Origin: Candidatus Parcubacteria bacterium
GTDB taxonomy: Bacteria > Patescibacteriota > Minisyncoccia > UBA6257 > 2-01-FULL-56-20
Direction of reading: 5' to 3'
Length of the DNA stretch: 39,671 bases
Assembly (NCBI GenBank): GCA_041169145.1
Contig: JBEEJO010000003.1
Location: 1-39,671, forward strand
Shown here: one piece after another, positions 1-39,671 of the stretch
Layout of the letters: the number at the start of each line of letters is the position of its first letter
Numbering within the stretch: position 1 is the first letter of the stretch
The notes under the pieces: generated by a model
Databases searched by the model: none
The model's input: only the letters and a program-made list of their open reading frames with translations
What the model was told of the DNA's origin: nothing
Program-made: the position numbers and the translations under genes

Positions 1-4
1 TGAT

Positions 5-5326
<5,322 letters not shown>

Positions 5327-5381
5327 CGGTCCTATCACGCACGGGCGCGGGGTTGACGCCGCACCGTTCGTACGTTAGGGT

Positions 5382-5816
5382 ATGAACGCTTCCATGGAAC
5401 ACGAACCACGAATATATGAGATCGGCTTTTTGGCCGTAGACGAGGAAGGCGCGCGAGCTGTGCTTGAGGCGTTGAAACGGCGCGGCGCGGAGATCGTGCT
5501 TGAAGGGCCGGTGGAGAGGATCACCCTCGCCTATCCGATCAAGCACCAGCCTTCCGCCTATTTCGGTTACATGCATTTCCGCGTGGCCCCGGACGCCATC
5601 CGGGCCATTCAGGACGATACGCAAGGACATGCGTCGGTCTTGAGAGTGCTCATCGTAACGCCGCCGCTCTTGAAGCCCAAGCCGCGTTGGGAGGGTTCGA
5701 AGATCCACCCGCGGACATCGGCAGGAGCGGCACCCCAGACGCAAGAGGCGCCGAAAGGACCGTTGCCGCTCTCCAATGAGGCGCTCGAAAAACAGATAGA
5801 AGAGATATTGAAATAA
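5382..5816 (+). CDS. rpsF: 30S ribosomal protein S6
   Basis: YEI..LAYPIK..AYFG motif and rpsF-ssb-rpsR synteny. Alternative start ATG 5394 follows TTGACG-N17-TAGGGT. Confidence 0.9.
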   Translation: MNASMEHEPRIYEIGFLAVDEEGARAVLEALKRRGAEIVLEGPVERITLAYPIKHQPSAYFGYMHFRVAPDAIRAIQDDTQGHASVLRVLIVTPPLLKPKPRWEGSKIHPRTSAGAAPQTQEAPKGPLPLSNEALEKQIEEILK

Positions 5817-5820
5817 CCCC

Positions 5821-6291
5821 ATGGACCTCAATAAGACATTCATCATCGGACGGATGACCGCCGATCCCCAGCTCAGGACGACGCCGTCCGGTCAACCGGT
5901 CACGACGTTCGGCGTCGCGACGAACCGCCGTTGGCGCGACAAAGCCGGCGCTCAGCAGGAAGATACCGAGTTCCATACCGTTGTTGCGTGGGGGAGGCAG
6001 GCCGAGATCGCGACGCAGTACTTGAAGAAGGGAGCAATGGTGCTCATCGAGGGACGTTTGCGCACGCGTTCGTGGACCGACAAGAACAACGCATCCCACA
6101 AGACGACCGAGATCATTTGCGAGCGGCTTCAGCTCGGGCCCCGCCCCGGAGGCGCCGCTGCGCCGGCTATCGATCAGACCGCGCGTCCCGGAAGATCTTC
6201 CGATGCCGAGGCGCCGACCGCCGCGCCCATTGAAGAGATACCGACCGTCGATATTGAGGATGATATTAAAATGGAAGATCTGCCATTCTAA
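5821..6291 (+). CDS. ssb: Single-stranded DNA-binding protein
   Basis: LNK..IIGR..DP.LR.T OB-fold start, KG..V.IEGRLRTRSW, acidic DLPF tail. Confidence 0.97.
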   Translation: MDLNKTFIIGRMTADPQLRTTPSGQPVTTFGVATNRRWRDKAGAQQEDTEFHTVVAWGRQAEIATQYLKKGAMVLIEGRLRTRSWTDKNNASHKTTEIICERLQLGPRPGGAAAPAIDQTARPGRSSDAEAPTAAPIEEIPTVDIEDDIKMEDLPF

Positions 6292-6293
6292 CC

Positions 6294-6494
6294 ATGATCC
6301 AGTGCTTTTTCTGTTCGCAAAATCTGAAGCAGATAGACTATAAGGAAACCGGCCTTCTGCGGCGATTCGTTTCGTCCCAGATGAAGATCATCGATCCGAA
6401 GCATACGGGCGTCTGTGCGAGCCACCAGCGGCTGCTTGCGGAAGCGATAAAACGGGCCCGTTATCTTGCGCTCTTACCGTTCGTTCGGCGGTAG
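6294..6494 (+). CDS. rpsR: 30S ribosomal protein S18 (Zn-binding C+ form)
   Basis: CFFC..IDYK..TG.C..HQR.L..AIKRAR.LALLPF. Confidence 0.97.
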   Translation: MIQCFFCSQNLKQIDYKETGLLRRFVSSQMKIIDPKHTGVCASHQRLLAEAIKRARYLALLPFVRR

Positions 6495-6580
6495 GCGCGT
6501 ACGAGGGTTTTCTTTGTTTGTGGATCATGCGGCCCGGTGGTATTCCGGGCTGCGTTCGCATATGATAGGGATGTTCCACC

Positions 6581-7183
6581 ATGCCTGCTTTTGACGAATC
6601 GCTATTCCATTGGATATACGGCCTGAGCCACCTGAGCGTCCTTGCGGACAATATCGCCGTACTGATCGCGCGCGATATGCCGTATCTGCTCGTTATCGGT
6701 TTCTTCGTGCTGCTCACGGATGTTCGCGGTGCTCGCCGGCGTACCTTTATGTTCGCGCAGGCGGCCATCATCACGCTCGTCAGCCGCGGTATTGTCGTGG
6801 AGACTATCCGGTTCTTCTACGACCGGCCGCGTCCCTTTTCGGTATTCGGATTCGACCCACTTATGCCGCAAAGCCCATTGGAGCCTTCGTTTCCGTCCGG
6901 GCACGCCGCGTTCTTTTTTGGCCTCGCGTTCGCCGTGTGGCAGATGAACCGGACGTGGGGGATATGGTATCTCGTCGCGGCATTCCTCAACGGTTTCGCG
7001 CGGATCTTTGTGGGCGTTCACTGGCCGCTTGATGTGGCCATCGGCGCGGCTATCGGCGCGCTTTCCGCATTCATCGTGATACGATTTGCGAGCGAGCATT
7101 ATCCCCATCCGCCAGAGGTGATCGTTGGGGGACAAGTGCTGGAAATCCCCGATACATCAGGCGAAAACGAGACATTGACTTAA
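6581..7183 (+). CDS. PAP2-family membrane phosphatase (BcrC/undecaprenyl-diphosphatase-like)
   Basis: RPRP, SFPSGH and AR...GVHW..D PAP2 motifs with several TM helices. Confidence 0.9.
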   Translation: MPAFDESLFHWIYGLSHLSVLADNIAVLIARDMPYLLVIGFFVLLTDVRGARRRTFMFAQAAIITLVSRGIVVETIRFFYDRPRPFSVFGFDPLMPQSPLEPSFPSGHAAFFFGLAFAVWQMNRTWGIWYLVAAFLNGFARIFVGVHWPLDVAIGAAIGALSAFIVIRFASEHYPHPPEVIVGGQVLEIPDTSGENETLT

Positions 7184-7231
7184 CTATTAATCTGTTATAT
7201 AATTATAAACGTCGGAAATCAAACAAGCCTT

Positions 7232-7240
7232 TGCTACAAT
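7232..7240 (+). promoter_or_regulatory. Extended -10 promoter (TGnTACAAT)
   Basis: TGCTACAAT 7 nt before ATG 7248, downstream of an AT-rich tract. Confidence 0.6.
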
Positions 7241-7247
7241 AGTCGAA

Positions 7248-7745
7248 ATGAGTTTTAAAGAACCCAAACTTACGGGAGATTCTACATCAGAAATTCCGGA
7301 TCGATACGGAAACGCTCAGGATAAGATGTTTAAAGTCCCGAGCGGCGCAGAGACGATCGGAACGAGACAATCTTCCGAAGAGCTCGCGCAGAAACTTGAA
7401 CAGGATTGGCATGCATTGAGCGACGCTGAGCGGAGCGCGCGCATGGCCGAGGTCAGTCGCCGGAAGCAGGAAGAGCTCGGGACGAAATTGGAGCGGGGAA
7501 CGAATCCATATAATCCGGCGGAGCGGACGTTCGCGGCGCCGAACGCCGAATCGATCGGCCTTGAGCCGCCCGAGCCGGGGACGCCTGCATTTGCCGCATT
7601 AAAAGGGAAAGCTCGAGAGGACGCTTTTCACTATCACGAAGAGAAAGCGGTGAAATTGGCCCAGAGGGGCGGTCCGGTGCGTAATCCGAATGCTGCGGAT
7701 CACAGTAGGATCGATGCGTTGTACGAACAAGAAAACAAACCGTAA
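7248..7745 (+). CDS. Hypothetical charged, likely disordered protein
   Basis: 165-aa ORF rich in E/K/R/P with its own promoter. Confidence 0.75.
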   Translation: MSFKEPKLTGDSTSEIPDRYGNAQDKMFKVPSGAETIGTRQSSEELAQKLEQDWHALSDAERSARMAEVSRRKQEELGTKLERGTNPYNPAERTFAAPNAESIGLEPPEPGTPAFAALKGKAREDAFHYHEEKAVKLAQRGGPVRNPNAADHSRIDALYEQENKP

Positions 7746-7779
7746 TTCCAAGGTCGGGACATCAACACACTTTACTATC

Positions 7780-8121
7780 ATGGCATTTAGACCAGAAGGA
7801 GAACCGGTGCCGAAAACACCAGAAGAAGTCGCGGCCGAAGCGAGAGAGAAGTTGTTGAAGGGTGATCCAGAGCGGGTCGCACGTCAGCGCGAGGCGATGT
7901 ATAAGGGAAAGGCGCTTCGAAGCGAAGGAGTGCCGGAAAGCGGACCGGTTGACTATAAAGAAGGCCAGGTAAGCGCGGAAGAAATGGCAGATGCTTCTCG
8001 GTGGTCTCTTATGAACGGCATAAAGGGGACCCCTGCGGAAAAACTCCAAGCGTATCGGGCAGAGCAGGCGCGAAAAGCCGCACTCGAGGCCTACGAGGGA
8101 AACGAAGAAGAAGCTGCATAG
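7780..8121 (+). CDS. Hypothetical charged helical protein
   Basis: ATG 7780 (MAFRPEGEP...), E/A-rich, followed by a terminator. Confidence 0.75.
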   Translation: MAFRPEGEPVPKTPEEVAAEAREKLLKGDPERVARQREAMYKGKALRSEGVPESGPVDYKEGQVSAEEMADASRWSLMNGIKGTPAEKLQAYRAEQARKAALEAYEGNEEEAA

Positions 8122-8134
8122 CTGAACCGAACAA

Positions 8135-8161
8135 GAAACCCGCCCCGCAAGGGGCGGTTTC
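8135..8161 (+). terminator. Intrinsic terminator hairpin
   Basis: GAAACCCGCCCC-GCAA-GGGGCGGTTTC just after stop 8121. Confidence 0.7.
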
Positions 8162-8178
8162 GTTGTAGGTAAGTCGTG

Positions 8179-8205
8179 AGCACGCGGCGATCGCCGCGTG
8201 CTTTT
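8179..8205 (+). terminator. Second hairpin/terminator
   Basis: Perfect 24-bp palindrome AGCACGCGGCGATCGCCGCGTGCT followed by TTT. Confidence 0.55.
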
Positions 8206-8324
8206 CGTGTTCGTGCAAATAGCGAGACCCTGTCGGAAATTCGGGGTAAAGATCTTCCTCTGGCGCGTAGGATGGGAGATATCGCAGACCCTGAGCGCAG
8301 GAGTGGACGATGTTCGAACAAGTC

Positions 8325-8570
8325 TTACCAGAACCAAGAGCTTGCTCGTCTCTTTCGCGCGTGGAGCTTAGAGTGTCCGCTTCGAGACATGACTGAGAGA
8401 TTGCTTTTACGGAAATTCATCTTGTTCCCATCTTTATGGTGCACAACAAGACCTTTGAAGATTGAACCACCAACCTTTTTAGCTGCAACCGATCTATGGA
8501 CCAGCCTTCCGGTGTTTTTCCACCTTGGGTATCCTTTGCTGTCTTTAAAGAAGCTTCCCCACATGCTCAA
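8325..8570 (-). CDS. Small HNH endonuclease-family protein
   Basis: GY...VHR.VA...VVHHKDGNKMN...NL......H...H, the HNH_3-type beta-beta-alpha-metal motif. Confidence 0.8.
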   Translation of the reverse strand: MSMWGSFFKDSKGYPRWKNTGRLVHRSVAAKKVGGSIFKGLVVHHKDGNKMNFRKSNLSVMSRSGHSKLHARKRRASSWFW

Positions 8571-8581
8571 TAACCTTACTT

Positions 8582-8776
8582 TTATGGTCTTAGCCCGTTT
8601 TCAAGCATACAGTCCCTAAATGCAGCTTGGTCGAATCTGCCACCGTTCGGAGTTAGTAGCGTGGAAGAATTTTTGCAGCTTTCAATTATCTTCGAGGGTC
8701 TCCATTCAAACCAAAAGAATGCTATTACTAGGATGAATGTGACAAACAATAAAACGTAAGATAAGTTCTTGCTCAT
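8582..8776 (-). CDS. Small membrane-anchored hypothetical protein
   Basis: N-terminal hydrophobic helix, two Cys in the soluble part; co-oriented 11 nt upstream of the HNH gene. Confidence 0.65.
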   Translation of the reverse strand: MSKNLSYVLLFVTFILVIAFFWFEWRPSKIIESCKNSSTLLTPNGGRFDQAAFRDCMLENGLRP

Positions 8777-8969
8777 TTATGAAATTCTTTTAGCTTGTAA
8801 TCGACCTCGTATAATAAGAAGCAAAGCCCAGCTCATTAGTTTGAGTTTGTGGCATAAGCTGTCGTAGGGTTTCTTGCGAACGTTATCACGCATGCAATTT
8901 ATGCCTATTAGCTCAAAATATCAAGCGCTAATTTTGCCACCTCTTTTCTGATGTGAGTGGGGGACTCGA

Positions 8970-9074
8970 ACGTCGCCACGCTATTGCGTGGCTCTCTCAA
9001 AACCCTCGGTTTTGAGTCCGTTTCGCTCATTCCTCCACGGGGAACCGGTCGCGGTTCCCCGACCCCCTCCACTG
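8970..9074 (-). repeat. Three-hairpin structured element, copy A
   Basis: Minus strand GGGGTCGGGGAACCG-CGAC-CGGTTCCCCGTGGAGGA...CTCAAAACC-GAG-GGTTTTGAG...GCCACGC-AATA-GCGTGGC-GACGT; same architecture as 37812-37910. Confidence 0.75.
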
Positions 9075-9094
9075 TTCGAATCCCTCTCCTGCGC

Positions 9095-9136
9095 AAAAAG
9101 ATACGCTCCATCCCAAGGATGAAGCGTATCTTTTTT
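9095..9136 (-). terminator. Terminator downstream of tRNA-Leu
   Basis: 13-bp perfect arms AAAAAGATACGCT / AGCGTATCTTTTT. Confidence 0.7.
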
Positions 9137-9139
9137 GTG

Positions 9140-9223
9140 TGCCCAGGGAGGGACTCGAACCCTCAAGGCCGTGAGGCCACACGATTTTGAGTCGTGCACG
9201 TATACCAGTTCCGTCACCTAGGC
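9140..9223 (-). tRNA. tRNA-Leu(CAA)
   Basis: GCCTAGG/CTGGGC acceptor stem, anticodon arm CACGA-CTCAAAA-TCGTG, long variable arm, GGTTCGAGTCC T-arm; CCA not encoded. Confidence 0.95.
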
Positions 9224-9262
9224 AGTGCGGTTTGATACTACGCAAAATCCGGCGTAAAATCA

Positions 9263-10096
9263 ATGCAAATGGCCAAAGTCGTCGCAGTGTGCAATCAGAA
9301 AGGCGGTGTAGGGAAAACGACCACCGCCGTGAATTTAGCGGCGTACCTTGCGACGATGGGCCGCCGGTCGCTTATTGTTGATTTTGACCCGCAGGCGAAC
9401 GCTTCGTCCGCGCTTGGCATGAACCCGCTCTCGCTCGGCAAGAGCATTTATCATGGTATTTTGGGCAAGGCGACGCATCAGGAGCTCATGCAGACTTCGG
9501 AGGTCAAGAACCTGCATTTCATTCCGGCCGCGCCGCACCTTGCAGGAATTCTGGTGGAGCTGGTGAACGTTCCGGAGCGCGAATATTTTTTGCGGAAGTT
9601 CCTGCTTCCCATCCGCCACTACTATGACTACATGTTCATCGATCTGCCGCCGTCAATGAGCTTGCTCACCGTGAACGGCCTCATGGCCGCAGATGAAGTG
9701 CTCATTCCGGTGCAGGCGGAATATTACAGCTTGGAGGGCATCGGCCAGCTGTTGGAGACCATCGGGCTCATTCGGGAGAATCTCCGGCACGACCTTCGCG
9801 TGCGAGGAGCGCTCCTTACGATGTACGACAAGCGCGAGAAGCTGTCGCGCGAAGTGGCAAAAAATCTCCGGACCAATTTCCCGCATCCGGTCTTCGAAGC
9901 CGAGATCCCGCGGAACGTTTCGCTTGCGGAGGCGCCGAGCTTTGCGAAGCCCATCGTGCTCTACCGACCGGATTCGTCGGGAGCGCACGCGTATCGCCGG
10001 CTTGCGGAAGAGTTCATCCGCGCAGACCGCGAAGCACTTGCCCTTTCCGGCGGAGCGGGCCTTCTGGGATTCGGGAATTTTAATGTTGCGGTATAA
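9263..10096 (+). CDS. parA: ParA/Soj chromosome partitioning ATPase
   Basis: Deviant Walker A NQKGGVGKTT, DFDPQAN, IDLPP, IPRNV.LAEAPS. Alternative start 9269. Confidence 0.96.
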   Translation: MQMAKVVAVCNQKGGVGKTTTAVNLAAYLATMGRRSLIVDFDPQANASSALGMNPLSLGKSIYHGILGKATHQELMQTSEVKNLHFIPAAPHLAGILVELVNVPEREYFLRKFLLPIRHYYDYMFIDLPPSMSLLTVNGLMAADEVLIPVQAEYYSLEGIGQLLETIGLIRENLRHDLRVRGALLTMYDKREKLSREVAKNLRTNFPHPVFEAEIPRNVSLAEAPSFAKPIVLYRPDSSGAHAYRRLAEEFIRADREALALSGGAGLLGFGNFNVAV

Positions 10097-10102
10097 CCGT
10101 AT

Positions 10103-11245
10103 ATGACCATGGAGGACGACGAACCGGTATTGGGAAGAGGACTGGAAGCGCTGATCCCGCCGCGCCACGCTTCGGCGAACTCGGGACAGGCATCCCCGCA
10201 GGACGCGGGGCAGGTTTCGCCTGCCGACGAGCCGACAACCCAGATCCATCAGGATACGGCGCCCGTTGAGCCGGCCGTCCCGTTCTTGCCCGACGGCGAC
10301 GTGCACGGCGTTGTGCCGCCGCTTGCCGTTCTTCCCGAGCCGGAACCCGTTCCGCAAGCGGGAGCAGAGCATGCATCGCTTCGCGAGCTTCGGGAAGAAC
10401 TTGCTCCATCGGGAAAATATCCCGATGCGATATTCCATATCGAGACCGACCGCATCGTTCCGAACCCCGACCAGCCGCGGCGGAACTTTGATGAGGACGG
10501 GATAAGAGAACTTGCGGCATCCATCCGCGAGTTCGGCCTTCTTCAGCCGCTTGTCGTAACGAAGATCGAGCGCGAGACCCCGACGGGCATGGAAGTCGCG
10601 TATCAGCTCATTTCCGGCGAGCGGCGCCTTCTTGCCGCGCGAATGCTCGGACTTCCGCGCATCCCGGCCATTGTCAGGAACGTCATTTCGCGCCAGGAGA
10701 ACTTGGAACTTGCGGTCATCGAGAACATCCAGCGGGAGAACTTGAATCCCGTCGAGCTTGCTCGCGCATATTCGCGCCTCCAAGACGAGTTCAGGCTCAC
10801 GCAACGCGAGATCGCGTCGCGCCTTGGGAAGAGCCGCGAGACCGTTGCGAACACACTCCGGCTTCTTGACCTTCCGGCGGACATTCAAGGCGCGGTAGAG
10901 CAGGGCCAGATCAGCGAGAGCCACGGGCGATTGCTGTTGACGATAGACAACCCCGGGCTTCAGCAGAAATTGTTCAAGGATCTTTTGGAAAATCGCATGA
11001 CGACGCGCGAGCTATACCACAAAGCGCGAGCGGGGAAGCCGAAACAGGGCGAGCTCATCGGCAGAGGCGGCGAGCGGGCGACGCCCGAAGTGAGATTTCT
11101 GCAGGAACGGCTTTCCTCCGAACTCGGCGCTCCGGTTTCCATCCATCAGGCAGGCGGTACCGGCCGCATCACCATCAGTTTCTATTCCGACGAAGAATTG
11201 CAGAACATTCTGAATCGCCTCGGCGGGGGAGCGACGGACGTATAA
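10103..11245 (+). CDS. parB: ParB/Spo0J partition protein
   Basis: LGRGLEALI, PNPDQPRR, GERR CTPase motif, ENIQRENL, HTH LGKSRETVANTLRLL. Confidence 0.95.
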   Translation: MTMEDDEPVLGRGLEALIPPRHASANSGQASPQDAGQVSPADEPTTQIHQDTAPVEPAVPFLPDGDVHGVVPPLAVLPEPEPVPQAGAEHASLRELREELAPSGKYPDAIFHIETDRIVPNPDQPRRNFDEDGIRELAASIREFGLLQPLVVTKIERETPTGMEVAYQLISGERRLLAARMLGLPRIPAIVRNVISRQENLELAVIENIQRENLNPVELARAYSRLQDEFRLTQREIASRLGKSRETVANTLRLLDLPADIQGAVEQGQISESHGRLLLTIDNPGLQQKLFKDLLENRMTTRELYHKARAGKPKQGELIGRGGERATPEVRFLQERLSSELGAPVSIHQAGGTGRITISFYSDEELQNILNRLGGGATDV

Positions 11246-11278
11246 AAGAACGCCGGGGTCCCTTGCGGGCCCCCGGTG
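11244..11278 (-). terminator. Terminator between convergent genes
   Basis: Minus strand CACCGGGGGCCC-GCAA-GGGACCCCGGCG-TTCTTTT. Confidence 0.7.
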
Positions 11279-11297
11279 CGAATTGGAGCGTTGTCGG

Positions 11298-11633
11298 CTA
11301 TGACGACGCGTACGACGGTCGGGTGCGGAACGTGATCTGCGGGCCGTGCGTGGTCAGCTCGTGAGCGACCGTCGCGCGGTCCATCTTCTTGGCGATGGCC
11401 GCGAGGTTGTGGAGCTTCCGACGCTCCACGCTGTCCCCCGGGAGAGCCCGGAGCTGGTTCGGCTTGCCGGCGTTCAGGATGTTCAGGATGGGGCCCAGCA
11501 CGTCGTGCTCGGGGGCCGTTCTGAGCTCCGGATCGTGGACGCTCACCGTGACGTGGTGGGCGTTCTTGAGGTACTCCATCCTCACGGTGATCCGCGGAGG
11601 ATCCATGACCGCAACCCTGCTGCTGTCGTTCAT
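11298..11633 (-). CDS. Hypothetical protein
   Basis: 111-aa ORF with AAGGAG SD upstream, GC-rich third positions and a terminator downstream. Confidence 0.7.
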   Translation of the reverse strand: MNDSSRVAVMDPPRITVRMEYLKNAHHVTVSVHDPELRTAPEHDVLGPILNILNAGKPNQLRALPGDSVERRKLHNLAAIAKKMDRATVAHELTTHGPQITFRTRPSYASS

Positions 11634-11666
11634 CCGACACTCCTTCCTTCTCGTGTCTTTGAGAAT

Positions 11667-11686
11667 AAAAGCCCGCTTGCGCGGGT
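11667..11686 (-). terminator. Hairpin plus U-tract downstream of rel
   Basis: Minus strand ACCCGC-GCAA-GCGGGC-TTTT. Confidence 0.55.
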
Positions 11687-11735
11687 GGTCTGAGAACGGA
11701 GTATATCATGCAGGTCCAGTTTGTCAACCCATCTA

Positions 11736-13460
11736 CTATGGCACGAACTGATGATGCACTTCCCGAACGCCGGGGATGTTCTTCAGTTTTACGGCAAGCT
11801 TCTCTATTTTCCCTTTCTCCGCGGTGCTCACGATAACGCGGTCAACGGGCAGCTTGTTCTTCGGCGTGTTCGCCGTTTCAAAACTCACGATGTTCACGTG
11901 CGAACGGGCGATGACGGTCGTGATGTCTTTCATCATGCCGAGGCGGTCATCCACGATGAGCTTGAACTCGGTCTTCGTCGGTTCGCGTTTGCCGCCGATC
12001 GCGCGCCGTTTCGCCGAAAGCGTCGAACGGATGTGATCCCGCGCGGCGGAGCTTTTCACGAATGCAAGCCAATCCTCCGACGGCTTTTTGTTCTTCTGTG
12101 TCATGATCTCCACCATATCTCCCGATTGGAGTTCGTGGTTCAACGGAACAAGCTGGCCGCCTACCTTTGCGCCGACTGCCGTGTCCCCGATGTCGGAGTG
12201 GATGTGGTAGGCGAAGTCCACGGGAGTCGCGCCGGCGGGGAGGTCCACGACGTCGCCTTGCGGCGTGATGGCAAAGACGCGGTCTTTGAAGAATTCCACC
12301 TTCATCGCGCCCAGGAACTGCTCCGGGTCGTCTTCGGCGCTCCGATATTTCGCCTGCCAGTCCTTGAGCTGTTCCACCCAATTGGTGGTCTCGGCGATGT
12401 TCCGATCGGTATTCGAGGGAACATGCCTTCGTTCCTTGTACAGCCAGTGCGCCGCGATGCCATACTCGTTCTCTTCGTGCATTTCCTTCGTGCGCAGCTG
12501 GATCTCGATGTATTTTCCATCCGGACCGATGACCGTCGTGTGGAGCGAGCGATAGTTGTTCGCCTTCGGCATCGCGATATAGTCCTTGATGCGTCCGGGG
12601 AGCGGATGCCAATGCTGATGAATGGCGCCGAGCGCGGCGTAGCAGTGTTCCACGCTTGGCAGGATGAGCCGAATGGCGACAAGGTCGTAGATGCGGCTCA
12701 CGTCCATGTCGTACCGGAGGAGTTTTTTATAGAGCGAGTAGTAGTGTTTTGCGCGGAAGTCCAGACTGAGGACGGGAATGTTCGTTTTGTGCAGGATATC
12801 CTCCAGGATCGGCTTTGCGATCTCAAGATATTTCTGCCGCACGTGGTATTCTTCGCGAACTTCGCGTCTCAGCCAGCGTTCCTCGCGAGGATTGAGATAG
12901 GGGAATGCGAGGTCCTGGAGCGTGCCGGCGAGCTCGTGCATGCCGAGCCGTGCGGCGATGGGAGCGTAGATCTCGGCGGTTTCCAGCGCGATCCGTTTTT
13001 GTTTTTGCGGCGGGAGCGCGTTCAGGGTCTGCATGTTGTGCAGTCGGTCCGCGAGCTTGACGAACACGACGCGGAGATCCTGGGAAAGCGCGACGATCAT
13101 CTTGCGGAGATTCTCTATCTTCGCTTCCGCGCCGCGGTATTTCACGCGCGAGAGTTTCGTCACGCCATCCACGAGGAACGCGACTTCCTCGTTAAATTCC
13201 TTAACGAGCTCCTCGCGGCTCACAGGCGTATCTTCAACGACATCATGGAGAAGTCCCGCGGCGATCGCGGTGTCGTCCAAGCGCCACTTGGCAAGCGTTT
13301 CGGCGGTCGCCAAGACGTGATTGAGATACGGTTCGCCGGATTTCCGCTTTTGACCGGCGTGCGCCCGTTCGGCAAAGCGGAAAGCCCGTCCGATGACGGA
13401 GCCGGGTTCTTCCCGCGCGATCTCCTTTATGCTCCTGTCTTGTCCGGTGCGAACGGCCAT
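11736..13460 (-). CDS. rel: Long RelA/SpoT homologue, bifunctional (p)ppGpp synthetase/hydrolase
   Basis: H.GQ.RKSGEPY, HD motif LLHDVVED, KLADRLHNM, YRSLHT, EIQLRT, TGS (TPVDFAYHIHS) and C-terminal ACT. Start taken at ATG 13460. Confidence 0.95.
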   Translation of the reverse strand: MAVRTGQDRSIKEIAREEPGSVIGRAFRFAERAHAGQKRKSGEPYLNHVLATAETLAKWRLDDTAIAAGLLHDVVEDTPVSREELVKEFNEEVAFLVDGVTKLSRVKYRGAEAKIENLRKMIVALSQDLRVVFVKLADRLHNMQTLNALPPQKQKRIALETAEIYAPIAARLGMHELAGTLQDLAFPYLNPREERWLRREVREEYHVRQKYLEIAKPILEDILHKTNIPVLSLDFRAKHYYSLYKKLLRYDMDVSRIYDLVAIRLILPSVEHCYAALGAIHQHWHPLPGRIKDYIAMPKANNYRSLHTTVIGPDGKYIEIQLRTKEMHEENEYGIAAHWLYKERRHVPSNTDRNIAETTNWVEQLKDWQAKYRSAEDDPEQFLGAMKVEFFKDRVFAITPQGDVVDLPAGATPVDFAYHIHSDIGDTAVGAKVGGQLVPLNHELQSGDMVEIMTQKNKKPSEDWLAFVKSSAARDHIRSTLSAKRRAIGGKREPTKTEFKLIVDDRLGMMKDITTVIARSHVNIVSFETANTPKNKLPVDRVIVSTAEKGKIEKLAVKLKNIPGVREVHHQFVP

Positions 13461-13551
13461 GGATAGAGTGTTGAGCAGCAATGGACGAGCGTCAAGAGCC
13501 CCATTGTCATTCGCGCTACAATGAGTCGGAAACGACCGCATTCAGCGGGGA

Positions 13552-15690
13552 TTACTCCACCGGAGCGTGGTTTGCGGGAACGTCTTTCTGCTTTGCTCTC
13601 GTTGTCTTCTTGCGGTACGCCGCCCGTTCCTGCGCGGGTTTTGCCGGTGCGTTCGGATCGAACTCCGGCGGTGTTTTCGTGGGATCTATCCATACCGCAA
13701 AATCACAGGCGGGATATTTACCGCATCCCCAGAAGAGCTTGCCGCGGGCGCGTCCTTTGCGGACGCGGCGTTCCAACAGCTCGCCGGGTTCGTTCTTGCG
13801 TTCTTCGGACGCAAGACACTTCGGGCACTTCACGCCGGAGGACTTCGGCGGTTCTTTCAATGTTTTCGTGTTCTTGCAATCGGGAAAACCGGAGCATGCC
13901 ATGAATTTGCCGAATCGGCCGAACTTGATGATCATCGGCTTGCCGCACTTTTCGCATTTCTCATCCGTTGTCTCGTCGGGCATGACGTCTTTCTTGAGGA
14001 CCGTTTCGTATTTTTCCGCGAGATGGGCGGAGAATGGACCGTAGAAATCTTTCATGACCTTCCGCCACTCTTCCTTCCCTTCGGCGACCTGGTCCAGTTC
14101 ATCCTCCATTTTCGCCGTGAATTCGATATCCACGATCTCGGGGAAATTTTCGGTGAGCACCTTGTTCACCAGCGTTCCGATCTCCGTCGGGATGAATCGT
14201 CCCTGCTGTTTTTCCACGTAGTTCCGCGCAAGGATGACGGAAATCGTCGGCGCATATGTTGAGGGCCTCCCGATGCCGTAATGCTCCATCGTTTTGATGA
14301 GCGAAGCTTCGTTGTAGCGCGGCGGGGGCTCGGTGAAATGCTGGGCAGGGTCAACCGTCATGAGCGAAAGCGATTCGCGTTCTTTGAGCGGCGGTAGTTC
14401 TTTTTCTTCCATCTTCACCGGCCAAATTTTCAAGAAGCCGTCGAATTGGAGCGTGGAGCCATTCGCGGCGAGGAGATACGCGTTCGCTTTATCTTTTATG
14501 CCCGCGCCGACTTCAACGCGGACAGCATGCGTCAGTGCCGGTGGCATCTGCGAGGCGATAAGACGTCTCCAGATAAGGTCGTAAAGCCGATGTTCGTCGC
14601 GAGCGAGGCTGAGCGTGTCTGGCGCGGCTTGCGGATTGGTCGGACGGATCGCCTCATGGGCTTCTTGCGCGAGCCGTGACGTGTTCTTGAATCTCCGCCC
14701 GCCCGGCAGCGCATAGGTCGCGCCGAGGTTCTGTTCGATCCATTCGCCCGCCGCGCGGATCGCCTCGGGCGCAAGGCTCACCGAATCCGTGCGCATATAC
14801 GTGATATGGCCGTTCTCGTACAGCTGTTGGGCAAGGTACATCGTCTTTTTTGAGGACATACCGAGGCGCTTCGCGGCGGTCTGTTGCAGGGTGCTGGTGA
14901 TGAACGGCGCCGGGGGATTCTTTTTTACCTCCTTGGATTCCAAGAGCGTGACCTCGTATGTGGCGTCCTTCAGCTCGTTCGCGATATGCCGCGCGCGATC
15001 GCCGTCCGGAATGCCGAACTTTTCGAACGGCGTTCCATCCGCCGCGGCGAGTTCCGCGACGAATGAACCCCGCGCGCCTTTGAGCTCTGCGGCGATCGTC
15101 CAGTATTCCTGAGGTTTGAAATTCTGGATCTCCGCTTCACGATCGGCGATGAGGCGCAGAGCGACCGATTGCACGCGGCCGGCAGAGAGTCCCCGCACGA
15201 CCTTCTTCCAGAGGAACGGCGAGAGCTTGTAGCCTACGATGCGGTCCAGAACGCGCCGTGCCTGCTGGGCATTCACCAAATTCATATCTATTGCACGGGG
15301 ATGCTTCAGCGCTTCGCCGATGGCGTGCTCGGTGATCTCGTGGAAAACGATGCGCTGCGCATTGTCTGCATTGTCATTCAAGCCAAGGGCCTGGACGAGA
15401 TGCCATGCGATGGCTTCACCTTCGCGGTCTTCGTCGGTTGCGAGAATGACCTCGCTGCTTTTGCCGGCCGCTTTTTTGAGCGCGGTCACTCGCGGCTGGG
15501 CTTTGCGGGGGATGACGTACTTCGGTTCGAAGTCGTGTTCCGTGTCAACGCCGAGCGCGCTCTTGGGGAGGTCGCGGATATGCCCATAGGATGATTCCAC
15601 GACATAGTCCGCTCCGAGGAATTTGCCGATCGTCTTCGCCTTGGTCGGCGATTCCACGATGACGAGTTTTGTTTTTGTGCGTGAGGTCAT
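13552..15690 (-). CDS. topA: DNA topoisomerase I
   Basis: IVESPTKAKTI, ATDEDREGE, SAGRVQS, catalytic ITYMRTD, C-terminal zinc ribbons. Confidence 0.98.
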   Translation of the reverse strand: MTSRTKTKLVIVESPTKAKTIGKFLGADYVVESSYGHIRDLPKSALGVDTEHDFEPKYVIPRKAQPRVTALKKAAGKSSEVILATDEDREGEAIAWHLVQALGLNDNADNAQRIVFHEITEHAIGEALKHPRAIDMNLVNAQQARRVLDRIVGYKLSPFLWKKVVRGLSAGRVQSVALRLIADREAEIQNFKPQEYWTIAAELKGARGSFVAELAAADGTPFEKFGIPDGDRARHIANELKDATYEVTLLESKEVKKNPPAPFITSTLQQTAAKRLGMSSKKTMYLAQQLYENGHITYMRTDSVSLAPEAIRAAGEWIEQNLGATYALPGGRRFKNTSRLAQEAHEAIRPTNPQAAPDTLSLARDEHRLYDLIWRRLIASQMPPALTHAVRVEVGAGIKDKANAYLLAANGSTLQFDGFLKIWPVKMEEKELPPLKERESLSLMTVDPAQHFTEPPPRYNEASLIKTMEHYGIGRPSTYAPTISVILARNYVEKQQGRFIPTEIGTLVNKVLTENFPEIVDIEFTAKMEDELDQVAEGKEEWRKVMKDFYGPFSAHLAEKYETVLKKDVMPDETTDEKCEKCGKPMIIKFGRFGKFMACSGFPDCKNTKTLKEPPKSSGVKCPKCLASEERKNEPGELLERRVRKGRARGKLFWGCGKYPACDFAVWIDPTKTPPEFDPNAPAKPAQERAAYRKKTTRAKQKDVPANHAPVE

Positions 15691-16718
15691 GGTCGGTTCA
15701 GTGTGTACCCATTGCCGTTCTCCGCGACCGTTCCCTGGATGATCAGGAGACTGAGCGTCCGATTCACGGTTTGGGCATTCAGCTTAGTGTATTCGATTAT
15801 CGTGTCAATCGCGAGCGGTCCCTTTGCCGTGCGGAACGCGTCGCGTATAAGCCGTTCTTCGTCGGAATATGTTCCCGTTTCCGCATGGTCGGGACGGGCA
15901 ATGATGCCGAGCGCTTCTGTGATGTGCGCCGGCTCCGTCACGAGTTCCGCTCCGGCGCGGATCAGGGCGTGCGAGCCTGCGAAATTCGGATGCGTTGCCG
16001 GACCCGGCACCACGAATACCTGGCGGTTCTGTTCCAGGGCGAATCGCGCAGTTGCAAGCGAGCCGGATCGCTCAGGAGCTTCGATGACCAGAACGCCTTC
16101 TGCGAGCCCGCTCACGATGCGGTTCCGTTCCAGAAAGCGGTAGGGAAGCGCCGGCGAACCGGGCGGGTATTCGGAGATGAGCGCCCCGCCGTTCGCCAGG
16201 ATGCGTTCCGCGAGTTTTGCATTCCATTGCGGGTAGACGCGGTCCAGTCCCGTTGCGAGGACTGCTGCGGTGTATCCTTTTCCGTCCAGGGCGCCCTCAT
16301 GAGCCGCAGCGTCGAGGCCGAACGCGAGGCCGCTTATTATGGCGCATCCCGCCTCGGCGAGTTCGCGCGCGAACCTTCGCGCTACATCTTTGCCTTCCGG
16401 CGTTGCTTTGCGCGTGCCGACAATCGCCACCGTTCGCGTGGTACCTTGCGGCAGCGGGCCGCGGACGTAGATGCCATGGGGCGGGTACGGTATCTCGCGA
16501 AGCACGGCAGGGAAGTCTCCATCGGCGCGCAAGAGCAATCGCATATCCGGTCCGAGCGGCGGTACGGTCTCACCCTCGGGCTTTTTTTGGACGATTGACG
16601 CGAGCGATGCTTGCCAGGACGCGTGCCGTTCGTAGAGCTCGGCAAGCTTGCGATAGTCGGCATGCATGATATTCGCGAGCGTGTGATATGCGAGGTGTTC
16701 TTCGGATAGAGTCTTCAT
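15687..16718 (-). CDS. dprA: DNA-processing protein DprA
   Basis: VAIVGTRK, ISGLAFGLD..AH, F..RNRIVSGL, SGSL.TA, C-terminal winged helix; 4-bp overlap with topA. Confidence 0.95.
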   Translation of the reverse strand: MKTLSEEHLAYHTLANIMHADYRKLAELYERHASWQASLASIVQKKPEGETVPPLGPDMRLLLRADGDFPAVLREIPYPPHGIYVRGPLPQGTTRTVAIVGTRKATPEGKDVARRFARELAEAGCAIISGLAFGLDAAAHEGALDGKGYTAAVLATGLDRVYPQWNAKLAERILANGGALISEYPPGSPALPYRFLERNRIVSGLAEGVLVIEAPERSGSLATARFALEQNRQVFVVPGPATHPNFAGSHALIRAGAELVTEPAHITEALGIIARPDHAETGTYSDEERLIRDAFRTAKGPLAIDTIIEYTKLNAQTVNRTLSLLIIQGTVAENGNGYTLNRP

Positions 16719-16765
16719 CGGTGTATCACGGGTCTCCCCAGGGGTATGTGATACAATACTATGGT

Positions 16766-17296
16766 ATGGACGATTTCCGAAAGCAAGCGTTGCTCAATGC
16801 CGGTCTTATTATGCTGGGATTCGCCGCGTGTGTCGGCGTGGGGGTGTGGCTTGCGTCGGGAGTGCGGGAACAGGCGTCGGAGATCATAACGAAACGGGCG
16901 CTGATCCGACGACAGGCCCAGACGATTCAGCTTCTCGCCGATTTCAAGCAGATATCCGCCGATGTGGATTTTTATATGGCAAAGTTGAAAACATTCGTGC
17001 CGGCCGAGGACGAGATATTGGATTTCCGGCGATGGGTCCGTTCCCTCGGCGAACAGCATGGCGTCGCCGTGAATGAAGTGGTGTTTCGGAGCGGTGGCGC
17101 GAAGCCGTCCCCCGAAGGGCTGGGCTATAGCGAATTCGGCTTGAGCGTGCAGGGAACGGAGCAGCAGCTTGGGAGTTTTCTTGACAGCCTGGAGATTCGA
17201 ACGCCAAAATATCTCGCCCAATTGACCGGGTTCGAGCTCGTAGAAAACGGCGCCACGTATCGGATGCAGTCTCGCGGAAACGTGTATTTCAGATGA
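16766..17296 (+). CDS. PilO-like type IV pilus inner-membrane protein
   Basis: N-terminal TM, coiled coil, then a ferredoxin-like pattern (LSVQGT..QL..FL..LE); TGATACAAT 8 nt upstream of ATG. Confidence 0.6.
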   Translation: MDDFRKQALLNAGLIMLGFAACVGVGVWLASGVREQASEIITKRALIRRQAQTIQLLADFKQISADVDFYMAKLKTFVPAEDEILDFRRWVRSLGEQHGVAVNEVVFRSGGAKPSPEGLGYSEFGLSVQGTEQQLGSFLDSLEIRTPKYLAQLTGFELVENGATYRMQSRGNVYFR

Positions 17297-17508
17297 TCAT
17301 GGAACGACTCCTGCGCGACCAACAAGATTTTATCCTGGGCATATGCGCCTTCCTCTTTATCGGCGCGATATTGAGCGTGTTCTGGTGGGGGGTCGGTATT
17401 ATGATCACGGGGGTCGGCCGAAGCGTGAATATTGCGAATTCCGATGCCGAGAAAGTGGTCGTTGATCTGGAGGGCGCGAAGCAGCTCGTGAACGAACTTT
17501 CACCATAA
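17293..17508 (+). CDS. Small membrane protein
   Basis: ATGA overlap with the preceding stop; one long hydrophobic helix. Confidence 0.65.
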   Translation: MIMERLLRDQQDFILGICAFLFIGAILSVFWWGVGIMITGVGRSVNIANSDAEKVVVDLEGAKQLVNELSP

Positions 17509-17711
17509 AACGACACCTCATCTCTTTTGGACCCCGGCGGGTCATGCGCTGGATTTTTCTCTGAGCTCACTTTATACTGCACCGTGCGGCGGCGGAGGAT
17601 AGCGCCAGTCTCCGTTCGCATGCCCTCGTGCGCTTTCGGCCCGGTCCCGGCGCATCGTGGGCGTGTGACGGTCAGAAGCGTCGTGGAGTGGCACATTGAT
17701 CTCTCACCTTT

Positions 17712-17783
17712 GCGCCCTTAGCTCAGTGGTAGAGCGTCACATTGACATTGTGAAGGCCGTAGGTCCGATCCCTACAGGGCGCA
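17712..17783 (+). tRNA. tRNA-Val(GAC)
   Basis: GCGCCCT/AGGGCGC acceptor stem, TAGCTCAGTGGTAGAGC D-arm, TCACA-TTGACAT-TGTGA anticodon arm, T-loop TCCGATC; no CCA. Confidence 0.9.
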
Positions 17784-17858
17784 CAAAGGTGAGGGATCGA
17801 GCGCCGTGGTCGCCGGTACAAGATGGAATGGGCGCGAAGAAATTGAGGATGAAGAGTG

Positions 17859-17894
17859 GGGCACGTAGTTCAGTGGTAGAACGCGTTCCTGATA
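17859..17894 (+). pseudogene. Exact copy of the 5' half of tRNA-Ile
   Basis: 36 nt identical to 17947-17982, ending one base after the GAT anticodon. Confidence 0.9.
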
Positions 17895-17946
17895 TCACGC
17901 GGTCGTGATAGAAACGGTTCGCTCGGTTACAATAAAAATATGTTTT

Positions 17947-18021
17947 GGGCACGTAGTTCAGTGGTAGAACGCGTTCCTGATAAGAACGAGGCCGAAGGTT
18001 CGATTCCTTCCGTGCCCACCA
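17947..18021 (+). tRNA. tRNA-Ile(GAT)
   Basis: GGGCACG/CGTGCCC acceptor stem, CGTTC-CTGATAA-GAACG anticodon arm, GGTTCGATTCC T-arm, encoded CCA. Confidence 0.96.
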
Positions 18022-18053
18022 GATATTTTTATTGTTCCCTCGCTGCCGTTTCA

Positions 18054-18092
18054 AAGAACGAGGCCGAAGGTTCGATTCCTTCCGTGCCCACC
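18054..18092 (+). pseudogene. Exact copy of the 3' half of tRNA-Ile
   Basis: 39 nt AAGAACG...GTGCCCACC identical to 17982-18020. Confidence 0.9.
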
Positions 18093-18094
18093 CC

Positions 18095-18859
18095 GTGACA
18101 GAACCAGAGATATTGTATGAAGATGACGACCTTCTTGCGGTGAACAAGCCCGCGGGGCTTCTTGTTCATGGGTCGCGGAGCGCGAATGCTGAGGCGGAAG
18201 GCGGGCGCGCGAAAGGCGGTCCGCATATTGCACGCCACGGTTCGGAGGAGCGGCACGAGTCGACGCTTGTCGATTGGCTTCTCGCCCACCGTCCGGTTGT
18301 GAAGACTGTTGGGGACGACCCGGCGACCCGCCCCGGCATCGTGCACCGGCTGGATCGCGAAACGTCGGGCGTGATGATCGTTGCGAAGACACAAGCAATG
18401 TTCGATCGCTTGAAAGCCCTTTTCGCAGGCCGTGATATTACGAAAACCTATCTTGCGGTAGTTCGGGGAGCGATGCGGAGCGAGCGGGGGATCATAGAGC
18501 GTCCGATCGGTATCGTATCCGGTTCGGTTCGGCGGAGCATACACTCCACGAAAATGGTGAAAGACGCCGTGACGGCATACGAAGTGAAGCGCCGCGTGCG
18601 GCTGGCGAACGGAAGCGAAGCGACCGTTCTCGCGGTATATCCAAAAACGGGGCGGACGCATCAGATCCGCGTTCATCTTGCCTCACTCGGTCATCCGGTG
18701 CTGGGCGACCGGCTGTATGATAAGAGATCCAGGAGCGGCGATGTGCCCGCGCGCATGTTCCTTCATGCTGCGGCGATAGCCCTGAACCCGGAATCGGGAA
18801 AACGGCTGGTCATTGAAGCGCCGGTCCCGGCAGAATTCGCTCCATACTTATCCACATAG
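18095..18859 (+). CDS. RluA/RluD-family pseudouridine synthase (no S4 domain)
   Basis: ILYEDDD..AVNKPAG, catalytic HRLDRETSG, TGRTHQIRVH, GD.LY, LHA. Start taken at GTG 18095. Confidence 0.93.
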   Translation: MTEPEILYEDDDLLAVNKPAGLLVHGSRSANAEAEGGRAKGGPHIARHGSEERHESTLVDWLLAHRPVVKTVGDDPATRPGIVHRLDRETSGVMIVAKTQAMFDRLKALFAGRDITKTYLAVVRGAMRSERGIIERPIGIVSGSVRRSIHSTKMVKDAVTAYEVKRRVRLANGSEATVLAVYPKTGRTHQIRVHLASLGHPVLGDRLYDKRSRSGDVPARMFLHAAAIALNPESGKRLVIEAPVPAEFAPYLST

Positions 18860-18957
18860 GTTGTCAGGAGGTGATTGGCATGGCGTGGTATACTGGGAAC
18901 CGCAGGGAACCTTCATTCAATCGGCACTAAAGGCCAATACAGCACAATACTACTCGC

Positions 18958-19554
18958 ATGTACAATCGTATCCGGGGTGCGGCGGCCGGTTTCACGCTCA
19001 TTGAGCTCCTTATCGTTATCGGCATTATTGTTATCTTGTCCGTTGTCGTTATCCTAACCCTGAATCCGGCGCAGCTTCTTGCGCAATCGCGGGATTCCCG
19101 GCGCGTAAGCGATCTGGCTGCATTGCAAAGCGCGATTTCGCTGTATCTTGCCGATGCGACCTCTCCAAGTATTGTGAGCAGCTCTTCGCCATGGCGGTGC
19201 TATTACAACGGCTCCGGTTTTCCGGCGGGAGGCGCGAATGCATGCGGCGGGCGTTTCTCCAACTCACAGACGAGCCATGCGAGTACGACCCTCGGTGTGA
19301 GCGGAGGCGGCTGGGTACCAATAGACTTCACGGTCGTCAGCTCGGGCGCTCCGCTATCCAATCTCCCGGTTGATCCCGTGAACGATTCCACCCACTTCAT
19401 GGCGTATACAGGCTCAAGTTCTTTGGTGTATGAGATCAATGTTTCGCTGGAGAGCACAAAATATACGACGGGCGCTGGAAGTTTGCTCATCAGTGACGGC
19501 GGAAGCAGCTCAACGCTCTACGAAGTTGGAACAAAATCCGGCCTGGATCTTTGA
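18958..19554 (+). CDS. Type IV major pilin-like protein
   Basis: Class III signal G|FTLIELLIVI, RDSRRVSDL helix; own promoter TGGTATACT (~18886) and strong terminator. Confidence 0.92.
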   Translation: MYNRIRGAAAGFTLIELLIVIGIIVILSVVVILTLNPAQLLAQSRDSRRVSDLAALQSAISLYLADATSPSIVSSSSPWRCYYNGSGFPAGGANACGGRFSNSQTSHASTTLGVSGGGWVPIDFTVVSSGAPLSNLPVDPVNDSTHFMAYTGSSSLVYEINVSLESTKYTTGAGSLLISDGGSSSTLYEVGTKSGLDL

Positions 19555-19576
19555 TCGTCCGCGCATCCCGACGTTG

Positions 19577-19607
19577 GCGCCCCCGGCTTTGCCGGGGGCG
19601 TTTTGTT
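19577..19607 (+). terminator. Intrinsic terminator after the pilin
   Basis: CGCCCCCGGC-TTT-GCCGGGGGCG-TTTTGTT. Confidence 0.8.
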
Positions 19608-19644
19608 GCCGGGGCTGATATAATAAGGAGGCGCACCCCTACCC

Positions 19645-21360
19645 ATGAGCCTCTTTATCCCTCCCCAACAGTTGCGGACCATCTTGGTCCAACAGAATGT
19701 CATAACGCCGGAGCGATTCGATGAGCTCTTAGTCGTATCGGAGCGGAAGGGCCAGAATCTTATCGATCTCTTAGTTTCCGAACGCATCGCTGACGCCAAG
19801 TTTCTGAGCTCGCTCATCGCGAGCACATTCGGCGTTGAGCTGGCAAATCTGGGCATGCGCCAGATAGACGAGTCAGTGCTCAAGATCTTGCCGGAGCAGC
19901 TTGCACGCCAGCGGCAAGTCATCCTTTTCGGTCGAGAGGCCGATGGTACGTATCAGGCGGCTATGGCCGATCCGGGCAATCTGGAGACCATCGAGTTCCT
20001 CCAACAGCGCCTTGATGGGCGAATCAAGCCGTATCTTGCGATCGCCGACGATCTGAACCGCGGATTCTCGGTCTACGGATTCCGCTCCACGGAGGATTTC
20101 AAACATATTATCGAGGCGAATATCGCAGAGTCATTGGTGAGCCAAGCGAAATCGTCCGAGGAAGCCGCGGCAGATCTCCCGATCGTTGCCATCGTGGACA
20201 ATATCTTGTCCTACGCGCTTGCGCTTCGTGCTTCGGATATTCACATCGAGACACTCGAGGACTCGATGCTTATCCGTTATCGGGTGGACGGCATCCTTTC
20301 GGAGATCGCGAGGATCCCGAAAGCCGTTCTTGGAGCCATCGTCGCTCGGGTAAAGATACTTTCCGGGTTGAAGCTCGATGAACACTATAAGCCCCAGGAC
20401 GGCCGGTTTCGGTACCAAGTGGTGAACGATACCGTGGATGTGCGCGTGTCCGTCATGCCGACGTATTACGGGGAGAAAGTGGAAATGCGACTCCTGGAGT
20501 CTTCCCAGAAACCCCTATCGCTCGCCGAATTGGGGATCTTGGATGCGGATGCGGCGGTGGTCATGGAGGCCACGAAAAAAACGTTCGGCATGATCATCGT
20601 TTGCGGTCCGACCGGTTCCGGAAAAACGACCACGCTCTACGGGCTGATGAATATTTTGAACCGCCCCGAAGTGAATATTTGCTCCGTTGAGGACCCTATA
20701 GAATACAACATGCGTTATGTGAACCAATCGCAGATCAATCCGCAGGCGGGCATCACGTTCGCCACCGGCCTGCGGGCGCTGCTCCGCCAGGATCCGAATA
20801 TCATCATGGTCGGCGAGATCCGCGACAACGAGACCGCCGGCATCGCGGTCCAGGCGGCGCTCACGGGCCACTTGCTGCTTTCCTCGCTGCACACGAACGA
20901 CGCTCCAACCGCCATTCCGCGGCTTTTCGATCTGGATATTCCGCCATTCCTCGTATCGTCGACTCTGAATATCATCATTGCGCAACGCCTTGTCCGGAGG
21001 ATCTGTTCCTCGTGCATTACATCGTTTCCCGCGAGCGCCGAAGCTCAAGTCACCATACGCGAGCAGCTCCGCTCCATCGGCGCGAGTGACGCACCCGACC
21101 AGATACCGACGGTGTTCTATCGGGGGACCGGATGCGGCTCATGCGGCGGGACCGGATATCACGGCCGCCTCGGCATCTTCGAGATCATCGCAATGAACGA
21201 TGCGCTGCGGCGCGTCATCGTGGAGCCGCAGTTCGATTTTGAAACGCTCCGTCGCGTCGCCCGCGCGAACGGGACGCGGCTGATGTTCGAGGACGGAATC
21301 GTCAAGGTCCAGCTTGGTATCACGACCATCGAAGAAGTGATGCGGGTCATTAAAGAGTAG
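19645..21360 (+). CDS. pilB: Type IV pilus assembly ATPase PilB/GspE
   Basis: ASDIHIE, PQDGR, Walker A GPTGSGKTTT, EDPIE, LRQDP.IIMVGEIRD, tetracysteine motif. Confidence 0.95.
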   Translation: MSLFIPPQQLRTILVQQNVITPERFDELLVVSERKGQNLIDLLVSERIADAKFLSSLIASTFGVELANLGMRQIDESVLKILPEQLARQRQVILFGREADGTYQAAMADPGNLETIEFLQQRLDGRIKPYLAIADDLNRGFSVYGFRSTEDFKHIIEANIAESLVSQAKSSEEAAADLPIVAIVDNILSYALALRASDIHIETLEDSMLIRYRVDGILSEIARIPKAVLGAIVARVKILSGLKLDEHYKPQDGRFRYQVVNDTVDVRVSVMPTYYGEKVEMRLLESSQKPLSLAELGILDADAAVVMEATKKTFGMIIVCGPTGSGKTTTLYGLMNILNRPEVNICSVEDPIEYNMRYVNQSQINPQAGITFATGLRALLRQDPNIIMVGEIRDNETAGIAVQAALTGHLLLSSLHTNDAPTAIPRLFDLDIPPFLVSSTLNIIIAQRLVRRICSSCITSFPASAEAQVTIREQLRSIGASDAPDQIPTVFYRGTGCGSCGGTGYHGRLGIFEIIAMNDALRRVIVEPQFDFETLRRVARANGTRLMFEDGIVKVQLGITTIEEVMRVIKE

Positions 21361-21480
21361 TCGCGGGTGCGAGTTGCCCGTTTTGAATACTTGCACGGGG
21401 CGCAGGAGGAAACGACCGGGAAGCCGCTGGGGCGGGAAACTGATATAATTCTTAGGCGCTAAGAGCCAGAACTTCGACAT

Positions 21481-22686
21481 ATGCTGTATCACTACACTGC
21501 CGCCGATAAGACCGGGAAGATCATAGAAGCCGACCTGGACGCGGAGAACGTTAATCAGGTCCTTCAGCATCTTTCGGGACGCGAGTTGCGGCCGGTGAAT
21601 GTCCGCCCGGTTGGCGGAAGGGCGCGATCGTTCCGCGGCATCTTCGGGGGTGTGTCCACGGCAGACAAAGTGTTTCTTACCCGTTATCTGTCGCTCATGC
21701 TTCGGGTCGGTACGGATCTGCTGTCAGCTATTAATATTTTGATCGCGGATTTTGACAAGCCGGCGGTCAAAAGCATTCTCTTGGAGATCCGCGACAACCT
21801 GAGCAAGGGCCGGCCGTTCTATGAAACATTTTCGCGGTATCCGAAATATTTTTCGCCCGTATTCGTCAATCTCGTGAAAGCGGCGGAAGCATCCGGTAGC
21901 CTGCAGAAAACATTCGACGATCTGAGCACGTCCCTTCAGCGCGAAGTGGAGCTCAGGAACCGTATCCGATCGGCATTCATCTACCCGATCATCCTCGTCA
22001 TCGTCGCATTCGTGGTCGTGTTCTTCCTCGTTTCTTTCGCCATCCCGAAGATCGCGAAGGTCTTCCAGGACAGCGGAATACAACCGCCCATCTTCTCACG
22101 GATCGTATTCAGCGCCGGATTATTCATGAACGATCACGCTGTCGTCATCATCCTGGGGTTGGTGGTCGCTCTTATCGGCGGGTGGATCTTTTTTGGCAGA
22201 AACGACGTCGGCCGGCGTCTGCTCGCGCGCGGCATCACTCATATTCCTGTCCTGAGCGGTTTGTATCGCGAGATCGCCATCCAGCAATTTGCGACGACGT
22301 TCAGCGCGCTCATGCGGGCCGGCCTTCCTATTATCCAAACGACAAAGATCACCGCTGAAGTCGTGAACGCGCAGGAGTTCAGCGATAGTTTGCGGCGCAT
22401 CGCCGACGAAGGCCTTGCAAAGGGACTTACGATCGGCGAAGCGTTCCGTCGCGAGACCGTGTTCCCGCGGGTCGTCACGAATCTGATCTCCATTTCCGAA
22501 AAAGCGGGGCATCTCGCCGACGTTCTGGATACGCTTGCGGATTTCTATACATCCAATATCGATGCCAAGGTCCGCGCGCTCGTTTCTGTTATTGAGCCGG
22601 CCCTTTTGCTCGTTATGGGCATCGTCGTTGGGACGATCGCACTTGCCATTATCGTGCCCGTGTACCAGCTCACATCCCAATTCTAG
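21481..22686 (+). CDS. pilC: Type IV pilus platform protein PilC/GspF
   Basis: Two T2SSF repeats (AAEASGSL; ISEKAGHL), YP and IEP motifs, three TM segments. Confidence 0.93.
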   Translation: MLYHYTAADKTGKIIEADLDAENVNQVLQHLSGRELRPVNVRPVGGRARSFRGIFGGVSTADKVFLTRYLSLMLRVGTDLLSAINILIADFDKPAVKSILLEIRDNLSKGRPFYETFSRYPKYFSPVFVNLVKAAEASGSLQKTFDDLSTSLQREVELRNRIRSAFIYPIILVIVAFVVVFFLVSFAIPKIAKVFQDSGIQPPIFSRIVFSAGLFMNDHAVVIILGLVVALIGGWIFFGRNDVGRRLLARGITHIPVLSGLYREIAIQQFATTFSALMRAGLPIIQTTKITAEVVNAQEFSDSLRRIADEGLAKGLTIGEAFRRETVFPRVVTNLISISEKAGHLADVLDTLADFYTSNIDAKVRALVSVIEPALLLVMGIVVGTIALAIIVPVYQLTSQF

Positions 22687-22692
22687 GCGCTC

Positions 22693-23208
22693 ATGAAGCC
22701 AGCTGTATCTCTCGCTCGGCGCGGCACAACCATCATAGAATTGGCGATCGCGATGGGTATTATGGTGCTTCTGAGCGTGCTGGTCATTCTGTCGCTTTCC
22801 GGATGGCGGAACCGGGCCGGTCTTGACTCCGCGACGAAACAGATCACCGTGCTCTTGCGCGAAGCGCAGAGCCGATCCATGACCCGTGCATCTGGCGTTG
22901 CGTGGGGAGTGCATTTTGACAATACGGCAAGTTCCACGCCATTTTACGCGCTTTTCTCCGTTTCATATTCTACGTCGACCGCGCAGAAGCGGACACTTTT
23001 GCCTACCGGCGTCCACTTTTCCAATACCAGCGTGCCAGAGGGTACGTCATTGAATATCACGTTCGCCGAACTGACCGGCATACCGTCAACTTCGACCGTT
23101 ATCATGTTGGAATTCGGCGGATCTGGCGGCGGAGGCGGGGCGGCAAGTATAAGCCGCGCGGCGAGCGGGCTCTTATTCTTCGACGATTTCAATCGAGCGA
23201 GCCTATAG
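22693..23208 (+). CDS. Minor pilin (FimT/GspH-like), C-terminus apparently incomplete
   Basis: RRG|TTIIELAIAM prepilin motif, LREAQSRS..WGVHF, ITF..LTG. Confidence 0.85.
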   Translation: MKPAVSLARRGTTIIELAIAMGIMVLLSVLVILSLSGWRNRAGLDSATKQITVLLREAQSRSMTRASGVAWGVHFDNTASSTPFYALFSVSYSTSTAQKRTLLPTGVHFSNTSVPEGTSLNITFAELTGIPSTSTVIMLEFGGSGGGGGAASISRAASGLLFFDDFNRASL

Positions 23209-23272
23209 GAGCACCAGAGAACATGATACGCATGAACATTCTTTCTCCACACACCCAGCATTGCATCCGATT

Positions 23273-26200
23273 ATGACGCAACAGAGAACACCCGAAAGAA
23301 CAACGAGAAGTGTCCCGTACGCCGCGAGGGAGAGCCGCGGGGCATTGCTCGCGCATTCGTTCCTGGCTATTGTGGCGATCGTTGCCATTCTCATCGTCGC
23401 CGGCATGAACTTCGACGCGGTCTCCTATGACGCTTCGCTCCAGGGCAACTTGCGAAAAGAGTTATTCATGACCGCTTTCGGGGCAACGACGCAGGTCACC
23501 ACGTCCACTCTCACCTCCGGCGGGATCGATTCACCGACGTCAACAACATGCACCACCAATTCCATTACGCCGAGCGCGAATAAGCTCGTCCTCCTTGCGA
23601 TCGGGAGGAGAGGAACGGGCACCGTGACATCCGTTACGGGCAATGGCCTCACCTGGGTTCAGGTCGCGGACCAATTCGATGGCAACGGCAGCGGGAACAA
23701 TGGTGTCGTACTATTCCGTGCGATGGGATCAAGCCCGACGACGGGTTCGGTCACGATGACGTTCAGCGCGGCGCAATCCCGCTGCAACTGGTCAATCACG
23801 GAGTTGGGCAATGTGGATACCTCGGGAACGAACGGTTCCGGAGCGATCGTACAGTACGCGACGAGCAGCCATACGGGTGGCACCACGATCTCTACGACGC
23901 TCAGCACGTTCAGTTCGTCATCCAATATCGCGTATGGCGTCGTGGTCAATGGGAACAGTACGTCATCGGTAGGAAGCGGATTTGGACAGCTTCATCTTGT
24001 GACGACCGGAACGAGCACGACAGCGATCCATCTTTTGACGGAGGCGGGGCCGCCCGCATCGTCTACCACAAATTGGTACGACCCCTCCTGGGGCTATCGC
24101 AAAAAGATCACCATCGACCATACGAAAGTATCGTCAACCCTCGCATACTTCCCGGTCCTCGTGTCGGTGACCACCTCAACAACGTTCAAGACCACGGGGA
24201 ATGGGGGCCACGTTGAGCAGGCGGACGGGGGAGACTTCGTCTTCACTTCCTCGGACGGCACGACGAAGCTCGATCATGAGATCGACGAGTACTCGTCGAG
24301 TACGGGCCGGTTCATCGCTTGGGTAAAAACTCCCTCGCTCTCCTCGGCAGCCGATACCGACCTCTACGTTTACTACGGGAACGCAAGCGCCGCGAATCAA
24401 TGGAACGCCACAAGTACATGGAACGAGAACGGTACTCAGACCTTCCGGGGTGTCTGGCATCTCAATGAAGCATCCGGCAAGGTTTTAGACTCCACGATAT
24501 ATAACACGAGCGGTACGCTCACCGGAACACCGACGCCGCGTTCCTCCGGCACCGTCGGCTACGGGTACAACTTCAATTCAGCGAGCGAATGGGTGGATTT
24601 CGGCGATCCAAGCGACGGCCACCTCGACTTTGGCAGTACGAGCAGTGTCTCAGTGAGCATTTGGGCGAAGATACAAACGGACAACGGCGATTGGCAGATG
24701 CCCGTCACGAAGGGAGGATTTGACGACTCCCCATATCATCGCAACGGCTATGACATCGAGTTCGACACCAATGCGTCGCCGTCGCAAGTCTACGGCGACA
24801 GCTTTGACGGAAGCACGATGATCCCATCGTCCATATACAATCCCTCGATCAATACCTGGTATTACGTCGTCGCGGTCATCGATCGGGCAAGCAGCAAGTA
24901 CCGCCTCTATGTGAACGGCGTTCAGATAGGCTCCGGATCGAATATCAGCACTCTGGGCAATATCAACTCGACGGAGACCCTAACCTTCTCCGACATGACG
25001 ACCGATGGCGGCAATGACCAATTCTTCGGTTGGCTGGACGAGGTGCGCATCGCGTCAACGAACCGGTCCGGCGGCTGGATCGCGACCGAGTATGCGAACC
25101 AGTCATCGCCGTCAACGTTCGAGACGTTCAACGCGGAAGAGGTGCCTACAGGAGGAGCGCTTATCAGCGCGAATCTGGGAACGGGCAGCGCCGCGGCCAT
25201 CATCGGTCTGGAGGTCAAGTATGCGGCGGCTGCCGCCGGCGACACCACGCCCCCGACAGTTTCTCTCACCGCTCCCTCGGACGGCGCGACCGTTTCGAGC
25301 ACCGTCTCCCTTCAGGCGACCGCATCCGACGATGTGGCTGTTGTTGGCGTCCAATTCAAAGTGGATTCCTCGGACATTGGATCCGAAGATACGACCGCTC
25401 CATACAGTGCGTCCTGGGATAGTACGCTCGTCGCCAATGGCTCCCACTCGCTCTCGGCTGTGGCGAGGGACGCCGCCGGGAACCAAGGGTCGTCCACGAT
25501 CTCGGTCGTTGTGTCGAATGGCAGTGGTCCGTGGACTGCCGATCTGGGCAGCTGGAGCATTTCCGGCAACGCGCTCACGAACGCACCCGCCGCCGCGGCC
25601 TATGACCAAGTGCATGTGTCGGGGCTCAGCGTCACCGATGCGGTCATCGATGTGCGCGTCAAGGCGAGCATCCTTTCGGGCGGCAACGCGGGATCCGTTC
25701 TGCGTTCCGATGCGGGCGCGAACCGTTACCAGATCGGAAACTTGGATTTTGCGAACGCTTTGCACCGGATACGCAAAGTGGTTGCGTCCGTTGCAACAGT
25801 CCTTACAAGCACTGCGTATTCGCCGAGCGCGGGTACGTACTACCAGTTGCGCGCATCGCTTTCGGGAACATCGCTTCAGTCATGGATAAACGGCGGGACG
25901 GCGCTCTCAACGACCGATTCATCGCTCAGCTCAGCCGGGTTCATCGGGCTCGGATCGAATCGGTCCGGTTCCGCCGTCACCTTTACCTATGATGATTTCG
26001 CCGCATATACCGGCTCCACGATAACGCTCAATAACTTGCCTGCCGGCGGGTCGTGGTCCGTACTGAACTCCGCGTCCGCGATCATTTCATGCCGCACCGG
26101 CAGTACGTGGGACTCCTCAACCTATAACGGTCAGATCCCCATTGATTATGCCGCTGGCGGCGGAAAGATCGCCGTGTGGGGGACGAACAACACGTGCTCC

Positions 26201-26359
26201 GGCGGAGCTGACGTCACCTATCCCTCGAGCGGACTTGCGACCGATATCTTCGGCGGTGATACGTATACCTATACCGCCGGGGGGACGGGGACCCCGGCGA
26301 CCCCGGCGACCGCAACATCAAGCATCACGATCAGCGCCGGCGGCCTTATCAGCTATTGA
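23273..26359 (+). CDS. Large pilus-associated mosaic adhesin (DUF2341-like + LamG/concanavalin-like + bacterial Ig-like)
   Basis: N-terminal hydrophobic segment after RESRG; WYDPSWGYRKKITID..WVK.P.LS..YVYYGN; GVWHLNE..DEVRI; DTTPPTVSLTAP..ARDAAGN; very S/T/G-rich. Confidence 0.85.
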   Translation: MTQQRTPERTTRSVPYAARESRGALLAHSFLAIVAIVAILIVAGMNFDAVSYDASLQGNLRKELFMTAFGATTQVTTSTLTSGGIDSPTSTTCTTNSITPSANKLVLLAIGRRGTGTVTSVTGNGLTWVQVADQFDGNGSGNNGVVLFRAMGSSPTTGSVTMTFSAAQSRCNWSITELGNVDTSGTNGSGAIVQYATSSHTGGTTISTTLSTFSSSSNIAYGVVVNGNSTSSVGSGFGQLHLVTTGTSTTAIHLLTEAGPPASSTTNWYDPSWGYRKKITIDHTKVSSTLAYFPVLVSVTTSTTFKTTGNGGHVEQADGGDFVFTSSDGTTKLDHEIDEYSSSTGRFIAWVKTPSLSSAADTDLYVYYGNASAANQWNATSTWNENGTQTFRGVWHLNEASGKVLDSTIYNTSGTLTGTPTPRSSGTVGYGYNFNSASEWVDFGDPSDGHLDFGSTSSVSVSIWAKIQTDNGDWQMPVTKGGFDDSPYHRNGYDIEFDTNASPSQVYGDSFDGSTMIPSSIYNPSINTWYYVVAVIDRASSKYRLYVNGVQIGSGSNISTLGNINSTETLTFSDMTTDGGNDQFFGWLDEVRIASTNRSGGWIATEYANQSSPSTFETFNAEEVPTGGALISANLGTGSAAAIIGLEVKYAAAAAGDTTPPTVSLTAPSDGATVSSTVSLQATASDDVAVVGVQFKVDSSDIGSEDTTAPYSASWDSTLVANGSHSLSAVARDAAGNQGSSTISVVVSNGSGPWTADLGSWSISGNALTNAPAAAAYDQVHVSGLSVTDAVIDVRVKASILSGGNAGSVLRSDAGANRYQIGNLDFANALHRIRKVVASVATVLTSTAYSPSAGTYYQLRASLSGTSLQSWINGGTALSTTDSSLSSAGFIGLGSNRSGSAVTFTYDDFAAYTGSTITLNNLPAGGSWSVLNSASAIISCRTGSTWDSSTYNGQIPIDYAAGGGKIAVWGTNNTCSGGADVTYPSSGLATDIFGGDTYTYTAGGTGTPATPATATSSITISAGGLISY

Positions 26360-26395
26360 GACATCACTGTGCGCCGCATGGTTGGTCTGACGTGA

Positions 26396-26413
26396 GATGG
26401 TACAATAGGAAGG
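26396..26413 (+). promoter_or_regulatory. Extended -10 promoter, duplicated at 29223-29240
   Basis: GATGGTACAATAGGAAGG immediately before the start codon at both sites. Confidence 0.7.
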
Positions 26414-27085
26414 ATGAACGGGCAGGGAGGAGAGAATGAACGGCCGGACCGCATGACGTTGCGTGCCGTGTTGGCGTCCGACATACGACGAGGCCAGTCG
26501 CTTGTCGAGGTACTTATCGCCATAGCGGTCGGTATCATCATGGTCATCGGCGCCATCACTGCGATCGTACCGGCGTTGCGCAACCAGGGAGGCACCGTGC
26601 GCTTGCAGGTCGCTGTGGGGCTCGGGAAGGAGTTGATGGATACGACCCGCGTTTTTGCGGAGTCGGACTGGCATAATATTTCAGCGCTCAGCACAAGCTC
26701 CGCATCGCATTACTACCTGAACAGCACCAGTTCTCCGTTCTCGGTTCGCGCCGGCGATGAGAGCGTTGTTGTCGGTACGACTACGTATGTCCGGTATTTT
26801 TCGGTCGATGAAGTATGGCGTGACAGCAACGGTATGATCGTATCGAGCGGCGGTACGCTTGATCCCTCAACGCGCAAGGTGACGGTTGCGTACAGCTGGA
26901 TTGGTCGCCCGACATCCAGCATGGTCACGTACTTCACGCGTTCCCGGAGCTACTCCTATGTCCAAACGGATTGGTCCGGCGGTTCCGGACAGGAAGGGCC
27001 GCTTACGACGGTGAACAACAAGTATGCTTCGTCAACGGGAATAGACGCTATGACAACACCCGGTTCCATGCAAATAGATTTTTGA
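26414..27085 (+). CDS. Minor pilin (PilV-like)
   Basis: RRG|QSLVEVLIAI prepilin motif, DPSTRKVTV.YSW. Confidence 0.85.
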   Translation: MNGQGGENERPDRMTLRAVLASDIRRGQSLVEVLIAIAVGIIMVIGAITAIVPALRNQGGTVRLQVAVGLGKELMDTTRVFAESDWHNISALSTSSASHYYLNSTSSPFSVRAGDESVVVGTTTYVRYFSVDEVWRDSNGMIVSSGGTLDPSTRKVTVAYSWIGRPTSSMVTYFTRSRSYSYVQTDWSGGSGQEGPLTTVNNKYASSTGIDAMTTPGSMQIDF

Positions 27086-27087
27086 CC

Positions 27088-29157
27088 ATGACCAGACGCC
27101 AGTTCATTCCTTTATTGCTCGCCGTGTGCGCGGTCCTTGCCATCGGTGCGTCGTTCTGGGGGCCGCCGCTCATCTGGGCCGATGCGCCTGCGAATGTTGA
27201 TCAAGTTCATTATCGATGGCGGAACGACGATGGAAGCGAATCGACCGCGACGTTCCAGGGTGCCGTGGATGCTGCGCGTCCGGTGCTGAAAAGCACGCCT
27301 CTTCGCCTTAGGTTCGAGGTTTCGAATGACGGCGGAAGCTCGTCAACCGTGCCGTTCATCAAGCAGGTCCAGCGCGGTTCCGTTGCTATGGATTGGGGAG
27401 ACGAACAAGCGAGCGTAACGCTTTCACCGCGCATGGATCCGTCTCGGACCATCGTGTGGGGCGGTATGATGCAGGGCGGCGGCCGCGGTCCGCTCTCCGA
27501 TCCGAACGTGACCAGGGTTGGGTTTGATCTCATAAGTTCCAGCACGATCAGGTTCAATCGTCTCAATACTCCGGAAGAGCAGGTCGTTGTGGACTGGCAG
27601 GCGGTGGAATTCTACGATGGGGCGCGAGTTCAGCGCGGCACGGCAATCCTCGGGAATTCGGATACGGACATGAACGTCACGATCCCTGCGGCGGTCGATC
27701 TTAGTCAGGCCTTTGTGCTCGCATCGGTTACGACGGATGCTTGTTGTGGAACGGCAAGCCGCGCATACGATCGCCGTTGGGGTGCGCGCATTCGGCTCAC
27801 ATCGCCCACGAACCTTGAGATCTCCCGCACGGCCGGCGGGTCGCAGTTGTATGTGTATTGGCAGGTCGTTGAGATGGATGGCGTGACGGTTCAACGCGGA
27901 TTGACCTCGTTCTCGACCTCACAAGCCACGCTCACGTCGACCATCGCTGCGGTGAATGCGTCATCGAGTTTCCTTCTCTTTAACTGGCGATTCACCGATC
28001 CTACCGAAGCCGGTTTCGAGGGGCGATATATGACGCGTGGGCATGTACGGGATAACACCACTATTGAATTCAATCGTGAACGCAGCGGGTATGCGGAAGA
28101 CCTTTCCTGGGAGGTTGTGACCATGCGAAATGCAACCGTGATCCAGGGAAGCATCGCACAGACGCCCACCGAAACGGACGACGTCATCAATGTGACGCTT
28201 TCTCCGTCGGTGGATATGAATCGCACTTTTGTTTTCGTCTCCGACTCCGGAGGGTATTTGGACGAACAAAACCTCGATTCGACATCGTGGACGGGCCGGA
28301 TAACCAGCGGGTCGAACCTTCGACTTGAACGTTGGCAGGCCATTGACGTATTTGTGACCTCCACCGTGGATTGGCAGGTGGTTACGTTTTCCACCACCAC
28401 CCAGCGAATTGCGAGGATCATCCCTCAGTTGCAGTATGCGGCAAAAACCGCCGCTTGCAGCGCCACTGCCAGTTCAAGCTGGGTTGCGGTGCCGACGACG
28501 GTAACCACCCAGCATTGGCAGATGGTAGCTTCGTCAAATCTCACGGACAACGCCACGACCACGAACGTCTCGGTGGACGGGGGATTGCCCGACGAAGCCG
28601 CGTCGTTCGTGCCGGGGTACGTGAAAGAGGCGTCCAGTACGGCGCCGAAGATCACGTTCAGCTCCGACAGTTTTACGGAGATCGAATATTCGGTGCAAGC
28701 GACCACGAACGCCGTGAACAATCAGACCTATTGTTTCCGCCTCGTCGATGACAGTGCCGATCTGAACGCGTATACGGTATATCCCGAAGCGACGGTGGTC
28801 CTTACCATCGGGTCGGCTTCCAGTACGCTCATTTCCACCATTTTTGACACTCAAAGCGCGAGCGGCAGTGCTCTGAACAGTTTATTGTGGCAGGGCTCTC
28901 AGCCGGCCGATACGGGCGTGAAGTTCCAGCTTGCGGTATCGAGTGCGAGTTCCGGTCCGTGGAGTTTCAAGGGGCCGAGCTGTACGACGGATACGAACGA
29001 TGTGTATAACCCCGGCGCGCCCGGAACGGCGTTGAAGATCACGCCGTCATGCACATACGACTCCCGATATTTCCGGTATAAAGCCATCTTGGAGAGCGAC
29101 CTTGCGCAGTCGCAAACTCCTCGAGTGGACGACATTATCATAAACTGGAGTCCGTAA
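27088..29157 (+). CDS. Secreted mosaic adhesin-like protein with four ~85-aa repeats
   Basis: Signal peptide MTRRQFIPLLLAV...; four V(Q/I)(R/Q)G...W(Q/E)(A/V)V repeats; beta-rich C-terminal domain. Confidence 0.8.
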   Translation: MTRRQFIPLLLAVCAVLAIGASFWGPPLIWADAPANVDQVHYRWRNDDGSESTATFQGAVDAARPVLKSTPLRLRFEVSNDGGSSSTVPFIKQVQRGSVAMDWGDEQASVTLSPRMDPSRTIVWGGMMQGGGRGPLSDPNVTRVGFDLISSSTIRFNRLNTPEEQVVVDWQAVEFYDGARVQRGTAILGNSDTDMNVTIPAAVDLSQAFVLASVTTDACCGTASRAYDRRWGARIRLTSPTNLEISRTAGGSQLYVYWQVVEMDGVTVQRGLTSFSTSQATLTSTIAAVNASSSFLLFNWRFTDPTEAGFEGRYMTRGHVRDNTTIEFNRERSGYAEDLSWEVVTMRNATVIQGSIAQTPTETDDVINVTLSPSVDMNRTFVFVSDSGGYLDEQNLDSTSWTGRITSGSNLRLERWQAIDVFVTSTVDWQVVTFSTTTQRIARIIPQLQYAAKTAACSATASSSWVAVPTTVTTQHWQMVASSNLTDNATTTNVSVDGGLPDEAASFVPGYVKEASSTAPKITFSSDSFTEIEYSVQATTNAVNNQTYCFRLVDDSADLNAYTVYPEATVVLTIGSASSTLISTIFDTQSASGSALNSLLWQGSQPADTGVKFQLAVSSASSGPWSFKGPSCTTDTNDVYNPGAPGTALKITPSCTYDSRYFRYKAILESDLAQSQTPRVDDIIINWSP

Positions 29158-29222
29158 TATTCGGAGCGCAGAGCGTTGAAGCGCTATAGCGCTTGGCGCA
29201 TAGGAGGTACGGGCGATGCGCG

Positions 29223-29240
29223 GATGGTACAATAGGAAGG
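29223..29240 (+). promoter_or_regulatory. Extended -10 promoter, copy of 26396-26413
   Basis: 18-bp identity, followed by GTG 29241. Confidence 0.7.
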
Positions 29241-29705
29241 GTGAACAGACAGGGAGCAATGAATAAGCAGCCGGATCGCGCGGTGTCATGTGTCACGAAC
29301 GCATCGCACAGCTTGGTATCGGGGCAGGCGGCTCTCGTCACGTCGTTCCTGATCGGCCTCATCGTGCTTTTCGCAGGTATTACCATGAGTTTTCTTGCAA
29401 CAAGTTTTTTTCAATCAACGTACGGGTTCCAGATCTCGAGCCGAGCGAGCGCTGCGGCCGACGCCGGTGTTCGGGACGCGTTACTGCAGCTTACGCGCAA
29501 TAAGGATTTCAACCCCGGTACATACGGCATACAGCTTGATTCCGTGACTGCGACCGTAACGGTGACGCGCGATGTTCCGTCCGCTGGCCAGATCACGATC
29601 CTCGCGACGTCAACGGTACAAAGCTACGAGCAGCGCCTTCGCGCGGTCGTTTCCGTTTCCACATCAACCGGCCAAGTGGACCTTCTCTCATGGCAGACAC
29701 AATGA
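29241..29705 (+). CDS. Minor pilin (PilX-like)
   Basis: SG|QAALVTSFLIG hydrophobic N-terminus lacking E5, A..AADAGVRDAL..L motif. Confidence 0.75.
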   Translation: MNRQGAMNKQPDRAVSCVTNASHSLVSGQAALVTSFLIGLIVLFAGITMSFLATSFFQSTYGFQISSRASAAADAGVRDALLQLTRNKDFNPGTYGIQLDSVTATVTVTRDVPSAGQITILATSTVQSYEQRLRAVVSVSTSTGQVDLLSWQTQ

Positions 29706-31234
29706 AGTCGCGTTTTGTCATATGGTGGCGGAACCTGCTCACTTTCCTCCGGGTGCGTTCGACCATCGGCGGGTTGGAGATCGGCGACATCGCGCTTCGG
29801 TACACGTTGCTCGAAGGTTCATCGTGGCGTCTGCATAGCCTGCGGCTGCCCCCCGGTATTGTGGACGGCGGGGCCATTAAGGATTATCCGCAGTTCGTCG
29901 AGGCACTCAAAGCGCTCAAGGTCCAGATCCTTGGCGCTCCTGATGCCCGGAAGAGCCTGAACGTCGTGGTGTCTTTGAGCTCTATCAATGTCTATAGCCA
30001 GGTGTTCAGCCTACCGACCGTCGTCGGCGGCAATCTGGAAAAAGCCATTCAGCTCAATGTGCAGATGATATCTCCCGAAGATGCGACGAAGAGCTATGCG
30101 GGATGGCAGCTTGTGAGCGGCGGCGACAAATCGGTTCATCTTGAGGTGCTCTCGGCATTCATCAATAAGGCGGTGGTCGATGACGTAAAGCGGGCGCTCA
30201 AGGAGTCCGGTTTCATCGTGTACTCTTTGGAATCGCGCGCGCTTTCGCTTGCCCGGCTCATCAGGAAGTTGAGCGCCGGGTTCGATCCTGCGCGATCGTA
30301 CATTGCCATTAATGTTGACTCCAATGGCATCCAGTTCCTTATTGTTCGCCATGGACAGCTGTATTTCGAGTATTTCACCGCATGGCGGGACGTCGAGATG
30401 GAAGGACATCAGATATCGCAGAGCGCTTTGGAGGATGTCATCGTGCGCAATCTCCATCAGGTGCTGAACTTTTATACCGCTCACTGGACCGACCCAGCGC
30501 AGGAGATCATCGTATCTGCGGCGGCGGTCAACGACATCGTGGTGGGCGCGGTGCAAAAAACATCATCCGTTCCTGTCCGCGGATTGGTGCTCTCCGCGAT
30601 GCCTCAGCAAGTGGAGCCCGATTGGTATGTCGCCGTTGGGTGCGGCCTTCGGGGGCTCATTGCGCGTCGCGAAGACACCGATCTGAGCCTGCTCGGTACG
30701 AGCGCGCAGGATGAATTCCGCCGGTACCAGACGCTCGCATTCCTCCGTTTCTGGCGCGTGGTCGTCCCGATATCGTTATCCGTGCTCTTGGTCGCATTCA
30801 TCGGCGTGCAGTCATTCTTCCGATATCTGGACAGTCAACTTGCCGATCAGCTCGCGCGTGCCAGCACCGGACCCGACCAGCAGCTCATGCTTCGGAACCT
30901 TCGTGAACACATCGACGAATTCAATCATTTGGTCGCGAACATCGGGAAAGTTCGTCGGGGAACCCTTCATCTGTATGCGGTGTTCGAGGTGACCAAAGCC
31001 GTCTTCGACAAACGGGGAGCGACCATCGTGAGTTTCTCGTATCCCAGTTCCGATTCGCGGATACAGATCAACGCCCGGGCAAAATCCGAAGAGGATGTTA
31101 CGAACATTCAAAAAGACCTCAGCGGTACGCCGGGCTTCACGGATGTCGACATTCCCATATCCGCTGTCACCCCCGTTGCTCAGGGTTTTTCGTTCACGGT
31201 CAGTTTTTTGTACGCGTCTCCGAACACCGAGTAG
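29702..31234 (+). CDS. PilM-PilN fusion protein
   Basis: GGLEI.D..LR actin-like start, ESRALSLAR, VA.G..LRGL.....SLL, then TM, coiled coil and PilN-like domain; ATGA overlap. Confidence 0.75.
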   Translation: MKSRFVIWWRNLLTFLRVRSTIGGLEIGDIALRYTLLEGSSWRLHSLRLPPGIVDGGAIKDYPQFVEALKALKVQILGAPDARKSLNVVVSLSSINVYSQVFSLPTVVGGNLEKAIQLNVQMISPEDATKSYAGWQLVSGGDKSVHLEVLSAFINKAVVDDVKRALKESGFIVYSLESRALSLARLIRKLSAGFDPARSYIAINVDSNGIQFLIVRHGQLYFEYFTAWRDVEMEGHQISQSALEDVIVRNLHQVLNFYTAHWTDPAQEIIVSAAAVNDIVVGAVQKTSSVPVRGLVLSAMPQQVEPDWYVAVGCGLRGLIARREDTDLSLLGTSAQDEFRRYQTLAFLRFWRVVVPISLSVLLVAFIGVQSFFRYLDSQLADQLARASTGPDQQLMLRNLREHIDEFNHLVANIGKVRRGTLHLYAVFEVTKAVFDKRGATIVSFSYPSSDSRIQINARAKSEEDVTNIQKDLSGTPGFTDVDIPISAVTPVAQGFSFTVSFLYASPNTE

Positions 31235-31779
31235 AGCGTTTCGCGCGCGGCGTTGCTCATAGGTCTCAGAACGAACGAGCCGGCTTTGCCGGGGTGGTGG
31301 CGGATGCCGATGCGTAACCGCCAGAAACGGTTCGTGCCAAGCGCCGCGATTATCGATGCGATCCCGTTGTGGCCGGCAGCTCCCCGTCCGAAGGCGAGCT
31401 TGAACTCGCCGAGGGGGATATCGCTGTCGTCGTGCGCTACCAGGAGTTCTTCCGGATGCATGTGGCGCGCGGAGAGCGCGGCTCGCACCGCGCGACCTGA
31501 TTCGTTCATAAATGTCCGGGGGATCACGATCCAGCGTGTGTCGAGCCGGAAAAGCGTATAGAGAGCCGTATGTCCCGTGCGTTGCGGTGCGTCAGTGGCC
31601 GTTCTTTGTATATATTCGGCGAACAGCGCTCCGGCGTTGTGGTACGTTCTCCGGTATTCATCGCCAGGATTTCCCAGACAAGCGATGAGCTTGACGGATG
31701 CGAGTGAAGGTTCCGCGGTATGCGGATCCGTGGGTCGGGTTCTCGATTCGGTCTTTCGTTGCATCATTTGTGCCTTCAT
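31180..31779 (-). CDS. pth: Peptidyl-tRNA hydrolase
   Basis: LGNPG.EY..T.HNAG, TFMNESG, AHDD, GHNG, RLRIGI. True start may be ~31767. Confidence 0.93.
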   Translation of the reverse strand: MKAQMMQRKTESRTRPTDPHTAEPSLASVKLIACLGNPGDEYRRTYHNAGALFAEYIQRTATDAPQRTGHTALYTLFRLDTRWIVIPRTFMNESGRAVRAALSARHMHPEELLVAHDDSDIPLGEFKLAFGRGAAGHNGIASIIAALGTNRFWRLRIGIRHHPGKAGSFVLRPMSNAARETLYSVFGDAYKKLTVNEKP

Positions 31780-31799
31780 TATAGAATAGTTTGGTTCGT

Positions 31800-32360
31800 A
31801 TGCGACAGTTCCTCCTTTCGGTCTTGGAAGTTGCAGAGGTCGCCCTTGTTGCCATCGGGGCGGTGTTTCTTATTCGTACGTTCCTTATCCAGCCGTTCCT
31901 CGTAAGCGGGGCGTCCATGGTCCCGAACTTTGCGAACGGCGACTACCTGCTCATTGACGAGCTGTCATACCGGTTCCGGGGAGCGACGCGCGGCGAGGTC
32001 GTCGTGTTCCGTTATCCAAAAGATGAATCGACCTATTTCATCAAGCGGGTCGTCGGCGTTCCCGGGGACCGCGTGACCATCCGGGAGGGGAGGGTGGTGA
32101 TCACGAACGCCGAGCATCCCGAAGGTTTCATGCTTACCGAGCAGTATCTTCCGGGGAATACTCCGACCATCGTTCGTCCCGGCGGGCAAAGCGAGTTCGC
32201 GCTGAAACCGGACGAGTATCTTGTGCTCGGGGACAATCGGTCGTACAGTTTTGACTCGCGGGACTGGGGCGTGCTCAAGGCATATGAGGTCGTCGGCCTC
32301 GTGCGCATGCGGCTCTGGCCGGTGCGGGAATTCACGGTCTTTGCAGCGCCACAGTATTAA
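31800..32360 (+). CDS. lepB: Signal peptidase I
   Basis: TM helix, SGASM.P (Ser), FIKRVVG.PGD (Lys), GDNR..S.DSR. Confidence 0.95.
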   Translation: MRQFLLSVLEVAEVALVAIGAVFLIRTFLIQPFLVSGASMVPNFANGDYLLIDELSYRFRGATRGEVVVFRYPKDESTYFIKRVVGVPGDRVTIREGRVVITNAEHPEGFMLTEQYLPGNTPTIVRPGGQSEFALKPDEYLVLGDNRSYSFDSRDWGVLKAYEVVGLVRMRLWPVREFTVFAAPQY

Positions 32361-32369
32361 GCATAGATA

Positions 32370-33695
32370 ATGATAAAACACACCAAATCAGCGCGAGGCG
32401 ACAAGCAGGCAAAACGGGCGTCGCAATTCTTTCAGACGCCGAAGGGCATGCACGACGTGTTGCCGTCCGATCAACAGTGGTGGGATCGGGTGCGGCGGGT
32501 CGCTCGGGATCTTGCCGACTTCTATTCGTTCTCGAGGATAGAGACGCCCGTCTTGGAGTCCGCCGATCTTTTCACGCGCGGGGTCGGCGAGGAGACGGAC
32601 ATCGTGCAGAAAGAGATGTATGTTCTGAAGACGAAAGGCGGGGACACGCTTGCTCTCCGGCCCGAAGGCACTGCAGCGGTGTGCCGCGCGTATTTGGAAC
32701 ACCATTTGAGCCGGAACGCTCCGCCGCAGAAGCTGTGGTATGACGGACCGTTCTTCCGGCACGAAAATCCGCAGGCAGGGCGGTTCCGGCAGTTCAACCA
32801 GATCGGATTTGAGATCATCGGCGGGCAGAATGACCCGGTCTACGACGCGCAGATCATCATTGTGTTCGAGCGCTTACTTGAAGAATTGAAGATCAAGAAT
32901 CGGACGCTGAAGATCAACTCTATCGGTTGTCGGGTTTGCCGGCCTATCTACAAGAAGCAACTGCAATATGCGTACCGCCAGTACGAAAAAGGGCTGTGCG
33001 GTGATTGCGCGCGCCGACTCAAGTCGAATCCGCTTCGGCTCCTGGATTGTAAGAAACCGGAATGTCAGGAAGCGAAGGAAAAGGCGCCGAATTTTTTGGA
33101 CAAGCTGTGCGTGACGTGCAGCGGCCACTTGAAGGGCGTTCTGGAATATCTTGACGAAGTCGGCATCCCGTACGGGCTCGACAATCGGCTGGTTCGCGGA
33201 TTGGACTATTATAGCCGCACGGTCTTTGAATTCGGCGTTGAGGGCGCGGGTTCGGAAGTCGGCACGCTTCCCGGCGGTGGCCGGTATGATTACCTGATGG
33301 AGCTTCTGGGCGGCAGGCTGACGCCCGCGGTCGGCGGCGCATGCGGTATTGAACGGCTTATCGCCGTCATGAAGGCGCAGGATGTGAAGCTCCCGCCGCG
33401 CCAGCCGAAGAAAGTATTCCTCATGCATGTTGGCGAGACGGCAAAGAAGAAATCCGTGAAGATCATCGAAGACCTCCGCGTCGCCGGTGTTTCGGTGATG
33501 GAATCGCTGGGCCGCGAATCCCTTCGCGCTCAGCTCAAAACAGCCGACAAGGAAGGCACGGAACTCGCTCTTATTTTTGGCCAAAAGGAGATATTCGAAG
33601 AGAGCATTATCGTGCGGAATTTGAAGACCAGCTTGCAAGAAACAGTCCCGTTGGTTAAACTAGTGGAAGAAATCAAACGTCGCGCGAAAGGATAA
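32370..33695 (+). CDS. hisS: Histidine--tRNA ligase
   Basis: KEMY, LRPEGTA, FRHE.PQAGR.RQF.Q, RGLDYY, GGGRYD, GIER. Confidence 0.97.
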   Translation: MIKHTKSARGDKQAKRASQFFQTPKGMHDVLPSDQQWWDRVRRVARDLADFYSFSRIETPVLESADLFTRGVGEETDIVQKEMYVLKTKGGDTLALRPEGTAAVCRAYLEHHLSRNAPPQKLWYDGPFFRHENPQAGRFRQFNQIGFEIIGGQNDPVYDAQIIIVFERLLEELKIKNRTLKINSIGCRVCRPIYKKQLQYAYRQYEKGLCGDCARRLKSNPLRLLDCKKPECQEAKEKAPNFLDKLCVTCSGHLKGVLEYLDEVGIPYGLDNRLVRGLDYYSRTVFEFGVEGAGSEVGTLPGGGRYDYLMELLGGRLTPAVGGACGIERLIAVMKAQDVKLPPRQPKKVFLMHVGETAKKKSVKIIEDLRVAGVSVMESLGRESLRAQLKTADKEGTELALIFGQKEIFEESIIVRNLKTSLQETVPLVKLVEEIKRRAKG

Positions 33696-34111
33696 TGAGC
33701 GCAGCAGATTGTCTTTTTTGCAGGGTTGCCAAGCACGAGATTCCCTCGAACGTGGTATTCGAGGATGAGCGCACGATTGCGTTCCTGGACATCAATCCAT
33801 GCTCGTGGGGCCATACGATCGTTATCTCGAAGCTTCACAGTGCCGGATTGACCGATCTTCCGCCCAGCGAAGTTGGACCGCTCTTTACGACCGTGAAGCA
33901 TCTTACGGACCGTTTGCTTGAAGCGTTGCCTGCGGTAGGGATCACGATCGGTGTGAATCACGGACAGGGCGCGGGACAGATCGTTCCCCATCTCCACATC
34001 CACTTGATCCCGCGATATGCGGGGGATGGGGGAGGGAACATCCATTCCATCGTCCATCAGACGCCTCCGGAATCCGTAGAAGCGACCGCAAAAACATTGA
34101 AGTTGTCGTAA
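33695..34111 (+). CDS. HIT-family nucleotide hydrolase
   Basis: CLFC, AFLDINP, histidine triad HLHIH. Confidence 0.93.
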   Translation: MSAADCLFCRVAKHEIPSNVVFEDERTIAFLDINPCSWGHTIVISKLHSAGLTDLPPSEVGPLFTTVKHLTDRLLEALPAVGITIGVNHGQGAGQIVPHLHIHLIPRYAGDGGGNIHSIVHQTPPESVEATAKTLKLS

Positions 34112-34143
34112 ATCATCATCAATATAATTCTTCCCCATACGTC

Positions 34144-34356
34144 ATGCTTGAAGTACGCCGAAAAGAAGGAGAAACCCCCGCGAGTCTCATGTACCGCTTC
34201 GGAAAGCGGGTGAAGCAAAGCGGGATACTGACGGAAACGCGCAAGCGCCGTTTTCGCGGCCGCGCCGTGAATCGTCGCAAGCGCCGGCTTTCGGCGCAAT
34301 ATCGTTCGGTGAAACGGGTTGAAACTGCCCGACAGAAGAAGCTCGGCATTTTGTAA
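34144..34356 (+). CDS. rpsU: 30S ribosomal protein S21
   Basis: EVRRKEGE....L..RF.K.V..SG.L...RKR, very basic; upstream of yqeY. Confidence 0.8.
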   Translation: MLEVRRKEGETPASLMYRFGKRVKQSGILTETRKRRFRGRAVNRRKRRLSAQYRSVKRVETARQKKLGIL

Positions 34357-34447
34357 TGCCGTCGATGCCGATCCCGCATCGATTGTTCGAACGGCGGATC
34401 GGCGCATCGGCGACGAGCGGCCGGCATATCGTTTGCAGATTGGCATC

Positions 34448-34894
34448 ATGAATCTTCACGAACACATCGTACAAGACGCCGCCACCGCACAAAAGGCGGG
34501 CGATGCCGTGCGTCTTGGTACGCTTCGTCTCTTGATCGCAGCTGCCCAGAACCGCGCGATCGAAAAACGTGCCGGAAACTCGGATGTGAAGCTTTCGGAC
34601 GACGACATGCTGGAGCTTTTGCGCCGCGAGGCCAAAAAGCGTCGCGAAGCCATTGAGTTGTATGCCAAAGGCGGCCGAGACGACCTTCGCACAAAGGAGG
34701 AAGCGGAGCTCGCAATTATCGCGGGTTATCTTCCTGCGGAGATGAGCCGTGCAGATGTCATCGTAGTGGTGAAGCGCCTTGCTGGTGCGGGTTCGCAGGA
34801 GTTCTCCTCGCTCATGAAAGCCGCCATGGCGGAGCTCAAAGGCAAGGCGGACGGGAGAGTGGTGAGCGACGTGGTGAAAGAAGTCCTCTCGTAA
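34448..34894 (+). CDS. GatB/YqeY domain protein
   Basis: KKRREAIELY.KGGR.DL...E..EL.II..YLP, GKADG..V. Confidence 0.92.
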   Translation: MNLHEHIVQDAATAQKAGDAVRLGTLRLLIAAAQNRAIEKRAGNSDVKLSDDDMLELLRREAKKRREAIELYAKGGRDDLRTKEEAELAIIAGYLPAEMSRADVIVVVKRLAGAGSQEFSSLMKAAMAELKGKADGRVVSDVVKEVLS

Positions 34895-34896
34895 CC

Positions 34897-35376
34897 ATGA
34901 GACCCTCCCGGCGTATACCTGGCGGAAGCGTCTCGCCGGAATCCCTAGAGGCGCTTGCCGGTCCTGTGGCCCGGCTTATGGGGGTCCGGGGAGCCGTGGT
35001 CGTCCGGGTGGCTTTTTTGCCGAACCGAGCCCTCCAGCGCCTGAAATTACGGCATCTTGGACGTCGCGCGGCATTCGTGAATGTCCTGACCTTTCCGGAG
35101 CCCGAGGGATTTCCGCATCCGGAGAGCCGCCGCCGGTCATTGGGGGAGATCTATCTGAACGATTCGTACCCGAGCAGCGACCCGGATGAGGGTGTTCGCA
35201 TGTTTATCCACGGAATGGCGCACTTGTGCGGCTTCAACCATAAGGGACGTCGTGATACGATTGATATGCAAGCGGCGGAGCACCGGGTGCTTGCGCGGAT
35301 CGCGAAAGTCCGCGGAACGTATCGTCTATCATCTCATCACCAAGGGAAGCGCTATGAAAATTCTCACCGGACTTGA
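34897..35376 (+). CDS. ybeY: rRNA maturation endoribonuclease YbeY
   Basis: NVLTF, LGEIYL, HG..HL.G..H zinc motif, M...E. Confidence 0.85.
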   Translation: MRPSRRIPGGSVSPESLEALAGPVARLMGVRGAVVVRVAFLPNRALQRLKLRHLGRRAAFVNVLTFPEPEGFPHPESRRRSLGEIYLNDSYPSSDPDEGVRMFIHGMAHLCGFNHKGRRDTIDMQAAEHRVLARIAKVRGTYRLSSHHQGKRYENSHRT

Positions 35377-36571
35377 TATCGGCACGTCATCGGTCAGAGC
35401 GGTCGTCGTCGAGAATAGGGGAGGAAAGCCCCTGCTTCGCGGCGCGTTTCGCGAACCATCCGCAGGATTGAAGAAGGGTGCCATCCACGATCTTGCCGAA
35501 GCAACGAGTGCCGTCGGGAAAGTGCTCCACGAGGCAAAGCGTGTTCACCATTCGGCGCTCAAGACGGTTTACGTGAACATCGGTACGTCTCAGGTAAAAA
35601 CGCAGCCTTCTCGCGGGATCGTTGCCGTATCGCGCACTGATAGCGAGATTTATCAGGACGATATTGATCGCGTGGAAAAGGCGAGCGTGCAGGCCGTGCC
35701 GTTGTCGCCGAACCGCACGGTCGTGCACAATATCACCCGTGAATTCATCGTGGACGGCGTCGGAGACATCATCGATCCGCTCGGGCTTTCCGGAAGCCGG
35801 CTTGAGGTGTCCAGCGTTATCGTCGATGCGTTTGCGCCGCACGTGAAAGCCATCATCCGCGTGGTGGAACTCGCCGGAGGGCATATCGGCGGGATCATCG
35901 TGAATCCGCTTGCCGCAGGCCGCGCAACGCTCAGCAAATCGCAGAAAGAACTTGGCGTTGTTCTCATCGACATCGGCACGGGGACGACCGGCATCGCTAT
36001 ATATGAAGAACAAAAACTGGTGAATATGTCCGTGTTCCCTGTCGGTGCGGGGAATGTGACGAACGATGTCGCGATCCGACTGAAAATTCCCGTCGCCGCC
36101 GCGGAGAATCTGAAGTTGAACTACGGTTATGCCATCGCGAGCGATATCAACATCCGCGAGAACATCGATATCGAGAAATTCGCGCCGGAAATGCATGGCA
36201 TGATATCCCGCCGACTGGTCGCCGAAACGATGGAAGTTCGGCTTGCAGAAATCATGGATCTGGTGAATACTGAGCTCAAATTATCGGGAAAGGTTGGGCG
36301 TCTTGCCGGCGGGGCGGTTTTCGTCGGCGGGGGATCAAAGCTTCCGGGCCTTACGGAGCTTGCGCGGAGCGAATTGCGGCTCTCGACCCAGATCGGTTGT
36401 ACGTCGCGGGATGGTTGGGTCGTGGAATCCGACGAGTTCACTGATACTTTTGAAGATCCGGAATTTGCCGTTGCGCTGGGGCTCGCGATGACCGGAACGG
36501 AGAAAGAGGGATGGCCCGCAGACGCTTCTCCCGGATTACATAAAAAATTATTGCGCTACTTCCTTCCTTAA
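35354..36571 (+). CDS. ftsA: Cell division protein FtsA
   Basis: GLDIGTS, VVLIDIG.GTT, AENLK..YG, GGGSKL.G; directly upstream of ftsZ. Confidence 0.95.
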   Translation: MKILTGLDIGTSSVRAVVVENRGGKPLLRGAFREPSAGLKKGAIHDLAEATSAVGKVLHEAKRVHHSALKTVYVNIGTSQVKTQPSRGIVAVSRTDSEIYQDDIDRVEKASVQAVPLSPNRTVVHNITREFIVDGVGDIIDPLGLSGSRLEVSSVIVDAFAPHVKAIIRVVELAGGHIGGIIVNPLAAGRATLSKSQKELGVVLIDIGTGTTGIAIYEEQKLVNMSVFPVGAGNVTNDVAIRLKIPVAAAENLKLNYGYAIASDINIRENIDIEKFAPEMHGMISRRLVAETMEVRLAEIMDLVNTELKLSGKVGRLAGGAVFVGGGSKLPGLTELARSELRLSTQIGCTSRDGWVVESDEFTDTFEDPEFAVALGLAMTGTEKEGWPADASPGLHKKLLRYFLP

Positions 36572-36576
36572 TCATC

Positions 36577-37803
36577 ATGGCAAAAACGAAATCAGCAAAA
36601 CCGAGGCGCGAGCGGCCGCAATCGTCCCTTTCGCCGCTTGTCATTAAGGTCGTCGGCATCGGTGGCGGCGGCGGGAACGCCGTTGCGCGCATCAGCAAAG
36701 AATTCGTCCGTGGCGTTGAGTTCATCGCCATTAATACGGACCACCAAGACCTTGATTACTGCGAGGTTCGTCGGAAAGTCTACATCGGCAAGAATTTGAC
36801 GCATGGCCTTGGTACCGGCATGAATCCCGAGCTTGGGCGCCAGGCTGCGGAGGAAAATCGTTCGGAGATCGCGGAGGCATTGAACGGCGCCGATCTCGTA
36901 TTTCTTGCCGCGGGTCTCGGCGGCGGCACCGGTTCGGGCACGACGCCCATCGTTGCGGAAGTGGCAAAACAGATGGGAGCGCTCACGCTCGCATTCGTCA
37001 CGAAGCCTTTTACGTTCGAGGGAAGTCAGCGACAGCGCATTGCGGAGGACGCGCTCGTAAAACTTAAAGACAAGGTGGATGCATTGATCGTTGTTCCGAA
37101 CGACCGCATTTTCACTATCATCAGCAAAGAGACGCCTATTCTCAAGGCATTCGAGGCTATAGACGATGTGCTGCGGAACGCCCTTATGGGCCTTGTAGAG
37201 CTCATCGTGACGCCGGGCATCGTGAACGTCGATTTCGCGGACGTGCGCGCCGTGGTGCAGGACGCCGGTTCGGCCATCGTCGGTATCGGCGTCGCGTCGG
37301 GCCAGGACCGTGCGGTCCAGGCCGTGAATCAGGCATTGAACTCTCCGCTCTTGGAAGTGAATCCGGAGGGCGCGACCGGAGTTCTTCTCGGTATTTCCGG
37401 CGGGCGCGATATGCGCATGCAGGAGATCAGTGAAGCGGCGAAGATCGTCGCGCAGACCATCGACCCGTCTGCTCGCATCATTTTTGGTGCATATCACGAC
37501 CGGAAGATGAAACCGAACCAGTTGAAGATAACGCTCATCGCCACAGGCTTCGGAAATACGGGCTCTTCGGCGTCGCTCTTCGGCGAAGGCAAGGGATTCT
37601 TCGGCGGGCGCAGTCCGGTGTTTCCGGCCGAGGAAATGAAAGCGCGCGAAGAAGGGAAGGGCAAACAACCGGAGGAGCTCCTGTTCGTGAAAAAAGAGAA
37701 ACCCGTTGATTCGGCAGAAAAAGAAGAGAAGGGGAAGGAGAACAAAAAGACCGACGCGGACGCCTGGGACATACCTACCTTTCTGCGGAGAAAGAAGAAG
37801 TAG
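36577..37803 (+). CDS. ftsZ: Cell division protein FtsZ
   Basis: GGGGGNA, GGGTGSG signature, NVDFAD T7 loop, C-terminal DIPTFLR peptide. Confidence 0.98.
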   Translation: MAKTKSAKPRRERPQSSLSPLVIKVVGIGGGGGNAVARISKEFVRGVEFIAINTDHQDLDYCEVRRKVYIGKNLTHGLGTGMNPELGRQAAEENRSEIAEALNGADLVFLAAGLGGGTGSGTTPIVAEVAKQMGALTLAFVTKPFTFEGSQRQRIAEDALVKLKDKVDALIVVPNDRIFTIISKETPILKAFEAIDDVLRNALMGLVELIVTPGIVNVDFADVRAVVQDAGSAIVGIGVASGQDRAVQAVNQALNSPLLEVNPEGATGVLLGISGGRDMRMQEISEAAKIVAQTIDPSARIIFGAYHDRKMKPNQLKITLIATGFGNTGSSASLFGEGKGFFGGRSPVFPAEEMKAREEGKGKQPEELLFVKKEKPVDSAEKEEKGKENKKTDADAWDIPTFLRRKKK

Positions 37804-37811
37804 ATAGGTCA

Positions 37812-37910
37812 CAGCGGGAAAGGGGTCGGGGAAACGGGAGTTTCCCCGTGGCGGAGCACACGAACCGATGGGTTCGTGGGAGCGGCTTGCTGTATGGCGA
37901 GCCGCGACGT
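37812..37910 (+). repeat. Three-hairpin structured element, copy B
   Basis: GGGGTCGGGGAAAC-GGGA-GTTTCCCCGTGGCGGA..CACGAACC-GATG-GGTTCGTG..GCGGCTTGC-TGTATG-GCGAGCCGC-GACGT. Confidence 0.75.
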
Positions 37911-37948
37911 GGGACATACCTACCTTTCTGCGACGTAAAAAGAAGTAA
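37910..37948 (+). repeat. Direct repeat of the ftsZ 3' end
   Basis: 23-bp identity to 37765-37787, then synonymous codons for RKKK and a stop. Confidence 0.9.
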
Positions 37949-37956
37949 GAGCAGAT

Positions 37957-37984
37957 GATAACGCCCCGCATGCGGGGCGTTATC
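37957..37984. terminator. Probable bidirectional terminator between ftsZ and rmuC
   Basis: Perfect 28-bp palindrome GATAACGCCCCGCATGCGGGGCGTTATC. Confidence 0.7.
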
Positions 37985-37986
37985 TG

Positions 37987-39030
37987 TTATTCTTCGTCGC
38001 TTCGCGGGCCTTCGATCGCCATTGGTTCAATATCCATCGCTTCACCGGTTATTTTCAGCACATCCTTGTCTACCTTCTTGAATTCCTTTGAAGCGGCGTT
38101 ATACATATTCACGGTCGTGCCAAGGTGTGTTCCGAGCTTTCGCATGTATTCTTCATAGCTCACGAGGTGTTTTCCGAGCAACTCCACATTCTGCCGTATC
38201 TCTTTCGCTGACTCCTCGATTTTCAGGGCATTCAGACCTTGGAGGACTGTTTGGAGATAGGCAAGGAACGACGTGGGGGATACGATAATAACGTGTCGTT
38301 CTTTGAACGCGTATTCGATAAGGTCGCGCGTATTCACTTTGACGGCACCGACCTGGGCGATAAGAAGGTCGTAGTAAATGGCTTCGTGGGGAATGAACAT
38401 GAATGCGAAGTCCATCGTTCCTTCGGCGGGTTTTACGTACTTCGCGGTCTCGTCGATCCGGTTTTTCAGGTCGCTCTTGAAGGTTTTTTCCAGACGTTCC
38501 CGTTCCAGCGGATCCTTCTCTTCGGTGAGGCGGTTGTAGTTCTCAATGGAAAACTTTGAATCAATAGGAATGACCTTGTCGCGTACGAAGACGACGGCGT
38601 CCACGATGGTGCCGTCCTTGAAGGGATATTGCATTTGATAACTGCCCGGCGGGAGGACGTTCTTCAAAAGCGTTTCCAAATAATATTCACCGAGGATGCC
38701 GCGCTGTTTGGGATTCTTCAAAATATCCTGCAGGTTCTGCAATTGGTCGGCGAAGCTGATGACCTGCTTGTTCGTTTCGTCAAGCCGCGTGAGTTTTTCG
38801 GTGACGTCTTGGATGATCTTCGCCGATTGGCCGAACTGCTCGCGCATCGCCTTGGTGGAGTCTCCAAGCTTTGCATCAAGCGTCCGGGTGAGTTCGTTCA
38901 GCTGATTCTGGAGAAGGAGGAGGGATTGGTCCGCCGGTTTTTCCTCCCGACCGCGACGGATAGCCGTCCAGACGGCATAGAGGCCGCCGGTGAGGATGAC
39001 GAGGGTGATGACGAGCAACGTTTCCATCAT
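37987..39030 (-). CDS. rmuC: DNA recombination protein RmuC
   Basis: N-terminal TM, coiled coil, K.RG..GE..LE, IPIDSKF, DFAFMFIP.E, SPT.F.A.L. Start could be 39027, 39030 or 39036. Confidence 0.93.
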   Translation of the reverse strand: MMETLLVITLVILTGGLYAVWTAIRRGREEKPADQSLLLLQNQLNELTRTLDAKLGDSTKAMREQFGQSAKIIQDVTEKLTRLDETNKQVISFADQLQNLQDILKNPKQRGILGEYYLETLLKNVLPPGSYQMQYPFKDGTIVDAVVFVRDKVIPIDSKFSIENYNRLTEEKDPLERERLEKTFKSDLKNRIDETAKYVKPAEGTMDFAFMFIPHEAIYYDLLIAQVGAVKVNTRDLIEYAFKERHVIIVSPTSFLAYLQTVLQGLNALKIEESAKEIRQNVELLGKHLVSYEEYMRKLGTHLGTTVNMYNAASKEFKKVDKDVLKITGEAMDIEPMAIEGPRSDEE

Positions 39031-39181
39031 GGCCATTGTATCCTACCCCGTTTCTTGGCAGAGACAAAATCGGATTTTGCTTTCGCGTTCCGGATAAACT
39101 GCTTCGCGCGGAAGAGCGAGGCGGTGCGGTAGGCCGGACGTCCGGGACGACTGCCGACTTTATGATGCTGTTTCATATAGC

Positions 39182-39670
39182 TCAATATCCCGCGAATTCC
39201 TCGGTTCTGATATTGTCCGGATCAATGCCGGCGCCTTCGGCGATGGGGAGCATTGCGGAGACGAACGCCGGCGGGCCGACGATGTAGGCGATAGGGGACG
39301 GGTTGCCGGCCTTCTGCGATGTGAGGCGGACGAGGTGGGTGCGCAGCATCGGTTCGGTGATCTGTCCGACCTCGTGGATCCAATCCTTCGGTTGTTCGTC
39401 AGTTATCGTCGGGATGAATATGAAGGCATGGTTTTCCCTTGCCCATGCTTCAAAGTCGGCGAGGAATGCGGCGCTCGCGACGGTGCGGTTCGAATAGAGC
39501 AGCATAAGGTTGTGGGGGAGCTTTCGATATATCGCGTCCGCGATGATGGAACGGATCGGCGTGATGCCGATGCCGCCGACAAGGAATAGCGCCGGGCGGT
39601 CGGCGTTCTTATGAAGGACGAACGAGCCCATCGGTGCGGATACGTGCACTTTTGTGCCGAGCGGGACGTT
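39182..39670 (-). CDS. FAD/NAD(P)-binding oxidoreductase, ferredoxin-NADP reductase family (5'-truncated)
   Basis: P.GSF.L, GGIGITP, LLYSNR, Y..GPP, C-terminal E.F.GY. Confidence 0.88.
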   Translation of the reverse strand, partial: NVPLGTKVHVSAPMGSFVLHKNADRPALFLVGGIGITPIRSIIADAIYRKLPHNLMLLYSNRTVASAAFLADFEAWARENHAFIFIPTITDEQPKDWIHEVGQITEPMLRTHLVRLTSQKAGNPSPIAYIVGPPAFVSAMLPIAEGAGIDPDNIRTEEFAGY

Positions 39671-39671
39671 C

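Follow-up and report, generated by a model that had tools for sequence, protein, structure and literature searches.

The nearest working analogue of the locus described here is the tRNA-dependent lysogeny of actinobacteriophages (Guerrero-Bustamante & Hatfull 2024, PMC10865867). As described there, an essential host tRNA gene is broken and not rebuilt, and a tRNA with matching isotype is brought in by the incoming element, which is an entire phage that has a tyrosine integrase of its own and a common core of ~10 bp. Islands and prophages in tRNA and tmRNA genes (Islander, PMC4383910; PMC9897764) likewise take a tRNA as their target and leave a working gene together with a displaced fragment; as these sources present them, they restore the gene by providing just its portion 3′ of the crossover, and a single fragment is left behind. 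Archaeal tRNA introns move between tRNA genes, and split tRNAs are also described (Fujishima et al., cited in PMC10714607). Such introns place an intervening sequence in or near the anticodon loop, have pairing ends and behave as mobile units; in the account given in PMC10714607 they rely on a splicing endonuclease plus a ligase, are excised from the RNA and do not contain a tRNA.

Here we report a locus from a Candidatus Parcubacteria bacterium, in which an intact tRNA-Ile(GAU) gene is nested between the two halves of another copy of the same gene. We consider it likely that the locus is a "break-and-replace" tRNA cassette, i.e., a single 160-bp unit inserted into the resident single-copy tRNA-Ile(GAU) gene, with the inner gene as the working tRNA gene and the outer halves as dead remnants. 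In contrast to tRNA-dependent lysogeny, such cassettes span only 100–190 bp, lack an ORF, possess paired arms, lie in the anticodon, mostly show an overlap of 0–2 nt and are repeatedly nested. Unlike the islands, the insert supplies a whole gene, leaves both halves and has neither an integrase nor cargo genes; unlike in the archaeal intron systems, neither of the two processing enzymes was found in the source genome and the interrupted copy decays. We found no description of a bacterial tRNA gene nested in its own halves in open-access full texts and bioRxiv, and an insert of the break-and-replace kind is apparently unpublished.

MITEs and the palindrome-associated derivatives of IS200/IS605 elements are short, ORF-less units with pairing ends that generate little or no target duplication and depend on an enzyme acting in trans. 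The cassette is comparable in being short and ORF-less, with pairing ends and a presumed need for such an enzyme. However, it occurs in one copy per genome rather than many, has no fixed target-site duplication, conserves an internal bubble motif rather than its termini and bears a functional gene matched to its target; moreover, in contrast to the IS200/IS605 derivatives, no Y1 transposase is found in the carriers of the arms described below. CTX-type elements have no recombinase of their own and exploit the host Xer via a folded single-stranded hairpin with an unpaired central region. By analogy, the cassette, which lacks a recombinase and forms an imperfect hairpin in a genome whose sole tyrosine recombinase is Xer-type, might depend on the host in a similar way, although its target is the anticodon loop of a tRNA and not dif, and its junctions lie at the base of the stem and not at the bubble. 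Anticodon loops are also said, in work attributed to Williams in 2002, to serve as crossover sites.

The source genome (hereinafter G000) comprises 814 kb in 73 contigs with 56% G+C and is 91.6% complete. A plain ARAGORN run yields 44 tRNA genes; in its intron mode the program further reports, on contig C5 (c[17186,17865]), a tRNA-Arg(CCT) interrupted by a 585-nt intron, a call that looks spurious as this stretch reads by eye as ordinary coding sequence. The window, by which we mean the whole 39,671-nt stretch of DNA analyzed, contains the nested locus between tRNA-Val(GAC) and a gene for an RluA-family pseudouridine synthase, whose GTG start is 2 nt past the outer 3′ half (Table 1). An earlier sequence-only reading had proposed a 36-nt 5′ half, spacers of 52 and 32 nt around a full tRNA-Ile, a 39-nt 3′ half and a hairpin over the first breakpoint. 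Each of these elements is present, the halves being exact copies of the corresponding parts of the inner gene, and, as that reading also stated, the outer halves would make a second tRNA if joined. The two copies overlap by one base, A37. The shared base places the break at 36/37 or 37/38, and the insertion point in the anticodon loop of the resident gene reads GAT^AAG. The insert between the halves (52-nt arm, tRNA and 32-nt arm, together 160 bp) has no ORF, and no further copies of the arms lie outside the outer gene. Both tRNA callers, ARAGORN and Rfam, recognize the inner gene alone, as tRNA-Ile(GAT); the 3′ ends differ, with ACCA on the inner gene and ACCC (ACC then C) on the outer 3′ copy. 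Repeats that are exact over 36 and 39 nt cannot have arisen by chance.

Table 1. Features of the nested tRNA-Ile locus and of related elements, in window coordinates
Feature	Position	Strand	Remarks
Second-family element	9031-9098	-	behind tRNA-Leu(CAA) 9139-9223
Older nest around neighbouring tRNA-Val(GAC)	17680..17797	+	gene at 17712-17784; short inverted arms TCTCTCACCTTT / AAAGGTGAGGGA
Decayed outer 5′ relic of tRNA-Val	17680-17699	+	ends in CACATTGA; alignment 16/20
Outer 5′ half of tRNA-Ile(GAU), nt 1-36	17859..17894	+	36/36 identical to 17947-17982; probable displaced remnant of resident gene
Left-end hairpin	17893..17910	+	TATCACG-CGGT-CGTGATA; 7-bp stem, 4-nt loop; straddles the break
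Left arm X, 52 nt	17895..17946	+	conserved motif GGTTCGCTCGG at 17916-17926; pairs with arm Y
Promoter-like site in arm X	17905-17933		GTGATA-17-TACAAT; sigma-70-like; weak lead
Inner intact tRNA-Ile(GAU)	17947..18021	+	CCA encoded; ARAGORN; Rfam tRNA 75.6 bits
Right arm Y, 32 nt	18022..18053	+	conserved motif CCTCGCTGCCG at 18038-18048
Outer 3′ half of tRNA-Ile(GAU), nt 36-74	18054..18092	+	39/39 identical to 17982-18020; probable displaced remnant
RluA-family pseudouridine synthase gene	18095..18859	+	TIGR00005 190.9 bits (cut-off 192.7); syntenic flank outside the insert
Second-family element	37815-37910	+	away from any tRNA; flanking direct repeat of about 23 nt

The nested order was checked on the graph contigs of three public runs from two studies (X1, X2 and X3, with X3 from the other study). 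The path from the outer 5′ half via arm X into the inner tRNA is bridged with zero mismatches in all three (X1 17865-17976, X2 17878-17976 and X3 17873-18011), and that from the inner tRNA via arm Y into the outer 3′ half in two (X1 17991-18083 and X3 17982-18083). No single record among the graph contigs of the three runs covers all 234 nt; by our own reasoning, the nested order is the sole path through the graph provided that each junction is used once. An artefact of assembly caused by the repeats would fit with the lack of such a record and with the contigs of several relatives stopping at tRNA-Ile. However, every junction is bridged by zero-mismatch records from two studies and the same architecture is found in independent genomes, making this explanation exceedingly improbable. 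In run X2, the depth over arm Y (window 18032-18058) is 1.93 as compared to about 10 alongside, and one contig of that run joins the middle of the tRNA straight to the downstream flank; the join could be either a population variant lacking arm Y and one 3′ copy or the outcome of graph simplification. Among the relatives, contigs terminate at a tRNA gene or within one in L271 and L272 (both G055), L288 and L289 (both G004), L295 (G033) and L300 (G041), the gene being tRNA-Ile in G055, G033 and G041; both G055 contig ends bear a second kind of Ile arms that is also seen in G022. Nested halves of this type probably break short-read assemblies.

Arms X and Y pair along their whole length. Their duplex has a basal stem of GAAACGG with CCGTTTC, a bubble with TCGCT on both strands between CGG/CCG and GG/CC pairs, and a distal A+T-rich stem of 13 bp that runs on into the acceptor stem of the inner tRNA. 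The X/Y duplex has a ΔG of −29.5, as compared to a shuffle mean of −12.6 and −21.5 for the best of 200 shuffles, and the fold with the paired arms has −89.3 kcal/mol (z −3.7). Because the two arms pair, the 160 bp can be taken as one unit comprising the hairpin, an arm, the tRNA and an arm, with the paired arms constituting terminal inverted repeats; G000 has only one locus with both arm motifs. Hairpins with other sequences occupy the equivalent left-end position in G003, G022 and two distant loci, L089 and L253. In the latter two, the sequences of the arm stems have changed, the distal stems differing from those of G000, yet their complementarity is kept: the arm pairing has a ΔG of −27.0 and −22.8, respectively, and, as in G000, lies past all 200 shuffles in each case.

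Arm X also holds a sigma-70-like promoter-like site, the first hexamer of which sits in the 3′ strand of the left-end hairpin. By the same criteria, such a site is present within ≤35 nt upstream of 3 of the 12 nested-locus tRNAs tested, and we treat it as a weak lead only. Rfam families other than tRNA were detected neither in the window (gathering threshold) nor in eight nested loci (E ≤ 1). A comparison by eye of the left end with the core of the hammerhead ribozyme gave no fit, and a group I intron was discarded since Rfam shows no ribozyme core and only 84 nt lie outside the inner tRNA. Inspected by eye for a bulge-helix-bulge, the fold places the 5′ junction within a helix rather than in a 3-nt bulge.

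The sequence-only reading had suggested comparing the locus in relatives, and we examined tRNA-Ile(GAU) loci in 47 genomes from the order to which G000 belongs. Arms of the G000 kind (type 1) adjoin tRNA-Ile(GAU) in six of these, all from one family and all at the same Val–Ile–rluA site; a seventh match, in G016, turned out to be the D-arm of tRNA-Val. The six carriers display all states of decay as well as multi-layer nests. G000 has the full nest, while G025 has the tRNA, arm Y and a 3′ half (38/38), and G029 the tRNA, arm Y and the 3′ half of another allele (33/39, with differing acceptor and T stems). G003, from the same genus as G000, has a 5′ half with a 22-nt D-loop insertion, arm X and the tRNA, with nothing downstream, and G023 shows arm Y and a decayed relic. 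In G022, there are two outer 5′ halves (acceptor GGGCGAC), arms of two kinds, an inner tRNA (acceptor GGGTATG), an exact 3′ half and an outermost end that is decayed; a mutated anticodon is seen among its outer halves. Thus, the exon-like outer halves are decayed, cut down or missing in all five carriers other than G000 (G003, G022, G023, G025 and G029). The one-sided forms, namely 5′ half–X–tRNA and tRNA–Y–3′ half, match what deletion between direct repeats would be expected to produce. The inner tRNA-Ile is identical between G025 and G029 (72/72), as compared to 56/73 for tRNA-Val and 209/319 for rluA. Within the genus of G000, the four tRNA-Ile(GAU) genes (G000 to G003; L001, L006, L007 and L286) are four different alleles, which are mosaics of acceptor, anticodon-stem and T-stem variants.

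Beyond these relatives, a degenerate arm pattern matched at least 120 loci in a collection of genome contigs. Among the matches listed, one has a tRNA (L089, from a Candidatus Saccharibacteria MAG) and the others are chance matches in GC-rich genomes. The exact arm motifs likewise matched at least 120 loci in metagenomes, with one real locus among those listed (L253, on a metagenome contig). In a sample of the phylum, the full arm pair is present in 1 of 401 genomes, namely G000, and four viral contigs match the arm pattern, none of them with a tRNA. Both L089 and L253 hold a complete tRNA-Ile(UAU) cassette within its own halves, bounded by both arm motifs. Of 40 relatives of the L089 genome, one (G497) has the arms, which surround layer 2 of a three-layer nest; in G018 one arm motif remains.

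These loci reveal an inverted polarity: the motif frame and the tRNA occupy opposite strands in each of the four UAU loci (L089, L253, G497 and G018) and share a strand in each of the six GAU loci. Read in the motif frame, the GAU genes are broken at GAT^AAG and the UAU genes at GTAT^AAG, and AT^AAG is present solely on the sense strand in the former and solely on the antisense strand in the latter. A longer shared target, the heptamer ATAAGAC, was trimmed to AT^AAG after L317. The arm frame tracks AT^AAG in 10 of 10 loci, which amount to two independent cases, GAU and UAU. Since the motif strand flips with AT^AAG, the frame follows a DNA word and not the direction of the tRNA transcript. As far as two independent cases go, this is suggestive of strand-polar targeting at the DNA level; a role for the arms in tRNA-sense RNA appears unlikely because their loop sequences would differ between the GAU and UAU cases. 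The junction duplication is 0–2 nt in most loci and 5–7 nt in L089, and in other cassettes the break is at 34/35 or 35/36.

Comparable nests surround other tRNA genes. The tRNA-Val(GAC) next to the Ile locus is directly abutted by inverted 12-nt arms, and the same arms delimit clear tRNA-Val(GAC) nests in two relatives, G001 and G007, that of G007 having a 5′ half at 32/32 and a 3′ half at 30/34. A nested tRNA-Ala(UGC) is found in G046. The Val and Ala nests share short arms starting with TC and finishing with GA and a break at 35/36. In G001, the outer Val relic aligns at 30/31 with the working allele of the sister species G002 and at 27/31 with its own inner gene, as is predicted by the replacement of a resident allele; outer and inner alleles also differ in G029, G022 and G007. 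In several nests, identity peaks beside the break. In addition, tRNA-Ala(CGC) on contig C71 of G000 (1926-1997) is flanked by the inverted arms ctctcaccctt and aagggtgagag, with relics resembling 5′ and 3′ tRNA ends farther out, and from its sequence looks like another old nest.

As a proposal, the break-and-replace reading has the following course. An ORF-less unit comprising the hairpin, arm X, tRNA-Ile(GAU) and arm Y would enter GAT^AAG of the resident gene, the inner gene would take over the tRNA supply and the outer halves would be left as dead remnants. Given that the arms stay paired while their sequences change and that the bubble is conserved, we infer that a folded, probably single-stranded form with the conserved 7-nt bubble is recognized by an enzyme supplied in trans. 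The newest inner copy would then be the next target, creating nests while the outer halves decay, and deletion between direct repeats would yield 5′ half–X–tRNA, tRNA–Y–3′ half or a clean tRNA. Once formed, the nested allele might also move among relatives through ordinary homologous recombination, for which the conserved tRNA halves would serve as arms. The match between cargo and target would follow from selection, as the disruption of a single-copy tRNA gene would be lethal unless a spare were supplied. In G000, either the insertion would be recent and independent, or gene conversion would keep the outer halves the same as the inner gene. Should the insert go back to the ancestor of the genus, the perfect identity over 75 nt needs explaining, because the X arms of G000 and G003 are alike at only 37/56 positions; arrival from elsewhere would presuppose either gene conversion or a donor whose tRNA is identical, because the copies in G000 are of the same allele and lack outer arms.

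No enzyme is linked to the cassette, which counts against this proposal, and there is no sign of current activity, since G000 has one copy of the arms and is the sole carrier of the full pair among the 401 phylum genomes sampled. The candidate enzyme would be the host Xer-type tyrosine recombinase, the only one seen in G000 (contig C22; best models XerC, XerA and XerD, all below cut-off), with a foreign HUH or homing nuclease being equally open. The Y1 HUH transposase (PF01797) has no match in G000; its genes occur in 14 of 61 relatives and in none of the six type-1 carriers. Neither a reverse transcriptase nor a TnpB zinc-ribbon domain was matched in G000.

The sequence-only reading had offered, as one of several options, an insert that brings a tRNA along and thereby rescues the one it broke, and it is this option that the evidence supports over the others. 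Local rearrangement, i.e., slippage or template switching around a hairpin-flanked tRNA followed by inheritance or homologous exchange and with no dedicated mobile element, would be in keeping with the halves and inner gene of G000 being one allele, the failure to find an enzyme, the single copy per genome and the highest identity lying beside the break in several nests. We nonetheless consider it unlikely: in a distant lineage the same arm motifs flank another isoacceptor and lie on the opposite strand, outer and inner alleles are unlike in four genomes, and a tandem duplication predicts outer arm copies, which are absent in G000. Quite improbable, in turn, is the collapsed remnant of one or two larger elements, of which the tRNA and the ends proximal to the attachment sites survive, be it a prophage or island with an anticodon-loop integrase or a case of tRNA-dependent lysogeny. 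There is precedent for integrative elements that split tRNA genes, with displaced fragments left over (PMC4383910; PMC9897764), and for phages that bring a replacement for the host tRNA they disrupt (PMC10865867). However, the two spacers pair together and show covariation among lineages, and complete cassettes of about 100–190 bp recur without element genes. The identity at the attachment site is 1 nt in G000, i.e., A37, with no multi-bp common core at both junctions; the insert holds no integrase gene, the sole tyrosine recombinase found is Xer-like, and the viral contigs with the arm pattern hold no tRNA. The notion of two collapsed islands in particular does not fit, with the spacers pairing as one unit and the same pair of motifs bounding distant cassettes.

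A genuine tRNA intron would require the outer gene to be expressed and the inner tRNA to be excised, whether by RNase P and RNase Z or by some other nuclease, with the halves joined or acting as a split tRNA. The break adjoins the canonical intron position, the arms bring the halves together, and these would form a perfect tRNA once joined. Yet we deem this very improbable: EndA (PF01974; control matches in four archaea) and RtcB (PF01139; control matches in 10 of 14 genomes) have zero matches in the 91.6% complete G000, Rfam offers no group I or other family beyond tRNA, and the UAU arm motifs, being on the opposite strand, would present other loop sequences in tRNA-sense RNA. Moreover, the outer halves decay, through the D-loop insertion in G003, the anticodon mutation in G022 and losses in G025, G029 and G023. 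The hint drawn earlier from the canonical 37/38 position is best seen as a coincidence in light of the other breaks at 34/35 or 35/36 and the lack of both enzymes. That the halves have been retained to serve as decoys, as was initially suggested, or as spare parts in the face of anticodon nucleases is scarcely credible; the perfect identity of the G000 halves is all that speaks for it, while in relatives the halves are lost or degraded and no nuclease or repair system is tied to the locus.

Were the break-and-replace reading correct, the cassette would be a minimal answer to the problem faced by a gene-targeting parasite, in that it carries a whole spare gene, unlike introns and inteins, which splice out, or islands, which rebuild the end of a gene. 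It would account for the half-genes around tRNA genes in tiny genomes, which confuse annotation and break assemblies, as well as for the mosaic tRNA alleles between sister species. It would also point to a recombination activity on folded DNA in organisms nearly devoid of mobile-element enzymes, and a site-specific insertion of about 100–160 bp without an element-encoded protein would be of interest to tool builders. More tentatively, and with some doubt on our part, these loci might represent a class of ORF-less selfish cassettes in Patescibacteria that home to anticodons with a spare gene. Their arm families would be specific to each tRNA and their folded strand, with its conserved bubble, would be read by a hijacked host enzyme, the lone Xer being the prime suspect. 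Successive rounds would produce Russian-doll nests and would drive the mosaic, fast-turning tRNA alleles within one genus, and a second hairpin family would perhaps use the same machinery.

This second structured non-coding family in G000 comprises elements of about 125–140 nt that lie behind many tRNA genes and may share the machinery of the cassette. The tRNA is followed first by a terminator-like hairpin, then by its 3′ end in inverted orientation, a conserved core of two hairpins and a direct 3′-end copy from the T-loop onward. Besides the two in the window (Table 1), elements are present on contigs C1, C4, C16, C20, C23, C24, C28 and C33, and none has a match in Rfam. Other partial copies of tRNA genes are also found in G000. 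Downstream of tRNA-Pro(CGG) on contig C16 (12158-12229), an 18/18 copy of the 3′ end lies at a distance of about 166 nt, the sequence in between being unlike the second family. On contig C25, tRNA-Gln(CTG) (c[2317,2391]) has a 21/21 copy of its 5′ part up to the D-loop about 97 nt upstream, with a G+C-rich hairpin between the gene and the copy.

Follow-up and report, generated by a model that had tools for sequence, protein, structure and literature searches.

The window analysed here, 39,671 nucleotides of DNA from a tiny host-dependent bacterium, carries a type IV pilus locus in which two minor pilin genes are each followed by a gene for a secreted adhesin-like protein:

18958..22686, + strand: pilA, pilB and pilC, the upstream part of the type IV pilus locus
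22693..23208, + strand: FimT/FimU/GspH-fold minor pilin (171 aa) without the family's terminal beta-hairpin
23149..23163, + strand: first strand of the pilin tail (residues 153-157), predicted partner of the strand that ends the small second domain of the adhesin
23167..23205, + strand: second strand and end of the pilin tail (residues 159-171), predicted to open the CBM66-like sandwich as its first strand
23261..26359, + strand: secreted adhesin-like protein 1, 1032 aa from TTG (alternatively from the ATG at 23273)
23360..23404, + strand: export signal of adhesin 1, a hydrophobic stretch (residues 34-48) with a cleavage site less clear than in its relatives
24224..24991, + strand: adhesin 1 passenger, DUF2341 followed by a LamG/ConA-like domain, varying among relatives
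25253..25459, + strand: adhesin 1 passenger, Big_7 Ig domain (residues 665-733)
25526..26011, + strand: CBM66-like beta-sandwich of adhesin 1 without its first strand (4b1l and 4b1m matches)
26012..26275, + strand: small second beta domain of the adhesin 1 module without its first strand, fold unnamed
26312..26356, + strand: pilin-fold terminal beta-hairpin borne by adhesin 1 (hairpin matrix, complex model)
26414..27085, + strand: PilV-like minor pilin, in whose tail a second split domain starts, from about 26963
27088..29157, + strand: secreted adhesin-like protein 2 (last 115 aa, 28810-29154)
29193..31234, + strand: PilX-like small pilin, labelled from gene order and N-terminus with no family match behind the label, and a PilM/PilN-like gene, downstream

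The usual position of the FimT-like pilin after pilC is kept in nearly all relatives, split or unsplit.

The pilin at 22693-23208 has a prepilin-type N-terminus (G-1, E5 and a hydrophobic helix, with G11 and E16 invariant in 12/12), and its +1 residue is Thr, where Phe is usual. A Pfam search gave no match, and the match to TIGR01708 GspH was weak (E 0.002, under the curated cut-off). The head has a GspH-type fold: the top four structural matches were EpsH (Z 9.4, rmsd 2.5, 104 aligned), FimU (Z 8.6, rmsd 2.9, 114 aligned), GspH and FimT, spanning Z 9.4 to 7.3, and the fifth row reached only Z 5.1. Closure of this head by a terminal hairpin in the same chain is absent, and the matching hairpin ends the next gene. 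The ORF passes through a Gly linker to its end, ...LLFFDDFNRASL*, a conserved tail of 19 residues with a mean identity of 0.70 vs 0.50 for the head and 9 invariant residues; codon differences amount to 436 synonymous vs 298 non-synonymous. In the monomer model, residues 156-171 fall below pLDDT 50, a low-confidence strand lies at residues 150-154, and solved pilins align up to about residue 157-161.

In adhesin 1 the module resumes with GPWTADLGSWSISGNAL at 25526, downstream of the Big_7 Ig domain, and the C-terminus reads SSITISAGGLISY*. The ORFs bear out what the initial annotation had read from the DNA, a pilin stopping after a Gly linker and a next gene taking it up again after the Ig domain. 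Where PilC/PilY1 adhesins end in a beta-propeller, adhesin 1 has a CBM66-like sandwich followed by a small domain, and searches of Pfam and NCBIfam with adhesin 1 gave no PilY1/PilC family match. The sandwich has the fold of 4b1m (Z 24.2, rmsd 1.4, 152 aligned, 19% identity) and also matches 4b1l (E 1.6e-6). It dominated the results of the fold search with the module, which left the small second domain nameless, and the ESM Atlas gave no usable match for the latter. A Pfam hit to 'Clostridium neurotoxin receptor binding' was set aside as a LamG-fold cross-match over 52 residues, not a toxin. A hydrophobic export stretch is present in 12/12 adhesins. An A-x-A-type site can be seen by eye in 11/12 and is unclear in adhesin 1, which, as against the 11/11 relatives checked, might thus remain membrane-anchored. 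Adhesin passengers span 600-2200 aa.

That a domain is split between pilin and adhesin is confirmed and exceeds chance. The tail and the two-domain module (CBM66-like sandwich and small domain) form one chain in six unrelated proteins, and a profile built from these six single-chain modules aligns pilin tail residues 151-170 with positions 2-21 and adhesin residues 758-1006 with positions 30-279 (E 2.5e-33), so that the domain split over two genes, as first proposed, holds; 23 unsplit pilins scored at most 2.2 bits on the same profile. All six contiguous modules align across an artificial pilin-adhesin junction, with bit scores going up (for example from 79 to 99). The first-strand motif lies in cis in 51/91 domain-only homologues vs 0/30 adhesin-type homologues. 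By sequence comparison, the tail is a homologue of the module start, found in a single chain elsewhere, and the adhesin carries the rest of the module and, after it, the hairpin.

The reverse part of the split, the last 15 residues of adhesin 1, matches the terminal hairpin of unsplit pilins. On a matrix made from that hairpin, 21 adhesin C-termini averaged 16.6 bits and the unsplit pilins themselves 20.7 bits (leave-one-out), in keeping with the FimT/GspH-like character first ascribed to the adhesin's final strands. The 12 split tails averaged 0.7 bits, a weak likeness to the hairpin that falls at the upper end of the null scores, which peak at 2.0 over 183 windows. The same split recurs at 11 other distinct loci, among which all three stop codons occur, and one contig, whose run may be the source sample, spans the pilin stop and the next start without any difference. 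Because these loci and the uninterrupted contig all show it, the split is not an assembly error. Both genes are intact and have been kept together as a pair.

The contiguous homologue that the initial annotation had called for was found in part. Tail and module are joined in the six proteins above; the exact join of pilin, module and hairpin was absent, as 0/165 module homologues had a pilin head, 0/10 longer pilin homologues carried adhesin 1's module, and all 10 full-length matches among 125 family genomes lay in separate long ORFs, although this is weak evidence of absence because each search for longer homologues scored only about 8000 candidates. Five of the 10 longer homologues are single-chain pilins with a domain inserted ahead of the last hairpin, two of them in the same loop. 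Large domains are carried by single-chain relatives on the same pilin.

Structure prediction is consistent with the split. Modelled alone, the C-terminal module stays below pLDDT 50 over residues 253-277, and the sandwich reaches pLDDT 78-95 over module residues 1-160 without the donated strand, which may therefore be unnecessary for folding. The inter-chain sheet completion proposed as a check was predicted in a complex of the pilin with the adhesin end (ipSAE 0.93; best of 3 controls 0.00), a result that speaks for fit and not for binding, since the halves of a split gene readily pass such a test through their likeness to whole folds. The mark used was passed by 116/157 solved complexes and 2/215 mismatches, a calibration that is only rough because our own alignments were used and split halves resemble whole folds. 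Runs shared at least 89% of contacts, with partner pLDDT of at least 78. In the model, pilin residues 159-164 pair with module residues 157-162 and pilin 153-157 with module 246-249, whereas module residues 259-277 contact pilin 40-59 and 110-143; by homology and prediction, the C-terminus of adhesin 1 thus completes the minor pilin's sheet.

We consider it quite probable that the minor pilin and the exported adhesin are halves of three nested domains, which are likely interlocked and place variable domains on the pilus. Reciprocal beta-strand exchange would be the likely lock between them: tail residues 159-164 are predicted to complete the CBM66-like sandwich, residues 153-157 the small second domain, and the adhesin's last hairpin the pilin head. 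The adhesin would exit via Sec and meet the membrane-held prepilin outside the cell, and the two would be built together into the filament near the tip. The conserved adhesin end would then be the dock, and the exchangeable passenger domains may bind host or surface glycans. No chaperone gene for the pair was identified. The initial annotation is supported as a whole, including its exchangeable adhesin, as passengers differ even among close relatives and the dock end is conserved; the split is more elaborate than it had described, with three shared nested domains and a second split pair. In that pair, of which fused forms are known, the last 115 aa of adhesin 2 (28810-29154) complete a domain begun in the PilV-like pilin, and the two genes likely encode a second dock of another fold.

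Other readings of these data were weighed. Docking could be one-way, as in PilY1, with the adhesin hairpin inserting and the pilin tail serving as a fold-back placeholder until the adhesin arrives. The weak hairpin-likeness of the tails, the monomer-model strand at 150-154 with solved pilins aligning to about 157-161, and a sandwich modelled without the tail all agree with this, but the invariant tail residues (R, SG, FFD, F and R) are the residues of the single-chain module rather than those of the hairpin (at the hairpin's -4 position 22/23 unsplit pilins have V/I, and 12/12 tails have R), and the tail-to-module contacts are the most confident in the complex; we regard it as distinctly unlikely. 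A tail acting as placeholder before docking is compatible with reciprocal exchange as well. It is also unlikely that the interlocked pair is a cell-surface adhesin whose pilin stays off the filament as a membrane anchor, given that G-1 and E5 are kept in 12/12, that the gene occupies the normal FimT-like place after pilC in nearly all relatives, and that single-chain relatives bear large domains on the same pilin. Pointing towards such an anchor are the +1 Thr, the possibly uncleaved signal of adhesin 1 and the bulky dock sitting on a FimT/FimU-class pilin, a class that models of tip complexes from other bacteria place at the base (PMC13190605).

A relic of an old insertion, in which the two proteins now function independently and their matching ends are remnants, would explain a patchy trait found in 11/125 genomes and missing from most relatives. 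We find this very improbable: no part of the pilin is better conserved than the tail, whose final residue is identical in 12/12 split pilins, the hairpin is retained on adhesins with unrelated middles, and tail and module have diverged together in one genome (G102). The last reading, a single protein in reality, arising through readthrough, frameshift, DNA excision or assembly error, is already largely refuted and has next to no probability left. At 5/12 loci the pilin and the first start of the adhesin share a reading frame, and one depth-2 contig joins 23144 to 25635; yet intergenic gaps run from -4 to 737 nt, 7/12 of them break the frame, each of the three stop codons is used, unrelated ORFs separate pilin and adhesin at 5 loci, each adhesin has its own hydrophobic signal, and no repeats of the excision or shufflon kind were found at the insert ends. 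The 23144-25635 joint was itself rejected as foreign (a 27-letter Gly-linker overlap, on a contig with a foreign loose end).

The closest known parallel to the reciprocal exchange favoured here is PilC/PilY1. In PMC12918778, its C-terminal strand complements PilK. Both systems, as described there and in PMC13190605, pair a minor pilin with a non-pilin adhesin, exported by a Sec-type route there and probably here, that varies on its N-terminal side and is conserved on its C-terminal side; the very C-terminus completes the minor pilin's sheet, here by prediction, and unsplit homologues supply the strand in cis. Against those same descriptions, the acceptor here has a GspH/FimU fold and not that of the PilK/PilX family, the donor is a hairpin of ~15 residues and not one strand of 6-10 residues, what is conserved is a CBM66-like sandwich with a small domain and not a beta-propeller, the exchange is predicted to be reciprocal, the pilin returning two strands, and not one-way, and the split system is optional within its family. 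Glycan-binding-type domains are likewise shown via modular minor pilins in Streptococcus sanguinis (PilB/PilC, with grafted lectin domains; PilA-PilC stabilisation is modelled as strand complementation; PMC9934059) and Nanosynbacter (PilX1/PilX2; 10.64898/2026.10.06.756255 and PMC11623550), but there the adhesive domain lies in the pilin chain, and here it is encoded apart from the pilin, behind an export signal of its own. The CBM66 of Bacillus subtilis levanase (4b1m, 4b1l) shares the sandwich fold; the module's sandwich is split over two chains and probably a connector. Donor-strand exchange pili, among them the Pam pili found in a CPR bacterium (PMC13278184), also take a missing strand from another chain as a strong non-covalent link, but are described as chaperone-assisted Ig-like polymers, unlike the one predicted heterodimer of a type IV pilin. 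We found no description of this split pilin/adhesin system in the openly accessible literature, supplements aside, and no adhesin dock on a FimT-class pilin in print.

The pair bears on a largely open question, the way in which Patescibacteria locate their hosts and stay attached to them. Both 10.64898/2026.10.06.756255 and PMC11623550 present type IV pili with glycan-binding tips as leading candidates for host attachment, and the former describes pilus adhesins that bind host wall glycans. It is possible, if still somewhat short of probable, that in this lineage of Patescibacteria domain splits across pilin and adhesin genes have made plug-and-socket docks of two adjacent minor pilins, with passengers swappable between lineages and the pilus untouched. 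If so, passenger exchange would be a route to host-range change in uncultured episymbionts, and the FimT-class dock would be a three-domain reciprocal interlock, taking strand complementation at pilus tips from the one-way PilY1-PilK form to a reciprocal, nested one on another pilin class. The candidate dock is small and expressible (142 + 277 residues) and comes with residue-level predictions, so it could be tested in E. coli, with no need for a culture of the organism itself. The pair also offers a rule for adhesins missed by family libraries, namely a gene ending in the upstream pilin's missing part, and the tail, which with 19 residues would complete two domains, could be a natural protein tag.

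Among 125 family genomes, the module occurs in 11, the tail pattern in 10 and both in 9; the genomes, being related, do not count as independent, and most of the positives were among the sequences from which the tail pattern was made. The three unpaired genomes are one co-diverged pair of tail and module and two contig ends, leaving the co-occurrence without true exception. As 114/125 have no match to the module, it cannot be a general requirement for pilus assembly. In two metagenome loci, no split pilin lies within the sequence covered: in one (L088) the adhesin is followed by an unsplit pilin, and in the other (L090) another large ORF stands upstream of the adhesin. In a PilC tree of 34 rows, the split label takes 6 changes, at least 4 of them forced by strong branches, and 28/500 shuffles were as low; it also takes 6 changes on 35 pilin cores, whose tree does not reject a single clade (p-AU 0.178). 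A single origin with losses and transfer would each fit the trees and cannot be told apart. For the ~2.3-kb insertion into one gene that was first proposed, the separate start and signal stand. A one-step insertion is unproven because the exact pilin-module-hairpin fusion was not found, and because the 2.3 kb is not the same in close relatives, its present form is unlikely to be what was first inserted. The series in the second pair agrees better with an insertion in frame and a later fission of the gene.

The window, contig C3 of an 814-kb genome, carries a type IV pilus locus with flat GC content throughout:

starts 18958, + strand, pilA
starts 19645, + strand, pilB
starts 21481, + strand, pilC
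22693-23208, + strand, minor pilin, 171 aa
23261-26359, + strand, secreted protein, 1032 aa (adhesin 1)
26414-27085, + strand, PilV-like pilin
27088-29157, + strand, secreted protein, 689 aa (adhesin 2)
3' of adhesin 2, + strand, small pilin-like gene, then a PilM/PilN-like gene

The motifs and stops that the initial annotation read at the split between the minor pilin and adhesin 1 (the first pair) are confirmed in the window sequence. The anatomy of this split is solid. It involves the pilin's conserved C-terminal 19 residues (the tail), a module near the adhesin end (a CBM66-like sandwich, the large domain, plus a small second domain) and a terminal hairpin in the adhesin's last 15 residues. 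A contig of one sequencing run, possibly that of the source sample, spans 21957-23893 with zero differences. No flanking repeat was found around the 2.3-kb middle of the pair.

Searching 1.84 billion representatives with a profile built on the C-terminal 277 residues of the adhesin gave adhesin-type and distant proteins. Of 165 examined, 121 had a match beginning near the domain start with room upstream; the first-strand motif was present in cis in none of the 30 adhesin-type proteins and in 51 of the 91 others, two of which are adhesin fragments. Six proteins match both module domains and have the tail sequence at their start (as in R-T-x-x-G-K-L-F-F-D), and alignments with all six (6/6) cross the junction of the proposed in-silico join of tail and module. 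Built from these single-chain proteins, which were found via the adhesin half alone but excised using a tail-like motif, a second profile places the window's tail on positions 2-21 and its adhesin on 30-279; in 10 of the 12 split pilins its best match, at 7.3-18.4 bits, falls within the tail, and unsplit pilins (n=23) score at most 2.2 bits.

The pilin adopts the GspH/FimU/FimT fold, and its unsplit relatives end in a C-terminal hairpin, S-S-T-I-x-[VI]-x-S-S-G-x-V-x-[YF]. On a matrix built from 23 unsplit pilin ends, which themselves score 20.7 bits (leave-one-out), adhesin ends (n=21) average 16.6 bits, in keeping with the suspected FimT/GspH-like final strand, and interior windows (n=183) reach at most 2.0; the adhesin end of locus L079, one residue short, scores -13.9 bits. 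Split tails (n=12) average 0.7 bits. The pilin family's hairpin is therefore carried by the adhesin, and the tail resembles it faintly at best, with Arg at a position that is Val/Ile in 22 of 23 unsplit pilins. Among 10 longer homologues, five are single-chain pilins with a domain inserted ahead of the hairpin, two of them with a propeller in the exact loop used here. For the single ancestral gene postulated by the initial annotation, no contiguous homologue of the exact pilin, module and hairpin join was found.

The upstream gene is visible in 12 (one a duplicate) of 17 fetched homologous loci bearing the adhesin's last module, and in all 12 it is a pilin ending R-x-x-SG-x-x-FFD[DN]F-x-R-x-x-L-stop; of the other five, four are cut and L090 has a different large ORF upstream. 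Readthrough and frameshifting are excluded, because the window and 11 distinct loci use all three stop codons, their intergenic gaps vary from -4 to 737 nt, and unrelated ORFs separate the two genes in five loci. Tails share a mean pairwise identity of 0.70, compared with 0.50 in the head and 0.24 in the linker, and synonymous codon differences (436) outnumber non-synonymous ones (298). Across 125 genomes of the family, the module is present in 11, the tail pattern in 10 (reversed pattern, 0), both in 9 and neither in 113; the co-occurrence genomes are kin, and the pattern was derived from sequences including most positives. Of the three remaining genomes, G102 has diverged in both tail and adhesin, and G124 and G077 have a contig edge at the locus.

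At L088 (9-6158), an unsplit FimT-like pilin lies downstream of an adhesin that has both module and hairpin; the locus DNA starts at the adhesin, and two FimT copies or a true exception are both possible. In four loci a small membrane-anchored protein of ~190-200 aa, seemingly the same by eye, lies between split pilin and adhesin (L078:3301-3918, L083:5105-5692, L091:908-1477 and L112:3433-4029); it could conceivably be a chaperone or accessory factor.

Adhesins with this module end range from ~600 to 2200 aa and carry FN3, LamG, DUF2341, Ig and other domains. That the adhesin part is swappable is borne out: BLAST gave no match between the window's adhesin middle and those of the nearest relatives, L075 (with a PilC of 89% identity) and L084 (with a pilin of 80% identity), and the domain preceding the module, Big_7 in the window, is different in 29 of 30 listed adhesin-type rows. 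The middle is 64% covered by L078 and 54% by L081. The split trait is scattered across the PilC tree, through either loss or transfer.

In the second pair (26414-29157), the PilV-like pilin has the tail Q-T-D-W-S-G-G, and the C-terminal 115 aa of adhesin 2 are conserved. Leaving out seven further loci without both parts visible, 32 relatives comprise 23 split forms, with a new signal peptide at the second gene's start, and 9 single ORFs. One-ORF forms include direct joins (G056, G048, G053, L091 and also G102) and joins interrupted there by an in-frame insert (G025, G027, G026 and G038). These forms make up a series from join to insert to fission, which by analogy is also the likeliest history of the first pair. 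Within adhesin 2, an in-frame insert of ~375 aa (residues ~87-461) interrupts a domain that the G001 homologue carries unbroken, a cis domain insertion in similar style. In six PilV-like pilins (L065, L069, L070, L071, L056 and L057), an in-frame insert of 190-390 aa follows roughly residue 120 of the pilin head; such minor pilins take up inserted domains at several loops.

Modelled alone, pilin residues 156-171 (alignment of 12 rows) and module residues 253-277 (21 rows) have pLDDT <50. The complex model reaches an ipSAE of 0.93 (best control 0.00), with at least 89% contact agreement among three runs and partner pLDDT of at least 78. Solved complexes attain the mark of this score in 116 of 157 cases and mismatched pairs in 2 of 215. 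The complex model predicts the inter-chain sheet completion anticipated earlier: pilin 159-164 runs antiparallel to module 157-162, pilin 153-157 pairs with module 246-249, and module 259-277 packs on the pilin helix (40-59) and sheet (110-143), the same three contacts expected from homology. The two products of a split gene pass this test easily, the intact folds being familiar, so the score shows a preserved fit between the halves, not binding in the cell. As counter-evidence, the sandwich yields a good model in the absence of its first strand.

In PilC/PilY1 adhesins, a C-terminal strand docks on PilK-family pilins, as established by genetics and biochemistry, and GspK of the T2SS provides the docking strand itself (PMC12918778, whose main text does not mention Patescibacteria or CPR). 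The strand-docking principle is like that predicted for the first pair; however, the first pair departs from two defining features, having no propeller and an acceptor that is FimT-class, not PilK-family. Known pilus adhesins of Patescibacteria are described as single-chain minor pilins with lectin-like domains (10.64898/2026.10.06.756255; PMC11623550), and the literature searched yielded no description of a reciprocal pilin-adhesin split. The pilin-adhesin interaction is predicted; that the adhesin is displayed on the pilus and that it binds the host is inferred.

Close homologues come from records labelled Candidatus Liptonbacteria, Minisyncoccia or Patescibacteria, and several others from records labelled Saccharibacteria. 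A 57-nt direct repeat with 82% identity (26396-26452 versus 29223-29279) precedes the PilV-like and PilX-like genes and contains an extended -10-like TGGTACAAT, with similar sites 5' of pilB and pilC, a pattern that points to internal promoters and to duplication of a gene start. Elsewhere in the window, 5-5326 is a single ORF of 1773 aa that, judged by its motifs, appears to comprise the end of rpoB and the entire rpoC, presumably a fused rpoBC.

What the first reader, a model, noticed from the sequence alone, without database searches (positions are those of the whole stretch)
37765..37948. Unnamed three-hairpin element, present twice, wedged between duplicated 3' ends of essential genes
Seen: 37812-37910 (+) and 8970-9074 (-) share the order GGGGTC, stem 1, TGG(A/C)GGA, stem 2, GA, stem 3, GACGT. 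Stems differ in sequence but keep pairing: stem 1 GGGGAAAC/GTTTCCCC vs GGGGAACCG/CGGTTCCCC; stem 2 CACGAACC/GGTTCGTG vs CTCAAAACC/GGTTTTGAG; stem 3 GCGGCTTGC/GCGAGCCGC vs GCCACGC/GCGTGGC. In both copies the terminal GACGT runs straight into a second copy of the 3' part of the upstream essential gene (23 bp of ftsZ; 11 bp of the tRNA-Leu T-arm). Inference: structure is under selection. It could be a non-autonomous single-strand-folded integrative element mobilised in trans, or a scaffold plus 3' guide RNA, as in the TnpB omegaRNA layout. No cognate enzyme is encoded in the window.
Basis: partly seen in the sequence, partly recalled or inferred. Interest (0 to 1): 0.85.

Follow-up and report, generated by a model that had tools for sequence, protein, structure and literature searches.

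The report
Small structured insert duplicating gene ends
A roughly 100-base folded DNA/RNA module without any gene of its own sits hundreds of times in ultra-small (Patescibacteria) bacteria at the ends of tRNA and other essential genes, each time carrying a spare copy of the gene end, which looks like a new kind of mobile element that finds its targets by sequence matching.

Summary
The two window copies (37800-37932 +, 9084-8961 -) belong to a family with 11-12 copies in this genome. A covariance model finds about 500 copies in 93 of 125 genomes of the family and in 13 of 150 other Patescibacteria. No Rfam family matches, and none was found in viral contigs.

Each copy has a conserved core of three hairpins. 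Covariation supports it: 96% of cells paired, 0 of 500 shuffles as good.

Targets are 17 tRNA identities, tmRNA, the 3' ends of ftsZ, rpmG, uvrB, fusA and rpsI, and the 5' ends of lepA, bipA and fusA. Duplicated coding ends differ by synonymous changes, congeners have an empty ftsZ site, and units occur in tandem.

Best reading: a protein-less insertion cassette that replaces gene ends and integrates across a short stretch identical to the target. The enzyme is unknown. No RT, TnpB, IS110 or Y1 transposase is in the genome, and serine recombinases do not co-occur with the element. The TnpB-like reading is not supported.

The parts
36577..37803 (+). ftsZ ORF (408 aa), the target gene of copy 1; stop codon TAG at 37801-37803
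   Evidence: ORF list. C-terminal WDIPTFLRRKKK*. Orthologous ftsZ ends in four congeners.
37765..37787 (+). X1: 23-nt stretch of ftsZ that recurs exactly after the core
37788..37803 (+). Last codons of the working ftsZ copy (RRKKK*). On the integration model this is the gene end brought in by the element.
   Evidence: 5 of 16 nt differ from 37933-37948, all synonymous. Which copy is native is not settled; codon use resembles G027/G028.
37800..37810 (+). X': antisense arm, complementary to 9 of 11 nt inside X1/X2; overlaps the ftsZ stop codon
   Evidence: Read. Weakest arm pairing of the family (arm duplex -12 kcal/mol).
37816..37909 (+). Conserved core. J1 37816-37827, hairpin 1 37828-37847, J2 37848-37858, hairpin 2 37859-37878, GGA, hairpin 3 37882-37905, GACG 37906-37909.
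   Evidence: Covariance model hit 37810-37910, 103 bits, E 1.3e-26. Covariation.
37910..37932 (+). X2: sense arm, an exact second copy of X1 and the 3' strand of the closing helix
37933..37948 (+). Displaced second end of the ftsZ reading frame (RRKKK*, TAA)
37957..37984 (+). Terminator hairpin. It is homologous to the one that directly follows ftsZ in the empty-site congener G028.
9139..9223 (-). tRNA-Leu(CAA), the target gene of copy 2; X1 is its T-loop stretch 9160-9150
9095..9136 (-). T1: 19-bp hairpin between the tRNA and the element (-27.5 kcal/mol)
   Evidence: All 7 element-bearing tRNAs of the genome have such a hairpin (mean -23.8 kcal/mol), against a mean of -10.1 for the 37 others.
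9074..9084 (-). X': antisense arm, complementary to the T-loop stretch (11 pairs, one of them U-G)
8972..9073 (-). Conserved core, type B. J1 9073-9061, hairpin 1 9060-9039, J2 9038-9017, hairpin 2 9016-8996, AGA, hairpin 3 8992-8975, GAC 8974-8972.
   Evidence: Covariance model hit 8970-9078, 71 bits, E 7.6e-18.
8961..8971 (-). X2: sense arm, an 11-nt T-loop copy. The sequence after it no longer matches tRNA-Leu.

Best explanation
This is a family of protein-less insertion cassettes of about 150-220 bp that live at the termini of highly conserved genes in Patescibacteria. One unit has three parts in order. First comes a spare copy of the target gene's terminal segment (X plus the rest of the gene end). 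For tRNAs this is followed by a strong terminator hairpin, T1. Second comes an antisense arm X'. Third comes a conserved core of about 95-125 nt with three hairpins and purine-rich joints. The unit sits inside the gene end. The gene therefore stays intact by reading the spare end, and the original end is pushed behind the core as a direct repeat (X2). X' pairs with X to close the core into a four-way junction, so each copy carries its target's sequence on both sides of the core.

I infer that integration happens by recombination across X, a stretch of 11-29 nt (sometimes about 60 nt) identical to the target. The most likely routes are host homologous recombination on DNA taken up from relatives, or a trans-acting enzyme not yet identified. 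I also infer that the core works as a folded single strand (RNA or ssDNA) of the same strand as the arms, and that this is what selection keeps.

Shown: the anatomy, the covariation, the spread, the empty site, the foreign origin of one of the two gene ends, and exchange of cores between species and between targets. Inferred: the circular or linear intermediate, the recombination machinery, and what the core does.
For: Family and structure: the covariance model hits 93 of 125 family genomes, about 500 hits and up to 15 per genome, and 13 of 150 other genomes of the phylum. A pattern scan of 185,579 species gave at least 120 stretches; 69 of the 80 listed carry Patescibacteria-type names. Hairpins 1 and 2 show 96.4% paired cells, 11 of 16 pairs changed on both sides, and 0 of 500 shuffles as good. 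Hairpin 1 has 11 G-U against 0 A-C, and hairpin 3 has a recurrent U-G. Cognate arms pair better than non-cognate arms (median -21.1 against -13.6 kcal/mol, 91 copies).

Target ends: of 86 copies away from locus edges, 65 follow a same-strand tRNA (17 identities, median 58 nt). Of those 65, 52 repeat the tRNA's last 11-22 nt. Other targets are tmRNA, the 3' ends of ftsZ, rpmG, uvrB, fusA and rpsI, and the 5' ends of lepA, bipA and fusA on the other strand.

Insertion: G028 has a single ftsZ end followed by the same terminator, and 4 of 4 congeners lack the core at ftsZ.

Foreign gene end: ftsZ has 5 of 5 differences synonymous. rpmG has 8 differences, 7 synonymous and one V/I. bipA has 3 of 3 synonymous.

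Units in tandem, each with its own T1 and X'. T1 hairpins occur at all 7 element-bearing tRNAs of G000.

Core exchange: the cores of G000 tRNA-Tyr and G028 tRNA-Glu are 99% identical, while their T1 and outer arms are unrelated and the genomes are about 81% identical at ftsZ.
Against: No excision circle or empty-site allele was seen in the four DNA runs; these were contigs only. No RNA data exist. No promoter-like site precedes either window copy. Arms decay in an old orthologous copy (G000 against G028 tRNA-Ala), and mismatches in the closing helix show no clear G-U excess (16 G-U against 11 A-C), so pairing of the arms is not visibly maintained after insertion. How a new matched pair of arms arises is unexplained. 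Identical cores at different targets could reflect gene conversion between resident copies rather than movement. For ftsZ, codon use of the upstream copy resembles the congeners, so which copy is foreign is not settled. The alignment used for covariation was fitted to the model for 14 of the 16 pairs. At three gene 5' ends the element's sense strand is antisense to the gene, which is awkward for a co-transcribed RNA.
Confidence: 0.55

Rival explanations
1. It is a host ncRNA gene in many copies whose closing helix happens to be built from neighbouring gene-end sequence. It spreads only passively, together with conserved flanks, and its function is cellular, for example tied to tRNA or mRNA 3' ends.
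For: There is strong RNA-like covariation, G-U pairs, a recurrent U-G, and insertions tolerated in the loop of hairpin 1. Cores are conserved about as well as the flanking coding DNA in orthologous copies (G011/G009). The ftsZ copy lies between the stop codon and the terminator, so it would be co-transcribed. Precise loss through the direct repeats should be easy, so persistence suggests a benefit.
Against: Distribution is patchy: 32 of 125 family genomes have no hit, and copy number runs from 1 to 15. The set of occupied tRNAs differs between congeners. Cores are 99% identical between species that are about 80% identical. Gene ends are duplicated with synonymous divergence. tRNA-linked copies lie behind a terminator and no promoter was found. 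Three copies are antisense to their gene.
Confidence: 0.22
2. It is a satellite or remnant of integrase elements: a miniature attP-bearing element moved in trans by the large serine recombinases (or tyrosine integrases) of bigger elements that integrate at the same T-loop site.
For: The direct repeat runs from the T-loop to the tRNA 3' end, as for integrase att sites. In G002 a 569-aa serine recombinase gene runs straight into X'-core-X2. Its 91-93% identical relatives abut a reversed tRNA broken at the same point. Such recombinases are common in the family (84 of 125 genomes), and the own genome's copy also abuts a reversed tRNA.
Against: There is no co-occurrence: both present in 64 genomes, element only in 29 (160 copies), recombinase only in 20, neither in 12; odds ratio 1.3, p 0.52, and kin are not independent. 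Only 1 of 30 recombinase loci holds the core motif. One conserved core serves more than 20 different targets, whereas integrases are site-specific. The G002 arrangement can be explained by recombination between inverted X copies.
Confidence: 0.12
3. It is the guide RNA of an RNA-guided nuclease or recombinase (TnpB/IscB omega-RNA-like, or an IS110 bridge-RNA-like scaffold with guide) whose protein is encoded elsewhere.
For: The layout is a conserved scaffold flanked by target-matched segments. The arms differ with the target while the scaffold is constant.
Against: The 92%-complete genome has no Cas12f1-like_TNB, DEDD_Tnp_IS110, Y1_Tnp or RVT_1 match. No recurrent neighbouring protein appears around 86 and 84 copies. 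The two arms are complementary to each other rather than free. The target site survives insertion, so homing-type cleavage would hit the carrier itself.
Confidence: 0.06

Closest known systems
Integrative elements at tRNA/tmRNA 3' ends (att duplication) and their integrase-less derivatives (CIME-like elements)
   Same: Both insert in the T-loop-to-3'-end part of tRNA and tmRNA genes. Both carry a replacement gene end, so the gene survives. The original end is left as a direct repeat, and tandem insertions occur at one site.
   Different: The unit is only 150-220 bp and never has an integrase beside it. One conserved structured core goes with more than 20 different targets, including protein-gene 3' and 5' ends. 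An extra antisense arm is present. There is no co-occurrence with serine recombinases. The comparison with CIMEs rests on recalled knowledge.
TnpB omega-RNA / IS200-IS605 right end
   Same: A structured scaffold is followed directly by a segment matching the target.
   Different: The genome has no TnpB and no Y1 transposase. The scaffold does not overlap a nuclease ORF. The 3' segment is paired with a 5' arm and continues as a whole spare gene end. The target is duplicated, which IS200/IS605 insertion does not do (recalled).
IS110 bridge RNA
   Same: A non-coding structured module carries target-matched segments on both sides and is reprogrammable in principle.
   Different: There is no DEDD transposase. 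The arms here cover the same target stretch and pair with each other, instead of two internal loops reading target and donor (recalled). The element is not bounded by IS ends.
Folded single-strand recombination sites (integron attC, CTX-phage attP(+))
   Same: Structure is conserved more than sequence. A helix made from two inverted segments could mimic the double-stranded target. There is strand asymmetry (G-U 11 against A-C 0 in hairpin 1).
   Different: No integron integrase core-site pattern is present. Targets are gene ends, not attI or dif. Only one Xer-like tyrosine recombinase is in the genome. A single-stranded intermediate has not been shown.
Homing introns and inteins in conserved sites of essential genes
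   Same: Both choose highly conserved sequence in essential genes (T-loop, GTPase G1 motif, FtsZ C-terminal peptide) and leave gene function intact.
   Different: Function is kept by duplicating the gene end, not by splicing. There is no homing endonuclease and no Rfam intron or ribozyme match.

Membership tests
Any Rfam 15 family | Covariance-model score at or above the family's gathering score | tested here: not met
   Only tRNAs pass in the window. At E up to 10 the three copies tested draw unrelated weak hits far below threshold. The best over a core is mir-1275 at 20.4 bits against 71; the hairpin ribozyme scores 12.4 against 65.
TnpB/IS200-IS605 omega-RNA | A TnpB (RuvC plus zinc-ribbon) gene overlapping or next to the scaffold | tested here: not met
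   PF07282 gives 0 matches in the own genome, which is 91.6% complete. No recurrent ORF lies beside 86 and 84 copies.
TnpB/IS200-IS605 omega-RNA | A Y1 (HUH) TnpA, and insertion without target duplication | tested here: not met
   PF01797 gives 0 matches. Target ends are duplicated in 52 of 65 tRNA-linked copies.
IS110 bridge RNA | A DEDD/IS110 recombinase encoded with the RNA | tested here: not met
   PF01548 gives 0 matches in the own genome.
Retron / reverse-transcriptase-linked ncRNA | A reverse transcriptase gene | tested here: not met
   PF00078 gives 0 matches in the own genome.
Integrase-type integrative element at tRNA genes | A direct repeat running from the T-loop (or anticodon loop) to the tRNA 3' end and flanking the insert | tested here: met
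   52 of 65 tRNA-linked copies meet this. The repeat covers the last 11-22 nt and ends within 2 nt of the tRNA end in 32 of the 52.
Integrase-type integrative element at tRNA genes | An integrase gene inside the element, or co-occurring with it | tested here: not met
   No integrase lies inside any unit. A serine recombinase sits beside 1 copy only. The genome-level 2x2 table is 64/29/20/12, p 0.52.
Integrase-type integrative element at tRNA genes | Empty and filled alleles of the same site | tested here: met
   For ftsZ, G028 aligns to both flanks with one gene end and the same terminator. tRNA loci were uninformative because the flanks are rearranged.
MITE | The element's own terminal inverted repeats plus a short fixed-length target duplication | tested here: not met
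   The inverted arms are copies of the target and differ from copy to copy. The repeat length varies from 11 to about 60 nt.
Self-cleaving ribozyme classes | A conserved catalytic core, and cleavage activity | not testable with these tools
   No Rfam ribozyme model matches. Cleavage at the core/X2 boundary was not assayed.

The most novel reading that the evidence does not exclude
This is a nucleic-acid-guided mobile element that needs no protein of its own. A folded strand of about 170 nt, possibly circular, has a closing helix (X'/X) that presents a copy of the target. Its conserved four-way-junction core recruits a general host enzyme, or itself catalyses strand exchange. The element can therefore be re-aimed at any conserved gene end simply by changing two short arms. 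It would be a natural, minimal, programmable DNA-insertion system and a DNA-level counterpart of viroid-like parasites.
Probability: 0.12. Interest if true: 0.95.

Novelty: categorically new. Interest (0 to 1): 0.82.

Why it matters
If the reading holds, Patescibacteria carry an abundant class of tiny structured elements found across the phylum. These elements colonise the most conserved sequences of a cell (tRNA T-arms, tmRNA, translation GTPases, FtsZ, ribosomal proteins) without harming them, using target-matched arms instead of a site-specific protein.

That would add a new principle to the list of ways DNA moves. It would explain part of the scarce intergenic DNA of these minimal genomes and some of their tRNA-locus rearrangements. 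It would also offer a very small scaffold for programmable insertion.

Even on the more modest reading, it is an uncatalogued, strongly covarying RNA family with about 500 copies in 125 genomes, and it should be added to RNA family databases and to annotation pipelines. At present its copies break assemblies and create spurious ORFs.

Tried and rejected
TnpB/IscB-like guide, IS110 bridge RNA, retron and Y1 transposon: no matching protein domain in the own genome.

Serine recombinase as the cognate enzyme: suggested by one locus but rejected as a general link.

Phage origin: two pattern scans of viral contigs found nothing.

Neighbouring-gene screens: the only recurrent 'proteins' are false ORFs that read through the core, or target genes such as fusA.

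Own promoter: none found before either window copy. A TATGAT-like box before X' in a few copies is not general (read).

Expression: no RNA holder is listed.

Excision: the contigs of four DNA runs show no joint that skips or circularises the element. They do show about 8-fold depth over the core and contigs that break there.

Empty sites at tRNA loci: congeners and genus g5 relatives have rearranged or unalignable flanks, so only ftsZ gave a clean empty site.

Strand test on the closing helix: 16 G-U against 11 A-C, not informative.

Idea that T1 is the native terminator and only X'-core-X2 was inserted: weakened, because strong hairpins follow all 7 element-bearing tRNAs but few others and tandem units each carry their own T1.

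Idea that similar cores within G000 prove recent transposition: weakened by evidence for core exchange or conversion bounded in the T-loop arms.

Literature: five full-text searches returned nothing describing such an element. I saw only the listings and abstract starts, plus the outline and abstract of one preprint on tRNA mimics, which concerns other Rfam families. Supplementary files were not consulted.
Full report
What is in the window. Two copies of one element are present.

Copy 1 lies on the + strand directly behind ftsZ (ORF 36577-37803). Copy 2 lies on the - strand behind tRNA-Leu(CAA) (9223-9139) and a 19-bp hairpin (9136-9095).

These are a G-rich joint ending in GGGGTC, hairpin 1, GTGG(C/A)GGA, hairpin 2, a short purine joint, hairpin 3, and GAC(G). 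A copy of the upstream gene's end follows.

Each copy folds better than all 200 shuffles (z -4.9 and -4.4). The reverse strands fold as well or better, so folding energy alone does not give the strand.

I add two features. First, an antisense arm (X', 37800-37810 and 9084-9074) lies just 5' of the core. It is complementary to the repeated gene-end segment, so arm plus repeat close the three hairpins into a four-way junction. Second, the ftsZ repeat does not stop after 23 nt. It goes on as a second complete end of the reading frame (WDIPTFLRRKKK*), with 5 differences in 16 nt, all synonymous.

How large the family is. A strict motif found a third copy in the same genome. A profile search found 11 copies and the covariance model 12. 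Seven of the 44 tRNA genes scored in G000 are directly followed by an element. At least two further copies lie at contig ends or are diverged.

A covariance model built from 20 copies (A5, R1) hits 93 of 125 genomes of the same family at E up to 0.001. There are about 500 hits, between 1 and 15 per genome. It also hits 13 of 150 genomes sampled from the rest of the phylum, in several families.

Of the 80 listed, 69 carry Patescibacteria-type names (Paceibacterota, Parcubacteria, their candidate phyla, and 'Saccharibacteria' labels). Seven are unnamed 'bacterium' records and 4 carry other labels.

Two scans of viral contigs found nothing. Rfam 15 has no family for the element. Only tRNAs pass the gathering score. 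The low-score hits differ from copy to copy, as chance hits do. Five literature searches found no description (listings and abstract starts only).

Structure. On 105 hits, 94 of them distinct (A6), the 16 pairs of hairpins 1 and 2 form standard pairs in 96.4% of cells. Eleven pairs change on both sides, in 252 cells. None of 500 column shuffles and none of six slid registers comes close. One caveat: the alignment was fitted to the model for 14 of these pairs.

Single positions switch cleanly. Examples are G-C 55 / A-U 36, A-U 60 / C-G 32, and four pair types at two positions of hairpin 2.

Hairpin 1 holds 11 G-U and 0 A-C cells, and hairpin 3 has a recurrent U-G (33 cells). This points to the strand that carries the arms as the folded one.

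Hairpin 3 varies from a 2-bp GCGAAGC-type mini-hairpin to 10 bp with unrelated sequences. The loop of hairpin 1 accepts a 30-nt extra hairpin in one species and in a metagenome contig. The joints (GGGAAAGGGGUC, GUGGNGGA, GCGAC) are nearly invariant across the phylum.

Two core types exist. Type A is the ftsZ copy. Type B is the tRNA-Leu copy, which has an extra GAGCGAAGCGGA-like insert.

The closing helix is specific to each copy. Cognate arms give a median duplex energy of -21.1 kcal/mol, against -13.6 for arms taken from other copies (91 copies). At least 29 of the 91 copies have GA in place of the T-loop UC at the start of X2. This puts a tandem G-A/A-G opposite the arm.

Where it sits. Of 86 distinct copies not cut by a locus edge, 65 lie behind a same-strand tRNA gene. 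Seventeen amino-acid identities are represented. The median distance from tRNA end to core is 58 nt, with quartiles 51 and 64. Of the 65, 52 repeat the tRNA's last 11-22 nt after the core, and the repeat ends within 2 nt of the tRNA end in 32 of those 52.

In a second, broader sample, 47 of 84 copies follow a tRNA, contig-edge cases included.

X' is the reverse complement of the tRNA from position 53 outward for 10-19 nt. X2 starts at the same point.

The remaining copies sit at other conserved termini:
- the tmRNA 3' end;
- the 3' ends of ftsZ, rpmG (L33), uvrB, fusA (8 loci) and rpsI (3 loci);
- on the opposite strand, the 5' ends of lepA, bipA and fusA, at the GTPase G1-motif codons;
- a few terminator hairpins.

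Gene names for the protein targets come from my reading of the translated ends, not from a family search. In every case the gene body is on the X' side and the displaced gene end on the X2 side.

Evidence that it is an insertion carrying a spare gene end.

(i) The congener G028 aligns to both flanks of the ftsZ copy. It has a single gene end, followed after 11 nt by a terminator homologous to the one that follows X2 in the window. The other three congeners also lack the core at ftsZ.

(ii) The two copies of a coding end differ almost only at synonymous sites: ftsZ 5 of 5, rpmG 7 of 8 plus V/I, bipA 3 of 3. Both copies therefore evolved as working gene ends, which means in different genomes, and one of them came in with the element.

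(iii) Units occur in tandem behind one tRNA, and each unit has its own hairpin and X'.

(iv) In G000, all 7 tRNAs scored as element-bearing are followed by a long perfect hairpin (mean -23.8 kcal/mol), against a mean of -10.1 for the other 37. At least two of the six strong exceptions turn out to be element loci at contig ends or diverged copies. The hairpin therefore travels with the element. Its likely role is to stop the tRNA transcript before X', which would otherwise pair with the tRNA's own 3' part.

(v) Where the hairpin after X2 is present, it is similar or identical to T1.

Evidence for exchange. The core behind tRNA-Tyr in G000 and the core behind tRNA-Glu in G028 are 99% identical, from the T-loop complement in X' to the T-loop part of X2. 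They even share a one-base deletion in that T-loop copy. Their hairpins and the outer parts of the arms are unrelated and match their own tRNAs. The two genomes are about 81% identical around ftsZ.

The G000 tRNA-Ala core is 95% identical to a copy at a different tRNA in another genus. For 74 of 94 copies the nearest core lies in another genome.

So cores move, or are converted, between species and between targets, with joints in the conserved T-loop sequence. This weakens my earlier inference that similar cores inside G000 prove recent transposition.

The enzyme question. No protein gene recurs next to the element in two screens (about 950 ORFs around the first set, and ORFs within 2.5 kb around 84 further copies). 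The top clusters are false ORFs through the core, or target genes.

The own genome (91.6% complete) has no RVT_1, Cas12f1-like_TNB, DEDD_Tnp_IS110 or Y1_Tnp match. It has one Xer-like tyrosine recombinase and one large serine recombinase that abuts a reversed tRNA.

One locus in G002 looked like an autonomous form: a 569-aa serine recombinase gene runs straight into X'-core-X2. Its 91-93% identical relatives, however, run instead into a complete reversed tRNA-like gene, and they diverge exactly at the X'/core boundary. Only 1 of 30 recombinase loci has the core. Across the 125 genomes there is no association (64 both, 29 element only with 160 copies, 20 recombinase only, 12 neither). I read the G002 case as a rearrangement between inverted X copies, or as an integration into X'.

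Mechanism, with shown and inferred steps marked. Shown: the unit's anatomy, target-identical X, the foreign origin of one gene end, tandem units, an empty site, and core exchange.

Inferred: integration occurs by a crossover inside X, between a unit (linear with the gene body as the long arm, or circular) and the resident gene. This reproduces every observed arrangement. Host homologous recombination on DNA taken up from relatives is the simplest agent. A trans-acting recombinase, or a folded single-strand intermediate in which X'/X mimics the target duplex, remains possible.

What the conserved core does is unknown. Precise loss through the direct repeats should be easy, so the core must either raise transmission or pay its way as an RNA.

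How a new matched X/X' pair arises is not explained. For tRNAs, crossovers in the shared T-loop sequence, followed by correction of the X1-T1-X' quasi-palindrome, are a possibility.

Limits. No expression data exist. The DNA runs are contigs and show neither empty alleles nor circles. The closing helix decays in an old orthologous copy.

Noticed in passing
L028:3923-5632 (G002:C13); L030, L031: A 569-aa large serine recombinase ORF stays open through X', the whole core and into X2. Its 91-93% identical relatives in G014 and G051 read instead across a complete reversed tRNA-like gene. Such recombinases are found in 84 of 125 family genomes, with up to 11 matches per genome.
   Followed up: yes
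L007, L010, L016, L115 (between the tRNA/tmRNA-like gene and X'): An extra long hairpin module with a conserved CTCTCGGC...GCCTCCGAGA inner part replaces the simple T1 hairpin in some copies. It is possibly a second structured element family.
   Followed up: no
L079 (G028:C2, hairpin 1 loop); metagenome contig in run X3 at window 37836/37837: A roughly 30-nt extra hairpin is inserted in the loop of hairpin 1. It shows compensating differences between the two sources, so it looks like an optional peripheral domain.
   Followed up: partly
window 37816-37847 and family alignment A6: The joint GGGAAAG resembles the 5' strand of hairpin 1 and could pair with the same 3' strand. The variants GGGAAAA and GUUUUCCC appear together in some copies. 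This is a possible alternative pairing or switch.
   Followed up: no
many copies (e.g. L014, L021, L024, L114, L133; the type B joint in window 9030-9017 has a related form): GCG(A/G)AGC mini-hairpins recur, either as the minimal hairpin 3 or as an insert in type B cores. From memory, this motif is known as an unusually stable DNA mini-hairpin, which may hint at a single-stranded DNA stage.
   Followed up: no
window 37810-37911 in runs X1-X4: Summed contig depth over the core is about 8 times that of the ftsZ flanks in X1 (99 against 11.5), and contigs break inside the core. The repeat fragments assemblies of these organisms.
   Followed up: partly
window 17712-17784 and 17947-18021: tRNA-Val(GAC) and tRNA-Ile(GAT) in the same window carry no element and no strong downstream hairpin (-10.2 and -8.8 kcal/mol).
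   Followed up: yes
G000:C2:9532-11250 (L074): The genome's only large serine recombinase gene is followed by sequence that translates as ...GRDSNPR..., the signature of a tRNA gene on the opposite strand. This is the same convergent recombinase/tRNA layout as in G014 and G051.
   Followed up: partly
window 36592-37971 (-) and ORFs through cores in many loci: Long false ORFs run antisense to ftsZ and through the G-rich core (translations such as ...GRGNGSFPVAE...). Gene callers may annotate these as hypothetical proteins.
   Followed up: partly

Follow-up and report, generated by a model that had tools for sequence, protein, structure and literature searches.

The contig studied here raises the question of why the last codons of a cell-division gene are written twice. 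The whole stretch of DNA that was analysed (the window, 39,671 bp) belongs to a metagenome-assembled genome of a Candidatus Parcubacteria bacterium (G000), which comprised 0.81 Mb and was 92% complete. ftsZ, the host gene and target (36577..37803, plus strand), was an ORF matching the TIGR00065 equivalog model at 377.7 bits, above the cut-off, with ftsA immediately upstream. The C-terminal tail of FtsZ binds FtsA. The peptide WDIPTFLRRKKK followed by a stop was encoded at the ftsZ end (37765-37803) and again at 37910-37948. The starts of the two tails were 145 bases apart, their initial 23 bases were identical, and a within-genome BLASTN search paired them with E = 5e-8. Five base differences were found in four codons, all of them silent, including the TAG/TAA stop; translation and alignment thus confirmed the sequence-only reading, in which both tails gave the same peptide.

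As related strains are present in the sample, an assembly or strain chimera was considered. One contig of 347 bases from run X2 ran from the in-gene tail across the spacer into the second copy, with a single difference, and contigs from run X1 tiled the insert region; the two runs represent one sample, from which the window may itself derive. No chimera was indicated by these contigs. The layout also recurred in three other lineages, namely two further genera and one metagenome contig, and the probability of an artefact can be considered negligible.

The inserted unit and its empty site

Empty sites in relatives, which had been proposed as a comparison, were found in four congeners (G001–G004), where ftsZ carried one tail. 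In G001, whose FtsZ was 93% identical to that of the window, the ftsZ end, TAA stop, terminator, and rmuC aligned without a break with the window from about 37908–37910 onward. Because G001 was collinear with the downstream copy, the stranded tail (37910..37948, plus strand) is inferred to be the displaced native end, and the insert corresponds to 37765-37909. On this alignment, the insertion junction is placed at the start of the Trp codon. A terminator-like palindrome (37957..37984) lay between ftsZ and the convergent rmuC in the window, and the orthologous hairpin stood directly 3' of ftsZ in G001 and G003. Removal of 37765-37909 in silico gave the same FtsZ, as had been claimed for excision. 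As a separate observation, the ftsZ end of G001 (L040/L002) encoded the tail DIPTVLR, with Val in place of a usually invariant Phe.

The inserted unit (145 bp, 37765..37909, plus strand), missing from G001, consisted of a replacement gene end, an antisense arm, and a core, and it held no ORF in the ORF list. The in-gene tail (37765..37803, plus strand) was likely supplied by the element, as judged from the differences involved in pairing, and contained an inner hairpin at 37779-37794. The arm (37800..37814, plus strand) was complementary to 37764-37778 at 12 of 15 bases, overlapped the TAG stop of ftsZ, and ended 12 bases short of hairpin H1. It was a weak arm, with a score of 9 compared with about 6–7 in shuffled arms, and the ftsZ arm of G018 was partly decayed. 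The conserved core (37815..37909, plus strand), recognised from its fold and its 12 genomic copies, comprised a G-rich leader, H1 (37827-37848), H2 (37859-37878), H3 (37882-37905), and a junction. The 106 bases between the tails folded strongly (z = −7.0), and the whole unit circularised in silico gave a closed multi-hairpin fold. A promoter scan found no promoter. The 106-base spacer, which the sequence-only reading left undescribed, is the informative part of the locus, and a neutral scar is ruled out.

One tail was present in 26 of 28 readable ftsZ loci, with L006 and L023 excluded from this count because their tails were unreadable. A tail plus core at ftsZ was identified in three of 125 family genomes, representing three of 48 genera, and in one metagenome sequence present twice (L086 and L087). 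A core-independent search for doubled ftsZ tails 134–194 bases apart retrieved two of 401 genomes of the order, both already known. In a genome collection, the ftsZ tail with the core gave 10 matches, of which eight were due to chance and two were the DNA of L053 and L055. The ftsZ gene of G131 kept the in-gene tail and an arm remnant and had lost the core and the stranded tail. At this locus (L270, about 1767–1850), the arm remnant and first core bases were followed by an unrelated palindrome.

A dispersed core family at gene ends

The core occurred in 12 copies in the window genome, 11 at tRNA ends and one at ftsZ. Each of the 11 terminated in a duplicate of the tRNA 3' end, and most had the order of tRNA, hairpin, antisense tail copy, core, and direct tail copy. 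The second member in the window (8966..9138, minus strand) lay behind tRNA-Leu(CAA) (9139-9223) and comprised a hairpin, arm, core, and stranded tRNA-like tail. A covariance model retrieved 436 matches in 91 of the 125 family genomes, and the core was found in nine of 150 genomes sampled phylum-wide. Of the 436 family matches, 150 were listed and about 110 loci were fetched, best scores first. Among the 121 cores in these best-scoring loci, 85 were within 200 bases of a called tRNA, five were further away, and 31 had no tRNA call. Compensatory pair changes were observed across 110–124 cores, with H1 and H2 keeping their pairs through G-C, A-T, and C-G swaps. All 10 matches in Rfam 15 were far below the gathering score (best match of 22.7 bits against a cut-off of 50), and viral contigs searched with two patterns gave no core match.

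The targets of the core were tRNA, tmRNA, ftsZ, rpsI, gap, a PHP-domain gene, secA, lepA, typA, a copA-like gene, and a terminator, where the protein targets other than ftsZ were named from their translations without library matches. The core lay at the 3' ends of rpsI, gap, secA, and the PHP-domain gene, and at the 5' ends of lepA, typA, and the copA-like gene, antisense to each. These antisense copies argue against an mRNA role of the core. The target sites had no common sequence; each element had its own arm, which varied by target and matched the target rather than other copies. In many tRNA copies, the arm ended with AAC and the junction read GTT, while the GTT junction was missing at protein-gene and terminator targets. 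L122, located in a bare terminator, had a perfect 17-bp fold-back and is likely a fresh birth of an element. Together with L147, whose repeat matched at 71 of 73 bases, it suggests that an element can copy its tail and arm from the site where it lands. In L303 and L321, the tail, hairpin, arm, and core start were repeated head to tail behind the element, which marks the repeating unit.

The tRNA-Tyr and tRNA-Met sites were filled in the window genome and empty in G001; the tRNA-Ala element was common to both, and thus some copies are old and static. The closest match of the window ftsZ core was the tRNA-Ala copy of the same genome (93% identity); its identity to the other ftsZ cores, which grouped together, was 72–76%. 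The ftsZ site was therefore taken twice, or the core was swapped.

With the spacer placed in this family, one part of the earlier reading stood, namely an insertion bringing a replacement ftsZ end, and the other part, in which a 23-bp core forms the att site of a classical integrase, did not. The identical block was just 13, 7, and 4 bases at three other ftsZ loci. The att site was not supported, as the spacer was a dispersed repeat at many unrelated targets with no integrase attached. A related explanation is that a larger integrase element entered an attB with a 23-bp core in ftsZ and lost its interior, leaving attL and attR. The replacement-end architecture resembles that of e14 in icd; e14 and DLP12 (in argU) are integrative elements that rebuild their target gene on insertion, according to the part of the source available (PMC6379469). 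On that account, the likeness extends to the supply of a new gene end, the duplication of the old end on the far side, and the restoration of the gene by excision. The ftsZ unit differs in being 145 bp long without an integrase in or beside it, in having one core that serves dozens of unrelated targets instead of one att sequence per family, and in carrying in each core copy an antisense arm to its own target. A scar was further opposed by the completeness of the spacer as a family member, by identical blocks ranging from 4 to 23 bases across loci, and by the lack of an ftsZ-tail match in viral contigs searched with two patterns. No integrase linkage was found, and the search for islands at ftsZ covered the 1.5-kb flanks of 30 loci. 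We consider the scar highly improbable.

The arms were compared in 113 elements, after 17 of 130 fetched cores were dropped for short flanks or unmatched motifs. A direct repeat of 10–73 bases was found in 97 of these elements from the best-scoring loci, and the arm matched the in-gene copy of the repeat better than the stranded copy in 85 cases, equally in five, and worse in seven; since the stranded copy decays, an arm that is a mere birth scar would lead to the same bias. Among the 91 elements in which the arm was clear, 58 had it ending 11–13 bases ahead of H1. Mismatches in the arm helices were 39 G-T and 28 A-C, showing little strand bias.

The core loops and stems were also compared. 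In 130 cores, GC-GNA-GC loops accounted for 63 of 103 GC-NNN-GC motifs on the top strand, with two on the bottom strand, compared with a genome background of 7%. Such mini-hairpins were described as far more stable in DNA than in RNA in the accessible portion of one study (PMC13037366). The loops may have been inherited rather than independently selected. UUCG was not among the 40 commonest core loops. G-T wobble pairs made up 0.5–1.3% in the core and 2.7% in the tRNA stems of the window genome, and this modest shortage is a weak test between RNA and DNA. A circularly permuted core, in which the motifs are the usual ones but their order is changed, was identified at 11 sites in eight of 401 genomes (none in the control), most with the usual flanking layout; the fold thus matters more than the strand order. 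The permuted cores (L250, 594–686, and L258–L268) were mostly 3' of tRNA genes. L259 and L265 were laid out otherwise, one before a tRNA and one against an antisense tRNA.

Several tRNA loci showed features of their own. The tRNA-Leu(CAA) of the window (9139-9223, minus strand) differed throughout from that of G001 at the same upstream flank (L295), and its stranded tail was closer to the G001 type than to the present gene. A tRNA-Val and tRNA-Ile pair was located at 17712-18021 of the window. At L031 (contig C4 of the window genome, 8435–15760), about 7 kb of cargo lay between tRNA-Ser(GCT) and its arm, core, and stranded tail, and a different tRNA-like scar just before the arm suggests a later island at the same tRNA. 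At L032 (contig C50 of the window genome, 3680–4120), a tRNA-Asn element had no arm, and about 270 AT-rich bases separated the tRNA from a shortened core. L078, L114, L118, and L301 carried a short mini-hairpin of the GC-GAA-GC type within the T-loop of the stranded tRNA tail.

Silent recoding and fate of the stranded tail

In all four ftsZ elements, the in-gene tail folded back onto the arm containing the TAG stop. Four of the five silent differences in the window (37789, 37791, 37794, and 37803) formed Watson-Crick pairs in the predicted hairpin. When each in-gene tail was compared with 300 synonymous shuffles, 12 shuffles folded as well for G000, none for G018 and G054, and one for L086, and the corresponding numbers for the stranded copies were 206, 38, 29, and 98. 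Three empty-site ftsZ tails also scored 10 or fewer of 300. L086 had a perfect 16-base inverted arm, placed as in the window, which supplied the last codon and the stop. According to these predicted folds, the recoding of the ftsZ tail is structural.

Codons differed between the two tails in 26 cases over the four ftsZ loci, and 25 of these differences were silent, where random changes would give 24%. Both tails were therefore likely under coding selection, in line with the earlier claim that both had served as the real ftsZ end. Between L055 and L086, three of 12 codons in the stranded tails differed, all silently, and two of 93 core bases differed, while their ftsZ genes differed at 77 silent and 29 replacement codons among 294. 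The pattern is compatible both with an element that homed repeatedly into empty alleles and with a spare that is maintained. The spare end claimed in the sequence-only reading was not upheld by related reads, in which the stop was lost and residues were changed. One related contig with an apparent element had three silent changes, T>N, and a lost stop in the stranded tail (depth of 6.9); another had three silent changes and K>N (depth of 2, which may be an error). This decay favours homing followed by decay.

If the stranded tail were a spare maintained by the host through programmed excision or RNA splicing, with the core benefiting the host, the all-silent differences and 98% identical cores of L055 and L086 would be explained, as would the restoration of the same protein on removal of the unit. 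Stranded tRNA tails, however, were frequently damaged as well, G131 lost its core and stranded tail, the element was missing from most relatives, and the antisense copies at 5' ends cannot be spliced from mRNA. Such a host device is, in our assessment, very unlikely.

Proposed route of movement and relation to known systems

The family unit at 37765-37909 is very probably a mobile, end-replacing element, and we searched for an enzyme that could move it. The survey covered Y1, tyrosine recombinase, large serine recombinase, IS110, and reverse transcriptase (RT) genes in the 125 genomes. Y1 genes were found in 22 genomes, including three of the 16 richest in cores, serine recombinase genes in 80, IS110 genes in six, and RT genes in 73, of which 58 had cores (Fisher p = 0.066, with related genomes not being independent). 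Tyrosine recombinase genes were found in 115 genomes, some of which were rich in cores and had no further mobile enzyme; a search with the general family PF00589 retrieved mostly a single copy per genome and found no linkage to the core. The window genome had one serine and one tyrosine recombinase and no match to Y1, IS110, or RT. A core was near none of 30 Y1 loci, none of 30 RT loci, none of seven IS110 loci, one of 30 tyrosine recombinase loci (at a syntenic tRNA-Leu), and two of 30 serine recombinase loci. None of the surveyed families thus showed linkage to the core or significant co-occurrence with it, the lowest p being that of RT. At L244 (about 676–800, minus strand), a large serine recombinase frame crossed a truncated core and ended on its far side, as though one of the two elements had inserted into the other.

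No circle junction, unit-skipping joint, or empty allele was detected in three contig sets. As contigs lose rare variants, the lack of a circle or skipping joint among them does not amount to absence. The sole joint leading backward in the contigs was the ftsZ-tail duplication itself.

Our preferred reading, to which we give somewhat less than an even chance, is a non-autonomous element that moves as folded single-stranded DNA and uses its arm as a base-pairing guide. The unit would first leave one strand as a circle, its replacement end paired with the arm and its core folded into a junction. An enzyme supplied in trans would recognise the core, and pairing of the arm with the corresponding gene end of an allele that lacks the element would set the cut 11–13 bases from H1. 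With one strand-transfer step, the unit would enter where the tail begins; the gene would be completed by the tail that the unit brings, leaving the native tail stranded, and replication would fix the second strand. On rare occasions, local copying and fold-back of the target would create new targets, of which those in conserved gene ends alone would reach other strains and species. For the strand transfer, HUH (Y1)-type chemistry is the best fit, although no linked gene was found.

The single-stranded, arm-guided route is tentative. It was favoured by the empty sites, the patchy distribution among genera, the separate arm for each target, the fixed spacing of arm and core, and the resemblance of stranded tails to orthologous tails. 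The antisense 5' copies, GNA loops, head-to-tail repetition in L303 and L321, fold-back of L122, and near-identical L055 and L086 cores despite silent ftsZ divergence also argued for it. Against it stood the lack of a linked enzyme and of a circle or skipping joint in contigs, the weak arm in the window, the little strand bias in arm mismatches, and the modest shortage of wobble pairs.

PATE are relatives of the IS200/IS605 peel-and-paste elements. REP elements also belong among these relatives (PMC6006769, in the part available), and the accessible text on IS608 describes a folded single-stranded element with a target chosen by base pairing and precise excision (PMC5934647). The folded single strand, target choice by base pairing, and precise excision that we infer for the core family resemble this group. 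IS608, as described in that text, differs in having a 4-base guide and no duplication, whereas the core family has an arm of 10–20 bases and duplicates the gene end. IS200/IS605 elements insert beside a target of 4–5 bases without duplication, whereas the core elements had their longer direct repeats in 97 of 113 cases. Unlike IS200/IS605, REP, and PATE elements, the cores had no linked Y1/TnpA (none of 30 loci), although action in trans from a transient source is possible. A single-stranded circular intermediate is a further trait of that group, and for the core family the contigs showed no circle joint.

A folded single strand might instead be recombined, like integron cassettes or Xer-exploiting elements, by a host tyrosine recombinase, the single Xer-type enzyme of the lineage; this family was present in 115 of 125 genomes. 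The boxes of attC contain the inverse core and core motifs AAC ... GTT, and the AAC arm end and GTT junction at tRNAs resemble them. The core elements share with attC cassettes, as far as the accessible part of one source describes them (PMC3458562), an end that pairs with its own start, head-to-tail insertion at one junction, and a likely single-stranded DNA fold. They differ in apparently having no intI/attI platform, in having no cargo gene, and in a usual core formed as a multi-hairpin junction rather than the attC rod. The boxes were missing at ftsZ and the other protein genes as well as at the terminator, these targets shared no sequence, and a core was near just one of 30 recombinase loci. 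A cassette-like route is accordingly regarded as quite unlikely.

A retro-element was also considered, in which core RNA is copied by a host RT into a nicked gene end and the arm is the product of snap-back or template jumping. The abundance of RT genes, the appearance of L122 and L147 as copies of the local target, and the occurrence of a permuted core agree with it, as a tertiary fold such as that of a ribozyme can show circular permutation. The 30 RT loci, however, had no core, RT was not found in G000 at 92% completeness, the tails usually differed as orthologues do rather than as fresh local copies, and the loops were of the DNA-type GNA with no UUCG among the 40 commonest. We consider this route unlikely.

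A wider reading, plausible though less likely than not, is that the element is a natural, protein-free, self-retargeting DNA whose core acquires the guide and gene end from whatever site it enters and homes by base pairing to that conserved end across species. The enzyme for single-strand transfer would then possibly be encoded by the host, and the ftsZ codons and stop would have been rewritten into the guide hairpin.

The accessible part of the account of IS110 bridge RNA (PMC11208160) describes a similar structured non-coding part, in which the target-matching sequence changes with the target. The IS110 recombinase was found in six of 125 genomes and at none of seven loci with a core, and the core family differs in matching one flank alone and in including a full replacement gene end. 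MITEs differ as well, as the core family has no family-wide terminal inverted repeats with a short target duplication and its inverted arm is target-specific. The core family thus departs from the defining features of e14-type elements, IS200/IS605 elements, attC cassettes, IS110 elements, and MITEs, and e14-type end replacement is how we read its mode of working. No description of the core family or of ftsZ as an attachment site was found in the full-text literature available, which leaves subscription papers uncovered. New here are the polarity, read from the empty congener; the hairpin that overlaps the stop at four ftsZ loci; the decaying stranded tail; the circular permutation of the core; and the enzyme survey with its negative outcome.

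Should the arm act as a guide, the family would be a programmable insertion system found in nature, about 145 bases long and able to enter essential genes while leaving them intact. Genomes usually viewed as stripped down would then harbour a new class of mobile DNA, which would explain the duplicated tRNA and gene ends of this lineage. The permuted core offers a handle on the minimal fold. In the case of ftsZ, which is a clear example, a conserved cell-division peptide would carry a DNA structure in the silent positions of its codons.
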